Assembly: GCA_963741955.1 (NCBI GenBank)
Contig: CAVUKB010000006.1
Coordinates: 288,001 to 352,000 of the forward strand
Direction: 5' to 3'
Origin: an uncultured Acidobacteriota bacterium
GTDB taxonomy: Bacteria > Acidobacteriota > Thermoanaerobaculia > Gp7-AA8
DNA: 64,000 bases
Shown: positions 1-64,000 of the stretch, piece by piece
How positions within the stretch are numbered: position 1 is the stretch's first letter
Layout of the letters: the number at the start of each line of letters is the position of its first letter
Notes under the pieces: model-generated
Seen by the model: the letters and a program-made list of their open reading frames with translations, nothing else
Database searches by the model: none
Told to the model about the DNA's origin: nothing
Made by a program: the position numbers and the translations under genes

Positions 1-514
1 TGAATCGCGAGCGGTCGCCGGCGAAAAGCGCGCGGCTCGCTTCTTCGAAGCCGGGAAGATCTCCGGCCATCGCGGACATGAAGCGGTACGCCGCTTCGCG
101 CGATTCGCGGACCGCATCGGTCTCGCGGTTCGCACGCCTCGCTTCGTCGACCAGTTTCCTCAGGGCCACGGATGCGCCACCAGGTTGCTTCGACAACCAT
201 TCCCAGTGGCGGGGGAGGAGCGTCACTTCACGCGAGACCACACCGAGCCGCGGGCGTCCCGGCCCTTTCTGTCGCTGCGCGACGGGCGGAGCCTCCTCCC
301 CCGACTTCTCCAGTCGCACCAGGATCTCGCGCATGCTTCCGTGCAGATCGACGTCGATCACCCGTCCGGTGGCGTCGTCGAACACGAGGGCGGCGGATTG
401 ATGCCTCCGGCCGATCGATTCTTTGATTTTCGCGGCGACATCTGCCAGCGTTCCGGACGCGACGCGGCGTCCCTCCTCGAATGCGGTGTAGCTTTCCTGC
501 GGTTCTTCGCTCAT
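1..514 (-). CDS. DUF2239 family protein (3' end outside window)
   Basis: Manual translation from ATG 514: MSEEPQESYTAFEEGRRVASG...LVFDDATGRVIDVDLHG...GPGRPRLGVVSREVTLLPRHWEWLSKQPGGASVALRKLVDEARR...YRFMSAMAGDLPGFEEASRALFAGD, the typical DUF2239 signature. Not in the ORF track because it is truncated. Confidence 0.85.
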   Translation of the reverse strand, partial: MSEEPQESYTAFEEGRRVASGTLADVAAKIKESIGRRHQSAALVFDDATGRVIDVDLHGSMREILVRLEKSGEEAPPVAQRQKGPGRPRLGVVSREVTLLPRHWEWLSKQPGGASVALRKLVDEARRANRETDAVRESREAAYRFMSAMAGDLPGFEEASRALFAGDRSRF

Positions 515-534
515 CGGTTCATCCTCGGTTCCGC

Positions 535-574
535 TTTATACCCGGGTGAAATGAATTCGTCAATAGACCCGGGT
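535..574 (-). promoter_or_regulatory. sigma70-type promoter (TTGACG-N17-TATAAA) of the DUF2239 gene with two ACCCGGGT palindromes
   Basis: Minus strand: -35 TTGACG at 563-558, -10 TATAAA at 540-535. Perfect palindromes ACCCGGGT at 540-547 and 567-574. Confidence 0.7.
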
Positions 575-584
575 AAAATTGCCG

Positions 585-1031
585 TCACCGATCGTCGCGG
601 CGCTTCACGAAGAGATGGGAAGTCTTGGCCTGTCGGTAGCCTTCCCGCAGGTAGAACGCGTGGGCCCGCTCGCGAACCACGTTCGAACGGATGTGGATCT
701 CTTCCACTCCGCTGCGACGCGCCCACTCCTCCGCTCTGGAGAGGAGATCCACGCCGATGCCGCTTCCGCGGTATTGGCGCGCGACGACCAGCGACGCGAT
801 CTGAACGAACGGATCGAGCTCCAGCTGTCGCCGGATCGCCGCGTGGATCCAGCCGACCGCGCGGTCGCCCTCATCGACCGCGAGAAGCACGAGATCGTCC
901 CGCCGTTCGAGAAGTGAGGCGAGACGATCCCGAAGCTGCTCCCCGGTGGACGGATAGCCGAGCTGCCCGCTGAGATCGGCCAGTTCCGGCGCGTCCGTCA
1001 GGCGTGCATTGCGAATCACGATCGCGGCCAA
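585..1031 (-). CDS. GNAT family N-acetyltransferase
   Basis: Acetyl-CoA motif (QYRGSGIG) and SNVVRERAHAFYLREGY. Start uncertain (TTG 1031 or GTG 1020 region). Confidence 0.85.
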   Translation of the reverse strand: MAAIVIRNARLTDAPELADLSGQLGYPSTGEQLRDRLASLLERRDDLVLLAVDEGDRAVGWIHAAIRRQLELDPFVQIASLVVARQYRGSGIGVDLLSRAEEWARRSGVEEIHIRSNVVRERAHAFYLREGYRQAKTSHLFVKRRDDR

Positions 1032-1134
1032 GATGGAGATTCCCCGGCCGGATTGTACGCCGGAAGACCCGCTCGACCGTTGGCTCCCCGTCGCGTGCCT
1101 CCCCTCCCCCGGCGCGATTCGAAGCAACGCGGCT

Positions 1135-1566
1135 TCACGCCTGTGACGGAGGATTCTCGATCGCCGCCGGATCCATCCAGATGACTTCCCAGTGATGGCC
1201 GTCGGGATCGTAGAAGCTCCAGCCGTACATGAACCCCTGGTCGACCTGATCCTTCGCGTGCGTCCCGCCGGCCGCGAGCGCCTTCTTCACCAGGTCGTTC
1301 ACTTCGTCGCGGCTGCTGCAGGAAAGCGCGACCAGCCCCTCCGTGTGCGTCGTCGTGTCGCAAAGGTTCTTCGAGGTGAACGTCTTGAAGAACTCCTCCT
1401 GCAGGAGCATCACGAATCCCTCCTCGCTCACGACCATGCAAGCGGCCTTCTCGTCCGTGAACTGCGGATTGAAGCCGAAACCAAGTGCGCGGAAGAACTC
1501 CATCGAACGATTGAGATCGCGCACCGGGAGATTGACGAACATCTTGCGAGAACCATTCGTGCTCAT
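1135..1566 (-). CDS. VOC/glyoxalase family protein
   Basis: MFVNLPVRDLNRSMEFFRALGF...MYGWSFYDPDGHHWE. ATG overlaps the upstream stop (ATGA). Confidence 0.9.
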   Translation of the reverse strand: MSTNGSRKMFVNLPVRDLNRSMEFFRALGFGFNPQFTDEKAACMVVSEEGFVMLLQEEFFKTFTSKNLCDTTTHTEGLVALSCSSRDEVNDLVKKALAAGGTHAKDQVDQGFMYGWSFYDPDGHHWEVIWMDPAAIENPPSQA

Positions 1567-2000
1567 CGCTGGATCTCCTCCATCGGTTTGGTGCTGTTGA
1601 ACATCCACTCCACTCCGAACTCGTCCGTGACGGCGCCGAACGTGCCCCAGAACTCCTCGTGGACCGGCACCTTCACCCGCCCCGTCGCCGCGAGCGCCTC
1701 GAACCGCCGGGTCATCTCTTCGGGCGTTTCGAAGTCGATCGCGACCTGGACCTGTGCACCGAGCGGCAGCGGCATCTCGCCCGGGACGTCGCTCACCATC
1801 AGCCGCGCGCCGTCGAGATGGACGATGGCGTGCATCACCATGTCTTTGTTCTCGGGTGTGCACTCGATTGCTCCGGGAGGAGCGTCGCCGAAGTGGAGCT
1901 CCGGTTCGACGCGAGCTCCGAGCGCGTGCTCGTACAGTCGGAGCGCCTTGCCTGCGTTTCCTTTGAAGTAGAGATAGGGGGTGATGCTTCGAACGGCCAT
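1563..2000 (-). CDS. VOC family protein (PhnB-like)
   Basis: ITPYLYFKGNAGKALRLY...FWGTFGAVTDEFGVEW; AGGAG RBS upstream. Confidence 0.9.
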   Translation of the reverse strand: MAVRSITPYLYFKGNAGKALRLYEHALGARVEPELHFGDAPPGAIECTPENKDMVMHAIVHLDGARLMVSDVPGEMPLPLGAQVQVAIDFETPEEMTRRFEALAATGRVKVPVHEEFWGTFGAVTDEFGVEWMFNSTKPMEEIQR

Positions 2001-2035
2001 CTTCGTTCTCCTTTCTTGCTGCTGTCGAGAGTTTG

Positions 2036-2062
2036 GACGGTCATGGCTCCTCGAAATCATCG
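2036..2062 (-). promoter_or_regulatory. putative SigG-type ECF promoter CGATGA-N18-GTC upstream of the VOC genes
   Basis: Minus strand CGATGA (2062-2057), 18 nt, GTC (2038-2036). Same architecture recurs at 2527-2553. Confidence 0.65.
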
Positions 2063-2494
2063 GCGGGACGCGAGAATGTTGCGGACCCGCGCGTCGCGCA
2101 GCCACAGCCCTCCCCAGATCAGGACCGCGACATACACCGGAGCGAGAACGAACGTGAGCATCGGTGCTCCGACTCGCACATTCGTCGCGACCGCGCCGCC
2201 GAGATATCCCGTGAGGAGGACCGCGCCGAGCGGAGCAGTGCGGGGAATGACGTAAACCACGAGGCACGCGAGAAGGATGAAGCCGATCGGTGCCACGACG
2301 CCGGCGGGGTAGCCGACCTTGACCGTCCCTTCCACGGCCGCCGGCATCCTGAGGATCTTGATCGTGCAGTCGAAGAGAAGAAAGAGCGTCGCGATCGTGC
2401 TGAGTACACGCCCAACCCAGACTGCGGAGCGGGAGAGGTTCGACGATCTATCGAGGGTGTGTGATGGAGGAATTGTCGAGGTCGTATTGGTCAT
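2057..2494 (-). CDS. DoxX family membrane protein
   Basis: Four TM segments; LYVIPRTAPLGAVLLTGYLGGAVAT-type motif. Confidence 0.9.
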   Translation of the reverse strand: MTNTTSTIPPSHTLDRSSNLSRSAVWVGRVLSTIATLFLLFDCTIKILRMPAAVEGTVKVGYPAGVVAPIGFILLACLVVYVIPRTAPLGAVLLTGYLGGAVATNVRVGAPMLTFVLAPVYVAVLIWGGLWLRDARVRNILASRR

Positions 2495-2526
2495 CAGGAG
2501 CTCCTTCCGTGAAGTTCTGATGCATA

Positions 2527-2553
2527 GACCGGTTCAGAGGTGAAACTTCATCG
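2527..2553 (-). promoter_or_regulatory. putative SigG-type ECF promoter CGATGA-N18-GTC upstream of doxX
   Basis: Minus strand CGATGA (2553-2548), 18 nt, GTC (2529-2527). Confidence 0.65.
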
Positions 2554-2677
2554 GTCGCGCCGCTTCTTTCGTAACCGAATGGGAACGCTCCGCCTGATGC
2601 GCTCGCGCAACGAACCGTGAGTGCGGGGTGGTGCGGGATCCGCGCGCCATCGCCTCTCGACAGGTGGGAGGTTTTCT

Positions 2678-3625
2678 CTACTCCAGCTCGGCAGGCATAC
2701 CGAACCGCGGAAAGAGTGTCTCGGTGTCGAGAAACGCGTTCCAGGCTGCGATGCCGTCGGAACCCATTTCGAAGACGATGATCGCCCATGGCTCCCACGG
2801 GCCGCCGCTCCCGTCCGAGTGGTAATGAGCGAACGCAGGCATTCCGTTGGCGGCGGTCCGGACCAGGCGCGACCCGCGACAGACGGAGCCGCGTCCCAGC
2901 AGCCATCCGCGGATCGAGTCACGTCCTCGCAGCCAGAGCGAGTAAGGCGGCATCGACATCGTGACGTCCTCGCGCAGCAGCCGGACGACACCGTCGACAT
3001 CGTAACGTTCGAATGCGTCGACGAACTGCGCGAGCAGCTCCTCCTGCGATTCGTCGAGTGGCGCGGAGGCGCCGGAGAGATCGCGTGAAGCGAGCGTCGC
3101 CCGGGCGCGCTGCAGTGCGCTGTTCACCGATGCGACGGTGGTGTCGAGACATTCGGCGGTCTCGGCGGCGGACCACCCGAGGACCTCGGTGAGAAGGAGA
3201 GCGGCGCGCTGCTTCGGCGGGATGTGCTGGAGCGCCGCGACGAATGCGAGGCGGATCTTCTCGCGCTGTAGAGCGATTCCTTCCGGATCGCCGTCCGCGG
3301 AGATCGCCACCGCGTCGGGAATCGGTTCGAGCCAGTGCGTACGGGGATGCTCGATCAGCGGCGCGTCGACTGAACCGGCCGGTCCGAAGTCCATGGGGCG
3401 CTCGCGGCGTTTCCGCTCCGAGAGTGCGTCGAGACAGACATTCGTCGCGATGCGGTAGAGCCAGGTGCGGAGCGCCGCCCGTCCCTCGAAGCGGTCGAGA
3501 TTCCGGAACGCGCGAAGCATCGTCTCCTGCACCGCGTCGTCGGCATCGACCACGGAGCCGAGCATGCGGTAGCAATGTCCAACGAGAGCAGAGCGGTGCT
3601 GATCGAGATCGACATCGACGGTCAT
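2678..3625 (-). CDS. ECF RNA polymerase sigma factor, SigG-like, with C-terminal SnoaL-like domain
   Basis: [31 protein letters not shown], region 4 [12 protein letters not shown], then [24 protein letters not shown]. Confidence 0.9.
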
Positions 3626-3913
3626 GGGTCGCCTCACCTTGCAGCGAAGGACGAGATCGAACGGCTCTGAAAAGCCCGGGATCTCCTGCATCCCGGCTGC
3701 GGTCGCTCTCGTCCGCTCCGACTGCGAACGTCGATTGTAGCCGCCCATCCATTCAATGGGCAATCGCCGGCGCCTCGCCGGTGATCCGCTTCACTCTCGA
3801 ACGGAGGAGATCGAGCTCACTCCGCACCGCAGTCGCTTCCGGCCCTCCTTGCTGCCGGGAATGGTATCGTGCGGATCGCGCGTGCGCGACAGACCATTCG
3901 AGGTGATCTCATC

Positions 3914-5305
3914 ATGAGAAGAATTTCCCGTCTCCTGATCGTCCTGATCGTTTTCTCCTTCACTACGACGCTCTTCGGTGCCGACGCACTGGCTCCCGGA
4001 TTGCGCGAGAAGATCGATGACGCCGTGACGAAGGGCCTCGAGAAGAGCGGTGCGCCCTCGGCATCGATCGCGGTCGTACGCAACGGACAGATCGTCTACA
4101 CGAATGCATACGGGCTGGCGCAACTGAAACCACGTCGGGCGGCGACCGCCGGGATGCGTTACAGCATCGGCTCGATCAGCAAACAGTTCACAGCCGCATC
4201 GATTCTGCTGCTGGCGGAGGAAGGGAAGATCTCCCTCGACGACAAGCTGGTCCGATGGTTTCCCGAGCTCACGCGCTCCAATGAAGTGACGGTACGGGAG
4301 ATCCTATCGATGACGTCGGGCTATCAGGACTTCTGGCCCCAGGACTACGTGATGCCGCGGATGATGCATCCCGTGACGCCTCAGGAGATCCTCGACGAAT
4401 GGGCGAAGAAGCCGCTCGATTTCGAGCCGGGGACACAATACCAGTACAGCAACACCAACTATGTGATCGCCGGAGCTCTGGTACAGAAGGTCGCAGGGAT
4501 GCCCATCGGGGAGTTCCTTCAGCAGCACGTGTTCGGGCCTCTGGGGATGGCCAGCGTGACCGACAGCGACCGCGCGGCGCTCGGGGCTGACCAGCCGATG
4601 CGCTACCGTCGCTTCGCACTCGGACCGCTCCGCCCCGCTCCGAAGGAAGGGCCGGGATGGATGTTCGCGGCGGGTGAACTGGCGATGACCGCTCACGACC
4701 TCGCTCTGTGGGACATCGCGATGATGGATCGGAAGATCCTCTCGCCGGAATCGTGGAAGAAGATGGAGACCGAGGTTCGGCTCGCGAATGGTGTCGGTGC
4801 GAATTATGGACTCGGCGTCGGCGTCAGCGAATCGCACGGCCACCGTCTGATCTCGCACGGTGGCGAAGTGTCGGGATTCACCGCGCGGAACTCTGTGTAT
4901 CCGGACGACGCGACGGCAGTGGTCGTGCTGACGAATCTCGATGCGACATCGGCGTCGTCGGACATCGCCTCCAAGATCGCGGAGCTCCTGTTCGAGACCA
5001 CGGACCAGAAAGCGCTCGAACAGGCGAAGGCGATCTTCGCCACCCTGCAGAAGGGAGCGATCGACCGCTCTCTCCTCACCGCCAATGCGAATGCCTATTT
5101 CAGCGACGAGGGATTGCGGGACTTCGCGAGCAGCCTCGGTCCGCTCGGCAAGCCGGAGTCGTTCACCCAGCAGTCGCAATCGCTGCGCGGCGGAATGACT
5201 CTTCGACGATATACGGTGAAGTTCCCGGAGAAGACGCTGCGGATCACCACATTCACTCTCCCGGACGGAAAGTTCGAGCAGTACATGGTCGCCGCGGCCG
5301 ACTGA
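3914..5305 (+). CDS. secreted serine hydrolase, beta-lactamase (class C-like) family
   Basis: Signal peptide; SISK (SxxK), YSN and HGG motifs. Confidence 0.9.
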   Translation: MRRISRLLIVLIVFSFTTTLFGADALAPGLREKIDDAVTKGLEKSGAPSASIAVVRNGQIVYTNAYGLAQLKPRRAATAGMRYSIGSISKQFTAASILLLAEEGKISLDDKLVRWFPELTRSNEVTVREILSMTSGYQDFWPQDYVMPRMMHPVTPQEILDEWAKKPLDFEPGTQYQYSNTNYVIAGALVQKVAGMPIGEFLQQHVFGPLGMASVTDSDRAALGADQPMRYRRFALGPLRPAPKEGPGWMFAAGELAMTAHDLALWDIAMMDRKILSPESWKKMETEVRLANGVGANYGLGVGVSESHGHRLISHGGEVSGFTARNSVYPDDATAVVVLTNLDATSASSDIASKIAELLFETTDQKALEQAKAIFATLQKGAIDRSLLTANANAYFSDEGLRDFASSLGPLGKPESFTQQSQSLRGGMTLRRYTVKFPEKTLRITTFTLPDGKFEQYMVAAAD

Positions 5306-5350
5306 TCGGGAGTCGAACAGGCGCCATACTGCGATCATCTCGCCCGCAAT

Positions 5351-7144
5351 ATGCGCGTGCCGCCCGAGACCGGTGGCCCAACGGAAGGCTCGCGTCGCTC
5401 GCGTGACGCGGCAGAACCGGAGAGAATGAGGGACGTGAAGGCCCCGCGCGTCAAGATCGACCCGAAATCGCTCGCACCGAAGAGCGCTCTCGACTTCGAC
5501 GGGCTCGTGACGTGGGTCGAGAACGTCGTCCCGAAGCTCCGCCAGTGTGGCGTGCCGCGCCCGCGACGCAACCACATCCAGCGAATGTTCGAAATTCTCG
5601 ACCACGCCGGCAGCGAAGAGGTGTTGGCGTACGACTGGATCGCGCTGGCGAAAAAGATCGCGCAACAACTCGGGTTCGACGCGCCGAAGCTCTCCGGTCC
5701 GAGGAAGTTCGCCATCCGCGAACCCCGCATACGTACGCCCGGCGCCGCGCCACCATGGGGCCGCGGATCGCTGCCGCCATCCGGTTCCTCCGCTCCACGG
5801 AAGCGGAGACGCGAGAAGCGCCTCGCCACACGCCCTCGACGCGAGCCGATCGAGATGAACCCGCAGCTCGAGAAGGCCTTCAAAGCGGTTGCGAACGGCA
5901 AGCCGATCATTTTCGTGACCGGCGGAGCAGGGACGGGAAAGTCGACGTTCATCCGCGAGTTGCGCGAGCGATTCAGCGAGAAACAGAGCGTCGTCCTCGC
6001 CCCGACCGGCGTCGCGGCGCTCAATGCCGGCGGCCAGACCATCCACTCGTTCTGCAAGCTTCCGCTGCGTGTGGTGACGCCGGAGGACATCCGGGAGGTC
6101 GATGACCGGACGGTGATCGAAAAGCTCGAACTGCTGATCATCGACGAGATCTCGATGGTCCGCGCCGACATCCTCGACGGGCTCGAAGCGTTTCTCCGGG
6201 TCAACCGGAGATCGAAAGTCCCCTTCGGCGGCGTGCAGGTCGTCCTGGTCGGCGATCTGTTTCAGCTCCCTCCGGTGGTCACACGCAGCGACCGCCCCTT
6301 CCTCGAGGAGCGGTACGACTCACCCTTTTTCTTTTCAGCGCGGTCCCTGAAGGGCCTCTCGTTCGCACCGGTCGAGCTCCGGACCGTCTACCGTCAGCGC
6401 GACCCGGAGTTCGCGACGATGCTCCGCGCGATCCGGGAAGCGGACACTCCACACGATGCGATCGACAGAATCAACCGGCAGTGCGTCGGGCGAGAGCTCT
6501 CCGGTCGATATCTGACGCTCGTTCCCACCCGGAACGCGGCCGCCGCCCGTAACGAGAGGAGTCTCGCGGCGCTGAGCGGTTCTGCAAAAGAGTACAAGGC
6601 GCAGGTCGAAGGGACCTTCGCTACCGGATCCGACGATCGGACTCCGGCACCCCAGACCCTCGCCCTCAAGCCTGGTGCCCAGGTGATGTTCGTGCGCAAT
6701 CATCCGGAGAAGCTGTGGGTGAACGGAACGGTTGGGACGGTCGAGAAGATGAGTCGAGAGTCGATTCGCGTGCGTCTCGACGACGGAGCTTCGGTCGAAG
6801 TCGAACCGGTGATCTGGGAGAACATCCGCTACTCGTGGGACGAGAAGGAACAGCGCATCGTCGACGAGGTGGTCGGCACGTTCACCCAGTTCCCCCTCAT
6901 GCCGGCGTGGGCAGTGACCATTCACAAGGCTCAGGGACTCACGCTCGATCGGGTCGCGATCGACCTCGGCGGGGGCGCGTTCGCGGATGGTCAGATCTAC
7001 GTCGCGCTCAGCCGCTGCCGAAGCCTGGAGGGACTCTCACTCGCGCGCGCAGTACGCCCTCACGAGATTCGCGCCAGCGAGGCCTCTCGCGACTTCTACT
7101 CTCGAATCCGGACCCGTTCGCGACCGGTATCGCAGAGCACGTGA
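5351..7144 (+). CDS. Pif1/RecD-like SF1B DNA helicase
   Basis: TGGAGTGKS, APTGVAA, IIDEISMV, GDLFQLPPV, AVTIHKAQGLT, YVALSR. Start uncertain. Confidence 0.9.
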   Translation: MRVPPETGGPTEGSRRSRDAAEPERMRDVKAPRVKIDPKSLAPKSALDFDGLVTWVENVVPKLRQCGVPRPRRNHIQRMFEILDHAGSEEVLAYDWIALAKKIAQQLGFDAPKLSGPRKFAIREPRIRTPGAAPPWGRGSLPPSGSSAPRKRRREKRLATRPRREPIEMNPQLEKAFKAVANGKPIIFVTGGAGTGKSTFIRELRERFSEKQSVVLAPTGVAALNAGGQTIHSFCKLPLRVVTPEDIREVDDRTVIEKLELLIIDEISMVRADILDGLEAFLRVNRRSKVPFGGVQVVLVGDLFQLPPVVTRSDRPFLEERYDSPFFFSARSLKGLSFAPVELRTVYRQRDPEFATMLRAIREADTPHDAIDRINRQCVGRELSGRYLTLVPTRNAAAARNERSLAALSGSAKEYKAQVEGTFATGSDDRTPAPQTLALKPGAQVMFVRNHPEKLWVNGTVGTVEKMSRESIRVRLDDGASVEVEPVIWENIRYSWDEKEQRIVDEVVGTFTQFPLMPAWAVTIHKAQGLTLDRVAIDLGGGAFADGQIYVALSRCRSLEGLSLARAVRPHEIRASEASRDFYSRIRTRSRPVSQST

Positions 7145-7429
7145 ACGGGTCGCCCTCCGGTTTCTTTGTCGCCTCGATCGGGGAGTGGCTCCGCTTCTCC
7201 CGAGAATGCAGGTGAGGGTCCCTTCGCGCTCGCGCCGTGATCCGCGCGGCGGATTACGAATTCGCACTCCACGGGTGGGAACGTGTCGATTCGAGCTGCC
7301 GCGAGAATCGTGTTGTACGCGATGAAACGTACGCCCTGTTTCGGACACTCGAAGGAGGAAGGGCCAGGTCCTCCCTCTTCGCGAACCGCGAAACCGGGGC
7401 GCCGGAGCAAAGTTTCCGCTCTCGCCGCT

Positions 7430-7458
7430 TTGACGCTTCCGTCGCGAAGAGGCATGAT
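7430..7458 (+). promoter_or_regulatory. putative sigma70 promoter TTGACG-N17-CATGAT
   Basis: Canonical spacing; ends just upstream of ATG 7473. Confidence 0.45.
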
Positions 7459-7472
7459 TGACGTGGGCGGAA

Positions 7473-8648
7473 ATGGCACGTAAGGCTAAGAGCGCCGGCG
7501 GGTCGAAAAGCCCGGCCCGGCGCAAGTCGAGCAAGGGCGCGGGATCCGGACAGAGTCCGGAAATTCGCGGATCGTCGCATCCGGTGGAGGGAAGCGTCGA
7601 CGACGGTCTGCGCCCCGAAGAAGCCGGAGTTGCGTCTGTGGCGACGGACGATTCGACCGTCACCGCGAGGCTTCCGAGAACCGGCAAACCGGCGGGCGAC
7701 CACGATTCCGTTCCCCACATCCCGCTCGACGCCGACGGCGACGAGACATGGATCGCGAATCGCGACGACCGCGAGCGTAGGAGCCCCGCAGGCTCGGAGA
7801 TCTCCGCGCGACGCGCGAGTCTGGTGGTCATCGCGCACCCCGATCGAACCATGCTCGGCAGCTCGTTTTCCATCTTCCCGGGCACGGCAATGACCATCGG
7901 GCGCTCGGCGGACGTCGAGATCGGATTCCCCGACGTGATGGAGGTCTCCCGGCGGCATGCACGAATCATCCGGAACAGCGACGAAACGATCATCGAAGAC
8001 CTCGGTAGCCGGAACGGGACACTGGTGAATGGCGCGTATCTCGACCGTGCGTGCAATCTCGCCAGCGGCGACGTCATCGAGCTCCAGGTGGTGAAACTGA
8101 AGTTCCTCGAAGGGGACGATCTCGAGCACGGTTACCACGAGGCTCTCTACCACCTGACGATCCTCGACGAGCTGACCGGCATCTTCAACCGGCGGCGTTA
8201 CGACGCGGAAGTGGATCGGGATTTCGCACGCTCGCGACGCCATGGGACTCCCCTCTCGCTGATCATCTTCGACATCGACGGGTTCAAGAGCATCAACGAC
8301 GAATACGGCCATCCCGCGGGCGACGCCGTCCTTCAGCAGATGGCCCGTCTGGTCGAGCAGCACATCCGCCGCGAAGAGATCTTCGCCCGCTCCGGCGGCG
8401 ACGAGTTCCTGATCCTCTGTCCCGACGTTCCGCTGTCGGGCGCCACCACGCTCGCAGAGAAACTGCGCGCTCGCGTCGCAGCGAACGAGTTCGATCTCGG
8501 ATCGGGAACGATCCCGGTCACCTGCTCTTTCGGCGTGGCTGGGATCTCGCCGGCGATGAAGTCACCCGAGGAGCTGTACGCTGCGGCCGACCGTGAGCTC
8601 TACCGCTCGAAGCAGAAGGGGCGGAACGCGGTTTCATCGGCCGAGTGA
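7473..8648 (+). CDS. FHA-domain diguanylate cyclase (FHA-GGDEF)
   Basis: FHA motifs IGR, VSRRHA, DLGSRNGTLVNG; DELTGIFNRR, DIDGFKSINDEYGH and intact GGDEF. Confidence 0.92.
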   Translation: MARKAKSAGGSKSPARRKSSKGAGSGQSPEIRGSSHPVEGSVDDGLRPEEAGVASVATDDSTVTARLPRTGKPAGDHDSVPHIPLDADGDETWIANRDDRERRSPAGSEISARRASLVVIAHPDRTMLGSSFSIFPGTAMTIGRSADVEIGFPDVMEVSRRHARIIRNSDETIIEDLGSRNGTLVNGAYLDRACNLASGDVIELQVVKLKFLEGDDLEHGYHEALYHLTILDELTGIFNRRRYDAEVDRDFARSRRHGTPLSLIIFDIDGFKSINDEYGHPAGDAVLQQMARLVEQHIRREEIFARSGGDEFLILCPDVPLSGATTLAEKLRARVAANEFDLGSGTIPVTCSFGVAGISPAMKSPEELYAAADRELYRSKQKGRNAVSSAE

Positions 8649-8795
8649 GTGAGGCCGGCCCGTTCGCAGAGCTTCACTTCTCCGGGGCACTCACCTTGCA
8701 GCTTTACCTCGTCCGTCTCGCGAGCGAGGGGTAAACCTTTTCCTCACGCCGCCGTATTTTTCTGATGGGGCATTTCGAGAAAGGAGTCGCCGCGA

Positions 8796-8951
8796 ATGGG
8801 ATGTCTTCGTGCAATTCTCTGCCTTCTTCTTCCGCCGCTGGCGGTGGTCGACAAAGGCGTAGGTAATTTCTTCATCGTTTTCGTGCTCACTCTGGTCGGA
8901 TGGATTCCGGGGGTGATCGCGGCGCTGATCATCTGCAACAAGCAGAAGTGA
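8796..8951 (+). CDS. YqaE/Pmp3 family small membrane protein (51 aa)
   Basis: MGCLRAILCLLLPPLAVVDKG...LTLVGWIPGVIAALIICNKQK; AAGGAG RBS. Below the ORF-track cutoff. Confidence 0.85.
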   Translation: MGCLRAILCLLLPPLAVVDKGVGNFFIVFVLTLVGWIPGVIAALIICNKQK

Positions 8952-9267
8952 GAGAAGGGGCCTCCTCCGAGCAATCTGATTGCATCGGAGAGCCCGATGC
9001 CGCGCCCGCTCGAGGGCCACTACACCGCGGCGCTGACCACAGCACTCCGCGCGCTCATTCCGTTCATCGTCACACCACCGCCTCAGCCCTCTTCCGTGAC
9101 GCTCTGATCCGCGATCTCGGGACGGACCGCACCAGCGTATCGGTGGCTCGGGGGCTGGCGACCGCGGGATACGCAATCAGCCGCCAGCTCGCAGCGCCGC
9201 ACCAGACGCGTCTCCGGACGGAACGGGATATGCTCTACACTGGATTACTCACGGGGCTTCGTCGCCA

Positions 9268-9428
9268 GGAGTCTGCGCGATAGAAACGTCCGTAGCGAGA
9301 AAGCGAAGCAGCGAGGCCAAATTCGTTCGGATTTGAGGTGCGTAGCGGTGGCTACTCGCCGAAAATCGGGGCGGATTTGGACCGCTGATCCGCTTTCGCA
9401 GCAGGACAGTTTCTACCGCGCAGACTCC
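9268..9428. mobile_element. hairpin MITE family A, copy 1 (161 bp, IS1182-type ends)
   Basis: TIR GGAGTCTGCGCGATAGAAAC ... GTTTCTACCGCGCAGACTCC; near-identical to 45167-45327 and 54784-54944. Confidence 0.85.
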
Positions 9429-9430
9429 TG

Positions 9431-9570
9431 ACCCGCATTTCTCACACCGTCTCGGCGAGGGGGCGGAGAGCGGCTTGGATACAGGACGAGCGCAGCTTCG
9501 GCGACGAAGGCATAGTGGTGACTACGTTGAAGAGCAAAATCGTCGTCTGACGCCGCAGACTCCCAAGCTG
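9431..9570. repeat. hairpin element family B, degenerate copy lacking the right TIR
   Basis: Begins ACCCGCATTTCTCACACCGTCTCG and contains GCTTCGGCGACGAAGGCATAGTGGTGACTAC like the copy at 45330-45508. Right end approximate. Confidence 0.7.
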
Positions 9571-9609
9571 CGTTGCTCCCACCGTCTCGTTGCAAGGAAG
9601 GAGATCTTG

Positions 9610-11250
9610 ATGCCCACGTCAGAGAACGCCGGAACGCTTCCGACGCACGACATGCTGATCAACGTTCCCAGGCTGGTCACGCAGTACTTCGCTCTTCGAC
9701 CCGATCCGGCGGTACGTGAACAGCGCGTGGCGTTCGGCACCTCGGGACATCGCGGATCCGCGCTCAACCGCTCGTTCAACGAGCTTCACATCCTCGCGAC
9801 CACTCAGGCGATCTGCGACTATCGGCGCGATCAGGGAATCGAGGGACCCCTCTTCCTGGGCGTCGACACCCACGCGCTCTCGGAGCCCGCCTTCGCAACC
9901 GCGATGGAGGTACTCGCCGCCAACGGAGTCGAAGTGATGATCGATCACGATCTCGGGACGACGCCAACGCCGGTCGTCTCGCATGCGATCCTCCTGTGGA
10001 ACCGAAATCGTAAGGATCATCTCGCCGACGGCATCGTCGTCACTCCGTCGCACAACCCCCCGGAAGACGGTGGGTTCAAGTACAACCCTCCTCACGGCGG
10101 CCCGTCGGAGTCGGCGGCGACGAATGCGATCGAAGCGGCCGCGAACCGGCTGATGGAGGATCCGAAGCCGATCCGGCGGACGTCGCTCGCGGCGGCGTTG
10201 TCCGCACCGACCACCCGACGCCACGATTACATCGGTGAGTACACCAGCGACCTCGCGAGCGTGGTGGATCTGGACGCCATTCGAGGGTCGGGTCTCCACA
10301 TCGGCGTCGATCCGATGGGAGGAGCCGGCGTCGCGTTCTGGCCGGTGATCCGGGAGCGATGGGGCCTCGACATCGAGATCGTGAACGATGAGGTCGATCC
10401 GACCTTCCGTTTCATCCCCCTCGACTGGGACGGGCGGATCAGGATGGATTGCTCGTCGCCCTATGCCATGGCGGGGCTCATCGCGCTGCGCGACCGTTTC
10501 GATGTCGCGTTCGGTAACGACACCGACAACGACCGTCATGGAATCGTCGTCCCCGGCATCGGACTTCTCGATCCGAACCGCTACCTCGCCGTCGCAATCT
10601 CGTATCTCTTCGCGAACCGTCCGGAGTGGCCGGAGAGCGCCGCGGTCGGGAAGACGGTAGTCAGCAGCAGTCTCATCGACAGAGTCACTGCCGGTCTGGG
10701 ACGAAAGCTCTACGAAGTCCCGGTCGGGTTCAAGTGGTTCGTGAGCGGGCTTCTCGACGGCTCGCTCGGGTTCGGAGGTGAGGAGAGTGCCGGCGCGTCA
10801 TTTCTCCGCCGGAATGGCGAGGTCTGGACCACCGACAAGGACGGAATCATCATGGGTCTCCTCGCCGCCGAGATGACTGCCCGCACGGGACGCGATCCAG
10901 GTGAACTCGCGTCAGAGCTGCTGCAGAAGCACGGCCCGTCGTTCTACCAGCGGGTCGATGCTCCCGCCACGCCCGAACAGAAGGCGAAGCTCGGAAAGCT
11001 TTCGACGGAGTCGGTGACGGCGAAGGAGCTCGCCGGCGATCCGATCGACACGATTCTCACTCATGCGCCTGGTGACGGGAATCCGATCGGAGGGCTGAAG
11101 GTGACATCCCGGAACGGTTGGTTCGCCGCACGCCCCTCCGGGACCGAGAACATCTACAAGATCTACGCGGAGAGCTTCGTCAGTGAAGAGCACCTCTCCC
11201 GGATTCAGGAGGAAGCGAAGGAAGTCGTAGCGGAGGCGCTGGAGCAATGA
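9610..11250 (+). CDS. pgm: phosphoglucomutase (alpha-D-glucose-1,6-bisphosphate-dependent)
   Basis: FGTSGHRG, TPSHNP, DTDNDR, GEESAG and RPSGTE motifs. Confidence 0.95.
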   Translation: MPTSENAGTLPTHDMLINVPRLVTQYFALRPDPAVREQRVAFGTSGHRGSALNRSFNELHILATTQAICDYRRDQGIEGPLFLGVDTHALSEPAFATAMEVLAANGVEVMIDHDLGTTPTPVVSHAILLWNRNRKDHLADGIVVTPSHNPPEDGGFKYNPPHGGPSESAATNAIEAAANRLMEDPKPIRRTSLAAALSAPTTRRHDYIGEYTSDLASVVDLDAIRGSGLHIGVDPMGGAGVAFWPVIRERWGLDIEIVNDEVDPTFRFIPLDWDGRIRMDCSSPYAMAGLIALRDRFDVAFGNDTDNDRHGIVVPGIGLLDPNRYLAVAISYLFANRPEWPESAAVGKTVVSSSLIDRVTAGLGRKLYEVPVGFKWFVSGLLDGSLGFGGEESAGASFLRRNGEVWTTDKDGIIMGLLAAEMTARTGRDPGELASELLQKHGPSFYQRVDAPATPEQKAKLGKLSTESVTAKELAGDPIDTILTHAPGDGNPIGGLKVTSRNGWFAARPSGTENIYKIYAESFVSEEHLSRIQEEAKEVVAEALEQ

Positions 11251-11290
11251 CCAGGCGAGACGGACCGAGCAATCCGGCTTTATCGTCTTC

Positions 11291-12337
11291 TCAGCTTTCC
11301 GGCTGGTCGTAGGCCTTCTCGTCACCGGGGGGCGCCGAGCCGGTGAGGGCGGCGACGATCCGCTCGACGTGGATGTGGCTCGTCTCGATGAACTCCTTCA
11401 CGCCGCCGACCTGAGTCCCGGCCGCCGCGGTACCGGCGACGAAGATCCCCGGCACGCTGCTCTCCATCGTCTCGGGCGCGAGACGCGGACGCTTCGCTGC
11501 GCCTTCCAGCACCAGACCCGCGTTCTCGAAGAGTGAAGAATCCTGCACGTATCCGGTGAGGAGAAGGACCGCGTCCGCTTCCACCTCCAGACGATCCTCC
11601 GGATCTTCCTCACTCCGGAGCACCGCCGCGTCGCCGCGGATCTCGCAGAGAGTGGTTCGGGGAAGGAACCGGATCTTTCCGTCACGGATCATGGAACGGA
11701 TCTCGGGAAGAAGCCACGCCTTCACCCGCTCCGGATCGAGCTCGGCGCCGTGATAGGAAAGGGTCACGTCTGCACTTACTCGCGCGCAACGGATGGCGGC
11801 TTCGACCGCAGAATTCTTCCCCCCCACGATCAGCACTCTTCTGCGGAAGTACAGATGCGGATCTTCGAAGTAGTGACTGACGTGCGGGAGGTTCTCTCCC
11901 GGAACGCCGACGATCCTCGGCCGATGCATGTCGCCGATCGCGAGGACGACCTTCCAGGCGCGCCAGGTGCGGTCACCATCGGCCCGTCGGGTGCGAACGG
12001 AGAACCATCCCTCCGCATCGCGTTCGATCGAGGTGACACGTTCGAACGTATGGATCTCCAGTCCGAACTGGAGGACGACCGAGCGGAGGTATGTCAGGTA
12101 CTCCTCCCGGGTCGCTTTCGACTGGTCGAGCGTCTGCAGCGGGACACCGGCGATGGCGATTCTCTCCGGAGAGGAGAAGAAGTGAGTCTGCGGAGCGTAC
12201 CAGGAGATGGTCGATCCGATCTGGTCCGCGTCGAGATGCGCGTAACCGATCCCCGCGCGCTTCAGCGCGACCGCGAGCTCGATCCCGATCGGGCCGGCAC
12301 CGACGATGAGAACGTCCGTGGTCTTTTCTTCGGTCAC
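11291..12337 (-). CDS. FAD/NAD(P)-dependent oxidoreductase, YpdA/thioredoxin-reductase-like
   Basis: GAGPIG, FFSSPERIAIAG, REEYLTY, VSHYFEDPHLY, GGKNSAVEAA; GTG start with GGAGG. Confidence 0.85.
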   Translation of the reverse strand: MTEEKTTDVLIVGAGPIGIELAVALKRAGIGYAHLDADQIGSTISWYAPQTHFFSSPERIAIAGVPLQTLDQSKATREEYLTYLRSVVLQFGLEIHTFERVTSIERDAEGWFSVRTRRADGDRTWRAWKVVLAIGDMHRPRIVGVPGENLPHVSHYFEDPHLYFRRRVLIVGGKNSAVEAAIRCARVSADVTLSYHGAELDPERVKAWLLPEIRSMIRDGKIRFLPRTTLCEIRGDAAVLRSEEDPEDRLEVEADAVLLLTGYVQDSSLFENAGLVLEGAAKRPRLAPETMESSVPGIFVAGTAAAGTQVGGVKEFIETSHIHVERIVAALTGSAPPGDEKAYDQPES

Positions 12338-12454
12338 TTCGCCTCCTCCGTCGCGGGAGTGTATCGCGGCGGAAGGGTCAGGTGCGTCCACCTCTCGATG
12401 GATGGGTCGGAGCGTCTTCGCAAGGCCCGGGATGGACGCTATCATTCTCCGGCC

Positions 12455-12955
12455 ATGCCTTCCGAGCTCCACGCATACCTCACCGAAGATCATCAACGGC
12501 TCGATGCGCTCCTGGAGAGAGTGATCCGCCCCGATGGCACCATCGACCACGAAAGCTATACCGCGTTTCGTGCCGGTCTTCTCCGGCACATCGGAATCGA
12601 GGAGCGCATCCTCTTCCCCGAGCTCCGCCGCCAGGGGATCTTCTCGCCCGTCGAGGTGCAGCTCCACCGGGATCATGCGGCACTCGCAGCACTCCTCATG
12701 CCTCCTCCCGACGCGGCGCTGATGTCGACCATCGCCGGAATCCTCGCCGAGCACAACCCCCTCGAGGAGTTTCCCGGCGGGCTCTATGAGCGGATGGAGG
12801 AGCTTGCGGCAGACGAGCTCGGAAACCTGGTGGAGAAGATCCGGAACACTCCTCCGGTGCGCCTGGCTCCGCACATGGACACCGAGATCACGCGCAGCAG
12901 CATCGAGCAGCTCCTGAGAGAGGCGGAGGAGGGAAGGAAAGCATTGCGGAAGTAG
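12455..12955 (+). CDS. hemerythrin-domain protein
   Basis: DHQRLD, RHIGIEERILFP, DH and HNPLEE motifs. Confidence 0.8.
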   Translation: MPSELHAYLTEDHQRLDALLERVIRPDGTIDHESYTAFRAGLLRHIGIEERILFPELRRQGIFSPVEVQLHRDHAALAALLMPPPDAALMSTIAGILAEHNPLEEFPGGLYERMEELAADELGNLVEKIRNTPPVRLAPHMDTEITRSSIEQLLREAEEGRKALRK

Positions 12956-13053
12956 AGCGATGTGGATCCTCCGGGGGCTACCCACCGGCCACCAAATCGG
13001 CTACCCTTCAGTATCCCCGGCAATCCTCAGTTCCTCTCGTGAAGGAGTGACCG

Positions 13054-13890
13054 ATGGCAGGAAAGTCCTGGTCCCGCTCTCTTCGTGTGGTCTCGGCCGT
13101 CGCCTCGAACTCTGTCCCGCTGATCGGCGTACTACGCTTCCAGTGGCCGGCGGCCAACCTCCTCTTTCTCTTCTGGGCGGAGACATTCTTCGGCGGTATT
13201 GCACAGATCATCCGGATCATCATCCACCGAAAACTGACTCATCTCCGCGGTCACTACCGGAGCCACAAAGACGATGCGATCTCCCGCCGCATCACCGGCC
13301 AGCCGGAGTTGAAGACGACGTACCTCGCGGAGTTCTGCGGGACGTACATCCCGTTCACCCTGGCCCACGTCTTTCTCCTGGCGGTCGGTCTCGGCGTCCT
13401 CCGCAACGAAGCCGGCCCGGGCTCCGGATCGCAATGGTACATTCAGCTGCACAGCCTCGTCCAGGGGACGGCCATCATCGCGGCAGTTGCGTTCCTCGAG
13501 CTGGCGGTCGAGCTGCCGTTCCTTGCCAACCGCTCCTTTGCGTCGATCCGTCTCCGTGGGGATCAGTTCCTCGGGCGCATTCTGATGCTGCACATGTCTC
13601 TGCTCGGCGGGATTTTTCTTCTCGTCTGGTTCGGGCAGCCGATCGCCTTCCTCGCGATCCTGGTCGGCCTCAAGCTCCTCTGGGATCTCGGATACGCGTT
13701 CTACGGTGACAAGGCGAATCAGCTGCCGGAGAAGACGCCCGGCTGGATCCGCGCCCTCGGCCGGATGACCGACTTCGATGCCGACGAGGCGTGGAAGGGA
13801 ATCATCCGGGAGCAGGAAGCGGAGCTCGCCGCGGACGAACGCCCGGTCATACCGGACCAAGTCACACCGGTTCTCGGTGAAAATGCCTGA
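13054..13890 (+). CDS. membrane protein (DUF6498-like)
   Basis: NSVPLIGVLRFQW, FLFWAET and RILMLH motifs; multiple TM segments; RBS present. Confidence 0.7.
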   Translation: MAGKSWSRSLRVVSAVASNSVPLIGVLRFQWPAANLLFLFWAETFFGGIAQIIRIIIHRKLTHLRGHYRSHKDDAISRRITGQPELKTTYLAEFCGTYIPFTLAHVFLLAVGLGVLRNEAGPGSGSQWYIQLHSLVQGTAIIAAVAFLELAVELPFLANRSFASIRLRGDQFLGRILMLHMSLLGGIFLLVWFGQPIAFLAILVGLKLLWDLGYAFYGDKANQLPEKTPGWIRALGRMTDFDADEAWKGIIREQEAELAADERPVIPDQVTPVLGENA

Positions 13891-13952
13891 TATATAATAG
13901 CTGATATCTACCAACTAATATTTATAATTTATATCAAGACGTAATATCGGTA

Positions 13953-15236
13953 CTATCTTTGACGCACCTCTCGCGTCTGTCGATCGGCGGCGAGACGTTC
14001 GAGCTCGTCGCACGCGTCACCGATTCCGTCCTCCCCCGCCATCCGGTCGCGGATGGCGGCACACGCGGACCTGACTGCTCCGCTCTCCACGATCGACTCG
14101 AGCGCTGCCGAGAGGCGTCCCGGCTCGAACCGGCGCGGTGAGAGCCTCACTCCCACGCCGAGCCGCTCCAGTCGCGCAGCATTGTCGAGCTGGTCGAACG
14201 CCATCGGCATCACCACTTGAGGAGCTCCCGCCGCCAGACCGCTCGCGCACGTGCCGATTCCACCGTGATGAACCAGAGCCGCTGCCCGCGGGAGGAGCTG
14301 GTGCAGAGGCGCGAACGGTTCGTAGCGGACACCCTGCGGGAGCACCGGCGGAATCTGCTCCCGCCACCCGGTCAGCAGGAGAGCCCGCCTCCCGCTCCGT
14401 CCCGCCGTTTCGATCGCGGTGTTGAAAAACCCGGAGGCCTGGCGGTTCGCGGTTCCGGCAGTGAAGACGATCGGTGCGGGTCCGTCGAGGAGCCATGCAT
14501 CGAGTGATGGGGTCAGATCTTCGGAATCGAAGCGCACCAGAGGGAACCCGGTGAGCTTCGTCTGCCGTGGCCATTCCGGCTGCGGCCTGGCGAACCACTC
14601 GGGGAAGAGACCGAGCAGCAGATCGGATCGATGCATCTCATCGCCGAAGAGGCGTGAGACCGGCGGGAGGCCATGATCGGCGCGAAGTCGGTTGTAGGCC
14701 GGAAGGAGCGGCGGGTCGATGACCAGGCGATCCACTCCGCGCCAGAAGAGATCGAACAGCGGCGCGGGGAGCCGCCCGAGTTCGAGGCCTGCGGCGACCA
14801 CGGGTGCGTCGGTTCTGGAGCGGAAGACGCCGGGAGCAAGATGAATGGTTGCCGTGGCGAGCCCGTTCTTTTCGCCGAACGAGCGCGTGGGGAACGAAAG
14901 TGAATGGGCGACGAGGATCGGTCGCGTCTCTCCCACACTTTCGTCGAGCAGCGACCAGGCGCGCTCGAGGTTCCCGGCGACGATCCTGAGTATGGATCGA
15001 ATGCCGCGGCGGGGATGCCAGAGGTCGGGATCGAGAACCTGACGTTCGTACTCTTCCGCCGGCCAGGTGGAAACGAATCGCATTCCCCCTTCTTCGGCGA
15101 ACCGGCGGAACGGCTCCGCAGTCATCAGGGTGACGCGGTGACCGCGACGTACGAGCTCTCTTCCGATACCCGCGAACGGACGTACGTCTCCCCCCGATCC
15201 CACCGGCGTCAGAACGAAGTGCGTGATCGGCGTCAT
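13953..15236 (-). CDS. GT1 family UDP-glycosyltransferase (RhlB-like)
   Basis: GSGGDVRP N-terminus; VHHGGIGT...PMAFDQ. Confidence 0.9.
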   Translation of the reverse strand: MTPITHFVLTPVGSGGDVRPFAGIGRELVRRGHRVTLMTAEPFRRFAEEGGMRFVSTWPAEEYERQVLDPDLWHPRRGIRSILRIVAGNLERAWSLLDESVGETRPILVAHSLSFPTRSFGEKNGLATATIHLAPGVFRSRTDAPVVAAGLELGRLPAPLFDLFWRGVDRLVIDPPLLPAYNRLRADHGLPPVSRLFGDEMHRSDLLLGLFPEWFARPQPEWPRQTKLTGFPLVRFDSEDLTPSLDAWLLDGPAPIVFTAGTANRQASGFFNTAIETAGRSGRRALLLTGWREQIPPVLPQGVRYEPFAPLHQLLPRAAALVHHGGIGTCASGLAAGAPQVVMPMAFDQLDNAARLERLGVGVRLSPRRFEPGRLSAALESIVESGAVRSACAAIRDRMAGEDGIGDACDELERLAADRQTREVRQR

Positions 15237-15257
15237 CGGAGGTCGACGGATGCTTTC

Positions 15258-16163
15258 TCAGTGACCCGGAAGATGAGGTGACGGGAGGCTGACCAGAATC
15301 GAGGTGATCGCGAGAACGAGGGCGGCGACGATCAGTTCCGCGGTCGCAGACTTCCTGAGCAGTCGGGTTGCCGGCTCGGCACCGAGCATCGGACGTTGAC
15401 GCCTCCAGTTCCATGCGCCGAGACCGACCACCCCCGCGACGACCACGAGCTTCCCGATCAGCGTCCAGCCGTACGGCGTGGTCCAGAGCGCTGCGACGTA
15501 CTTCAGGTGCAGCCAGGCGGTGGTGATCCCGGACGCCGCCAGTACGGCAGCCGACGTGAGCGCCACCGGCGAAAACGCGTTCACCATCCGCGCACCTGCC
15601 AGTCCACGCGCCTCGGGGGTCAGGCCGCTCCTCGGGATCGAGCCGAGCCCGGCCAGTACCATGATGAACAGCGTCCCGATCCACATCCCTCCCGCCACCA
15701 TGTGAATCGGGTTGGCGAGTCGGTTCCACTGGCCGGTGAACGCGGGACGGAGTGCTTCTGCGACGACCGCGAGACCGGCGAGCCACCATCCCGGCGAGAA
15801 CCGCAGCATCGCGAGAATCAGTCCGACCGCGAGTGCCAGGAGGATCAGAAGCTGAAGCCCGCTCTGCCCCGAGGTGAGTACGTTCGCGATCGTGGTGTGC
15901 TGACGTTCCGCGAGCCCGGGAGCCCTGGTCAGAAACAGCCCCACGGAGACGAGCGCGCCGCAGAGCCCCACCGCCGCGGCACGAAGATTCGCGAGACGGT
16001 GAAGCTCGGCATCCGCACCGCCGGTGGAGACGGGGAGAATCCTCTCCCGCAGCACGGCGAAGCGGAAGCCGACCGCTCCGGTTGCAGCGAAGGATGCGAT
16101 GAAGCCCGCATATGCGACGAAAGGTTCGGTCCAGTCGATCAGGGGTCGACTCTGCAGAATCAA
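15258..16163 (-). CDS. CopD family copper resistance membrane protein
   Basis: HMVAGGMWIG, AFSPVA, LWTTPYGWTLIGKL; TTG start with GGAGGAGG RBS. Confidence 0.8.
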   Translation of the reverse strand: MILQSRPLIDWTEPFVAYAGFIASFAATGAVGFRFAVLRERILPVSTGGADAELHRLANLRAAAVGLCGALVSVGLFLTRAPGLAERQHTTIANVLTSGQSGLQLLILLALAVGLILAMLRFSPGWWLAGLAVVAEALRPAFTGQWNRLANPIHMVAGGMWIGTLFIMVLAGLGSIPRSGLTPEARGLAGARMVNAFSPVALTSAAVLAASGITTAWLHLKYVAALWTTPYGWTLIGKLVVVAGVVGLGAWNWRRQRPMLGAEPATRLLRKSATAELIVAALVLAITSILVSLPSPHLPGH

Positions 16164-16338
16164 CTTCAGCCTCCTCCGCCTTTCCCGGACGGCGATATGA
16201 TATGCGATCCGTTCCCGTCGGACCGAGGTCACCCGCCCTCCGGGAGCAACTCCCGTTCCACGGATCCTCGATGCCATCGACCGCGTATATGCTGAGGAGG
16301 TTTTCGTTTCACCCAGGGCGTACCCTCGAGGAAAAACC

Positions 16339-16929
16339 ATGAAGGCTGCCACGCTGCTGCTATGTCTGATGTCGTTTCTCCCCACCGGCGTCGTCGCGCA
16401 GAGGGCCGCGCAGCCTTCCTCCTCCGACGATCGACTCCGGCTCGCAGCCGCCGCACTGGCGCAGGTCGGGATCACCCGTATCTACGATCCGTCATACGTA
16501 CGAATCCCGTATCCCGGCGGCGACGTTCCGCTGGAGAGGGGCGTCTGCGCCGACGTGGTGGTCCGTGCGTTCCGCGCGATCGGCGTGGACCTGCAGGTCG
16601 CGGTACACCAGGACATGATTCGCGCGTTCCACGCCTATCCGCAATCGTGGGGATTGCGAAGACCGGACCCCAACATCGACCATCGCCGAGTGCCGAACCT
16701 GATGCGGTTCTTCGATCGGAAGGGGAAGTCGTTGCCGCTGGATCGCGACTTCCGGCCGGGCGACGTGGTGGCGTGGCGGCTCCCGAACGGCCTCCTTCAC
16801 ATCGGGATGGTCTCTTCCCGAAAAGTGCCGCACGCCGAGCGCTATCAGATGGTGCACAACATCGGGGAGGGTGCACGCCTGGAAGACGTGCTGGAGGAGT
16901 TCACCATCATCGGACATTACCGGTGGTGA
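16339..16929 (+). CDS. DUF1287 family protein
   Basis: YDPSYVRIPYPGGDVP, GVCADVVVRA, DPNIDHRRVPNL, HIG and HNIG. Confidence 0.9.
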   Translation: MKAATLLLCLMSFLPTGVVAQRAAQPSSSDDRLRLAAAALAQVGITRIYDPSYVRIPYPGGDVPLERGVCADVVVRAFRAIGVDLQVAVHQDMIRAFHAYPQSWGLRRPDPNIDHRRVPNLMRFFDRKGKSLPLDRDFRPGDVVAWRLPNGLLHIGMVSSRKVPHAERYQMVHNIGEGARLEDVLEEFTIIGHYRW

Positions 16930-16973
16930 GATGAAGCGCCGTCCGGAACACGGCGGCGCTTCACCTGTCCAGG

Positions 16974-17897
16974 TTATCCCTGAATCACGGTCACCTGCTG
17001 CGCGAGATACTGGCCATTGCCGAGGTTCTGCGCCTGGACGCTGATGACGTCTCCACGCTGCAGATTCGTCGGCGTGTAATTCCGGCCCTGGTAGAGAACC
17101 TGGGTGTTGTTGTTGTACTCCACCACGACCGTGCTGCCGTTCGTGTTGGTAGTGAAGCCGTTCCCCCATGAAACCTGATTGAGACCGATGGTATGAGTCG
17201 ACGTGTCGACGTACTGTACGGTCCCCTGCATGGTGTATCCGGTCGTACCGGTGGTCGAGGTCACGCTGCGGAGAACTTCGATCCGCTGCGCTAGGAGCTG
17301 CCCGTTCCCGAGGTTCTGAACGCTCACGCTCACCTGATCGCCCTTCTCCAGGTCGGACGGACGGTAGTTCTGGCCGTTGTAGACGACCGGGGTGTTGTTG
17401 TCGTACTGGACCGTCGTAACGCCGTTGTACGTCCCGTTGTTGATCTGAATGGTCCGGTTCGAGGTGTTCACGTACTGCACGGTGCCCTGAACCTGAGTGG
17501 CGTAGCCTCCCGCCGTCGTTCCACCGCCCGAGATGTCATACGTGACAGTGATTGCATCCGCGACGAGGCGACCGCTCGAGTTCGAGACCGTTGCGTCGAT
17601 CTGGTCGCCCTGTTCGAGATCGGTCGGCCGGTAGTTCTGTCCCTGATAGCTCACTTTGGTCTGATTGTCGTAGTAGACGCGAACGCTGTTCTGGCCATTC
17701 GCGAGGGCCGTCGATGCGTTGGTCAGGAGAATCGACTGGCTGGTCGGATCGACCTGGCTCACCGTTCCGCGCACCTCGTTCGTGGCGTTCGAGGTGCCGC
17801 CGCCGAGAATGTCGCCGATATTCGATGATCCACAGCCGACGAACAGCAGTGTTGCCAGGAAGGCCCCGGCCCATGTGCTCGTCCTTAGAATCTTCAT
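16974..17897 (-). CDS. lipoprotein with three DUF5666-like repeats
   Basis: Lipobox LFVGC; three repeats of GTV..V...T.V.Y.GQNY.P..L..GD. Confidence 0.8.
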   Translation of the reverse strand: MKILRTSTWAGAFLATLLFVGCGSSNIGDILGGGTSNATNEVRGTVSQVDPTSQSILLTNASTALANGQNSVRVYYDNQTKVSYQGQNYRPTDLEQGDQIDATVSNSSGRLVADAITVTYDISGGGTTAGGYATQVQGTVQYVNTSNRTIQINNGTYNGVTTVQYDNNTPVVYNGQNYRPSDLEKGDQVSVSVQNLGNGQLLAQRIEVLRSVTSTTGTTGYTMQGTVQYVDTSTHTIGLNQVSWGNGFTTNTNGSTVVVEYNNNTQVLYQGRNYTPTNLQRGDVISVQAQNLGNGQYLAQQVTVIQG

Positions 17898-18105
17898 AGA
17901 AAAACCTCCATTGTTATTCGTATCTTGTGAGCACGAATCATGCCCCGAACCTCCGAAACCTCCCTCGAGACGAGGAGAAGTGTGCCGCTCATCACCGACG
18001 CCGGTCGCACCCGGCACGGTCCTCCCGACCGGGCTGCGATATTTCTCGACACGGTAAAATGACCCGCTCGCCAGACGCCCATCCGGCGAGCTCGAGAGGA
18101 AGCTG

Positions 18106-18720
18106 ATGCCGTCGAGACGTGACACCGAGAGACAGACCCCGCGAGTGATTCTCGAGCAGCCGATCCCGGCCCGGATCGCGGAGATGCGCTGCCTCGTGCT
18201 CGAGCTCGGCCTCGGCGGAGCCAAGCTGGAGCACGAGAAGAGACTGGAAGTGGGCGAGCGCTGCCTCTTCGAGATGGAGTCGATCGCGACAGACACCGTA
18301 GTGCGGCATTCGGTCCTCCTTCCGGCTCAAAGCGGCACCGTCTATCACACCGGGATTTCTTTCGACACACTCACCGAAAATGAAAGACAGCGTGTTTTCG
18401 CCAGGATCATCCGGGAGGCCGAAGTGCAGGTCTCCTCGTGGGAGTCGAATTTATCCGGAGGTCGATCCGCACCGCGACGCCTGAGCACTCGCTCTGCTGC
18501 CATCCAGCAGTTCCTCCGAATCCGGCTCACTCCATCGGGTTGGGATGAAGGCGTCACTCCCGATCCGAATCAGCCGATCGACGGAATTGCGATTCCCGCC
18601 GACACACCGAAGAACGAGATCCAGATGCTGAAGAAGACCTACGCCGCAGCGGACGAGCGGACGCGACTCGCGCTGCGCAATATGGCCATGCTCGCGATCC
18701 TGGAGCGGCTGGAGAAATAG
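18106..18720 (+). CDS. PilZ-like domain protein
   Basis: RQTPR (RxxxR) plus ELGLGG (degenerate D/NxSxxG). Confidence 0.6.
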   Translation: MPSRRDTERQTPRVILEQPIPARIAEMRCLVLELGLGGAKLEHEKRLEVGERCLFEMESIATDTVVRHSVLLPAQSGTVYHTGISFDTLTENERQRVFARIIREAEVQVSSWESNLSGGRSAPRRLSTRSAAIQQFLRIRLTPSGWDEGVTPDPNQPIDGIAIPADTPKNEIQMLKKTYAAADERTRLALRNMAMLAILERLEK

Positions 18721-18796
18721 GAGCCTGCGCGACGGAAATGCCGTCGGTGGCGTAGTGTTGCCTGAAACCTTTGCATCTGGTTATGGGCGCCGACGA

Positions 18797-21070
18797 TCAC
18801 CAGTGATAGCGGGCGCGGACGTACTCGACGTGTCCGGTGTAGTCGCCCTGGTTCGCGTCGATCAGGAACATCCCCGGAAAGTAGTTCTGGCGAACGTATT
18901 CATTCCAGACCGGGCTCGCATCGTAGCGCTCGATCCATCCGCCGAAGACGACGTCCCACACCTCGGTCGCGTGAAGCGTCAGATCCACCGTGAGCCGCGC
19001 GAGCTTCGAATCGTCGAACCGGGGGATGTCTGCGGCCGGAATGGTTTCTTCGGCGGAATCGAGAAGCATCGCCGAATCCGTTCGCTCGAAGAGTTGAGAG
19101 ACGTTGACGTCGAGGCGTTCGGGCAGAATGGTCGCCGTCAGCCCGCCCCCGAACGAGAGGACATCGTCGTTCTCCCGTGCGATCCATTCCGCTGATGGAG
19201 CCGCGGCGCTTCCGAGCGCGCTCTCGACTCCGTTCTGCGTCGCATCGATGGAGTCCCTCGAGACGAATCCCCAGACGTTCCATCGCTCGCCGGGGGCCCA
19301 GTCGGCGTCGAGCGACAGCGCCGAGCTCGAGCTCCGAGAAAGTCCGAAGCGTGTTTGCGGATAGTCCTCACGAGCTCCGGTATATCCGAGCGTGACGTCG
19401 AGATCGCCCGAAGGTGGCGTGAGCTGGAGAAGCGCGTTCCACCGCGTGAGATCTCGCTCGGCGAGATCGAACGGCTGCACCCCGTCTGGATTCCGGAACG
19501 CGAGCGGTACGGGACCGACGAAGCTCGCCCCTTCTCCGGTGTTCTGGAGGTCTGACCCCGCGCTCCGGCTCCCGCGCTCGAAACCGGTGCGGAGCGCGAT
19601 CCACCCGCCCGTACGAAGATCCGCCCCGATGCGCCAGGTGTTCTCGGTCGAGCTCTTGACGTCCCGGAAATCGCGCCGTAACGATTCCGATCGAAACCCG
19701 GTCTCGAGGGTCACCGGGCCGGCGTCGTAGCTGATCTCGTTGTCCCAACGGTTCCTTCGCCATCCGTACGGGACGGAGATCCGCGCCACGGGAACCCATT
19801 CGGAGTCGAAGCTCGCATAGCCGGGAAACGTGATTCTGTCGGTTGCGTTCGAGAGATCGTAATCGCGGAAACGGCTGGTGATGGATCGGCCCTTGACCGG
19901 CCGGCTGGTGAAGACGACCGCGAGTGACTGCGTGTCGATCCGGCCACCGAGGCTGGGAGCCGGAAGCTTCGAGAGATCGGTCGCGTCGAATGGTGCTCCG
20001 ATCGCGGAGTTGGTGGTGTACGCGATGAACGGGACGTCCTGCGTCCATCGGCCGGCCGTCACGTCTGCGGTCAGGCGCGACCGCAGCGGAAGCTTGAGCA
20101 CTACTCCGGCGCCCGCGGTAAGTGCCTGGTTGTCGGGGGCGAGCGAGATCCGGCCGGTCGGCGGTCCATCGATGGAGTCCGGACCCGGAGCGAGGATCGC
20201 ATCGGGTCCGCTCGAATCGGAAACGCGGAACGGGTTGTCGAACCGGTAGCTGATCACCACGTCCGCGAAATCGTCGTAACGGAAGGACCCGTGGAGAAGC
20301 CCCGACCGGAACGGAACTTCGATTGTGGCGCTCAGGTCGATGGTCTTGTTGTCGATCGGTTCGGCGGTCTCCACCGCGTTCTCGAGCCCGAAGGAGGTCC
20401 CCGCGGCGCGGGTTCCGCTGCGGTTGATCTCGAAGTAGGTCGCCTGAAGATCGACCGGTGAGTCGGGGGTGGTCTGAAGCGAGAATTGCCCGTGCTTGCG
20501 GTCGAGCGCGAGGTCGATCGGAGGCGTGGCATTGAGCGACGGCGCGACGAGGTCGCGGAAAAATCCGTAGTCGACGCTTCCGGGATCGGCAACGAACTGC
20601 CGGGCAATCACTTCCTGAAAAGTCTGTTGCAGAGTGTCGCTGATCTCCAGCTTGTCACGTGTGGTCTGTGACTCGAGAGAGTGTCCGTTGAATCCGAAGT
20701 GATGAGGGATCCGGTTCGCGTCGACGTCGACGCGGAAGACGCTGAACCCGAGTCCGAGCCGGAGCCGGCGGTCGTGTGCGGTGAGGTCGGTTCCTTCCAC
20801 TGAATAGCGGATGCCGTCTCGCCCCTGAACGAAAAGGAGAGGAAGGACGCTTCCGTCCGGAACGTCGGCGTACTCGGTGAACTTCGCCGATCCTTCTCCG
20901 TCTCCGTCACCCTTCACCCCGGCGGAGTCGAGACCTACGGCCTGTACACCGATGTCGATCAGGCCGGTCTGGAAATCCTTCGACGGCTCCGGTGGAGACG
21001 CCGGCGTCGTCTGGGCGCTCACCGTCGCGGTGACCAGAAGTGCGAGCAGACCGGCCGTGACTCTGATCAT
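18797..21070 (-). CDS. MtrB/PioB family outer-membrane beta-barrel
   Basis: Signal peptide; SAKFTEYADVP, EPID, FDNPF and LAPDNQ motifs; terminal aromatic residue; directly downstream of a decaheme cytochrome. Confidence 0.85.
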   Translation of the reverse strand: MIRVTAGLLALLVTATVSAQTTPASPPEPSKDFQTGLIDIGVQAVGLDSAGVKGDGDGEGSAKFTEYADVPDGSVLPLLFVQGRDGIRYSVEGTDLTAHDRRLRLGLGFSVFRVDVDANRIPHHFGFNGHSLESQTTRDKLEISDTLQQTFQEVIARQFVADPGSVDYGFFRDLVAPSLNATPPIDLALDRKHGQFSLQTTPDSPVDLQATYFEINRSGTRAAGTSFGLENAVETAEPIDNKTIDLSATIEVPFRSGLLHGSFRYDDFADVVISYRFDNPFRVSDSSGPDAILAPGPDSIDGPPTGRISLAPDNQALTAGAGVVLKLPLRSRLTADVTAGRWTQDVPFIAYTTNSAIGAPFDATDLSKLPAPSLGGRIDTQSLAVVFTSRPVKGRSITSRFRDYDLSNATDRITFPGYASFDSEWVPVARISVPYGWRRNRWDNEISYDAGPVTLETGFRSESLRRDFRDVKSSTENTWRIGADLRTGGWIALRTGFERGSRSAGSDLQNTGEGASFVGPVPLAFRNPDGVQPFDLAERDLTRWNALLQLTPPSGDLDVTLGYTGAREDYPQTRFGLSRSSSSALSLDADWAPGERWNVWGFVSRDSIDATQNGVESALGSAAAPSAEWIARENDDVLSFGGGLTATILPERLDVNVSQLFERTDSAMLLDSAEETIPAADIPRFDDSKLARLTVDLTLHATEVWDVVFGGWIERYDASPVWNEYVRQNYFPGMFLIDANQGDYTGHVEYVRARYHW

Positions 21071-21083
21071 CGGAATACGTCCT

Positions 21084-22004
21084 TCACCGCCCCAGGTACG
21101 GCCCGGAGGGAGCGTTCGACCCGTGAATGTTCTGATGGCAGTTCATGCACGCTCGCCCGATCATCCGGTTCGACGGACGCGCTCCGCGTATGGTCGACTG
21201 GAATCCGGAGAGAGTGCTCGGGTGATCCGGTTCGAGATGGCACCGCTGACAGAGAAACGGAGGGCGCGCCACGAGAAGTCGGTCATGGACCGATCCGTGC
21301 GGGGTGTGGCAGAGAAGACAGTTCTCGCCGACCGGTGCATGCTCCCAGAGAAAAGGTCCGCGCATGTCGGTATGGCAGCGGTCGCAGAGCTCGTTCACCG
21401 AGTCGGCCTTCAGCAGGTGAGGGCGTGTCGCGTCATGGACGTCGTGACAGCTCGAGCACTCGAGCTTCCCTTCGCGGATCGGATGGTGACTGGTACGCAT
21501 GCTCTGCGCCCGAACGGAGGGATGGCAGCGATAACACGTCTCCCGTTCCGTCGGCGCGTCGAGTGCCGCCCGCACCGACTTCGGATCGTGAACCGAATGG
21601 CAGCTGGTACATGAGAGTCCTCTGCGCTGGTGGATGCTGCCGCTCCAGTGGGCCCGGCTTCGCCGGTCGTGGCACTGAAGACAGGTCCGGTCGACTGCGT
21701 CCGGCGGCGCGGAACGGAGCGACTCCATGGACGCAGATTGCTCGCCCTCCTGTTCGGCGCGAGCGTGGGCCGCCACGTCACCGTGACATCGAGCGCAGCT
21801 CGCAACGAGCTCCGCGTGGGGCGTCCGGTCGAAGTGCGTGAGGGCGGCGGCGTGGCACTGGCGGCAGGTCGCTTCGTCGAAATCGATCTGGTGAAGCGAA
21901 CCACTCCCCTCCGCCCCGGAGCGAGGATGCGCGAAGGCAATGCCTCCGGCGGCGGTCAGCATGAACAGCATGGCGGCGACGATAGCCGCGTGGAGACGGC
22001 GCAC
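21084..22004 (-). CDS. MtrA/DmsE family decaheme c-type cytochrome
   Basis: Ten CxxCH motifs counted; GPFLWEHAPV and C-terminal CHQNIHGSNAPSG. Confidence 0.93.
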   Translation of the reverse strand: MRRLHAAIVAAMLFMLTAAGGIAFAHPRSGAEGSGSLHQIDFDEATCRQCHAAALTHFDRTPHAELVASCARCHGDVAAHARAEQEGEQSASMESLRSAPPDAVDRTCLQCHDRRSRAHWSGSIHQRRGLSCTSCHSVHDPKSVRAALDAPTERETCYRCHPSVRAQSMRTSHHPIREGKLECSSCHDVHDATRPHLLKADSVNELCDRCHTDMRGPFLWEHAPVGENCLLCHTPHGSVHDRLLVARPPFLCQRCHLEPDHPSTLSGFQSTIRGARPSNRMIGRACMNCHQNIHGSNAPSGPYLGR

Positions 22005-22252
22005 AGAACCTCCCGACCGGAGCGCTCACACCATGGATCGAACTGCGGGAATCCGAATGACGCGCGAGGTTACCACAGCACCACCCCGGGAAGAGGCGGT
22101 CGCTGGCGGGGAGGGAGTGACCCAGGAATCTGCGCGGCCACGGCGGGAGCCGTAGCGCCCCTCGGAGAGGGGATCCTTCGCTGCCCAGCAAGCTCGTGCC
22201 GACTCCCGGCTGACACGCGGATTTTGCTCGAGTTCGGGCCATTGGGGCTGGC

Positions 22253-22435
22253 TCATAGCTCTTCGTCCGGATCCTCCTGGCGAAGAGGTTGTCCCGGCTT
22301 GCGGAAGGGATCGCGTCTCCGTTGCGGCGCTTCTTCGTCCTCCTCGCCCCATGGATCGAAATCGATCTCCTTCGTCTTCTCCATGAACTCCAACTCGCGT
22401 GCGTCGCGGGTCTCGTCGTTTCTCCTATTGGCCAT
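22253..22435 (-). CDS. small acidic hypothetical protein (60 aa)
   Basis: GGAG upstream of ATG; plausible codon usage; fills an intergenic gap. Confidence 0.5.
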   Translation of the reverse strand: MANRRNDETRDARELEFMEKTKEIDFDPWGEEDEEAPQRRRDPFRKPGQPLRQEDPDEEL

Positions 22436-22648
22436 CGAGGGTCTCCAGTGAAGCTTCATTGCGGGCTCGCCCGTACCCTCGCTTCAGAGCAACCGCCGCG
22501 CCAAAAAGGCGAGAAAAGGTAAAGAGTCGACGGTTGCCTCGTACCGCTCGTCATGCAGGCGTGGGAGCGTCGCGAGCGATTCACCGAGCGGTCGGAGAGC
22601 CGCCGGCGTTGACAACCCCAGGTGTTTCTCCTACGTTTGCGGCGCGCC

Positions 22649-23692
22649 ATGCCCGACATTGCGGAGGATCCGGAACCGAAGCCACGCCGTTCCCGCTTCC
22701 TCTCCGGGATCGGCCGTCCGTACCTCTTCGAGATCGTAATCCTGATCCAGCTCCTCCTGTTCGAGCTGATGCAGATCTCGAGCGGTTTTCTGCTCAGTTC
22801 CCAGCTTGTGCTCATCGCAATCCGCGAATTCGTCCCGGCCACTCTGCTGGATGCCGCAGCGGGCGTTCTTCTCCACATCGGCTGGTCGGCCTTTCGTGGA
22901 CGGGGACGCGAGTATCTGAGGACGGTCTTCAGCGGGAAGTGGCTCCTTCTGACGGCGCGGATCATGTTCGCGGAAACCCTCATGATCTACACGTACGGAT
23001 GGATCAAGCTGCTCCTTCCTCTGACCCGCGACCGGTGGTTCGACGCGCAGCTGTGGCAGGCCGACCGGATCGTGTTCGGCGGGATGTCGCCGAACGTCCT
23101 CTTCCTGACGCTCTTCTCCTGGCCGCCGTTCCTGCGATTGGTCGACCTGAGCTACGGTTATCTCTTCTTCACCGCTTTGACCGTCTCTACCGCACTCTTC
23201 CTCAGTCTTCGCTCCGAGCGGCTGCGTGTCGCCTTCGCCACCGGAAGCATCGCCCTCTGGAGCGTCTCGGCATGGCTCTACTACCTGGTCCCTTCGATGG
23301 GGCCGGCGTACCGGTTCGGTGACGTCTGGTTCGCGTACGAGAAGTATCTCCCGGTGACGCGTTCGCTCCAGCACGCGCTCCTCCGAAGTTTTCTCGGGGT
23401 GCTGAAGCTGCGCGAGCACGTCATCGATCCCGCCGTCCGTTTCACTTTCGGGATCGCCGCGTTTCCCAGCCTCCACGTCGGTTTCACGACGTTCGTGGCC
23501 TTATGGATCGGGGTCTTCTCGCGGCGGATGGGACTCCTCGCCGGCCTGGTCGCGGCGATGATCTTCGTCGGTTCGGTGATCACCGGATGGCACTACTTCA
23601 TCGACTCGCTGGCCGGAGCGGTGCTCGGAGTGCTCTGCTTCGCGTGGACGTACCGGATGTACCGTATCGGCGAGGTCGAGACGCGCGACTGA
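22649..23692 (+). CDS. PAP2-superfamily membrane protein (Aur1/IPC-synthase-like)
   Basis: PSMGP, AAFPSLH and GWHYFID motifs; multiple TM segments. Confidence 0.85.
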   Translation: MPDIAEDPEPKPRRSRFLSGIGRPYLFEIVILIQLLLFELMQISSGFLLSSQLVLIAIREFVPATLLDAAAGVLLHIGWSAFRGRGREYLRTVFSGKWLLLTARIMFAETLMIYTYGWIKLLLPLTRDRWFDAQLWQADRIVFGGMSPNVLFLTLFSWPPFLRLVDLSYGYLFFTALTVSTALFLSLRSERLRVAFATGSIALWSVSAWLYYLVPSMGPAYRFGDVWFAYEKYLPVTRSLQHALLRSFLGVLKLREHVIDPAVRFTFGIAAFPSLHVGFTTFVALWIGVFSRRMGLLAGLVAAMIFVGSVITGWHYFIDSLAGAVLGVLCFAWTYRMYRIGEVETRD

Positions 23693-24789
23693 AGCGGAGG
23701 CCGCGCGCTGCGAAGGACGATGCGCAGAATCTCGTTCGGTGCCCACAGCCGCATCCGCGGCCCCCACGTTCCGGTTCCCCGACAGACGATGACGGTCGTC
23801 GGCCCCGCCTCGTAGCGTCCGGCGGAATACGGATACGCCATCCGGACGAAGAGGCCGAATGGCCAGATCTGTCCCCCGTGTGTATGTCCTGCGAGCATCA
23901 GACCGACCCCGGAAGCCGCGGCCGTGTCGACCTGGGCCGGGATGTGCGAGAGGAGAATGACCGCCGCGGGGTGCGGCCGTCCTTCGAGTGCGCGCGAGAC
24001 GTCGCCACGTCCCGGCTGCGGCCGGTGGCCCGGATTGTCGACCCCTGCGATCACCAATCCCGGCGCTGCCTCGCCCCACTGATCTCTCAGCCACCGGATT
24101 CCCGCCGCGCGCATCAACTCGTCCGTTTCACCACCCGCGTGACGTTCGTGATTTCCCGGCACGGCCCACACGCCGAGCGGCGCGCGCAGTCTCCGTAGTG
24201 AACGGAGAAGCTCTTCTTCGGCCGGACCGTCTCCCTCCACCACATCACCGGCGAGCGCGATGAGATCGGGACGGAGTGCGTTCACCTCTGCCACTCTTCG
24301 CCCGAGCCATCTCTCTCCGGTGAGCGTTCCCAGATGCAGATCGGAAATGGCGACCACCACCATCCCATCCCTCTCGGGCGGAAGATCCTTCATCCAGACT
24401 TCGTAATCCCGGACCACCGGCGGACGGATCGCATTCAGGGTGGCGACGAGCGCGAGGACGACCGTCGCGATCAGCGCGGTCGTGCGCGCCGCATTCACGC
24501 GACTGCGAAGGAGGAAACCGAAGCCGGTGATCAGATCGGCAATGAAGAACATCGCTACGGCGATGAGGAGAAATCCCATCCACTCGACGCCGATCCATTC
24601 CAGAGCGACGGCGCTCAACCCGCGGCTCTCGAGAATGCGCGCAACGAGCCAGGCCGAACCGAGGACGACGCCGGCGACTGCGGTGATCCGGAGAGAGACG
24701 CGGGATCGAATTCCGCGGACGCTGTGGATTCTCGCGAGTACGTAGACGTTCATCAGCGTCCAGACGGCGAGTGCAACGAGAATGAACAT
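23593..24789 (-). CDS. membrane-anchored metallophosphoesterase
   Basis: DLH, GD, GNHE, LSH and GHTHGGQ motifs; 3' end overlaps the convergent PAP2 gene by 100 bp. Confidence 0.9.
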   Translation of the reverse strand: MFILVALAVWTLMNVYVLARIHSVRGIRSRVSLRITAVAGVVLGSAWLVARILESRGLSAVALEWIGVEWMGFLLIAVAMFFIADLITGFGFLLRSRVNAARTTALIATVVLALVATLNAIRPPVVRDYEVWMKDLPPERDGMVVVAISDLHLGTLTGERWLGRRVAEVNALRPDLIALAGDVVEGDGPAEEELLRSLRRLRAPLGVWAVPGNHERHAGGETDELMRAAGIRWLRDQWGEAAPGLVIAGVDNPGHRPQPGRGDVSRALEGRPHPAAVILLSHIPAQVDTAAASGVGLMLAGHTHGGQIWPFGLFVRMAYPYSAGRYEAGPTTVIVCRGTGTWGPRMRLWAPNEILRIVLRSARPPLQSRVSTSPIRYIRYVHAKQSTPSTAPASESMK

Positions 24790-24997
24790 GCCGCGCGTAT
24801 GGTGACACCGTACCCGAGCGGAGGATGTGCCCGCGGGCACAACATTGCGGTTCGAGGCATCCTCGTCGGGACGTGACAATCTTTGCGCTCGACAGACGTC
24901 CGCGCCGGCTTTACCTATGAGAGTAGTTCGCACGGCGTGATCGAATTCCGGATGGCGGCCGCTCCGGAGTCCGGCGCCTGCTATCCGGGAGCATCCT

Positions 24998-25714
24998 ATG
25001 CAAACTGCGATCTTCTTACGTCGCGTGCAGCAGCTGGGTGGATTGCCAGACTCCACTACGGCACTCGCATGGTCCACCGCAGTCGTCTCGATGCTCGCGT
25101 CGGAGCTCGAAGACGCCGCCATGAGGGATCACTTCGTGTCGCAACTTCCCGCCGCGATCGGATACGCGCTCCTTCATCCCTCCAACGATTCACCCGGCGC
25201 GGGGGAGCCGTTCCGCTCCAGCGCTTCGGGCGCGCGCTCGAGATCGGAAGAAGAACATCCACTGCGGGTGGTGTGGAAGGTTCTCGGGGAGACGATCTCA
25301 CCCGGAGAGATCCTCCATCTCAAGAGCCATCTTCCATCGGACGTCGTGGAGCGGCTGGACCGTTTCGAACGGGAAGCTTCCGAAGAGGAGGAAGAGATCG
25401 TCTCCGCACTCAACGACACCAGAATGGAACGCGACGGCAAAAGCAGTTCGTCGGCGGCCGCCGTGTCACTCGGAGACTTCGACACGCGCTGGTACTTCGC
25501 GGAAGAAGCGGTGGACGAAACGGGCGAACCGACCTCGTTGCTCGGTCTCGCGGAACCGTCGGCCGCGGGGCTCGGAGTCTCCTATCGTGACGGCGAGCCA
25601 CTCGAGCCGGGCGAACATCGAAACCTCGATCGGTGGGAGCTCGACCCCGCGTCCGCGGAGGATTACCGGAGACGCCCCGTTTCTGCGAGGCGCCCCCGGC
25701 GGATCGATCACTGA
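24998..25714 (+). CDS. DUF2267-like protein with acidic C-terminal tail
   Basis: FLRRVQQLGGL...SQLP and ISPGEILHLKSHLP helical repeats. Confidence 0.6.
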   Translation: MQTAIFLRRVQQLGGLPDSTTALAWSTAVVSMLASELEDAAMRDHFVSQLPAAIGYALLHPSNDSPGAGEPFRSSASGARSRSEEEHPLRVVWKVLGETISPGEILHLKSHLPSDVVERLDRFEREASEEEEEIVSALNDTRMERDGKSSSSAAAVSLGDFDTRWYFAEEAVDETGEPTSLLGLAEPSAAGLGVSYRDGEPLEPGEHRNLDRWELDPASAEDYRRRPVSARRPRRIDH

Positions 25715-25723
25715 AGCTGCGAA

Positions 25724-27067
25724 TCAGAGTGCGGACGAGAGCGTCACGTTGAGCGCCCGCTCGATCTCCTTTGCAAGAAGACCCTCCTCGCTCTCGCGAA
25801 GATCGTAATAGGCTCGCACCATCGGCTGGTCGATCTTCAGCACGCGGGTGAGGTCGATCGGCGTTCCGATGATCACCACGTCACACGGGGTCCGGCGGAT
25901 CGTCTCCTCGAGCTCCGCGATCTGCTCGGCGCTGTAACCCATGGCGGGAAGAATCCCGCACGCGTTCGGATATTTCCTGAAAGTCGCGGCGATGGAGCCG
26001 ACTGCGTATGGTGACGGGTCGACGATCTCGGAGACCGCGCCGTTGCGGGCCGCGACCACGCCGGCGCCGAAGCCCATGCCGCCGTGTGTCAGCGTGGGTC
26101 CGTCTTCGATGACCAGCGCTCGCTTGCCGCGAACCGCGTCGGGGTCGTCGAGCCGGACCGGCGACTCGGCTCGGATCACCCGCGCTTTCGGGTTCAGCTC
26201 CGCCGCGGTCGCTTCGATCAGCTTGATGTTCGCTTCATCCGCGGTGTCGCACTTGTTGATCACGATCACGTCGGCCATCCGGAAGTTCGTCTCCCCCGGA
26301 AAGTAGGACGTCTCGTGCCCCGCGCGGTGCGGATCGGCGATACAGATGTGAAGAGTCGGGAAGTAGAACGGGAGGTCGTTGTTGCCGCCATCCCACAGGA
26401 TGATGTCGGCTTCCTCTTCCGCACGTTCGAGAATGCGGCCGTAGTCGACGCCCGCGTAGACGACGAAGCCGTTGTCGATGTGCGGTTCGTACTCTTCACG
26501 CTCTTCGATGGTGCACTTCTCCAGGTCGAGGTCCGCGTAGCTCGCGAATCGTTGACTCGCCTGCGCTGCGAGGTACCCGTAGGGCATCGGGTGACGGATG
26601 GCGACGACTCTCTTTCCCAGTTGCTTGACGATGCGCGAGATGTAACGCGTGGTCTGACTCTTTCCCGACCCGGTACGGACGGCGGTGATCGCGATGACCG
26701 GGCGCCGGGAGCGAATCATCGTCTGACGGGTCCCGAGAATCTCGAAATCCGCCCCCGCTGCCTGGCAGAGCGCAGCCAGATGCATCACGTGGGAGTAGGA
26801 GACGTCGGAGTAGGAGAAGACGCAGAGCTCGATTCCGAGATCCGGAATCAGGCTTTGAAGCTCGCTCTCCGGGTGGATGGGGATTCCTTCCGGATAGTTC
26901 GGTCCCGCGAGCTCGGCCGGATAGCGGCGAGCATCGATGCCGGGGATCTGGGTGGCAGTGAAGGCGACGACGTTGTAGGAGGGATCGTTGCGGAATACGG
27001 TGTTGAAATTGTGGAAGTCGCGCCCGGCGGCTCCGAGAATCGCGACACGTCTGGGGGTCAGTGACAT
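25724..27067 (-). CDS. cyclic 2,3-diphosphoglycerate synthetase-like P-loop GTPase
   Basis: GAAGRDFHNFN, AVRTGSGKSQT, RHPMPYG, WDGGNND and EDGPTLTHG. Confidence 0.88.
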   Translation of the reverse strand: MSLTPRRVAILGAAGRDFHNFNTVFRNDPSYNVVAFTATQIPGIDARRYPAELAGPNYPEGIPIHPESELQSLIPDLGIELCVFSYSDVSYSHVMHLAALCQAAGADFEILGTRQTMIRSRRPVIAITAVRTGSGKSQTTRYISRIVKQLGKRVVAIRHPMPYGYLAAQASQRFASYADLDLEKCTIEEREEYEPHIDNGFVVYAGVDYGRILERAEEEADIILWDGGNNDLPFYFPTLHICIADPHRAGHETSYFPGETNFRMADVIVINKCDTADEANIKLIEATAAELNPKARVIRAESPVRLDDPDAVRGKRALVIEDGPTLTHGGMGFGAGVVAARNGAVSEIVDPSPYAVGSIAATFRKYPNACGILPAMGYSAEQIAELEETIRRTPCDVVIIGTPIDLTRVLKIDQPMVRAYYDLRESEEGLLAKEIERALNVTLSSAL

Positions 27068-27631
27068 AAATCCTCCGTCGATCTATCTCGGGAGATCGGC
27101 CCTTGCGGACCGGCGCAGCTCGGCCGCCTCGGCGGCCATCGAACATCATGTCAGAGTGGCCGGAGCCTGTACGTGACCCTCTTCACAGAAAGTAGTGACG
27201 ACATCGTCGGAGCTCGCGAGGTGTCGAAGTACCGCGCCATTCTCGTTCCGGCCTGAGAGTGATGATCGCCCCGCCGCCCCTCCCTCGCAGCGGAAAGAGG
27301 TGTTGCATTTTGTTTCGAGCAGGCACTTTCGAGGTGAATGGACGGAGCTCTGCAGCCGGAAACAGCGCAGCAATCGGGTCAGAATGGACCCCGGGCGATC
27401 AGACCCTGACCCGCGTTTACGCGAAATTTCCTGGAATTGCGTTCATTCTGCGACCCATCAATAACGGAGGATATGCCGACAACCTCAGCGCGACGAGAGG
27501 TTTGCGGAGGGCGCGCCCTCGTGGCACCAGCAGAGCCATTGCACGAACCGGACTCGAATCGTTCGCGGGGGCCGTTCTGCGCCCCGCGCCGCTTTTGTGA
27601 ACTCGTATCTATGAAATGAAAGGAAGCATGA

Positions 27632-29704
27632 ATGAAGAAGTTCCTTCTATGCCTCGCTCTCGGAAGTCTGGTCGCCCCGGCAGCGATTCTGGCCGGCCCT
27701 CCGCCCGAAGTCTCGCACTCGGCGCGGAGCGCGACGATCCACACTATTCGTGAACTCCCGATCATTCCTCCGGGACATGGTTATCAGCGCGAGAAGCCGG
27801 AGCCGAAGAAGTTCGGTGGACCGGCAGACGGTCTTCCGGCCGGTCGCCGGGACCCGGCAATCGGAACCGCGACCGTGACGCCTTCCGCCGCGCTGTCGAT
27901 CCCGAGCTCGTTCGCAGGAGTCGGCGTCGAGAACTGGAACGTCCGCTATGCCCCTCCCGACACGAACGGCGCGGCCGGACCGAACAACTACATCCAGTGG
28001 GTCAACGACGCCTACGCGTTCTGGGACAAGAGCGGAAACATGATCTACGGACCGGTCGCCGGCAATACGATCTTTCAGCCCCTCGGTGGATACTGTGCCC
28101 AGTACAATGACGGCGATCCGATCGTGCAGTACGACAAGGCGAACGGCCGCTGGATCCTCAGCCAGTTCGCCGTGAGTCAGGGATCAAGCGCCGGATATCG
28201 CCAGTGCGTGGCCGTCTCGCAGTCGAGCGACCCGATGGGCGGCTGGAATCTCTACGAATTCAACTACGGCACGAACTTCAACGACTACCCGAAGATCGGC
28301 GTATGGCCCGACGGCTATTACGCGACGTTCAACATGTTCCGCCGCGGCAGCTCGTTCAACGGCGGCGAGGTCTGCGCATGGGACGCAGCAGCGATGCGAC
28401 GCGGCGACGCGACCGCGAACCAGGTCTGCTTCAACGTCGGCACGAGTTACGGCGGGCTCCTTCCGTCCGATGTCGACGGTTCCACGGCGCCGCCTGCAGG
28501 GGCTCCGAACTACGTGCTGAATTTCGGCACCAACAGCCTCAACGTCTGGAAGTTCCACGTCGACTGGGCGAATCCTTCCGCGTCCACATTGACCGGACCG
28601 ACCAACATCGCCACCGCAGCGTTCAGCAGAGCGTGCGGCGGCGGAACCTGCATTCCCCAACCGGGAACCAGTAACCAGCTGGATTCGCTCGCCGACCGGC
28701 TGATGTACCGCCTCGCGTACCGCAACCATGGCGGCGTCCAGTCGCTGGTGGTGAACCACTCCGTAACTCCGGGCAACGGAGCTTCGTCCGGAGTCCGGTG
28801 GTACGAGCTGAGAGTGAACAACGGCAATCCCTCTCTCTATCAGCAGGGCACCATCGCACCGGACTCCAACTCCCGCTGGATGGGAAGCGCCGCGATGGAC
28901 AAGAACGGGAACATCGTGGTCGGCTACAGCATCTCCAGCGGCACGACCTTCCCCGACATCGTCTACACCGCGCGCACTCCGAACGATCCGCTCGGCAGCA
29001 TGCCGAACGGCGAGGTCTCCCTCAATGTCGGGCTCGGATCGCAGACGGGAACCCTCCACCGCTGGGGCGATTACAGCAGCATGAGCGTCGACCCGACCGA
29101 CGATTGCACCATGTGGTACACGACCGAGTACCTCACGTACAACGGCACGTGGAACTGGAGCACCCGGGTCGGCAAGATCACTCCTCCCGGATGCGGATCG
29201 ACGTCGACCAACAACCCTCCCGTCGCGAGCTTCACGTACTCCTGCACCGATCTTCAGTGCAGCTTCACCGATACCAGTACCGATTCGGACGGATCCGTCA
29301 CCGGATGGGGATGGACCTTCGGCGACGGCGGAACGTCCGCCGCGCAGAACCCGAGCCACACCTACGGCGCCGCGGGAAGCTACACCGTGACTCTCACTGC
29401 CACCGACAACGGCGGGGCGAGCGCATCGTCCTCGCAGTCCGTCAGCGTCACGGCACCTCCGCCGCCTGGCGGGATCACCCTCACCGCAACGGCATCCAAG
29501 GTCAAAGGCGTCGATACGGCGGATCTCTCGTGGAGCGGTACGACCGGTTCGACGGACGTCTACCGCGACGGCAGCGTGATCGCGACCGTCTCCGGAACTT
29601 CGTACAGCGACAACACCGGAACGAAAGGTAAGGCCTCGTTCACATACCAGGTCTGCAACGCCGGAACGACGACCTGCTCCGCGCAGCTCCCGGTCAGCTG
29701 GTAA
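27632..29704 (+). CDS. secreted protein with PKD domain
   Basis: Signal peptide; PPDTNG, DYPK and RWGDYS; PKD motif WTFGDG...NPSHTY. Confidence 0.85.
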   Translation: MKKFLLCLALGSLVAPAAILAGPPPEVSHSARSATIHTIRELPIIPPGHGYQREKPEPKKFGGPADGLPAGRRDPAIGTATVTPSAALSIPSSFAGVGVENWNVRYAPPDTNGAAGPNNYIQWVNDAYAFWDKSGNMIYGPVAGNTIFQPLGGYCAQYNDGDPIVQYDKANGRWILSQFAVSQGSSAGYRQCVAVSQSSDPMGGWNLYEFNYGTNFNDYPKIGVWPDGYYATFNMFRRGSSFNGGEVCAWDAAAMRRGDATANQVCFNVGTSYGGLLPSDVDGSTAPPAGAPNYVLNFGTNSLNVWKFHVDWANPSASTLTGPTNIATAAFSRACGGGTCIPQPGTSNQLDSLADRLMYRLAYRNHGGVQSLVVNHSVTPGNGASSGVRWYELRVNNGNPSLYQQGTIAPDSNSRWMGSAAMDKNGNIVVGYSISSGTTFPDIVYTARTPNDPLGSMPNGEVSLNVGLGSQTGTLHRWGDYSSMSVDPTDDCTMWYTTEYLTYNGTWNWSTRVGKITPPGCGSTSTNNPPVASFTYSCTDLQCSFTDTSTDSDGSVTGWGWTFGDGGTSAAQNPSHTYGAAGSYTVTLTATDNGGASASSSQSVSVTAPPPPGGITLTATASKVKGVDTADLSWSGTTGSTDVYRDGSVIATVSGTSYSDNTGTKGKASFTYQVCNAGTTTCSAQLPVSW

Positions 29705-29727
29705 TCGGCCAACCGACCCCGCATCAG

Positions 29728-29759
29728 AAAGGCCCTGGCGCGCCGCCAGGGCCTTTTTT
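29728..29759 (+). terminator. rho-independent terminator
   Basis: AAAGGCCCTGGCG-CGC-CGCCAGGGCC followed by a T6 run. Confidence 0.85.
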
Positions 29760-29820
29760 CGTGCAGCGTCACTGAAACTCCCGACGGAGTTGGTCTAAAC
29801 TTGGCGATCTGGAGGAGATC

Positions 29821-30849
29821 ATGTCCCGGAACACCTTCGCCGTCTTCACGTCAGCACTCCTTTTCGCTTCGCTCCTCGCCGCTCAGTCTCTCCCCGATCT
29901 CTTCAAACAGGCCCAGGTCGAGTTCCAGCAGGGAAAACACGAGAAGTCACTCGCGACACTCGACCAGCTCGAGAAACTGAGCCAGGCGCCCGGTCACGAA
30001 GCGGACCGCGAGAAGCTCGTTCCCGTGATCGCCTTCTTCCGTGGCGCGAACGACGCGTCACTCGGCCGCCACGACGAAGGGGTCGAACAGTTCCAGATCT
30101 ATCTGAAGTACTTCCCGACCGCGCGGCTCGATTCGTCGAAGTTCCCGCAGAAGGTGATCGAAGTTTTCGACGACGCGCGAAAGACGGTCGAGGCGGCGAA
30201 CAGCACGGCCGCGAGAACGCTCGAGGGCGCGTACGGGATCTTCCACGTTCCTCCGGGACAGACGATCGCCGCCGACGAGAACTGGGCCAGAACGCCGGTG
30301 CGTTACTTCATGACCGCGGCGGAAACGTCCCAGTGGAAAACCCTGAAGACAGACGACGAGCGCCAGAAGTTCGTGGACGACTTCTGGAAGAAGCGTGACC
30401 CCGATCCCTCCACGCCGGCGAACGAGTTCCGAGCCGAGATCGAGCGCCGAATCCTCTTCTCCGACGCGGCATTCACCGTCGAAGACGAACCGGGACGCTA
30501 CCAGGACCGCGCACTCGTCTTCACCGTGATGGGACCGCCGAACATCGCCACGCGGACCCAGCTTCGCGACAGCGACGATCCGATCGACGCGATGCGCAGC
30601 GGTACTCAGGGACAGAACCTCGGCGCCGGACACCAGACTGCCGGATCGCCGTCCTCTCTCCACAGCGATTTCTCGTACGGGATGATGGACAAGTGGACGT
30701 ACCGCAAGGACCATCTCGCGAAGGTGGTCTCGTTTCCCGAGCTCGAGATCTCGTTCATCACCAAGCGAGGATACGGCGCCGGTGTGATGCAGAAGGACGC
30801 CAAGGCGCTCCAGGCTCTCGATGCGACCGCGGCGCAGTACCGGAAGTGA
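29821..30849 (+). CDS. GWxTD domain-containing secreted protein with N-terminal TPR-like helices
   Basis: PVRYFMT, FVDDFWKKRDPDPSTPANEFRAEIERR and DRALVFTVMGPP. Confidence 0.85.
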   Translation: MSRNTFAVFTSALLFASLLAAQSLPDLFKQAQVEFQQGKHEKSLATLDQLEKLSQAPGHEADREKLVPVIAFFRGANDASLGRHDEGVEQFQIYLKYFPTARLDSSKFPQKVIEVFDDARKTVEAANSTAARTLEGAYGIFHVPPGQTIAADENWARTPVRYFMTAAETSQWKTLKTDDERQKFVDDFWKKRDPDPSTPANEFRAEIERRILFSDAAFTVEDEPGRYQDRALVFTVMGPPNIATRTQLRDSDDPIDAMRSGTQGQNLGAGHQTAGSPSSLHSDFSYGMMDKWTYRKDHLAKVVSFPELEISFITKRGYGAGVMQKDAKALQALDATAAQYRK

Positions 30850-30918
30850 GGGCGTAAGCTCGAGATCCCCCGGCTCGGGACTTCCAGACCGCGGGACCTC
30901 CACCGCTCACGACGTGTT

Positions 30919-33900
30919 TCACTCCCGGGGGTAATACCCGCTCACGGTGCGGATCTCGACTCCGGATACCGTCGCCTTCACCTTGACGCGCCGCCAGCGA
31001 TCGGATGGTTTGTCGCTGTGCGAGTGGTAGACGATCAGCTGCTGATTTCGAAGCTCTGTCCGGATCTCGGAGTAGCGTTTTTCGAGCTGATCGAATCCCT
31101 TCAACTCCAGGAACAGGCCTCCCGATCCGCTCGACAGGCGCTTCATGTCGTAGATGCCGCGGCGATTGTCGAGCGCCGAGAAGCCTCCGGATGCACTCCG
31201 TACCGCCACGGTTCTCTCGGTCGTGTCGTGCCAGCCGTAGAGCCCCTGTTCCCCCGGCTTGGAGTTGATGTACACCACGTACACCGGAACGCCGGTCCGT
31301 TTCGCCAGATCCATGCAGGTGTTCAGGCTGTAGACGCTGTTGTTGTCCTGTGCATCGGTCAGGACCACCAGTGCCTTCCGGCCACCGAGCCCCTGGAACT
31401 GCATCAGCGCGAATGCAATCGAGTCCCACACCGCCGTCCGCCCACCGGCGACGGTGTCGATGATCTCTTTCGAGAGAACCTTCAGCTCTCCGGTCGCCGG
31501 CGTGACGAGGTGGGGTCGGGTCTTGAATTCGGCCACGAACGCCTCATCGTTCTCGGTGAGGGTCTGTTCCAGGAATCGTATCGCCGCCTCCTGCATGGGA
31601 ACCATCACGCTCTTCATGCTTCCGGATGTATCGATCAGGAGCCCGAGGGTGAGTGGAATGCTGGCGGCCGGGACGACGCGATCCACTCTCTCCCGGCGGC
31701 GATCCTCTTCCACCACGAGATCCGACGGGGCAATGCTCGCCACCGGGGTTCCGTCCGCATGCTCCACCGTCGCGTAGAGCTCGACCAGGTCGATCTTGAC
31801 ACTCGCGGTAGCCCCTTCCGCGTTGACCATCTTCACGTCTTCGGCGGTCGTCCCGTCGTCGAGGGTCGCGACCGCGCGAAGGTATCCGGGGACGGGCGTC
31901 TCCGGAAGAGCGACGGACCGCCGCCAGGGAGGCCTGGACATGCGGCCCACCAGGAGCTCGTTCCAATAGACCTCGACGCCGGCGACCTTCTTTCCTTCCG
32001 GCGCGTGGACCGCCAGCTCGACGGCAGTCTTTCCGCTCGCTTTCGGGGTCTCCGGGGTGAGAATCTTCACGGAAAAATCGTCCGCCCTCCCGTTCACCGG
32101 GATCGCATCGACACCGACCAGCTTCCCTTCCCCGTCGTACGCTTCGGCCTTCACCCATCGGACGCGCGGAATCTTACCGAGATCGATTCGAGCGCTGAAC
32201 GGAGGCTCCTTCACGTTCGCGGCCTCGACGTCGTCGAGGAGGAATCGGACACGCCGGATCTCGGGGTTGAAAATGAGGGTGGTGAACTTCTGTCGACCGA
32301 TCAACGCCGAGCGGGGCGGCGGAACGACGCGGATGTCCTCGTTGGTCGAATTCGGAGCGGCGCTCTCCCGTTTCCATTCGCCGAGGGCTCGCAGCGCATC
32401 GATCGCGATCTTCGCGTACTCGCTGCCTTCCGGAGCAGCGTCGACGGCCTTTTTCAGAGCTTCGACCACGGGCCGGTCATTCTGAGCGGTCCGCGACTCC
32501 ATGGTGGCCCGGGCGAGCCACGCCGCGGCTGCGGCGCTCCCGTCGACGGGATTCTTCGCGATCGCTTCGACGGCAGCCAGTGCTTCGTCGTGCTTTCCTT
32601 CGAGAAACTCCACCCACGCCAGCTGCGCTTCGATCGACTGGGCCAGCGATGCCTTTCCGTTCTTCAGGGCAGCGGCTCTTGCGAGGTCCAACTCGCTCTT
32701 CGCATCTCCGTACTGCTGCGCGTCGAGATAACCGACACCAATCGCGAGGTGACCGGTCGATTCATCTCCACCCCGGAGCCTGATCGCGCCGTCAATGAAT
32801 TTCGGCGCTCCGGTCGACGCCGCCTCGAGCCAGCCGGCCACGATCTCGGGTGAATCGACGGAGAACGCCATCCGTCGCGTTCCCCAGGGATCGAAGATGA
32901 TGAACGTCGCCGGAACACCGTCGTGATTGGTAAGGTAGAGTTTCGCCGGACCGTTCGGCGACCCTTTCATCTCGAAATAGGGGCGAGTCGACTCGAACGG
33001 CACGAAGCGGCCGAGGCGCCGCGAAACGATCGGGTCGGCCAGGAGAGCCTTCTCCTTCTCAGCGACCATCGCGCAGGCGTGGTATTGATCCGAGGAGCAA
33101 CCGAATCGCGCGAAAACGAGTTTGTTCTCCCGTTTCGCGCGTTCGAGCGCGGCTCTCCAGCTCGCTGAGTCGACGACGGAGGCGGCCGTCGCCTCCGTGC
33201 TCGCCGAGAGTGCCGGCTCCGTCGAGCCGGAGAGCGGAATCAGCGCTTCGCCCCATGCCCCGGTGGAAAGCTCCTCGACCACGATCGCGATCTTCGTGGC
33301 GTCCGATGAGACGCGAATCTCCGGATCCCACTCGATTCCTTCGTTCGTTGCGAGGTCGACGTGGTCGCGCGTCTCGACGTGGGTGACCGGTCCTGCTTTT
33401 CCGTCGACTGCGATGGTGAAACGGAGAGAGGTCGATTTCAGTTGGGGCCGGAGCGCATCGAGCGCACCGAAACCGGTGCGGACGTCGAGCTTCACCGTTC
33501 CGCTCTTCGATGCCGGCAGCGCCCTCGCGGCAACCGCGAGATCCCCCGGATCGATTCTTCCTTCGAGCGCGGTCCGCGCCCGCGCCTCCGCGAGCACCTC
33601 CAGCGGCTGGAATCCAACCCACTGCTGCGCGTTGATTACGAGCCCGGGCCGTTTCGATTTCACGGTGACGCGATGGAGTTTCGTGTCTCCGAAGCGGGAG
33701 ACCTGATAGGTGAGCCGGTACCGCTGCGTCAGCCGTTCGACGAGAGATCCGATCTTTCCGACGTCGGTGATGACCTGACCCCCGGTGGCATCGGCATAGG
33801 AGTCGAGGACGTCGAGCGGGTGGGTGAAAAGGAACTTGGCTTCACCGGTACCTCCGCCTCCCGGCTTCAGAAACGACTGCATCCGGTCGTCGCCGCGGAT

Positions 33901-35010
33901 CGACGCGTCGCTCCCCGCGATCGGCACCATGTACCCGCTTGCAACGGATAGCGCGATCCACCCATACGAGGAGATCTCCTTTGCCAGCTCTTCATTCGCG
34001 GGCTCCGAGCTTCGCTGCTGCAGCTGCGGCTGGAGCTCGCGCTCGACCGCCGGTACGTTGACGAATCCCTGATAGAAATCGACCGGATCGAGGTCGTACC
34101 CGTCACTGATCAGGACCAACGCTTTCGTTCCCTCCGCACCGTGTGCTCCGGTCAGGTATCGGATCAGCTGGTCGTGGCGTTCGCGAATGATCCTCTCTTC
34201 TTCCGCTACCGAGGTGAGGATCAGACGCGCTTTCCGCTGCGCGAGCGCCACGACGGTCATCTGAGAGCCCATTCCCTGCATCGCGAACGAGCTCTCGGCG
34301 ATGCCGTTCATTTCTTCCACGAACCTTCGGCGCACATTGAGCAGCCGTCGCCTGCCGATTCCTTCTCTCGCGAGATTCGCCAGCGCCTCCACCAGCTCCG
34401 CTCGATCGCGCGTCGCCGGCACGAGAACCTTCGGACTCGGGTCGGCTGCGACGATCTCCACTGTCCCGAGCCTGGTGAGGGTGTCGACCTGTCCCGCAAG
34501 CCGCGCCGCGGCGTCGCGTAGAGACTGCGGCGAGAGGAGATCGTCCTCGAAATAGACGACGATGCTGACATTCTTGCCTCCCTCGGCTTCGGAGGTCTTT
34601 TCGCTCGTCAGAGAAGCCGTCCCTGCCGACTCCCCGATCGATTCGGCGATCCGTTCCAGTCCGATGATCTTCACCGGCTTGCCGTCTTCCAGGACTTCGA
34701 AATCGGACGGGGTCAGGTCTGTAGGGATGTTCCCTTTCGCGTCGCGGACATCCATGGTGATCTCGATCGCGGAAACCTGCAGACTGGTCCGGAAGCGCGG
34801 CTGGTCGGGTGCCTGCGCGGCGAAGCCGATCGTCGCCGCGAGAGTCATCATCGCCGCACCGAGCCCAGCCCTCCGGCGGGTGGCGGCTCCCCTCTCCCCG
34901 TCCGGACTTCCCGGTTCGGCGAATGACCGCACGGGCTCATGAGTCAGGATGGAACGAACGGAACTCCTGCCGGGGATGTCGGATTTCGAGTGCATATCAG
35001 TTCTCCACAT
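30919..35010 (-). CDS. large multi-domain acidobacterial-type VWA protein (VWA - thioredoxin-like - TPR - Ig-like - VWA)
   Basis: DLTPSDFEVLEDG and LISDG in the N-terminal VWA; C-terminal VWA with DTSGS and RKALVVLTD. Start uncertain. Confidence 0.85.
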   Translation of the reverse strand: MWRTDMHSKSDIPGRSSVRSILTHEPVRSFAEPGSPDGERGAATRRRAGLGAAMMTLAATIGFAAQAPDQPRFRTSLQVSAIEITMDVRDAKGNIPTDLTPSDFEVLEDGKPVKIIGLERIAESIGESAGTASLTSEKTSEAEGGKNVSIVVYFEDDLLSPQSLRDAAARLAGQVDTLTRLGTVEIVAADPSPKVLVPATRDRAELVEALANLAREGIGRRRLLNVRRRFVEEMNGIAESSFAMQGMGSQMTVVALAQRKARLILTSVAEEERIIRERHDQLIRYLTGAHGAEGTKALVLISDGYDLDPVDFYQGFVNVPAVERELQPQLQQRSSEPANEELAKEISSYGWIALSVASGYMVPIAGSDASIRGDDRMQSFLKPGGGGTGEAKFLFTHPLDVLDSYADATGGQVITDVGKIGSLVERLTQRYRLTYQVSRFGDTKLHRVTVKSKRPGLVINAQQWVGFQPLEVLAEARARTALEGRIDPGDLAVAARALPASKSGTVKLDVRTGFGALDALRPQLKSTSLRFTIAVDGKAGPVTHVETRDHVDLATNEGIEWDPEIRVSSDATKIAIVVEELSTGAWGEALIPLSGSTEPALSASTEATAASVVDSASWRAALERAKRENKLVFARFGCSSDQYHACAMVAEKEKALLADPIVSRRLGRFVPFESTRPYFEMKGSPNGPAKLYLTNHDGVPATFIIFDPWGTRRMAFSVDSPEIVAGWLEAASTGAPKFIDGAIRLRGGDESTGHLAIGVGYLDAQQYGDAKSELDLARAAALKNGKASLAQSIEAQLAWVEFLEGKHDEALAAVEAIAKNPVDGSAAAAAWLARATMESRTAQNDRPVVEALKKAVDAAPEGSEYAKIAIDALRALGEWKRESAAPNSTNEDIRVVPPPRSALIGRQKFTTLIFNPEIRRVRFLLDDVEAANVKEPPFSARIDLGKIPRVRWVKAEAYDGEGKLVGVDAIPVNGRADDFSVKILTPETPKASGKTAVELAVHAPEGKKVAGVEVYWNELLVGRMSRPPWRRSVALPETPVPGYLRAVATLDDGTTAEDVKMVNAEGATASVKIDLVELYATVEHADGTPVASIAPSDLVVEEDRRRERVDRVVPAASIPLTLGLLIDTSGSMKSVMVPMQEAAIRFLEQTLTENDEAFVAEFKTRPHLVTPATGELKVLSKEIIDTVAGGRTAVWDSIAFALMQFQGLGGRKALVVLTDAQDNNSVYSLNTCMDLAKRTGVPVYVVYINSKPGEQGLYGWHDTTERTVAVRSASGGFSALDNRRGIYDMKRLSSGSGGLFLELKGFDQLEKRYSEIRTELRNQQLIVYHSHSDKPSDRWRRVKVKATVSGVEIRTVSGYYPRE

Positions 35011-36679
35011 CCACTAACGCGGTTCCCCACGCTCCGGTCGAGAGCTCTTCGACCACGATCGCGATTTTCCGCGCGCCGGGACCGACTTTGATCTCCGGAT
35101 CCCAGGCGAGGCCGCGGTTCACCGCGAGGTCCACGCCCTCGCGGGTTTCGGTACGAACGACCGGCGCCCCGTTCCGATCATCGACCGCGATCGTGAAACG
35201 GAGCGTGGTGGATCTCAGCTGTGGCCGCAGCGCGTCGAGGGCATCGAACCCGGTCAGCACTTCCACCGTCGGCGCGTTCGGCTTGAATTTCGACACGATT
35301 CGAGCCCGGACGTCGAGGTCGCCTCTCTCCGCTCGTCCTTCGAGCGCCGCACGAGCGCGCGCCGCCGCGAGCTCCTCGAGCGGCTGGAATCCGACCCACT
35401 TCTGCGCGTCGACCCGCAGTCCCGCGCGTGTGGGTCGAACTTCGACTCGATGGAGCTTCGTGTCCCCGAAGCGCGAGACCTGATAAGTGAGCCGCCACCG
35501 CTGACCGAGGGACGAGACGACCGTGGGTACCTTTCGCGGATCCGTCACCACGTCCCCGCCGGTCGCGTCGGCGTACGAGCGGAGAGGCTCGAGCGGATGC
35601 AGGAAGAAAGCGGCGCCGGCTCCACCACCAACGTTCTGGTTCCCGAGAAACGCGACCATCTTCTCGTGGCCCGAATACGCCGCGCTGCCGGGGCTCTCCT
35701 GCGCGAGGTAGCCGAACGCAACGGGAACCGCAATCCACCCCGACGAGGAGAGGAACCGCGAGAGATCCTCGTTCGGCTTCGCCGAGCTCCGCTCCTCGAG
35801 CGTGCTCCGGACCGTCCGGATCGAGTCGATCCCGAGCACCTGACTGTAGTACTCGAACGGATCGAGGTCGTATCCGTCGTTCACCAGGAGAAGAACGCGA
35901 GGGGACTCCGCGCTCGCATAGCCGGCGAGAAACCGCAGCATCCGATCGCGGCTCTGCTGAATCATCAGCTGCTCTTCCGCCGCGGCCATCTCGACGAGCC
36001 GCTCGAGGATCGCTCCGCCACCACTCCGTGCCCGCAGCGACGCGGGACCGCTGAACGCGTATGCTCCCGACCCGACGTCCTCCTGGTCGATGACGAAGTT
36101 GCTTCGCACCCTGATGAGCTCTCGCGGGCGCTTCGGACGTTTCGCGAGCCGCTCGATGCCGTTCCTGACCTCGCCGCCATTACGCGTCGCGGCGACGACC
36201 ACGACCGGTTCCGGCTCGGCCCAGACCACCTGAACCGTTCCGAGGCGCGTCAAAGCGTCTGCGACGCCGGCAAGCGTCTTCGTCGACAGCCAAAGTGAAT
36301 AGGGCGACAGCTGGTTGGCGTCGAAGTAAATGACGGTGTTCAGTGGAGCGGTGGAGACGCCGCTCTCGTTCAGGGAGGCCGGTGAGCCTTCTTCAACGGC
36401 TGGTTCGACGAGCGGTTCGATTCCGAGGACGCGCACTCGATGGCCGTCTTCGAGGACTTTGAAATCAGAAGCGGTCAGGTCTCGAAGTGCGCGCCCATTC
36501 GTGTCGCGAACCTCCAGCGTAATCTCGATAGCCGTCACCTGAAGGCCGGTCCGGAAGCGGGAGCTCCCGGGATTCTCTGCTCCAAATACGAATCCGGTGA
36601 AGAACATGGAGGCGACGAGTGTGAGCGCGCTCACGAGTCGCGCCGCTCGGATACCGCGTCTGCGATGCCGCTCGTCCAT
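34997..36679 (-). CDS. acidobacterial-type VWA protein, paralog of the N-terminal half of the downstream gene
   Basis: DLTASDFKVLEDG; shared LTYQVSRFGDTKLHRV and KIAIVVEELSTGAWG. Confidence 0.85.
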   Translation of the reverse strand: MDERHRRRGIRAARLVSALTLVASMFFTGFVFGAENPGSSRFRTGLQVTAIEITLEVRDTNGRALRDLTASDFKVLEDGHRVRVLGIEPLVEPAVEEGSPASLNESGVSTAPLNTVIYFDANQLSPYSLWLSTKTLAGVADALTRLGTVQVVWAEPEPVVVVAATRNGGEVRNGIERLAKRPKRPRELIRVRSNFVIDQEDVGSGAYAFSGPASLRARSGGGAILERLVEMAAAEEQLMIQQSRDRMLRFLAGYASAESPRVLLLVNDGYDLDPFEYYSQVLGIDSIRTVRSTLEERSSAKPNEDLSRFLSSSGWIAVPVAFGYLAQESPGSAAYSGHEKMVAFLGNQNVGGGAGAAFFLHPLEPLRSYADATGGDVVTDPRKVPTVVSSLGQRWRLTYQVSRFGDTKLHRVEVRPTRAGLRVDAQKWVGFQPLEELAAARARAALEGRAERGDLDVRARIVSKFKPNAPTVEVLTGFDALDALRPQLRSTTLRFTIAVDDRNGAPVVRTETREGVDLAVNRGLAWDPEIKVGPGARKIAIVVEELSTGAWGTALVDVEN

Positions 36680-36968
36680 ACGGAGGGAGTGAGGGAAGAG
36701 TGGCTGACCGGCACAAACGCCGACCGCCCCAGGCAATGTGGGTCGGGTGCGGTGGCGGAGTGGGTGATCCCGGGAACCTGAATGGACCGCAGTTGGAAAA
36801 CCGCTCATCGCGTCTCCTGACTGTGGTACCGGCGGGATTCATTGTAGGTCCGGCGACTGTGGCATGCAATGCGGAGGGGGCGTGATCCTCAATGAGAGCT
36901 CCGCCGGAAAAGAAAACGCCACGACGGAAGTCGTGGCGCTCGCACCAGCATTGATTGACGCTTCAGAC

Positions 36969-37676
<708 letters not shown>

Positions 37677-37716
37677 TTCCGCCCAGCATGCATGCGCGGG
37701 GCCATGAGCGTATCAC

Positions 37717-37807
37717 TCGGGGGTCGGGGGTCGGGGGTCGGGGGTCGGGGGTCGGGGGTCGGGGGTCGGGGGTCGGGGGTCGGGGGTCGGGGGTCGGGGG
37801 TCGGGGG
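37717..37807. repeat. tandem 7-mer array (TCGGGGG)x13
   Basis: Direct count; perfect repeats. Confidence 0.95.
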
Positions 37808-37816
37808 GAAAGTGAA

Positions 37817-37879
37817 TCAGACTGGTCAGACTGGTCAGACGTGTCGGACGTGTCGGACCTGTCGGACCTGTCGGACTCG
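37817..37879. repeat. tandem 9-mer array (TCRGACNNG)x7
   Basis: TCAGACTGG x2, TCAGACGTG, TCGGACGTG, TCGGACCTG x2, TCGGACTCG. Confidence 0.9.
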
Positions 37880-37884
37880 TTCCA

Positions 37885-38052
37885 GATCCTCGATCCTCGA
37901 TCCTCGATCCCCGATCCCCGATCCTCGATCCTCGTTCCCCGATCCTCGATCCCAGATCCTCGATCCTCGATCCTCGATCCTCGATCCTCGATCCTCGATC
38001 CTCGATCCTAGATCCTAGATCCTCGATCCTAGATCCTAGATACTAGATACTA
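37885..38052. repeat. tandem 7-mer array, consensus GATCCTC, x24
   Basis: Variants GATCCCC, GATCCTA, GATACTA; overlaps the stop codon of the decarboxylase gene. Confidence 0.95.
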
Positions 38053-39443
38053 GATGCCTTTATATCTTCGATGCACATCTGCATGCGATCGAGATGGGTG
38101 CGGAACGAGAGGACGCAGATCCGGATCACGAATTTCCCGCCGAGCATGGTTCCGGTCAGATGCACGCGGTTCCGTTCGTTGATGCGCTGCATCAGCGTGC
38201 GGTTGAGTGCGTCGAGATCCTCCGCTCCTTCCGGCACCCAGCGGAACGCGACGATCGACAGCTGCGGCTCGGCCACGATCTCGATACCGTCGATCGTCCG
38301 CAGCTCGTCCGTCACCCATCTCGTGAGTTCGAGCTTCTCTTCCAGGGCGGCGCGGAACGGTCCGATCCCGAGCATCTTCATCGGCAGCCAGACGCGGAGG
38401 CCGCGAAAACCGCGGGAGAGCTCCGGCGAGATCTCGCAGAAGTCGACGAAATCGCGTTCCTCCTGCATCGGCGGCATGTAGTCCGCCCGGGAAGTGTGAG
38501 CGCGCCGCAACGTCTCGAGATCGCGCACCAGCAGCGATCCCGTTCCGTAGGGAAGGAAGAGCCCCTTGTGCGGATCGAGAGTCACCGAGTCCGCCTTTTC
38601 GATCCCGCGCATCACGCGACGTCCTCGCTCGGTCAGCATGAAGAACCCGCCGTAAGCGGCGTCGACGTGCATCCAGAGGTTCTTTTCCTTCGCCAGCGAT
38701 GCGATCGCATCGAGGTCGTCGACCGCGCCGCTGTTGGTGGTCCCGGCGCTTCCCACCACGAGGAACGGCGTCCTTCCGTCGCGAGCATCCGCGTCGATCG
38801 CATCTGCGATCTCGTCGAGCCGGATTCGGTAGCGCTCGTCCGACGAGATCTTCCGGATGTTGCGCTGCGGAAAGCCGGCGAGAATGGCCGCCTTCTCCAC
38901 GGAGTGGTGCACCTGATCGGACGCGTAGATCGTGCCGCCCAGAAAGTCTTCCGGAAGACGATCTCGGCGTGCGGCGACGACGGCCATGAAATTCGCGAGG
39001 GACCCGCCGGTGGTGAGCACGCCGCCGGAGGTCTCCGGAAGGCCGACGATTCCGCAGAACCAGCGGGTGACGTTCGCTTCGAGCTGCACCAGCGCGGGCG
39101 CCGCGGCCCACACCCCGACGTAGCGGTTGAACGAGTCCGAGATCAGGTCGGCGACCGCGGTGTGAAAGAGTCCCCCTCCGGGAATGTACGCGAGGTATCC
39201 CGGACCGGCGGCGTTGAACGACTTCGGAACGGCGCGCTCGAAGAGGAGGTCGAGGAGCTTGCCGTATTCTTCCGGCTCTTCCGGAATCGGTTCAACCAGC
39301 GCGCGAGCGACCGCGGCGGTATCGTCCGTATCTGCTGCCCGCTGCCGCGGCAGCGACTCGACGTGCGGTACGATGCGTTTCATCGCCTCGTCGACGAGGC
39401 GCTTCATCTGTTCGGGATCGGGCTCGAGAGGATATCGACTCAT
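38043..39443 (-). CDS. group II PLP-dependent (aromatic amino acid) decarboxylase
   Basis: TGGSLAN, AGTTNSGAVD, HVDAAYGG and DPHK (PLP lysine). Confidence 0.92.
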   Translation of the reverse strand: MSRYPLEPDPEQMKRLVDEAMKRIVPHVESLPRQRAADTDDTAAVARALVEPIPEEPEEYGKLLDLLFERAVPKSFNAAGPGYLAYIPGGGLFHTAVADLISDSFNRYVGVWAAAPALVQLEANVTRWFCGIVGLPETSGGVLTTGGSLANFMAVVAARRDRLPEDFLGGTIYASDQVHHSVEKAAILAGFPQRNIRKISSDERYRIRLDEIADAIDADARDGRTPFLVVGSAGTTNSGAVDDLDAIASLAKEKNLWMHVDAAYGGFFMLTERGRRVMRGIEKADSVTLDPHKGLFLPYGTGSLLVRDLETLRRAHTSRADYMPPMQEERDFVDFCEISPELSRGFRGLRVWLPMKMLGIGPFRAALEEKLELTRWVTDELRTIDGIEIVAEPQLSIVAFRWVPEGAEDLDALNRTLMQRINERNRVHLTGTMLGGKFVIRICVLSFRTHLDRMQMCIEDIKASSI

Positions 39444-39545
39444 GGGTCTCCAGAGGGCGACAGAGAGTGTGATGCGCGGACCCAGCTTCGCGTGTCAGCA
39501 TATAGGACTCTCCGCGCCCGCGGCGAGTCCGGCCAGGAGAGAGGC

Positions 39546-40355
39546 GTGAAGCCGATTCCGTGGCGAGAGCTCCCCGGTCCGGTTCGTGTCGCGAGTGGAG
39601 GTCTGACCCTCTCGCTCCGTCAGTTCGGTCGCGGGCCACGTACGGTGATGATCCACGGCGGGCCCGGGCTCGACCACCATTTCATGCTGCCGCTGGCGAT
39701 GGAGCTGCGCGACGACTTCGAGCTTCTCCTCCCCGATCTCCCCGGCCACGGCGGATCGCAGACGACGCCCTATCGGGCTCCCGGACTGCATCAGCTCGTG
39801 ACGCAGCTCGACTCGTGGCTCGAGCACGTCCCCGGCGGATTCGACTTCGTGGTTGCTCACTCGTTCGGTGCATGGCTGGTCCGCCATCTTCTGCGGCAGA
39901 GGAAGATCGATCCCAGGGCGGTCGTACTGATCACCCCTCCGGCAGCGAGCGCACCTCAGGGGACAGCGGTCCGATTCATCGCCTCGCTCGATCACGCCGG
40001 CACACGAGACGACGTTCGATCGCATCTGGAGAACGAATGCGGGGCTCCACTCGGCGCGGAGGAGGAGCTGCTTCTCGACCACGCGCTCCTTCGCTCGCCT
40101 GGCGCTTACCGCGCGCTTCTGCGCAATCTTCACCGGCACCTGGCCGGCCCGGTCCGTCACTTCGATCCCCGACGGCCCGTTCTGGTGATCGCGGGCTCCG
40201 AGGACCGGACCACCCCGGCGCCTCAGGCGACCATCGTCGCGAACTCGATGAAAGGCGCGCGTCTTGAAGTGGTCGAAGGAGCCGGTCACTATGTGCTCAT
40301 CGACCGTGCGGCCGAGTGCGCAGAGCTGATCCGGCGCTTTCTCGCCGAAGTGTGA
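39546..40355 (+). CDS. alpha/beta fold hydrolase
   Basis: HGGPG, DLPGHGGS, AHSFG, GSED and GAGH. Confidence 0.88.
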   Translation: MKPIPWRELPGPVRVASGGLTLSLRQFGRGPRTVMIHGGPGLDHHFMLPLAMELRDDFELLLPDLPGHGGSQTTPYRAPGLHQLVTQLDSWLEHVPGGFDFVVAHSFGAWLVRHLLRQRKIDPRAVVLITPPAASAPQGTAVRFIASLDHAGTRDDVRSHLENECGAPLGAEEELLLDHALLRSPGAYRALLRNLHRHLAGPVRHFDPRRPVLVIAGSEDRTTPAPQATIVANSMKGARLEVVEGAGHYVLIDRAAECAELIRRFLAEV

Positions 40356-40362
40356 ATTCGAT

Positions 40363-40944
40363 ATGAGCTGGCCCGTCCTTTCGCCTTTCGTCCTGACCCC
40401 TGCCCTGATCTTTCTCGCGCGCATCTGCGACGTCTCTGTCGGGACGGTCCGTATCATCGCGCTCTCCCGCGGCCAGAGACTCCTCGCTCCGTTCCTCGGC
40501 TTCTTCGAGGTCCTGATCTGGCTGATCGCGATCCAGCAGATCTTTCAACATCTCGACAATGCCGCCGCATACATCGCATACGCCGCCGGATACGCGACCG
40601 GAAATGTCGTCGGGATGTGGCTCGAAGACCGGCTCGCACTCGGCCTCATCGCGGTGCGCGTGATCACGAACGAGGACTCCACCGATCTGATCGAGCGCCT
40701 CGGCGCCGCCAAGTTCGGGGTCACCAGCATGGCTGCGCGCGGGGTGAGCGGAAACGTGAGACTCGTCTTCATGGTCATCCCGCGGAAGATCGCCAGGCGT
40801 GCACTGGAGATCGTCCGCGAGACTCATCCGAAGGCCTTCATCTCCATCTCCGACGTCCGCTCTGCGAGCGAAGGTCACTTCCCGGCAATGGAGGGACGAT
40901 TCCCCGACATGCGCTTCCCGGGGTTTTCGAGAAAATCGAAGTAG
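40363..40944 (+). CDS. DUF2179/UPF0316 family membrane protein
   Basis: IFLARICDVSVGTVR, FFEVLIW, YAAGYATGN and HPKAF. Confidence 0.88.
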   Translation: MSWPVLSPFVLTPALIFLARICDVSVGTVRIIALSRGQRLLAPFLGFFEVLIWLIAIQQIFQHLDNAAAYIAYAAGYATGNVVGMWLEDRLALGLIAVRVITNEDSTDLIERLGAAKFGVTSMAARGVSGNVRLVFMVIPRKIARRALEIVRETHPKAFISISDVRSASEGHFPAMEGRFPDMRFPGFSRKSK

Positions 40945-41177
40945 GGACACGAGAGTGCGGGACCGCCACCGTGCGAAATCAGACCACCTGACGACATGCG
41001 AAGGCCCGAGGGGCGCGGATCCTCTGATCCGCCTCGAGAATCGTGTTCGGAGCGCATCGGGACCACGACTCAGGTCAGAAGCGAAGCCCCCCTGACCGCA
41101 GACGCTGAACGAAGTGACGACCTTCGGACTGTCCGATGCCGACGACGGTACCTTCCAGTCCGGAATTCGAACCGGTT

Positions 41178-41969
41178 TCAGTTTCTCTTCTGATTGTTTT
41201 CGAAGAAATCGAAGTCGATCGACAGGGCGGCCGCAAAAACCACCGCGCGCTTCTCGACGCCCCAGCCGTCGTTTCTGAACTCGAGCCGGAACTTGTCCGC
41301 GTCCGTGAAGTACTCCTGCCCGAGTCCACTCCACTTCTTCCGGATCTCCGCGCGCGTGACGCCTGCGGCATCGAGAACGGGGAAGGTCCAGATCTTGAGG
41401 GCCGGACTGACGATGCGCGCGAAGAGAGCGCCATGGCCATCGTACAGATCGTACGTCCGGCGCACCCACGCGAAGCGTCGCTCGACTTTCCCGAGCCTTC
41501 TCCCGTCAGGAGTGGAGACGGTGAGCTCGGAGAAGAACCAGTGGAAAGGTCGGGTCAGTCGCAGCACCAGCTGCGACTCGTCGGCGGAGAGAACGGCAAG
41601 ATCGAGCGGCCGGTGCGAACCGAGGAACGAGCGGGTCATGGCGGCTCCGAAGCCGCGGCCTTGTTCGACGACCATTCCGCGGGTCATCCTCATGCTGTCG
41701 CGGATCGTGTATTCGTTCGCCTGTTCCCAGTTGGTGAGGATCTCCAGCCATTCCCGTCTCTCCTGTTCGATCCGCAGAACGTCGTTTTCGAGCAGAAGGC
41801 GATCGAGAGGATCGGTGTAGACCGGTCTGCCGTGAAACATCATCGGCGCTTCCGGCTCCGCCTGCGTGACGGCACGCTCCTCCGGTGGCCGGTACTTCGC
41901 GAAAACGATTCCGCAGAGCTCACACTCGAGACCGGCCGGCTGCTCGTGGCTGCATTGTGGACAGATCAT
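41178..41969 (-). CDS. phospholipid scramblase-family protein with N-terminal zinc ribbon
   Basis: CPQC...CELC; LRLTRPF, IRKKWSG, FTDADKF and IDFDFFE. Confidence 0.85.
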   Translation of the reverse strand: MICPQCSHEQPAGLECELCGIVFAKYRPPEERAVTQAEPEAPMMFHGRPVYTDPLDRLLLENDVLRIEQERREWLEILTNWEQANEYTIRDSMRMTRGMVVEQGRGFGAAMTRSFLGSHRPLDLAVLSADESQLVLRLTRPFHWFFSELTVSTPDGRRLGKVERRFAWVRRTYDLYDGHGALFARIVSPALKIWTFPVLDAAGVTRAEIRKKWSGLGQEYFTDADKFRLEFRNDGWGVEKRAVVFAAALSIDFDFFENNQKRN

Positions 41970-42086
41970 GGAACGATCTTACCGGACTCGGCGCTGCAGC
42001 GGGTTGCGGGCGAGTCCGCACTCCTCGGCTCGAGTCGCACTCCTCGGAGAAGCCGCGGGACCTGCAGGCGTCCCACAACCACCGAC

Positions 42087-42902
42087 CTAAGACGCCGCGA
42101 CGGTGAAGTAGATCCACGGCACCTCGACGCGCTCGTCGGGATCGATGCTCTCACCCGCCCGCTCCAGGATCTCCTCCCGGAGCGAACCGTCGAGCCCCGG
42201 CGTAATGGGCTCGATCATTGCCGGAATCTCCATCAGCTCCATCAGCTCATGTTGAGTCCCGTGGTAGACGAGGCGCTCCATCGCATCGAGACGGAGCGAG
42301 GCCTCAGTGAGCATCGTCTCGAGACGTGGAACGGACACAGTCGCCGCGTTGCGCGGAAACGGCCGTCCCGACACCCGCTCGACCGCGCGTGCGAGCGCCA
42401 CCTGGAATGAATGGATCGGAGCGTCTTCACCCTCGACCCGTTCAGCCGGGATGTTGAAGACGAAGCTGCCGTGGCCCGAAAGAAGTCGCGAAACGGCTTC
42501 GAAGATGGGCCGCAATGCCGGAAACTGCCAGATCGCCGCATTGCAGAGAACCCGGTCGAAGGGGCCGCTCACGACCGACTCGACATCCGCGGCGCCCGCG
42601 ACTGCGAATCGAACGCGCGGATCCTGCACGTGCATTCGCGCGACCGAGACCATCGCGTCCGAGCCGTCCACCCCGACCAGCTCCGCAGATCGCGGCAGCC
42701 GCGAGAGCGCCGCGATCGAAGTTGCACCGGTTCCGCACGCGAGGTCGAGGACGCGCCGCGCGTGCTCCAGACGCGCGAGCTCGACCAGCCGGCGGTTCAG
42801 CTCGCGGTAGATCGGGAACTCCAGCACGAAGCTGTGGTAAACCTCCGCGTTCAACCACCCTTTCCAAGGCGACGTCGGTCTCACGGGGGGAGAGTCTCGC
42901 AT
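42087..42902 (-). CDS. class I SAM-dependent methyltransferase
   Basis: VLDLACGTG motif I; start uncertain. Confidence 0.85.
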   Translation of the reverse strand: MRDSPPVRPTSPWKGWLNAEVYHSFVLEFPIYRELNRRLVELARLEHARRVLDLACGTGATSIAALSRLPRSAELVGVDGSDAMVSVARMHVQDPRVRFAVAGAADVESVVSGPFDRVLCNAAIWQFPALRPIFEAVSRLLSGHGSFVFNIPAERVEGEDAPIHSFQVALARAVERVSGRPFPRNAATVSVPRLETMLTEASLRLDAMERLVYHGTQHELMELMEIPAMIEPITPGLDGSLREEILERAGESIDPDERVEVPWIYFTVAAS

Positions 42903-43389
42903 CTCTCGAGCCTGGAGCAAAGTCCCCGTGGCCTCGCACTTGCTCCGCGTGCCGAGGGAGACGTCGATGAAACGATTCTTACTCTCCATCGGGATGCTGC
43001 TTCTGATCGCGTCGCCGTGTGCCGCGCAGACGGCGGGGAGCTGGAGCGCGATTCTTTCCGCCGACTGGATCTGGAAAACCGGAACGAACCGGCCCGATCT
43101 CTTCCCCGACGGACAGCAGAACTTCGTCATCCTCGACGTCGGTCTCCAGTCGGGAGGGGGAGGCGGCGGCGCATTGAACTACCGCTTCGCGGATCGATGG
43201 TCGGCCGAAGTGCGTACGTCGGTTCTGTGGCTCCATGCGCATTCGATCGTCCGCCGCGGCGACGCGATCGGCAACGTCGATCTCGGAAAGGTGCGGGTGT
43301 ATCCGCTCACCGCCGTGCTTCAGTACCACTTCGCTCCGATCGGCAGCGTCACTCCGTACATCGGCGCGGGAGGCTCCTGCATCATCGTA

Positions 43390-43569
43390 GCCCGCATTTC
43401 TCACATCATCTCTGCTGCGGAGACGGATAGCGGCCTGTCTGCTGCGTTGCACCCCTGCTTCGGCTCCTCAACATAGTCACCACTATGCCTTCGTCGCCGA
43501 AGCGGGGTACGCCTTGCATCCAGGCTGCTCTCCGCTTCCTCGCGACGAGATGGTGTGAGAAATGCGGGC
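43390..43569 (-). mobile_element. hairpin MITE family B (180 bp), inverted copy
   Basis: TIR GCCCGCATTTCTCACA ... TGTGAGAAATGCGGGC; flanked by TA on both sides. Confidence 0.85.
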
Positions 43570-43571
43570 TA

Positions 43572-45164
43572 GGAGTCTGCGCGGTAGAAACCCGGTTCGC
43601 GGCAAATCGGCATGATAAAAGGTGAATGGTTAGTAGTAACGATAATATGTTAAGATTAGGTCATGCCGACCACGTATAGGCCATACCGACCGGAGCAGTC
43701 GCTGCTGCTTCCGCCCTCGCCATACGAGTGGCTCCCTGAGGGTCACTTGGCGCACTTCGTTTCCGACATGATCGATCAGCTTGATCTGAGTGCATTCTAC
43801 GAGCGGTACAAGGGCGACGGCAGGCGGAAGCAGCCCTACGAGCCGAGGATGATGCTCAAGTTGATCACCTATTCGTACCTGACGGGAACGTTCTCCTCGC
43901 GCAAGATTGCCCGGCGGATCGATGAAGATATCGCCGTCCGGTATCTTGCAGCCGGGAACTTTCCATCGCATCGGACCATCTGCGACTTTCGGCTTGAAAA
44001 CGTGGACGCATTCAGCTCATTGCTGGTCCAGATCATTCGGACCGCTCAGGAGGCAGGGTTAGTTACGCTCGGGAGGATCGCAATCGACGGGTCGAAGGTG
44101 CGAGCGAATGCCAGCAAGCACAAGGCGATGAGCTACGATCGGATGAAGAAGGAAGAAGCGAAGCTCGAGAAGGAGATCGCGGAGATTTTGGCCACAGCGG
44201 CGGAAGAGGATGCCCGGGAGGATGCCGAGTACGGGGTTGATCGACGCGGGGATGAGTTGCCCGAAGAGCTCCAGCGCCGGGAAACACGCATCCGAAAGAT
44301 CAGAGATGCACGAGAGCGACTCGAACAGCGACAGCGGGAACTGGACACGAAGGCTGGTCGCTCCGAAGGCGACGATGATCCGGCCAGGAAGAAGGGTAAG
44401 CCATTCAAACGGAAGTTCGGCGTACCTGAGGACAAAGCGCAAGAGAACTTCACCGATTCCGAGAGCCGAATCATGAAGTCCCAGGAAGGATTTCAGCAGT
44501 GCTACAACGCGCAGATCGCAGTCGATGCCGATAACCAACTCATCGTCGGATTCGAGATCACACAATCTGCGGCGGACAGCGGATCACTCGTGCCTTTGGT
44601 CGAGGTGGTCGAACAGAATTGCGAAACAAGCCCCGACCAGGTTGTTGCCGACACCGGTTACAAGTCGGAAAGCTCGTTCATCGAGTTGGAGGAGAAGAAG
44701 ATCGATGCGTATGTTTCTCTCGGACGAGAAGGCAAAGAAACCGCAGCTGAGACGACGCTCCCCGCTACTCTGCGGATGAAGCAGAAGTTGGACTCACCTG
44801 CAGGCAAGGCGGTCTATCGCCGGCGAAAGGCGATCGTTGAGCCGGTGTTTGGCTGGGTCAAAAACGTTCTCGGCTTTCGACGATTCAGTCTCCGCGGGAC
44901 GCGCAAAGTTGCCGGCGAATGGGCTCTGGTGTGCCTGGTGATCAATCTGAAGCGAATGAGCGCTCTGGTTGCGGTCGAATAGCCCCGGCAGAGCAGTATC
45001 CAACCCCGAAAAGTCCCGCCGAGCAAGTGTTTCGCGCTGCCACCTCCCCGAGAACGGCTCCATCAACCCCAAGGCGCTTCGATGGCCCGGTTCTGCCGCT
45101 CGCGAGCGGACGTCACCCGAGATCATCAGGAAGCGCCGAACTTACGTCCTATCGCGCAGACTCC
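43572..45164 (+). mobile_element. IS1182-family insertion sequence (1593 bp)
   Basis: TIR GGAGTCTGCGCG(G/A)TAG at both ends; TA on both flanks; single transposase ORF. Confidence 0.92.
43663..44982 (+). CDS. IS1182-family transposase
   Basis: EWLPEGHLA, YEPRMMLK, SSRKI, IDGSKVRANAS, TDSESRIM, ADTGY and YRRRKAIVEPVFG. Confidence 0.95.
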   Translation: MPTTYRPYRPEQSLLLPPSPYEWLPEGHLAHFVSDMIDQLDLSAFYERYKGDGRRKQPYEPRMMLKLITYSYLTGTFSSRKIARRIDEDIAVRYLAAGNFPSHRTICDFRLENVDAFSSLLVQIIRTAQEAGLVTLGRIAIDGSKVRANASKHKAMSYDRMKKEEAKLEKEIAEILATAAEEDAREDAEYGVDRRGDELPEELQRRETRIRKIRDARERLEQRQRELDTKAGRSEGDDDPARKKGKPFKRKFGVPEDKAQENFTDSESRIMKSQEGFQQCYNAQIAVDADNQLIVGFEITQSAADSGSLVPLVEVVEQNCETSPDQVVADTGYKSESSFIELEEKKIDAYVSLGREGKETAAETTLPATLRMKQKLDSPAGKAVYRRRKAIVEPVFGWVKNVLGFRRFSLRGTRKVAGEWALVCLVINLKRMSALVAVE

Positions 45165-45166
45165 TA

Positions 45167-45327
45167 GGAGTCTGCGCGATAGAAACGTCCGTAGCGAGAA
45201 AGCGGAGCAACGAGGCCAAATTCGTTCGGATTTGAGGTGCGTAGCGGTGGCTACTCGCCGAAAATCCGGGCGGATTTGGACCGTTGATCCGCTTTCGCAG
45301 TAGGACAGTTTCTACCGCGCAGACTCC
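45167..45327. mobile_element. hairpin MITE family A, copy 2 (161 bp)
   Basis: Same TIRs as the adjacent IS1182; TA flanks. Confidence 0.9.
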
Positions 45328-45329
45328 TA

Positions 45330-45508
45330 GCCCGCATTTCTCACACCGTCTCGTCGCGAGGGGGCGGAGAACGGCCTGGATACAAGGTGCGCGCAGCTTC
45401 GGCGACGAAGGCATAGTGGTGACTATGTCGAGGAGCCGAAGATGTGCACAACGTAGTAGACAGGCCGCTATCCGTCTCCGCAGCAGAGATAGTGTGAGAA
45501 ATGCAGGC
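45330..45508 (+). mobile_element. hairpin MITE family B (179 bp)
   Basis: TIR GCCCGCATTTCTCACAC ... GTGTGAGAAATGCAGGC; TA flanks. Confidence 0.85.
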
Positions 45509-45795
45509 TAGGAGCGTTCGAGAACGGCGTTCCCGGCGACGGAGGTCTCGGTGACGACACCGGACTGGTGCTCAACACGGGGCTCGACGTCCCGATGGGA
45601 AGACAATGGGGAGTCAATCTCGACGCGAAGTACATCCCGATCGAATCGGGAGCCGGGTTCGACGACGGGCACGGCTTCCGGCTCGAGCCCACCATCGCGT
45701 CCGCGGGCGTAAGATACACGTTCTGATTCCTCCTCATCGCGGCTGTGGCGCGTTCGATCGGTCACCGCACGGGCGGAATCGATGGAGATTCGCAC

Positions 45796-48700
45796 GTGTC
45801 CGAGCGACCGAAAGAGACCCCGCCAGGATCCCCGCGGCGCCAGCTCCGCGAGTTGCTCCGGCTCCTCTATCGCAACACGGGCGAGATCTTCGCCACCGGT
45901 CCGGTGCAGCTCTACATCGCCCGTTACTCGAATGGCGGGGCGTACTGGGTCAGTGACAACATCCGTGCCCTGACCGGTTTCGAAGAATCGATGTTCACCA
46001 GCTCCTACGACTTCTGGACCTCTCGGCTCCATCCCGACGACCGGAGGTCCGCGGTCGACGCGATCACCGGGCTCGCGCGCGGAGAGACGGTGACCATCGA
46101 ATACCGGTGGCTCGCTCGTGACGACACCTATCGGTGGTTTCTCGACCAGTTCGTACGCATCGATACACCGGACGAGCCGCTCCTGGTCGGAGCAGTCATC
46201 GATGTGACCGAGTCGCACGAAAAGGCCGAAGAGCTGATCGCCGCGAATCAGAGGCTCGACGCGGTCTTCGAGGCGTCGCCGTACGCGATCATCGCGATCG
46301 ATTCCCACGAGCGTGTCCAGCTGTGGAACGACGCCGCGACCCGGATGTTCGGCTGGAGCCCGGAAGAAGCGATTGGAGAGAAGCTGCCGACGATTCCCGA
46401 GGAGCTCCGGGCGGAAGCGGACGAGCTCCGGCGGCGTGCCAACGGCGGCGAGCGGGTCACGAACTTCGTGACCCGGCGACGCCGTAAGGATGGATCGGTC
46501 TTCGACGTCTCACTCTCGGCCGCACCTCTTTTCGACCGCCATGGACTTCCGGCCGGGACGATGGGAATGCTGGTCGACATCACCGAACAGAAGGAAAAGG
46601 ACGATGCGCTCCGGTTCCAGGCCAGTCTTCTCGGCGCAGTCAACCAGGCCATCATCGTGAGCGATCCCGACGGAAGGATCGTCTACTGGAACCGCTACGC
46701 AGGGGAGCTGTTCGGGTGGACCGCCGGTGAAGCACTCGGCCGTGACGTGGTGGAGCTGACCGTGCCCGAAATCTCGACGCAGCAGGCCGCCGGGATCATG
46801 GACGCGCTTCGGCGCGGTGCGAGCTGGCGCGGCGAGTTCACCGTGCGCCACCGCAGCGGCAGGCCCGTACCGCTCCTCGTGAGCGACTCTCCGATCCTCG
46901 ATGACGAAGGCCGCCTCACCGCAATCGTCGGCGTCTCGGTGGATCTTTCCGAACAGCAGGCGGCAGACGAGGCGCTTCGAAGAAGCGAGGAGCGGTTCCG
47001 CGCACTCTTCGAACAGAGCCCGATCGCGACGTTCCTCTTCCGGGCGGTGGATCGCGATTTCGAGTTGATCGACTTCAATCCCGCCGCGCGCGAGCTCACT
47101 GCGACCGTCCCTCCTCCTTACCTCGGGATGCGTGCATCGGAACGATATGCGGAATACCCGGCCGCACTCGAGGACATGCGCGCCACCGACGAGACGGGCT
47201 ATCCGCGAGAAAGAGCGCTCGAGTACGTTCTTCCCGACGGACGGAAGCGCGCGATCTTCGTGAATTTCGCGCGGGTGGATCGCGGACTCCTGATGCTGCA
47301 CGTTCGCGATCTCACCGAGCAGAAAGCCACGGAACAAGCCCTCCGGTTCTCGAATCAGGCGCTCTCCGCGCTCTTCCAGGCCTCGCCGGTCGCGATCATC
47401 GCACTCGACCGTGAGCGGAACGTCCAGGCGTGGAACGCGGAAGCGGAACGGATGTACGGATGGCGCGCCGAAGAGGTGAACGGCCGTCCGATTCCCTTCC
47501 TCACCAGAGAGCAGACGCACGGCCCCGATTCCCTGATCTCGAAAGTCCTAGGGGGAGAAGGAGTGACGAATTTCGAGCTGTCCAGGCCTCGACGGGATGG
47601 TTCGGAAGTGGTCGTCTCGCTCTCCGCGAGTCCGCTTTTCGATAGTGAAGGCCGGATCTCCGGACTGGTCTCGGCTGCAGTGGACATCACCAGCAGAAAG
47701 GCGATCGAAGACGAGCTCCGCGCCCGGGCGGCCCAGGAATCAGCGGTCGCAGAGATTGCGGAGCTCGCGCTTCAGGGGTCCGATCTCGAGCGGCTGATGA
47801 ATCGCTCCTGCGAGGTGGTCGCAAACGCGCTCGACGTCCGTTTCAGCTGGATCGAAGTTCCTCTCCCGGACGGAAGGCTCGAAATTCGTGCCGGTACCGG
47901 ATGGCGAAAGAAGGGAGTCGGGCGGAGCCGAACCTCCGGAGGAATGGAGTCGCAGGGAGGGGTGACGCTGAATGCCGGAACGCCGATCGTCTCCGAGGAC
48001 GTGATGAACGATCCACGGCTCCGCCCTTCTCCGATTCACGAGCGCTACCGGATCGTCAGCGCAATGAGTGCGGTCATCCCCGGACGAGAGCGTCCGTTCG
48101 GCGTGATCGAAGCGAACGACACGGCAAAGCGTTTTTTCGCGGAGCACGACGTGAACTTTCTGGTCGCCGCAGCTGGCGTCCTCGGAACCGCCATCGAGCA
48201 CCTCCAGTCGCAGGAAGCGCTGGCCGATCGCGAGGCAACGCTCCGGCTCCTCATCCAGCAGATCCCCGCGGTGGTCTTCACGACGGATCTCGAGATGCGT
48301 CTGACTTCGAGTATCGGTCTCGGGATGCCCGGAGGATCTTCTCCCTTCGCCTCGATCGGCCGGAGACTCGGAGAGATCGCCGGCGACAATCCCCAGGCCG
48401 GCGCAGCGATCGAAGCTCAGACGCGTGCATTCCGGGGCGACCCCACTCGTTATGAAGTCCTCTGGCGAGGGCGGGCTCTGGAAGTCCACGTCGAACCGTT
48501 CCGGACCCAGAGCGGAGAGATCACCGGCTCGGTCGGAGTGGCGGTCGACATCACCGAACGGAAGCAACACGAAGCAGAGTTGCAGGAATCGCGAGAGCGT
48601 CTGCAGGCGCTCTCGACTCGTGTCCTGACCATTCAGGAGGACGAGCGGACGAGCATCGCACGCGAGGTGCACGACGAGCTCGGACAGGCGCTGACCGCAC

Positions 48701-49290
48701 TGAAGCTGAACGTGGCTCTGGTGGAGCAGAACCTGAAGAACGGGAAAATCCGCGAGCTGGGAGAGCGCTGCAGCGAGATGCACGGAATCATCGACGAAAC
48801 GATCGAATCGGTCCGGCGTATCGCCAGTCAACTCAATCCGCCGCTGCTCGAGCACCTCGGGCTCGCTGCCGCGATCGAAGAAGAGGCGCGTCGGTTCGAG
48901 CGAAGGAGCGGAATCGCCACGCGGGTGAGGATGCCCGAAGGAACCCTGGAGCTCGACCGCCATCGCTCGACCGCCATCTTCAGGATGGTCCAGGAAGCAC
49001 TGACGAATGTTGCACGCCATGCACGCGCGACCTCGGTCGAGCTGACGCTCTCCGAGACGGATGGTCGCCTGCGAATCGAAATCGAGGACAATGGGCGAGG
49101 AATCACAGACGACGAACGCCTCGCCTCCTCCTCTCTCGGACTGATCGGGATGCGGGAGCGCATCCGCTCGCTGGAAGGCGAGCTGCAGATCGAAGGACGA
49201 CACGATGCCGGAACGAAGATCATCGCCACCATCCCCGCCAGGCCGGCTGACGCCGGACAGCGCCGGGACCATTCGGGTCCTGATCGCTGA
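45796..49290 (+). CDS. multi-PAS/GAF sensor histidine kinase (HisKA_3, UhpB/NarX type)
   Basis: About six PAS/PAC units and a GAF domain; ERTSIAREVHDELGQ, QEALTNVARHA, DNGRG and GLIGMRER. Confidence 0.93.
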   Translation: MSERPKETPPGSPRRQLRELLRLLYRNTGEIFATGPVQLYIARYSNGGAYWVSDNIRALTGFEESMFTSSYDFWTSRLHPDDRRSAVDAITGLARGETVTIEYRWLARDDTYRWFLDQFVRIDTPDEPLLVGAVIDVTESHEKAEELIAANQRLDAVFEASPYAIIAIDSHERVQLWNDAATRMFGWSPEEAIGEKLPTIPEELRAEADELRRRANGGERVTNFVTRRRRKDGSVFDVSLSAAPLFDRHGLPAGTMGMLVDITEQKEKDDALRFQASLLGAVNQAIIVSDPDGRIVYWNRYAGELFGWTAGEALGRDVVELTVPEISTQQAAGIMDALRRGASWRGEFTVRHRSGRPVPLLVSDSPILDDEGRLTAIVGVSVDLSEQQAADEALRRSEERFRALFEQSPIATFLFRAVDRDFELIDFNPAARELTATVPPPYLGMRASERYAEYPAALEDMRATDETGYPRERALEYVLPDGRKRAIFVNFARVDRGLLMLHVRDLTEQKATEQALRFSNQALSALFQASPVAIIALDRERNVQAWNAEAERMYGWRAEEVNGRPIPFLTREQTHGPDSLISKVLGGEGVTNFELSRPRRDGSEVVVSLSASPLFDSEGRISGLVSAAVDITSRKAIEDELRARAAQESAVAEIAELALQGSDLERLMNRSCEVVANALDVRFSWIEVPLPDGRLEIRAGTGWRKKGVGRSRTSGGMESQGGVTLNAGTPIVSEDVMNDPRLRPSPIHERYRIVSAMSAVIPGRERPFGVIEANDTAKRFFAEHDVNFLVAAAGVLGTAIEHLQSQEALADREATLRLLIQQIPAVVFTTDLEMRLTSSIGLGMPGGSSPFASIGRRLGEIAGDNPQAGAAIEAQTRAFRGDPTRYEVLWRGRALEVHVEPFRTQSGEITGSVGVAVDITERKQHEAELQESRERLQALSTRVLTIQEDERTSIAREVHDELGQALTALKLNVALVEQNLKNGKIRELGERCSEMHGIIDETIESVRRIASQLNPPLLEHLGLAAAIEEEARRFERRSGIATRVRMPEGTLELDRHRSTAIFRMVQEALTNVARHARATSVELTLSETDGRLRIEIEDNGRGITDDERLASSSLGLIGMRERIRSLEGELQIEGRHDAGTKIIATIPARPADAGQRRDHSGPDR

Positions 49291-49918
49291 TGACCACGCC
49301 ATTGTCCGGCGGGGACTGCGTCAGATCCTGGAGGGAGAAGACGGGATAAGGGTGGAAGGCGAAGCTTCGACTGCTGCTGAAGCGCTCGATCGGCTCCACG
49401 GCAGTCGATGGGACGTGATCGTTCTCGACATCTCCCTTCCCGACCGCTCCGGACTCGAGCTCCTGCAGCAGGTCAAGCTCGAGTACCCCGACCTCCCGGT
49501 TCTCATCCTCAGCATGCATGCGGAAGAGCAGTACGCACTCCGGGCCCTCCGCCTCGGCGCGTCCGGATACGTCCTGAAGGAGTCGGCCCCCGAGCAGCTC
49601 GTCGAAGCGATTCGCACGGTTGCGAGCGACGGGAAGTTCCTCTCACCGGTGATCGCCGAGAAGCTCGCGTTCGAGCTCGCGGGTGGAGCCGGACAGAAGA
49701 AGCCGCACGAACGGCTCTCGAAACGGGAGTTCCAGATTCTCTGTCTGATCGCCTCCGGCCGGACCGTCGGCGAGATCGGCGAGATGCTCGCCCTCAGTGT
49801 GAAGACCGTGAGCACCCATCGGGGCCGGATCCTGCGGAAGATGGGGTTGCGAAACAATGCCCAGGTGATGCTCTACGCCGTGCAGCACGGACTGGAGGAC
49901 TGCGTCAAACGGTCCTGA
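49205..49918 (+). CDS. NarL/FixJ-type response regulator
   Basis: IADDH, LDISLP, GYVLK and LuxR HTH LSKRE...LSVKTVSTH. Start uncertain. Confidence 0.9.
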   Translation: MPERRSSPPSPPGRLTPDSAGTIRVLIADDHAIVRRGLRQILEGEDGIRVEGEASTAAEALDRLHGSRWDVIVLDISLPDRSGLELLQQVKLEYPDLPVLILSMHAEEQYALRALRLGASGYVLKESAPEQLVEAIRTVASDGKFLSPVIAEKLAFELAGGAGQKKPHERLSKREFQILCLIASGRTVGEIGEMLALSVKTVSTHRGRILRKMGLRNNAQVMLYAVQHGLEDCVKRS

Positions 49919-50010
49919 GCGGCATCGGTCCGGTCAGGCCGGCGTGTGCGCTCCGCCCTTCCCCCGCGCCGCGATCCGTGTTATTAGGCTCCGGCTGGAG
50001 GTTCTGCTCT

Positions 50011-51126
50011 ATGTCCGATTCCACACCCGGGATTTCCCTCAAACGCACGCCGCTCTACAGCCTCGAGCACGAGCTCGGCGGAAAGATGGTCGACTTCGGC
50101 GGATGGGAGCTCCCGGTGCAGTTCACCAGCATCATCGACGAGCACACCGCGGTTCGCGAGCGCGCGGGGCTGTTCGACGTCTCGCACATGGGAGAGATCG
50201 ACGTGCGCGGCAAAGATGCCCTGGCGTTTCTGCAGTTCGCCACCTGCAACGACGTCTCGAAACTCGCCGACGGCCGCTGCCAGTACAACGCGGTTCTCTA
50301 TCCGAACGCCGGATTCGTCGACGACATCCTGATCTACCGCCGCGGAGAGAACGACTACCTTCTGGTGGTCAATGCGGCGAATACCGAAAAGGACTTCGAG
50401 AGTCTCGCCGAGACGGCGAAGAAGTTCGACGTGGAGGTAGTGAACCGGAGCGCCGACTACGCGCAGCTCGCTCTGCAGGGACCACTCGCGGAGAAGATCC
50501 TGACTCCTCTCACGGACGTCGACCTCGCATCCATGAAGTACTACCGTTTCGCCCTCGGAAAGGTCGACGGAATCGACGCGATCGTCTCCCGCACCGGCTA
50601 CACCGGGGAGGACGGATTCGAAGTGTACGTCGCCCCCGAGCACGCCATCCGGATCGCCCGGAAAATCCTCGAAGGAGGGAAGGCCGACGGAGTCGTCCCT
50701 TGCGGTCTCGGCGCTCGCGACACCCTCCGTCTCGAAGCCCGGATGCACCTCTACGGCAACGACATGGACCACACCACCACTCCGCTCGAAGCGGACCTCG
50801 GGTGGATCGTGAAGCTCGACAAGGGCGACTTCATCGGCCGAGAGGTCCTCGAGCGGGAGAGCGCCGAAGGCGTGAAGCGGAAGCTCGCCGCATTCGAGAT
50901 GGTCGACCGGGGAATCGGCCGCCATGGCTATCCGGTGGTCGACGGCGGCCACGAGACCGGCGTGGTGACCAGCGGAACCCACTCGCCGACGTTGAAAAAG
51001 GCGATCGGACTCGCATATCTTCCAGTCGACAAGACGGAGATCGGGACCGAGTTTTCGATTCTGATCCGGGGTAAGGAAGCGAAGGCCCGCGTCGTCCCCA
51101 CCCCTTTTTACAAACGAGCCAGGTAA
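50011..51126 (+). CDS. gcvT: glycine cleavage system aminomethyltransferase T
   Basis: GLFDVSHMG, SRTGYTGEDGFE and GLGARDTLRLEA. Confidence 0.97.
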   Translation: MSDSTPGISLKRTPLYSLEHELGGKMVDFGGWELPVQFTSIIDEHTAVRERAGLFDVSHMGEIDVRGKDALAFLQFATCNDVSKLADGRCQYNAVLYPNAGFVDDILIYRRGENDYLLVVNAANTEKDFESLAETAKKFDVEVVNRSADYAQLALQGPLAEKILTPLTDVDLASMKYYRFALGKVDGIDAIVSRTGYTGEDGFEVYVAPEHAIRIARKILEGGKADGVVPCGLGARDTLRLEARMHLYGNDMDHTTTPLEADLGWIVKLDKGDFIGREVLERESAEGVKRKLAAFEMVDRGIGRHGYPVVDGGHETGVVTSGTHSPTLKKAIGLAYLPVDKTEIGTEFSILIRGKEAKARVVPTPFYKRAR

Positions 51127-51152
51127 GTTCGAAAAGAAGGAGCAGCGAATCC

Positions 51153-51545
51153 ATGGCGACTCCGCGCGACAACCGTTACGCCAAGAGCCACGAGTACATT
51201 CACGTCGAAGGCGACATCGCGACCATCGGCATCAGTGATTACGCCCAGAAAGAGCTCGGCGACGTCGTGTACGTCGACGTGCCGCAGGTCGGTTCCGAGC
51301 TCGAATCCGGCGACGAGCTCGGGAGCATCGAGTCGGTCAAGGCCGTCTCCGAGCTCTTCTCGCCCGTCTCCGGAGAGGTGATCGAGGTCAATGAGCGTCT
51401 CGCCGATAAGCCCGATCTGGTCAACACCGATCCCTATGGTGACGGCTGGATGGTCAAGATCCGGATGTCGAAGGCGGATGAGGCCGACGACCTGATGGAC
51501 GCCGAAGAGTACGACGAGTACGTCGAGAAGGAATCGAATCACTAG
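51153..51545 (+). CDS. gcvH: glycine cleavage system H protein
   Basis: GISDYAQKELGDVVYV, IESVKAVSE (lipoyl Lys) and NTDPYGDGW. Confidence 0.97.
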   Translation: MATPRDNRYAKSHEYIHVEGDIATIGISDYAQKELGDVVYVDVPQVGSELESGDELGSIESVKAVSELFSPVSGEVIEVNERLADKPDLVNTDPYGDGWMVKIRMSKADEADDLMDAEEYDEYVEKESNH

Positions 51546-51860
51546 CCCGCTTGGCTCCAGAGCGAGCCGGAATGCCGCTTCCCCCCTGCGGGTTCGGCAT
51601 TGCGGAACCCGGAGATCGAGACGTGCCCTGCGCCGAGTGCGGCTTTTGACGCGGTTCCGCTGAATCTGGCGGAGAGCGCCGGCGGGCACGACGGCTCCGG
51701 CAGAACGACGTCACGCCGTTCGGGCCCGCGATCGCGTCCGGTTGTTGATGCATTAAGGAAACTGGTTATCTACTTCAGATCTCAGAATCATTAATTACGT
51801 ATCATTTTCACCGTTCCGCTTCGACTCCCCGAAGCGGTCATTCCCCGAGAGGAGCTCTCC

Positions 51861-53228
51861 GTGGACAAGGTCTCGATGCGCTACATCCCCAATGCCTCCG
51901 AGGATGTTCGCGAGATGCTCGAGGTGATCGGCGTCGACTCGATCGACCGCCTCTTCGACAGCATCCCCGAATCGATCAGACACAAAGGACTTCTCGATCT
52001 TCCGGAACCGTGGTCGGAGATCGAAGTGCGGCGGTGGTTCGGTGCACTGGCGGAGCGGAATCGCACCTCGCGTACGGCGCTCTCGTTCATGGGTGCCGGG
52101 GCATACACGCACTATCAACCGGCGTGCATCGACCAGCTCCTCCTGCGTGCGGAGTTTCTCACCTCGTACACTCCGTACCAGCCGGAAGTCTCCCAGGGGA
52201 CGCTCCAGTCGATCTTCGAGTACCAGACCCACCAGTGCCTGCTGACCGGTCTCGACGTCGCGAATGCCTCGATGTACGACGGATCGACCGCGCTGGTCGA
52301 AGGAGTCCTCCTCGCGGAACGGGTCGGGAAAACGCGCACGAAAGTCGTGATCGCCGGTTCCATCCATCCCGAATATCGCGAGACGCTCCGCACCTACGTG
52401 CAGAACCTCGGCATCGAACTGGTCGAAGTCGGCTGGGGAACGGATGGGCGGATCGATCTCGACGCGCTCGGGAAGGCAGTGGACGAGAACACGTTCGCGG
52501 TTGCGGTGCAGTCGCCGAACTTCTTCGGTGTCCTCGAGCATTACGACGCGGTCGGGACGATCGCCGATCGCTCGCGTGCGGTGAAGATTGCGGTGATCAC
52601 GGAGGCGACGTCGCTCGGAATCGTGAGCCCTCCGGGGGCACATCGGTTCGACGTCGCGCTCGGTGAAGGGCAGGCGTGGGGGATCGCGACGCAGTACGGC
52701 GGCCCTTACGTCGGATTCATGGTGGTGCGCGAAGAGCTCAAACGTCACATGCCGGGTCGTCTGGTCGGCGAGACGGTGGACGTCGACGGCCGCCGCGCAT
52801 ACGTGCTGACGCTCGCGACGCGTGAGCAGCACATCCGCCGCGGAAAGGCGACGTCGAACATCTGCACCAACGAGGCGCTGATCGCGCTCGCTGCGAACAT
52901 GTACCTCTCACTGATGGGGAAGGACGGGCTGCGCGAGGTCGCGACCCACTGTCTTCAGAAGACGGCATATCTGATCGGAAAGCTGCGCGAATCCGGAAAG
53001 GTCGAGCTTCCGTTCAGCGGCCCGGTCTACGACGAATTCACGGTGCGGACGAAGCGCCCCGCAGCCGCGGTCCTTCGGGATCTCGAAGAACGCAACATTC
53101 TGGGCGGCGTGGCGCTCGGCCGCTTCTACCAGGGAATGGACGACTCGCTCCTGATCGCGGTGAACGAGCTCCACACCCGCGAGCAACTCGACGAATTCGC
53201 CGGCGCACTCGCGTCGGTAGCGGGATGA
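51861..53228 (+). CDS. gcvPA: glycine dehydrogenase subunit 1
   Basis: YTPYQPEVSQG, NASMYDG and TREQHIRRGKATSNICTN. Confidence 0.96.
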   Translation: MDKVSMRYIPNASEDVREMLEVIGVDSIDRLFDSIPESIRHKGLLDLPEPWSEIEVRRWFGALAERNRTSRTALSFMGAGAYTHYQPACIDQLLLRAEFLTSYTPYQPEVSQGTLQSIFEYQTHQCLLTGLDVANASMYDGSTALVEGVLLAERVGKTRTKVVIAGSIHPEYRETLRTYVQNLGIELVEVGWGTDGRIDLDALGKAVDENTFAVAVQSPNFFGVLEHYDAVGTIADRSRAVKIAVITEATSLGIVSPPGAHRFDVALGEGQAWGIATQYGGPYVGFMVVREELKRHMPGRLVGETVDVDGRRAYVLTLATREQHIRRGKATSNICTNEALIALAANMYLSLMGKDGLREVATHCLQKTAYLIGKLRESGKVELPFSGPVYDEFTVRTKRPAAAVLRDLEERNILGGVALGRFYQGMDDSLLIAVNELHTREQLDEFAGALASVAG

Positions 53229-53238
53229 GGGGTAAGGA

Positions 53239-54750
53239 ATGACTGCAGAAACGATGATTCCGGTCGAGAAAACCGCAGCCAGACAGTCTTCCTCGCGGGA
53301 GTCGCTGATCTTCGAGGAGTCGCGCGGCGGACGTCGCGCCTACCGGCTCCCTGATCTCGACGTCCCGGAGAGCGGGCTGGAATCGCTTCTTCCCAAAGGC
53401 CTCCTCCGCGGAGAGCTGGAGGGAGAGTGCGAAGTGTCGGAAGTCGACGTGATCCGTCATTTCACCCGCCTCTCGAAATTGAACGTTTCGATCGACGCGG
53501 GACTCTATCCGCTCGGCTCCTGCACCATGAAGCACAACCCGCGGATCAACGAAGAGATCGCACGGATTGCAGGCTTCGCGGCATCACATCCGCTGCAGCT
53601 CGAACATCAGGTCCAGGGGAATCTCGAGCTCCTCTGGGCGCTGGAGCAGGCGCTCGCGGAGATCCTGGGGATGCCGCGGGTCACGCTTCAGCCGGTCGCC
53701 GGCGCGCACGGTGAGCTGACCGGAATCCTGATGATCCACAAGGCGCTCGCCGCGACCGGAAATCCGCGGAAGTACATCCTGATCCCCGATTCGGCGCACG
53801 GCACGAATCCGGCCTCGGCGCACTTCGCCGGCTACACGGTGAAGGAGCTGAAGTCGAATGCCCGCGGCACGCTCGATCTCGACCTTCTGGAGAAGGAAGT
53901 GACCGAGGACGTTGCGGCACTGATGATCACGGTGCCGAACACGCTCGGCGTCTTCGAGAGCCAGATCCGTCAGATCGCCGACATCCTCCACGCGAAGGGG
54001 GCCTATCTCTACTGCGACGGCGCGAACCTCAACTCGTTCGTCGGTATCGCGCGGCCGGGGGACATGGGGATCGACGTCATTCACTCGAATCTCCACAAGA
54101 CGTTCTCCACGCCGCATGGCGGCGGAGGACCCGGGGCGGGGCCGGTCGGAGTTTCGGAGCGGCTGGTGCCGTTCCTCCCCACGCCGACCATCGAGCGCCG
54201 CGAAGACGGAACGTTCTTCCTCGACGACGATCATCCGCAGTCGATCGGCCGGGTGCGTGCCTTCAACGGCAACTTCGGTGTTCTGGTGCGGGCTCTCACG
54301 TACATCCGGAGTATGGGAGCGAGCGGCCTCCGGCGGGTGGCGGAGATCGCGGTGCTGAACGCCAACTACATCCGGGCGCGTCTCGCCGGGCACTACAACC
54401 TTCCGTACGACGCGCCGACGCTGCACGAAGTGGTCTTCAACGACAAACGCCAGCTCGCGCACGACGTTCACACGCTCGACATCGCGAAGCGGCTGATGGA
54501 CTACGGATTCCATCCGCCGACGATCTATTTCCCGCTGATCGTGGCGGGCGCGCTGATGATCGAGCCGACCGAGACGGAGCCGAAGGGAGAGCTCGACGCG
54601 TTCTGCGACGCGATGATCGAGATCGCCCGAGAAGCGGAGGAGACGCCCGAGCTGGTGCGCTCGGCGCCGCACACCACCCCGGTGCGCCGTCTCGACGAGG
54701 CTCGCGCGGCACGCCAGCCGGTGCTTCGCTGGACTCCGGAACGGAAGTGA
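53239..54750 (+). CDS. gcvPB: glycine dehydrogenase subunit 2
   Basis: YPLGSCTMK, SAHGTNPAS, NLHKTFSTPHGGGGPG and EPTETE. Confidence 0.96.
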   Translation: MTAETMIPVEKTAARQSSSRESLIFEESRGGRRAYRLPDLDVPESGLESLLPKGLLRGELEGECEVSEVDVIRHFTRLSKLNVSIDAGLYPLGSCTMKHNPRINEEIARIAGFAASHPLQLEHQVQGNLELLWALEQALAEILGMPRVTLQPVAGAHGELTGILMIHKALAATGNPRKYILIPDSAHGTNPASAHFAGYTVKELKSNARGTLDLDLLEKEVTEDVAALMITVPNTLGVFESQIRQIADILHAKGAYLYCDGANLNSFVGIARPGDMGIDVIHSNLHKTFSTPHGGGGPGAGPVGVSERLVPFLPTPTIERREDGTFFLDDDHPQSIGRVRAFNGNFGVLVRALTYIRSMGASGLRRVAEIAVLNANYIRARLAGHYNLPYDAPTLHEVVFNDKRQLAHDVHTLDIAKRLMDYGFHPPTIYFPLIVAGALMIEPTETEPKGELDAFCDAMIEIAREAEETPELVRSAPHTTPVRRLDEARAARQPVLRWTPERK

Positions 54751-54783
54751 GCGCGGGCCGGGGCGGATTTCTCGAGCGCCCTA

Positions 54784-54944
54784 GGAGTCTGCGCGGTAGA
54801 AACGTCCGTAGCGAGAGAGCGGAGCAGCGAGGCCAAATTCGTTCGGATTTGAGGTGCGTAGCGGTGGCTACTCGCCGAAAATCCGGACCGATTTGGACCG
54901 CTGATCCGCTTTCGCAGTAGGACAGTTTCTACCGCGCAGACTCC
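54784..54944. mobile_element. hairpin MITE family A, copy 3 (161 bp)
   Basis: TIRs as above; TA duplication at 54782-54783 and 54945-54946. Confidence 0.9.
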
Positions 54945-55726
54945 TAGCCCGCGGAAACCGAGCATTCGGCCCGGCTTTAGTGCGTCTGGTCCGGGGTGAT
55001 GACCGTAGCACGCTGCGTCACGTTGTCAGTGACCGAAACGAATGCCCAGATCGGCTGATGCGCGGAGACCTCCACCCATACCTGGTCGGGAAGGGCCCCC
55101 GTGGTGATCTCGTTCAGCATCACGAATCCGTCTGCAGGGTACGGCGGGAATCCAGGGTCATGCTGATCGCTTCGTCCGTGGCTGGCGCTCAGCCAGATCG
55201 CGGCCTCAGCCAACACATCTCCCTCGAATGAGAGAACCCTCACCGCCACAGGAATCTGTTCGCCTCCTTCGAAGTCGTAAACTCGAATTCTCACCCGATA
55301 GCGGTCGGCGGTCGGCACGTTCAGCATCCGCTGGACCGATCGGAAGGCCGATTCCCCAACCACGGGGATGATGTTTCCCCACCCGTCCAATCGCTCGAAT
55401 GCGCGCAGCTGCAAATGCAACGCCTCCCAAGGCTTCTGCAGATAGAGAAACGCACCCTGATTTTCCGACGGCCTGAGGACTTCCGCTTCATGTGCCACGC
55501 TGTGCGGCGGCACTTCTTTCGACGGGCAGAGAATCTGGCAGACCTCAGTTGGAGCCTGATCTACGATCAGCGGTACGTCCCCGTCGTTCAGCACGACCAA
55601 CTCGGTCTCCCACATACTGCCATACGCACCCTCAGTATCGAACGCCACCACGGGCACCAGTACGCGCTCGAACTGCGGCTCTTGCGCAGCGACCCACCCG
55701 GCAGTCAGGAAGTACGTGAAAAATAG

Positions 55727-57310
55727 GGTTCTCCTAACAGGTGTGTAGGTGCGGAATGATTGTCGGAGGCATGCAGGAACGGCGACGCGGCTGTTTTCGA
55801 GGAGCAAGTCGGTGTTCGCCGAAGCGTTCGGAAAGCGAAGTTGTGGAAACCGCGGAAAACGCCGCCACCCGGCCGCCGCGTTTTCCGCCGTTCCCACAAC
55901 TTGCCCCGCCGTCGCGGAAGGATCTGAAGGAGCCCCGAAAGTCGCTGCTCGTGGAGAGGTGAAGATCGAAGCAGCGATAGCAGGTTGGAATCGGCGAACC
56001 GTGCTGCCCATTTCCCGTAGTCTGTAGTCGATGAAACCAAGACACGGGGAGGACAGGCACGGTGCGCCTGACGACATTGTTCCGGAAGTTGCTCAACATG
56101 GCAAACGTAACGGTTCGCGGGGTTCGGTTCGAAGCTCGGAGTCTCTATCTCGACGTGAGTCCAACGTGGAGACGTCCGCGGTGCGGAGGGTGCGGACGGG
56201 TTGCTCCCGAGCTTCACGGAACGGTGATGAAGCATCGCGAATGGCGTCATCTCGGCCTCTGGGGATGCCGGGTGATGCTGCGGGCGGATCTGCCGCGGGT
56301 GCGTTGCCGCCGCTGCGGGGTGCGAACGGCCGCGGTTCCGTGGGCACGGCCTGGTTCGATGTTCACCCGCGCGTTCGAAGACGAGCTTGCCTGGTTTCTG
56401 CAGCGATCCAATCAAACCGCGGTCTCGGCGTACTTCAAGGTCAGCTGGCTCACGGCCGGACGGATCGCCGCTCGAGTGGTTGCCGAAAAACGCGACCCGA
56501 ACGCGCTCGAGAATCTGACCCGGATCGGCATCGACGAGATCTGCTGGGGGCGGCCGAAGAAGTTCATGACCGTGGTCACGAACCACGAGACCGGGCAGAT
56601 GATCTGGGCGGCGAAGGGTAAAAGTGCAGAGGTTCTCGACGGGCTGTTCGATCTGCTCGGCCCCGAGCGCTGCGCGCGAATCCGTCTGGTGAGCATCGAC
56701 ATGAGCGCGGCCTTCGAGAAAGCTGTTCGCGACCGACTGCCGAACGCCGAAGTCGTTTTCGATCGGTTCCACGTGGTCCAACTCCTCGGGAATGCGATCG
56801 ATCAGGTGAGGCGGGACGAGATGCGAAAGGCCACCGGCGAGGAGCGCTCCGCTCTCAAATCCACTCGGTTCGTCCTCCTGAAGAACCCCTGGAACCTGCG
56901 TGATGCCGAGGAGGCGAAACTCTCGGAGCTCGCGCGGATGAATCACACCCTCTTTCGCAGTTACCTGGTCAAGGAATCCTTTCAGGACATCTATGACTCC
57001 TCGTCCGTCCGCCAAGCTGATCGACGGTTCAAGCGCTGGTATCAGTCCGCGGTTCATAGCCGCATTCAACCCCTCGTTCGCTTCGCGCGAACCGTCGCGG
57101 CGAAATGGCCTGGCATCCGCCGTTACTTCGAGTATCGACTCACGAATGCAGTTGCTGAAGGCTGCAACAACAAGATCCGAATGCTCAGTCACCGCGCTTT
57201 CGGCTTTCACACCGCGGAAGCTCTGATCGCAATGGCGTTCCTCTGTACGTCAGCAATCGCATTCCATCCTCTCGGCCTATGAACTCTGCTACACACCTGT
57301 TAGGAGATCC
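55727..57310 (+). mobile_element. ISL3-family insertion sequence (1584 bp)
   Basis: TIR GG(T/A)TCTCCTAACAGGTGTGTAG; 8-bp DR AAAAATAG at 55719-55726 and 57311-57318. Confidence 0.93.
56062..57282 (+). CDS. ISL3-family transposase
   Basis: Zn finger CGGC...CRRC; IGIDE, SIDMS, DRFHVV and TNAVAEGCNNKIR. Confidence 0.95.
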   Translation: MRLTTLFRKLLNMANVTVRGVRFEARSLYLDVSPTWRRPRCGGCGRVAPELHGTVMKHREWRHLGLWGCRVMLRADLPRVRCRRCGVRTAAVPWARPGSMFTRAFEDELAWFLQRSNQTAVSAYFKVSWLTAGRIAARVVAEKRDPNALENLTRIGIDEICWGRPKKFMTVVTNHETGQMIWAAKGKSAEVLDGLFDLLGPERCARIRLVSIDMSAAFEKAVRDRLPNAEVVFDRFHVVQLLGNAIDQVRRDEMRKATGEERSALKSTRFVLLKNPWNLRDAEEAKLSELARMNHTLFRSYLVKESFQDIYDSSSVRQADRRFKRWYQSAVHSRIQPLVRFARTVAAKWPGIRRYFEYRLTNAVAEGCNNKIRMLSHRAFGFHTAEALIAMAFLCTSAIAFHPLGL

Positions 57311-58067
57311 AAAAATAGCAGGTATTTGATGCGCATCATGGGCAGTCACTCAAGTTTAGCAATGGCAGACCATCGATCGTCACACCATTTCCAGTAGAAC
57401 CTTCGGACGTGAGGAAGGACATCACCGCGCTGCGAGAAGCGCCGTGATGGGCGTGCAAGTACCGAGCCACGACACCGGCGACGAGCGGCGCGGCGAAAGA
57501 GGTTCCCGAGACGCAATTACCAGTATCGGTCCACGTGGAGCCATCGAAGCACGGCGACGCCTGACTACGATACAGGGCCCACGGATGCACGCTTGCGAAT
57601 GCCGACTCCATGTTCTGCGCCGGCGCGTAAATGTCTGTGTTATCGCCCCAATTTGAGAAATAGACCCTGGTATCAGAATCCCTTGCGGATCCTGCCACGG
57701 TGATAGCATCGGGGGAACTCGCGGGATCCCAGTTTGCAGTGTTGTCCTGGAAATTGCCGGCCGCCGCCACTACCATGATTCCGTTTGATACGAGGGTGTT
57801 TACCGCACGATTCATCGGACCCGGCAAGCAGACCCAATGACACGACGCTTCGGTAGGAAACGCGAAGCTGAGATTTACGACGGCCGACTTGGTGGGATTG
57901 GCTGTCGCGTCGTCCAGGATCCAATTCAAAGCAGCGACCACGTTAGCGGAGCTCGACGACCCGCCGCAGTTGAAAGCCTTCGTGTCCACGACAGTAACGT
58001 CCGGGGCAACGCCCAGGGTGTTGCCCCCTGGAATCGAGGCCACGCCGGTTCCATGCGAGCCGTTAAG

Positions 58068-59987
58068 CTGAAGTTCCCTGGGGCTATAGGCAAGGATCCG
58101 CTGTAAATTCAGGGAGATAGGCAGGAATATGCGTGCAGGCTTCTGTCTACAAGTGGATGGACTTGAGCAGATCGAAGGCGCGCTGTTGAGTTAGGCCTGG
58201 GGTGGTGACGAGGTCGAAGGTGGACTCGTCGTTGGATGCGCCCGGACGGCGAGCGGTGTTGCGGACGATGGTGCTCAGGTCTGCGAGCAGGGTCTGAAAG
58301 CTGTGGGCGGGAGTGCCGTCGTCGAGTACCTTCGAATGGATCTTATCGAGCGCTTTCGCTGATCGTTTTGCGGGAGCAACGGGATCACGGCTCGTTTTTG
58401 CCTGCTGGTCCTCGTCGGAGAAAAGCAGTGGGCGCCAGGCTTCCATCATGTGCCAGGCCACGTAGTAGGCCAGCATGCAGAGGAAGATGTGAGCCTTGAC
58501 GCGCTCCTCGAGCCGGTGGCGGATGGGCCGCACCTGGAGATCGACAGTCTTCAGTGAGCGAAAGGCCCGCTCGACCTGACTGAGCAGCTTGTAACTGCGC
58601 ACGACGTCGTCGGTGCCAAGAGTCTCGGCGGCCACGCTGGTCCTTACGACATAGAGCCCATCGAGGGAAGCCTCGCGCGCCACCTTGTCCGCGTCGATGT
58701 GGAAGTCAAGCCCGTCATCGCGAATGTCCAGGACAATGTGTTTGGCGACCTTGTACTTGTCGATCACCTTGCCGACGCGTACGCCAATGACGTCCTTTCC
58801 TTGGAGCTTGCCGTGCGAGACCATCCCTCGCACTTTCTCCAATTCCTTGAGCGTAGCCTCGAGGAGCGACTCGCGTTTGTGCGCGCGCAACCGGGCCAGA
58901 TCCGCATTGCGACAGGCCACCAGTCGCTCGCCCGGGAAATCGGGATGGGTCATCTCGAAAAGATTGCGCGTGTCGAACAGCCCGAGCTGGATATGACCGG
59001 CGTCAACGAGCTTTTGAATCGTCACGCTCCTGAGGGCCGTAATCCAATCAATGCCGTCTCGCTGACGGAGATCATCGATTTGCTTCTGCGAGATCATGCC
59101 GCGATCGCCAACGAGAACAAACTTCTCGATCGTGAAGGTCTTCTGTAGTTTCTCGACCTGAGGCATCAATGTCCTGGGGTCACTGGTGTTGCCATCGAAG
59201 ACACTCACTGCTACGGGGCACCCACGGCGGTCGGTCAGCAGTCCGTAGTTGACCTGAAGCTTGCCCTTCTTGCCATCCCGGTTGTGGCCGCGCATGGCGA
59301 GCGGGCAGCTCTCTCCCTCGAAATAGCTCGAGCTCAGGTCGTACAGGACCAGACCGCCCTTGGGCAGATGTCTCGCTGCGAGTTTCTTTTCGATTGCGTC
59401 TTGTCGGCCAAGCAGCCAATCGAGCGCGCCATAGAGGTCGTCTTCATCGGCATCGGTGACACCGAAGACTTCGGGAATCGTCGAGGTGTGCCATGACCGC
59501 ACGGTGCTGAGCTTGCTGCGCGGGGCAAGGATACGAGCCGCCACCATGGCGAGGACCAGATCACGCTCGCGGCACGAGCGAGATGCAACGAGCGAAGCGA
59601 AGCCGAGTTGCTTGATTGCGATCTGGACGGCTTCGACATGACCGTGATGGACCGATCGAATGATCTCGAACAGCTCGGCGATCGGGGCGAGCCTCTCGCC
59701 CTTCAAGATTCTGCGAATCGCGTCGATCTGATCGGCCGGCAGGGCCGAGAGATTGGCCAGCGTGCGTTTTCGGACCTTGGCCCCCACCCGGTAGGACTCG
59801 CGCAGCAGGACGGCCGGGGCCGAGTTGCGGTTCGGCACGATGTCGATGTGCATGGCCACAGTATGCCAGTACTATTCACACCTGTCAATGCAGTAATCAC
59901 ACTTACATGGCTACATTCTTGCATACAAATCGAGGTCATCTTCAAGAAAACACAGCACTTCTCTGCGAAAACCCCCGGGAACTTCAG
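58068..59987 (-). mobile_element. IS1634-family insertion sequence (1920 bp)
   Basis: TIR CTGAAGTTCCC(T/G)GGGG; 6-bp DR GTTAAG at 58062-58067 and 59988-59993. Confidence 0.92.
58147..59859 (-). CDS. IS1634-family transposase
   Basis: LLRESYR, YDLSSSYFEG, VGDRGMI, VERAFRSLK and AHIFLCMLAY. Confidence 0.95.
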   Translation of the reverse strand: MAMHIDIVPNRNSAPAVLLRESYRVGAKVRKRTLANLSALPADQIDAIRRILKGERLAPIAELFEIIRSVHHGHVEAVQIAIKQLGFASLVASRSCRERDLVLAMVAARILAPRSKLSTVRSWHTSTIPEVFGVTDADEDDLYGALDWLLGRQDAIEKKLAARHLPKGGLVLYDLSSSYFEGESCPLAMRGHNRDGKKGKLQVNYGLLTDRRGCPVAVSVFDGNTSDPRTLMPQVEKLQKTFTIEKFVLVGDRGMISQKQIDDLRQRDGIDWITALRSVTIQKLVDAGHIQLGLFDTRNLFEMTHPDFPGERLVACRNADLARLRAHKRESLLEATLKELEKVRGMVSHGKLQGKDVIGVRVGKVIDKYKVAKHIVLDIRDDGLDFHIDADKVAREASLDGLYVVRTSVAAETLGTDDVVRSYKLLSQVERAFRSLKTVDLQVRPIRHRLEERVKAHIFLCMLAYYVAWHMMEAWRPLLFSDEDQQAKTSRDPVAPAKRSAKALDKIHSKVLDDGTPAHSFQTLLADLSTIVRNTARRPGASNDESTFDLVTTPGLTQQRAFDLLKSIHL

Positions 59988-60752
59988 GTTAAGCGTGATA
60001 ATGCCGTCCCAACAAGTGCCCGAATAGATCACAGGCATGCTCAGATCTGTCGCCGCCAGCACCCGAGTACCACCGGTATCCGTGGCGAATTCGGGGTGGT
60101 CTGGTCTGACTCCGGTATCGACCACATAAGCTCGCACGTTGCTCGCCGACGAGCAGTAGTAGAAGAAATGATCGGTGCGAGGCGCTCCAGGGTTGGGCTG
60201 GTCCACGCGATCCTTTCCCTATAGGCTTGCCCGGGAATCTCCGGGCGAATAGGGGTTAAGCTCCCCTCCGGAGGAAATCTGAATGACACTGTTCTCATGC
60301 ACCGATAGAACAAATGGATCATTGGCCAAGGCGTTCGCGGCCGCCTGCGTTCCAGAAAATGCGAACCCCTTCAGGACAGAGTTGTATACAAGACTCGGTC
60401 GGATACCGTGCCGCTGTGCAATCAACGCCGGAGGAAATGGAACATCGTCCTTCAGCATGACGACGTAGCTGCCGGGGACAGAAAGGGTGTGGTGTACGAG
60501 ATCTCCGGCGAACGCGGGTAATGCCAGCGATAACAGCAGTGCCGGAACAATCAAGACCTTCATCGGGGCCTTTCCTCCTTTGTGATGGTGATTCAAGAGC
60601 GCACGTGGATGATCAGTTTCACGCCAGCGTTCGAGCCTCGTGCGACGTTGAAGAATTCCGCAAGCGGTAGCGACATGTCACCATTCGGAGCGTTGAACGA
60701 TCGCTGTCGCGGAAGCTGAATCCCTCCGACAATTAATGTAGCGCGGGATATT

Positions 60753-61184
60753 TCATTCGGCTAGATGACATTTTGTGCGCTTCGCACACTGCGAAAGCCG
60801 ACGACATTTCGATGTCGCTCTGAGGGGGCGCGCGGCCGACGCGCTGGCAAGGCACCGATAGCAGGTTGGCGACTGACCCGAACCGGAAAGAAAGGCACGG
60901 AAGAACGTACGAATGCGCTCGTATCCACACGACCTAGCGATGCTGGCCGTCGGCGTCGTGGACCAACGAAGCATGCGGCGAGCACGCACGAACTGGCGGC
61001 GCTTGAGGTATCCCGATACGGTGAGCCCATGACGTCGCTTGAAGACGCGATTCAGCGTGAATCGCGAGAGCGCCGTTCTCGCGGCAACCTCGTCGACTCG
61101 GGGGGCACGCTCCTCCCGAAAGCACTCACGAAGATAGCGGTCGATAGTTCGCCTCAGAGTCTCTCGGGGACACGTGTTGTCCAT
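60753..61184 (-). CDS. stand-alone AraC-type HTH regulator
   Basis: VDEVAARTALSRFTLNRVFK...IARSCGY...FFRAF...GQSPTCYR; no sensor domain. Confidence 0.8.
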   Translation of the reverse strand: MDNTCPRETLRRTIDRYLRECFREERAPRVDEVAARTALSRFTLNRVFKRRHGLTVSGYLKRRQFVRARRMLRWSTTPTASIARSCGYERIRTFFRAFLSGSGQSPTCYRCLASASAARPLRATSKCRRLSQCAKRTKCHLAE

Positions 61185-61862
61185 ACCATGGAGTGCTCGG
61201 GGAGGAGCAAATCGGTACCCTGGAACGCGTTACGGTTCGGTGACGATCCAGTGCGGCGCTCTGTTCGAGTTGACCGAAGATGTCAAGGAAGCTGAAACGT
61301 ACCTCCCGCGTCGTCCGCCGTTCTCGTCCCCGACCTCGACCTTCTGGGCTCCCGCACGATCAGCTATACTCCCCCGGGGATCAGCGCCGGGCCGAGCGCC
61401 GCAGCGATTTGACTGGGTCCGCCGGCGTGGGTTGAAGGAACGGACCACCGGATCGACTGCATCATAGACGGCGAGCGCTCGTTCAGCCGTTCATCGTCAT
61501 GAAATCGACCACCTCGGCACCTGGCGGGCGGCGTGCTGCGTCTGAGCACGTCGCGGTATTCTTGCTCGAGCCCTGTCGAACATCGAGGTCGCATCTCGCC
61601 AGCAGGTCACGAATGCATGTTCGCGTCAGAGAGGACCGGAAATGAGGGCCGCGACGCGTGAGGGGCTGCCGCACGGGGCCGCAACCGCTCTCGCGATCGA
61701 TGCCTGTCGATGAAGATGTAAAAGTGACCCACTGCGAAGAAGTAAAAGTTGACCACCTGAGGGGAAGGGGCTCCGCCGGGGAGAGAGGCACGGGCGACCG
61801 TGCTGGGTGATGATTCCTCCGTCCGGAGGCGAGCGGAGCGAGCCGGAGGGCGGAGGAATCAG

Positions 61863-63137
61863 GTGATCGAACAGGAGCAGTGGATGAACATCCGAGAACT
61901 CAACCGCCAGGGAATGGGGATCCGGGCGATCGCCCGGACTCTCGGGATCTCCCGTCAGGTGGTGCGAAAGACACTGCAGCAGACCGTCCCGGAGCGGTAT
62001 CGAAAGCGGCCTCCGCGGCCGCGGAAGATCGACCCGTTCGTGGACGATCTCGAACGGCTGGCCCGGGAACGGCCGCACATTCGCGCGACGCGACTCTATG
62101 AAGAGATTGTGGCGAAGGGCTATACCGGACACTACGAAGCAGTCAAAGTCTGGACCCGCGCTTTCCGCCGCGCCGAACAGGCCCGCAGGTCCGCGTGCGT
62201 ACGGCTCGAGACCGACCCGGGTGAGGAAGGACAGTTCGATTGGAAAGGACCGGCTCTCGGGTTGATCCCGAGCAACCCGGAACAAAAGATCAGGTTCTTC
62301 CGGCTGGTCTACGGCTACTCGCGGCGCCGCTTCACATTCGTGGTGACGACGACCACGCTGCCGATGGTTCTCGAGAACCTCCGCACCACGTTCGAGCAGG
62401 CGGGCGGCACGCCGGCCCGACTGGTCTTCGATAACTTCAAGGCCGCGGTGATCCACCCCCGACCGCACCTGGAGCTCAACCCTTCCTTCGTCGAGTTCTG
62501 CCGTCATTACGGAACGTCTCCGGCACCGGCTCTGCCGTACAAGCCCGAGCGGAAGGGAAAGGTCGAACGGAGCTTCCGTGATCTGATCGACGTGGGTGTT
62601 CTGGATCGCACCTGGAACTCGATCGACGAGCTCCAATCGTTCGTCACCATGGATGACGAGCAGCATGCGGCGAAGATCTGTTCGTCGACCGGACAGACGC
62701 CGGCCGAGCGTTTCGAACGGGAACGCGGATTTCTGATCGAGCTTCCCGCCCTGGCTTTCGACGTCCGCCTCGCCGAACCGCGGCGCGTGCTGCGCGACTG
62801 CACCGTCTCGTACCGCGGGGCCTACTACTCCGTCCCGGCACGACTCGCAGGTGCGCGAGTGATCGTCAAAGCCGCACCCGCCGGAGACGTGATCGAGATC
62901 GTTCATCTCGACGAATCGGTCGCCGTGCATCCAGTGATCCCCAAAGGTCAGAGGAGGGTTCTCGAGGAGCACGTGGCGGTGCTCCGCCGTCCGCGCTGGG
63001 ATCGGCTCCGAAAGCCGAAGCCCGAACCGGTTTCACCGCCGCCTCCAGTTCCGACTCTGGTGGTATGGCCGCGAGTTACGGTCGAGAATCGGCCGATCGA
63101 AGACTATGCAGCGTTGGTCGACGGAGGTGGGCGATGA
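61863..63137 (+). CDS. istA: IS21 transposase
   Basis: N-terminal HTH; ETDPGEEGQFDW, FDNFKAAV and KGKVER. Confidence 0.93.
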   Translation: MIEQEQWMNIRELNRQGMGIRAIARTLGISRQVVRKTLQQTVPERYRKRPPRPRKIDPFVDDLERLARERPHIRATRLYEEIVAKGYTGHYEAVKVWTRAFRRAEQARRSACVRLETDPGEEGQFDWKGPALGLIPSNPEQKIRFFRLVYGYSRRRFTFVVTTTTLPMVLENLRTTFEQAGGTPARLVFDNFKAAVIHPRPHLELNPSFVEFCRHYGTSPAPALPYKPERKGKVERSFRDLIDVGVLDRTWNSIDELQSFVTMDDEQHAAKICSSTGQTPAERFERERGFLIELPALAFDVRLAEPRRVLRDCTVSYRGAYYSVPARLAGARVIVKAAPAGDVIEIVHLDESVAVHPVIPKGQRRVLEEHVAVLRRPRWDRLRKPKPEPVSPPPPVPTLVVWPRVTVENRPIEDYAALVDGGGR

Positions 63138-63916
63138 GCGAACCGACCTTCAACCGGCTCCTCGATCATGTCGAGAAGCTCGGGCTATGGCGTCTTAAAG
63201 AAACGCTCTCGTCTCTGCTATCCGTCGCAGAGAAAGAGTCGTGGGGACACGCCGAGACTCTCGACCGGCTCTTCGAAGAGGAGATTGTCGCACGCGAAGA
63301 GCGTCGGGTGCGCAGCTCTCTGAAGCTCGCCGGGTTCCCCTTCCTCAAGACTCTGGACGGGTTCGACTTCGCCTTCCAGCCTTCTCTCGACCGCGCTCGG
63401 GTGCTCGATCTCGCTTCGCTCGGCTTCCTCGCAAGAAAGGAGAACGTACTTCTGCTCGGCCCACCCGGTGTCGGCAAGACCCACCTGGCCATCGCCCTCG
63501 CCGTCCAGGCCTGCCAGAACGGCTACTCCGTCTACTTCACCACCCTCGATGAGATGATCCGAAAACTCGCCGCTGCGGACCGCGCCGGCAAGCTCCCCCG
63601 GAAGCTTCGTACCTACTCGACCAAATACCAGCTCCTGGTGGTCGACGAAGTCGGCTACCTGACACTCAACCGGATCGAGGCGAATTACCTGTTCCAGGTC
63701 GTCGCCAGCCGTTACGAGCGCTCGAGCATGATCCTGACCTCGAACAAGGCCATCAACGAATGGCCCGAGGTCTTCGGCGAGCTCGCCCTCGCTACTGCCA
63801 TCCTCGACCGTATCCTCCACCACTCCTACGTCCTCTCGATCCGAGGCAACAGCTACAGGCTTCGAGACAAACTCCTCACCACCACTCAACCCGCCTCGGC
63901 GGATCAGCCAGCCTGA
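63134..63916 (+). CDS. istB: IS21 helper ATPase
   Basis: GPPGVGKTHLA, VVDEVGY, TSNK and AILDRILHH; ATGA overlap with istA. Confidence 0.95.
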   Translation: MSEPTFNRLLDHVEKLGLWRLKETLSSLLSVAEKESWGHAETLDRLFEEEIVAREERRVRSSLKLAGFPFLKTLDGFDFAFQPSLDRARVLDLASLGFLARKENVLLLGPPGVGKTHLAIALAVQACQNGYSVYFTTLDEMIRKLAAADRAGKLPRKLRTYSTKYQLLVVDEVGYLTLNRIEANYLFQVVASRYERSSMILTSNKAINEWPEVFGELALATAILDRILHHSYVLSIRGNSYRLRDKLLTTTQPASADQPA

Positions 63917-64000
63917 AGAAAGGAGGTCATCCTACTTGCGTCCAAGACCCCCCGCCCGACCCCCCTGGTCAACTTTTCACTCTTCAGGGTGGTCAACTTT

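Follow-up and report, generated by a model that had tools for sequence, protein, structure and literature searches.

Four abutting transposable elements in an ompW gene of an uncultured Acidobacteriota bacterium, probably gathered by serial insertion at a scarce common target

Why should four mobile elements lie end to end inside a single gene? The locus examined here is part of a 64,000-nucleotide stretch of an uncultured Acidobacteriota genome (the window, to which all positions below refer unless otherwise stated), in which four abutting elements split an ompW gene at one TA dinucleotide. We found that the stack very probably records four recent events, each a separate insertion, by two unrelated families of cut-and-paste transposons with a common target. 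Although neat, the arrangement reflects ordinary transposon behaviour, and it is a clean illustration from nature of how a specific target that is also scarce leads transposons to pile up end to end.

The stack and the interrupted gene

The features of the locus are as follows.

42967 to 43389, plus strand: 5' part of ompW, 141 codons, from the signal peptide to mid-barrel; Pfam OmpW PF03922
43388 to 43389: TA of GTA, the last codon of the 5' part and the source of the first TA
43390 to 43569, minus strand: B MITE copy 1 (inverted), 180 bp, IS1380-derived, terminal inverted repeats GCCCGCATTTCTCACA, flanks GTAG and CTAG
43570 to 43571: TA common to B copy 1 and the IS
43572 to 45164, plus strand: IS1182-family insertion sequence, 1593 bp, imperfect terminal inverted repeats, start GGAGTCTGCGCG
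43663 to 44982, plus strand: transposase gene of this IS, 439 aa; NCBIfam NF033551 and Pfam domains
45165 to 45166: TA common to the IS and A
45167 to 45327, plus strand: A MITE, 161 bp, with the terminal 16-20 nt of the IS at both ends
45328 to 45329: TA common to A and B copy 2
45330 to 45508, plus strand: B MITE copy 2, 179 bp
45509 to 45510: last TA, a duplicate of 43388-43389
45511 to 45726, plus strand: 3' part of ompW, 71 codons and a stop, in the same frame as the 5' part

An earlier reading, made from the sequence alone, had described four intact, un-nested elements separated by TA dinucleotides at one TA of ompW. Inspection of the sequence and a script returned exactly this layout, TA-B(inv)-TA-IS1182-TA-A-TA-B-TA, with the dinucleotides at 43388-9, 43570-1, 45165-6, 45328-9 and 45509-10. 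That all four elements start with G and end with C was also borne out. The companion claim of CTAG at every junction was correct for four of the five (43569, 45164, 45327 and 45508), the leftmost being GTAG.

The two parts of ompW belong to one reading frame of 423 nt (141 codons) that continues from 45511 for 71 codons to the stop. Against Pfam OmpW PF03922, the N-terminal part covered profile positions 45-108 (40.8 bits) and the C-terminal part positions 131-195 of 195 (29.7 bits), and with both scores over the 24-bit cut-off each belongs to the OmpW family. Among 30 related genomes, the closest OmpW-like match was just 37% identical, too distant for a DNA-level comparison with an orthologous empty site, and a protein alignment was used instead. 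In this alignment a homologue of 220 aa, taken from a related genome, matched the end of the N part and a later stretch of the C part; for the 14 residues past the break, which the aligner misplaced, the fit was judged on length only (14 versus 18 residues).

It could be argued that repeat copies were wrongly joined in a metagenome-assembled genome to give the stack. The sample of origin is a soil metagenome, depth at the repeats is a sum over many copies, and contigs from three public short-read runs of one study covered only the two outer junctions, ompW-B and B-ompW. Within these three runs no contig spanned the stack or joined 43389 to 45511 (the empty site), and such contigs drop rare variants. 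However, contigs do cross the boundary between ompW and B on the left (record 1, up to 43417) and on the right (record 8, starting at 45461), although they stop inside the repeats and may derive from the same data as the assembly. In addition, 13 IS copies are resolved within 16 contigs, the genome contains fifty like junctions, and other genomes have this junction too, among them chromosome-level assemblies as well as a complete plasmid. We therefore regard a mis-join as highly improbable. Two further contig joints, 43572>45271 and 45206>45297, were set aside, as their short sides (25-26 nt) lie inside repeats and they probably come from other copies.

Two transposon families and their target

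The transposase in the stack scored 379.5 bits against the IS1182-family model NCBIfam NF033551 (cut-off 270) and contained the Pfam domains DUF772, DDE_Tnp_1 and DDE_Tnp_1_6; IS5 models scored far under their cut-offs. The 1593-bp IS, with the ends GGAGTCTGCGCG.../...CGCGCAGACTCC, occurs in 13 full copies, 12 of them with TA on both sides, and the copy in the stack is 100% identical to seven others. A DDE transposase recognized by the family model, a single gene between terminal inverted repeats, multiple copies and target duplication assign it to the IS1182 family. The A element is its small companion: the first 16-20 nt on each side are those of the IS, and the genome holds 127 matches to it, 70 of them complete. 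Among 44 copies with TA on both sides, 40 were flanked by CTAG at both ends. Its shortness, IS-shared terminal repeats, target duplication and copy number are those of a MITE, its non-coding nature being taken from its size.

The B element (142 matches, 77 complete, 179-180 bp) is likewise a MITE, in that its 16-nt termini are common to a 1719-bp IS found elsewhere in the genome. This IS encodes a 458-aa protein that scored 390.3 bits against NF033539 (cut-off 180) and 506.8 bits against PF13701, and belongs to the IS1380 family. Six matches were detected, and the five full-length copies are 100% identical.

The inverted arrangement of the two B copies had earlier been taken to resemble a composite transposon. 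On such a reading, the B copies would be the outer ends and the IS1380-type transposase would have moved B-IS-A-B into ompW as a unit. The B termini do point outward at both ends of the block, and the five identical IS1380-type copies, which carry B termini, could supply the transposase. Nevertheless, neither the four-element block nor its order has a second copy among the 39 arrays of the genome, and the two B copies are just 87.8% identical to each other. Each component has its own nearest relative: B copy 1 at C7:1189324 (98.3%), B copy 2 at C6:178872 (a 100% twin), and A at C4:59918 (an identical twin). The outer flanks, GTAG and CTAG, are not a concordant 4-bp duplication, though seven other B copies have similarly unequal flanks. 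Movement as a unit is thus quite improbable, and we do not retain it. Comparison of the elements adjoining IS copies pointed in the same direction. The IS copies are 100% identical, whereas the A copies adjoining them are 95.7-99.4% alike and the adjoining B copies 88-95.5% alike; since the neighbours of identical IS copies differ by 1-12%, separate insertions are indicated.

With regard to target choice, C occupied position -3 at 89% of 159 free A-class termini, in agreement with the strong CTAG preference previously suggested, and C (62%) or T (26%) at 177 free B-class termini. The A-class (the 1593-bp IS and the 161-bp MITE) inserts almost only at C-TA-G, with duplication of TA and with G...C termini, and the B-class (the 1719-bp IS and the 179-180-bp MITE) inserts at Y-TA-R with duplication of the target.

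The flanks of the B-class required a closer look, as strict 4-bp duplication does not predict the unequal GTAG and CTAG of B copy 1. Seventeen B-class copies have TA on both sides but are not flanked by CTAG at both ends. Eight of these show concordant 4-bp duplications, including two IS copies that match the reference copy in all other respects; eight others carry an element-adjacent C or G without a source in the target, and one shows the reverse. Neither simple duplication rule fits the B-class. Strict 4-bp duplication for all elements cannot yield GTAG on the left of the stack and CTAG at the other four junctions, and strict 2-bp duplication with fixed G...C ends fails on IS1380-type copies that are otherwise identical but flanked by TTAG/TTAG and CTAA/CTAA. 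These flank patterns suggest that IS1380-family elements may carry donor-flank bases to the new site, in a piggyBac-like manner.

End-to-end arrays and the scarcity of CTAG

The stack is not an isolated case. Across the genome, 50 element-element junctions were exactly 2 nt apart, forming 39 arrays (31 pairs, 5 triples and 3 quadruples) at many unrelated loci. Among 437 complete termini, 100 adjoin another element at exactly this distance; only three other gaps of up to 200 nt between complete termini were seen (41, 70 and 170 nt). Such a pattern is far beyond chance. The junction dinucleotide was TA in 39 of the 50, and all four relative orientations were found among A-B pairs. This survey upheld the proposal that elements insert side by side at a regenerated site.

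A likely basis is the rarity of the target. CTAG occurs at only 798 sites in 5,435,906 bp (5.44 Mb), an observed/expected ratio of 0.043 with the expectation taken from base composition, and 150 of the 798 are located at A or B termini. With CTAG nearly absent, roughly one in five of all CTAG sites is an element junction, and newcomers often adjoin residents. An urn model limited by target number (650-1200 free targets) gave 55-88 junctions, as many as or more than the 50 observed. The sequence-only reading had spoken of a self-perpetuating landing pad; the idea holds as a passive outcome of target specificity plus extreme CTAG scarcity. A clustering analysis of the 648 CTAG sites off detected termini yielded one component of 111 sites. 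No sign of selection as the driver of clustering was seen, as both flanks were coding-like at 21% of 115 insertion loci and at 26% of 644 free CTAG sites, by a crude proxy (GC by codon position) that called only 62% of random positions coding on both sides.

Site numbers do not account for every feature of the arrays. Junctions comprised 42 A-B, 7 A-A and 1 B-B, versus 12/25/13 expected (p = 4e-6), and 10 of the 13 IS copies adjoin another element, compared with approximately 19-25% of CTAG sites being at junctions (p = 1.3e-4). Both values exceed a plain site-share model, and might reflect an active partnership in which resident ends recruit incoming complexes or exclude their own kind. On the other hand, GGGCTA was present in 10 of 65 A-class host half-sites and in 40 of 1275 free CTAG half-sites (odds ratio 5.6, p = 8e-5). 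A half-site matrix learned from this same genome, with surviving CTAG sites serving as the free ones, placed the B terminus at the 99.4th percentile of free half-sites for the IS1182-type element and the A terminus at the 74th. Preference for G-rich half-sites at host sites that are not B-like is thus already enough to rank B ends this high, and B termini appear to be unusually good half-sites for IS1182-type elements. As B termini end in the GGGC that these elements seem to favour beside TA, such a preference fits the 42 A-B junctions against 7 and 1, and we ascribe the 10 of 13 IS copies beside other elements to it as well. The deficit of A-A and especially B-B junctions is only partly explained in this way; instability of adjacent like copies would be a guess at the remainder.

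A related possibility is that the array is kept as a reversible porin switch, as precise excision would restore ompW. We found no support for this idea. The empty-site allele was not seen in the contigs of the three short-read runs (in which rare variants are dropped), and, since the genome has two further OmpW-like matches, loss of the interrupted copy need not matter. The location of the arrays at many unrelated loci also argues against both a switch and an active partnership. That both IS lineages abut in two phyla can be cited in favour of a partnership; overall, we consider either of these roles improbable.

Serial insertion into a common target would account for the stack with no further mechanism. 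Each insertion turns one target into two, one on either side of the newcomer, and subsequent elements frequently come to lie directly against residents with a TA in common; the GGGC-TA half-site preference would place IS1182-type elements at B ends at a higher rate than expected from the number of sites. In ompW, the first hit would have been at G-TA-G. Further elements would then have been collected, the IS probably being the latest arrival, at the CTAG where B copy 1 met A. For the annotation of repeat-rich environmental genomes it may be useful to treat such arrays as serial insertions and not as composite transposons or regulatory devices. Two leads may also be of worth: the apparent half-site match between both families, and the way in which IS1380-type elements are flanked.

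Known systems and occurrence in other genomes

The transposase in the stack is 49.3% identical to ISKpn6-family transposases over 99% of its length. Resemblance to ISKpn6 and other IS1182-family elements was judged by the transposase; the IS described here, for its part, has a 161-bp MITE with more than 100 matches and a strict CTAG target. A similar situation is found in Pseudomonas syringae, where, according to the accessible text of one report, MITEPsy1 is a small MITE that shares its ends with ISPsy2 (IS5 family) and duplicates a CTAG or YTAA target, and ISs often adjoin other mobile elements, including by tandem insertion (PMC3189936). MITEPsy1 resembles the MITEs studied here in its IS-shared ends and CTAG-type duplicated target, but belongs with another IS family and is 100 nt long, and systematic end-to-end arrays sharing a dinucleotide are not described in that text (PMC3189936). 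Neither the type of target, nor MITE-IS pairing, nor the clustering of mobile elements is new.

Clustering also arises when one repeat family provides the sequence preferred by a mobile element, as with REP/BIME-targeting ISs such as IS1397 and with nested plant MITEs. In contrast to these, the newcomer here adjoins the resident at the duplicated target and does not enter it, and both partners are transposons with a common target. The B-class is reminiscent of piggyBac (TTAA) in its 4-bp palindromic target with a central TA and in the CCC...GGG element ends adjoining it, which the piggyBac end sequence resembles. It differs in that its target is YTAR, mostly CTAG, and its mechanism is deduced from flanks only. 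In the accessible part of one study, IS1380 transposases serve as the prokaryotic outgroup of piggyBac (PMC10813416). The Chunjie MITE was considered and rejected as a comparable system, as the accessible text gives it 9-bp duplications (PMC3184786). End-to-end arrays of this kind were not found in literature on IS1182, IS1380, MITEs, CTAG targets and nested insertions (main texts); for example, PMC11602168 mentions neither nested or tandem MITEs nor the IS1182 and IS1380 families.

Of 400 further genomes in the class, 10 carried the same junction, compared with 0 for a reversed control, and exact matches to a 27-mer of it were present in 27 stretches belonging to Acidobacteriota and Gammaproteobacteria. 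A complete Halomonas plasmid has it between two full-length ISs; the IS1182-family transposase of this plasmid is 58.2% identical to the one here and belongs to an element that shares the terminal repeats and the TA flanks. These occurrences raise the possibility, which we put forward tentatively and consider rather doubtful, of a standing cross-phylum partnership between IS1182-type (GGAGTCTGCGCG ends) and IS1380-type (GCCCG(C/G)ATTTCTCA ends) elements, combined with piggyBac-like carry-over of donor flanks by the IS1380 family. If so, the IS1380-type terminus would be a near-optimal half-site for the IS1182-type element, each B-class insertion would plant a preferred landing pad, and the pair would spread and stack together in Acidobacteriota and Gammaproteobacteria.

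The stack in ompW and its components

The sequence-only reading had placed four mobile elements end to end at one TA within ompW, and this layout was matched to the base by both reading of the sequence and script.

Features of the ompW stack (window positions)
to 43389: 5' part of ompW, ending ...ATC GTA
43390-43569: MITE B, inverted (B copy 1), 180 bp
43572-45164: IS1182-type IS, 1593 bp
45167-45327: MITE A, 161 bp
45330-45508: MITE B (B copy 2), 179 bp
45509-45510: last TA, followed by ompW GGA GCG

TA is present between every two neighboring elements, all four elements have G first and C last, and CTAG is found at every junction except the leftmost of the five, which is GTAG. The two parts of ompW, which were analyzed separately throughout and never joined, are in the same reading frame, with 141 codons in the 5' part and 71 plus a stop in the 3' part, and both scored above the cut-off of the OmpW Pfam profile (positions 45-108 and 131-195). 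A 220-aa homologue from a related genome aligned with the end of the 5' part and a later stretch of the 3' part; the 14 residues directly after the break were misaligned, and length alone (14 vs 18 in the homologue) serves to judge their fit. Two additional OmpW-like matches are found in the genome. Directly 3' of ompW, an 1181-aa ORF (45745-49290, + strand) resembles, judged by its sequence alone, a multi-PAS sensor histidine kinase.

The 439-aa transposase of the IS contains the Pfam domains DUF772, DDE_Tnp_1 and DDE_Tnp_1_6, and its score of 379.5 bits against the NCBIfam IS1182 model exceeds the cut-off of 270. In the genome (5,435,906 bp in 16 contigs), 13 full copies were detected, 8 of which, including that of the stack, were mutually 100% identical; TA flanked both ends of 12 of the 13. 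Because the sequence common to A and the IS is limited to the terminal 16-20 nt, we regard A as a MITE of this IS. Its profile gave 127 non-overlapping matches genome-wide, 70 with both ends complete. The termini of B (GCCCGCATTTCTCACA) are different from those of A and the IS1182-type IS. Long-range pairing of B-type termini revealed a 1719-bp element that is full-length in five places and truncated in a sixth; the copies are all 100% identical over the aligned length. Since its 458-aa protein scored 390.3 bits with the IS1380 family model, for which the cut-off is 180, and 506.8 bits with PF13701, B is assigned as a MITE of an IS1380-family IS; 142 non-overlapping B matches were found in the whole genome, 77 with both ends complete. 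Both A and B matched their own profiles on both strands and are therefore largely palindromic.

All four stack components are young. Seven other copies of the IS have the identical sequence, A has an identical twin on contig C4 (position 59918) and B copy 2 on contig C6 (178872), and the closest relative of B copy 1 is 98.3% identical. The most economical order would be a first insertion at G-TA-G, later ones at the newly formed CTAGs, and the IS last. It had been proposed that the inverted B copies form a composite transposon and that precise excision could act as a porin switch. The former is disfavored because the four-element block occurs once in the genome and identity between the two B copies is only 87.8%. 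Public read data, a soil metagenome with short contigs only, contained contigs running from ompW into B at both outer sides of the stack and so support the two outer junctions; among them none spanned the stack or an empty ompW site. Both ideas are unsupported.

Side-by-side insertion across the genome

Side-by-side insertion recurs genome-wide. A census of 288 elements with 437 complete termini revealed 50 junctions in which two complete termini were exactly 2 nt apart; other gaps of up to 200 nt were 41, 70 and 170 nt, one each. An independent count of terminus motifs gave 57 two-nt junctions and single cases of 3, 41 and 56 nt. TA was the dinucleotide at 39 of the 50, and most others had a variant one step away from it. 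Of the arrays, 31 were pairs, 5 were triples and 3 were quadruples, one of the last being the ompW stack. The second quadruple (contig C5, 351659) has the order A-IS-B-B, and the third (contig C7, 654910-659981; 5072 bp) consists of full-length IS1182-type, IS1380-type and IS1182-type ISs and A, with TA between each. The third IS of the C7 stack is 99.6% identical, with one indel and the longest ORF cut to 371 aa, and is probably frameshifted. The window has two more element sites (9268-9561 and 54784-54944): the first is an older A-B pair whose junction dinucleotide has decayed to TG, the second a solo A with GCCCTA...TAGCCC flanks.

Target choice and preferred half-sites

We examined the base before TA at free termini, i.e., those not abutting another A- or B-class element (each class comprising a MITE and its IS). 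It was C in 89% of 159 A-class termini; among 177 B-class termini, C made up 62% and T 26%. These frequencies define the targets as CTAG for A-class and YTAR for B-class elements. Insertion regenerates the target, either because TA is duplicated next to G...C termini or because 4 bp are duplicated. With 798 sites in the genome, 0.043 of the number expected from base composition, CTAG is extremely scarce, and 150 of its sites are at A or B termini. An urn model in which every insertion draws any target site at random yielded 55-88 element-element junctions with 650-1200 starting sites, vs 50 observed, and 28 junctions with all 2691 YTAR sites as targets. No extra attraction is needed for the observed number. 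Neighboring insertions are independent events; A-B pairs occur in all four relative orientations, and beside identical IS copies the A copies are 95.7-99.4% and the B copies 88-95.5% alike.

Selection against genic insertion as a cause of clustering left no sign in a coding-DNA proxy. Coding-like DNA lay to both sides of 26% of 644 free CTAG sites and of 62% of random positions; a further 46% of the free sites had such DNA on a single side. Many free CTAGs may lie at gene ends as C+TAG stop codons, where insertion of a G-first element would preserve the stop. TTAA (0.071 of expectation) and TATA (0.15) are also rare genome-wide, and GATC and TCGA are ~3.7-fold over-represented. When the 120-nt surroundings of 648 CTAG sites outside detected A and B termini were compared all against all, 111 sites fell into a single connected component, which may represent another repeat family or termini that escaped detection. 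Tandem copies of a 7-base unit in the window (37960-38050), GATCCTC drifting to GATCCTA/GATACTA, contain 6 of the window's 17 CTAGs.

Two excesses were observed. Junction classes were 42 A-B, 7 A-A and 1 B-B, vs ~12/25/13 expected (p 4e-6), and 10 of 13 IS1182-type copies (15 of 26 termini) adjoined another element, vs ~20% of MITE termini. GGGCTA was present in 10 of 65 non-B-like A-class host half-sites (a half-site being one flank of the TA target) and in 40 of the 1275 half-sites at free CTAGs, which gives an odds ratio of 5.6 (p 8e-5). In two A copies both flanks carried it. With a log-odds matrix of A-class host flanks, derived from this genome only, the B terminus (...GCGGGC-TA) was at the 99.4th percentile when ranked among free half-sites, compared with the 74th for the A terminus. 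The GGGC excess and this rank indicate that IS1182-type elements land preferentially at B ends. The shortage of like-like junctions, B-B above all, may also result from loss of adjacent repeats. The preference for B ends is the sound core of the "self-perpetuating landing pad" envisaged earlier, an idea that is right as a passive consequence of target choice.

Flanking duplications and occurrence in other genomes

Among A-class copies with TA on both sides, 40 of 44 had CTAG/CTAG flanks and the remaining 4 differed in the outer base only, which is consistent with a 2-bp duplication and fixed G...C ends. The corresponding B-class figure was 14 of 31. Eight of the other 17 showed a concordant 4-bp duplication other than CTAG; in eight, including B copy 1 of the stack, the target base was outside and C or G adjoined the element, and one had the reverse pattern. 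The concordant eight include two IS1380-type copies, otherwise exact to the reference copy, with TTAG/TTAG and CTAA/CTAA flanks. A duplication of fixed length, be it 2 bp or 4 bp, does not account for this mix. Donor-flank bases carried over in a piggyBac-like manner would, as a hypothesis, explain the B-class flanks; PMC10813416 describes IS1380 as a prokaryotic relative of piggyBac.

For Pseudomonas syringae, PMC3189936 reports CTAG/YTAA-targeting MITE-IS pairs and ISs adjoining other mobile elements, and our elements resemble these in target type, MITE-IS pairing and position of ISs beside mobile elements. The literature searched contained no account of elements arrayed end to end with the duplicated dinucleotide in common, but such stacking is a direct consequence of known properties. 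The genome-wide counts, urn control, GGGC half-site preference, cross-phylum recurrence and B-class flank asymmetry are new.

Of 400 other genomes of the class, 10 contained the B end-TA-A start junction with up to 3 mismatches; with the reversed control, no match was obtained anywhere. Its exact 27-mer was found in 27 stretches of species genomes, labeled as Thermoanaerobaculia, Terriglobia, other Acidobacteriota, Vreelandella (Halomonas), Marinobacter and uncultured Gammaproteobacteria, and in one case, a contig, as a haloarchaeal MAG. In a complete plasmid of Halomonas sp. KO116 (NZ_CP011053.1, 213700-217500), a full IS1182-type and a full IS1380-type IS abut at a common TA; their terminal repeats are those of the elements in the window, and the IS1182-type transposase is 58.2% identical to that of the window. 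Response-regulator genes are annotated on either side of this IS pair.
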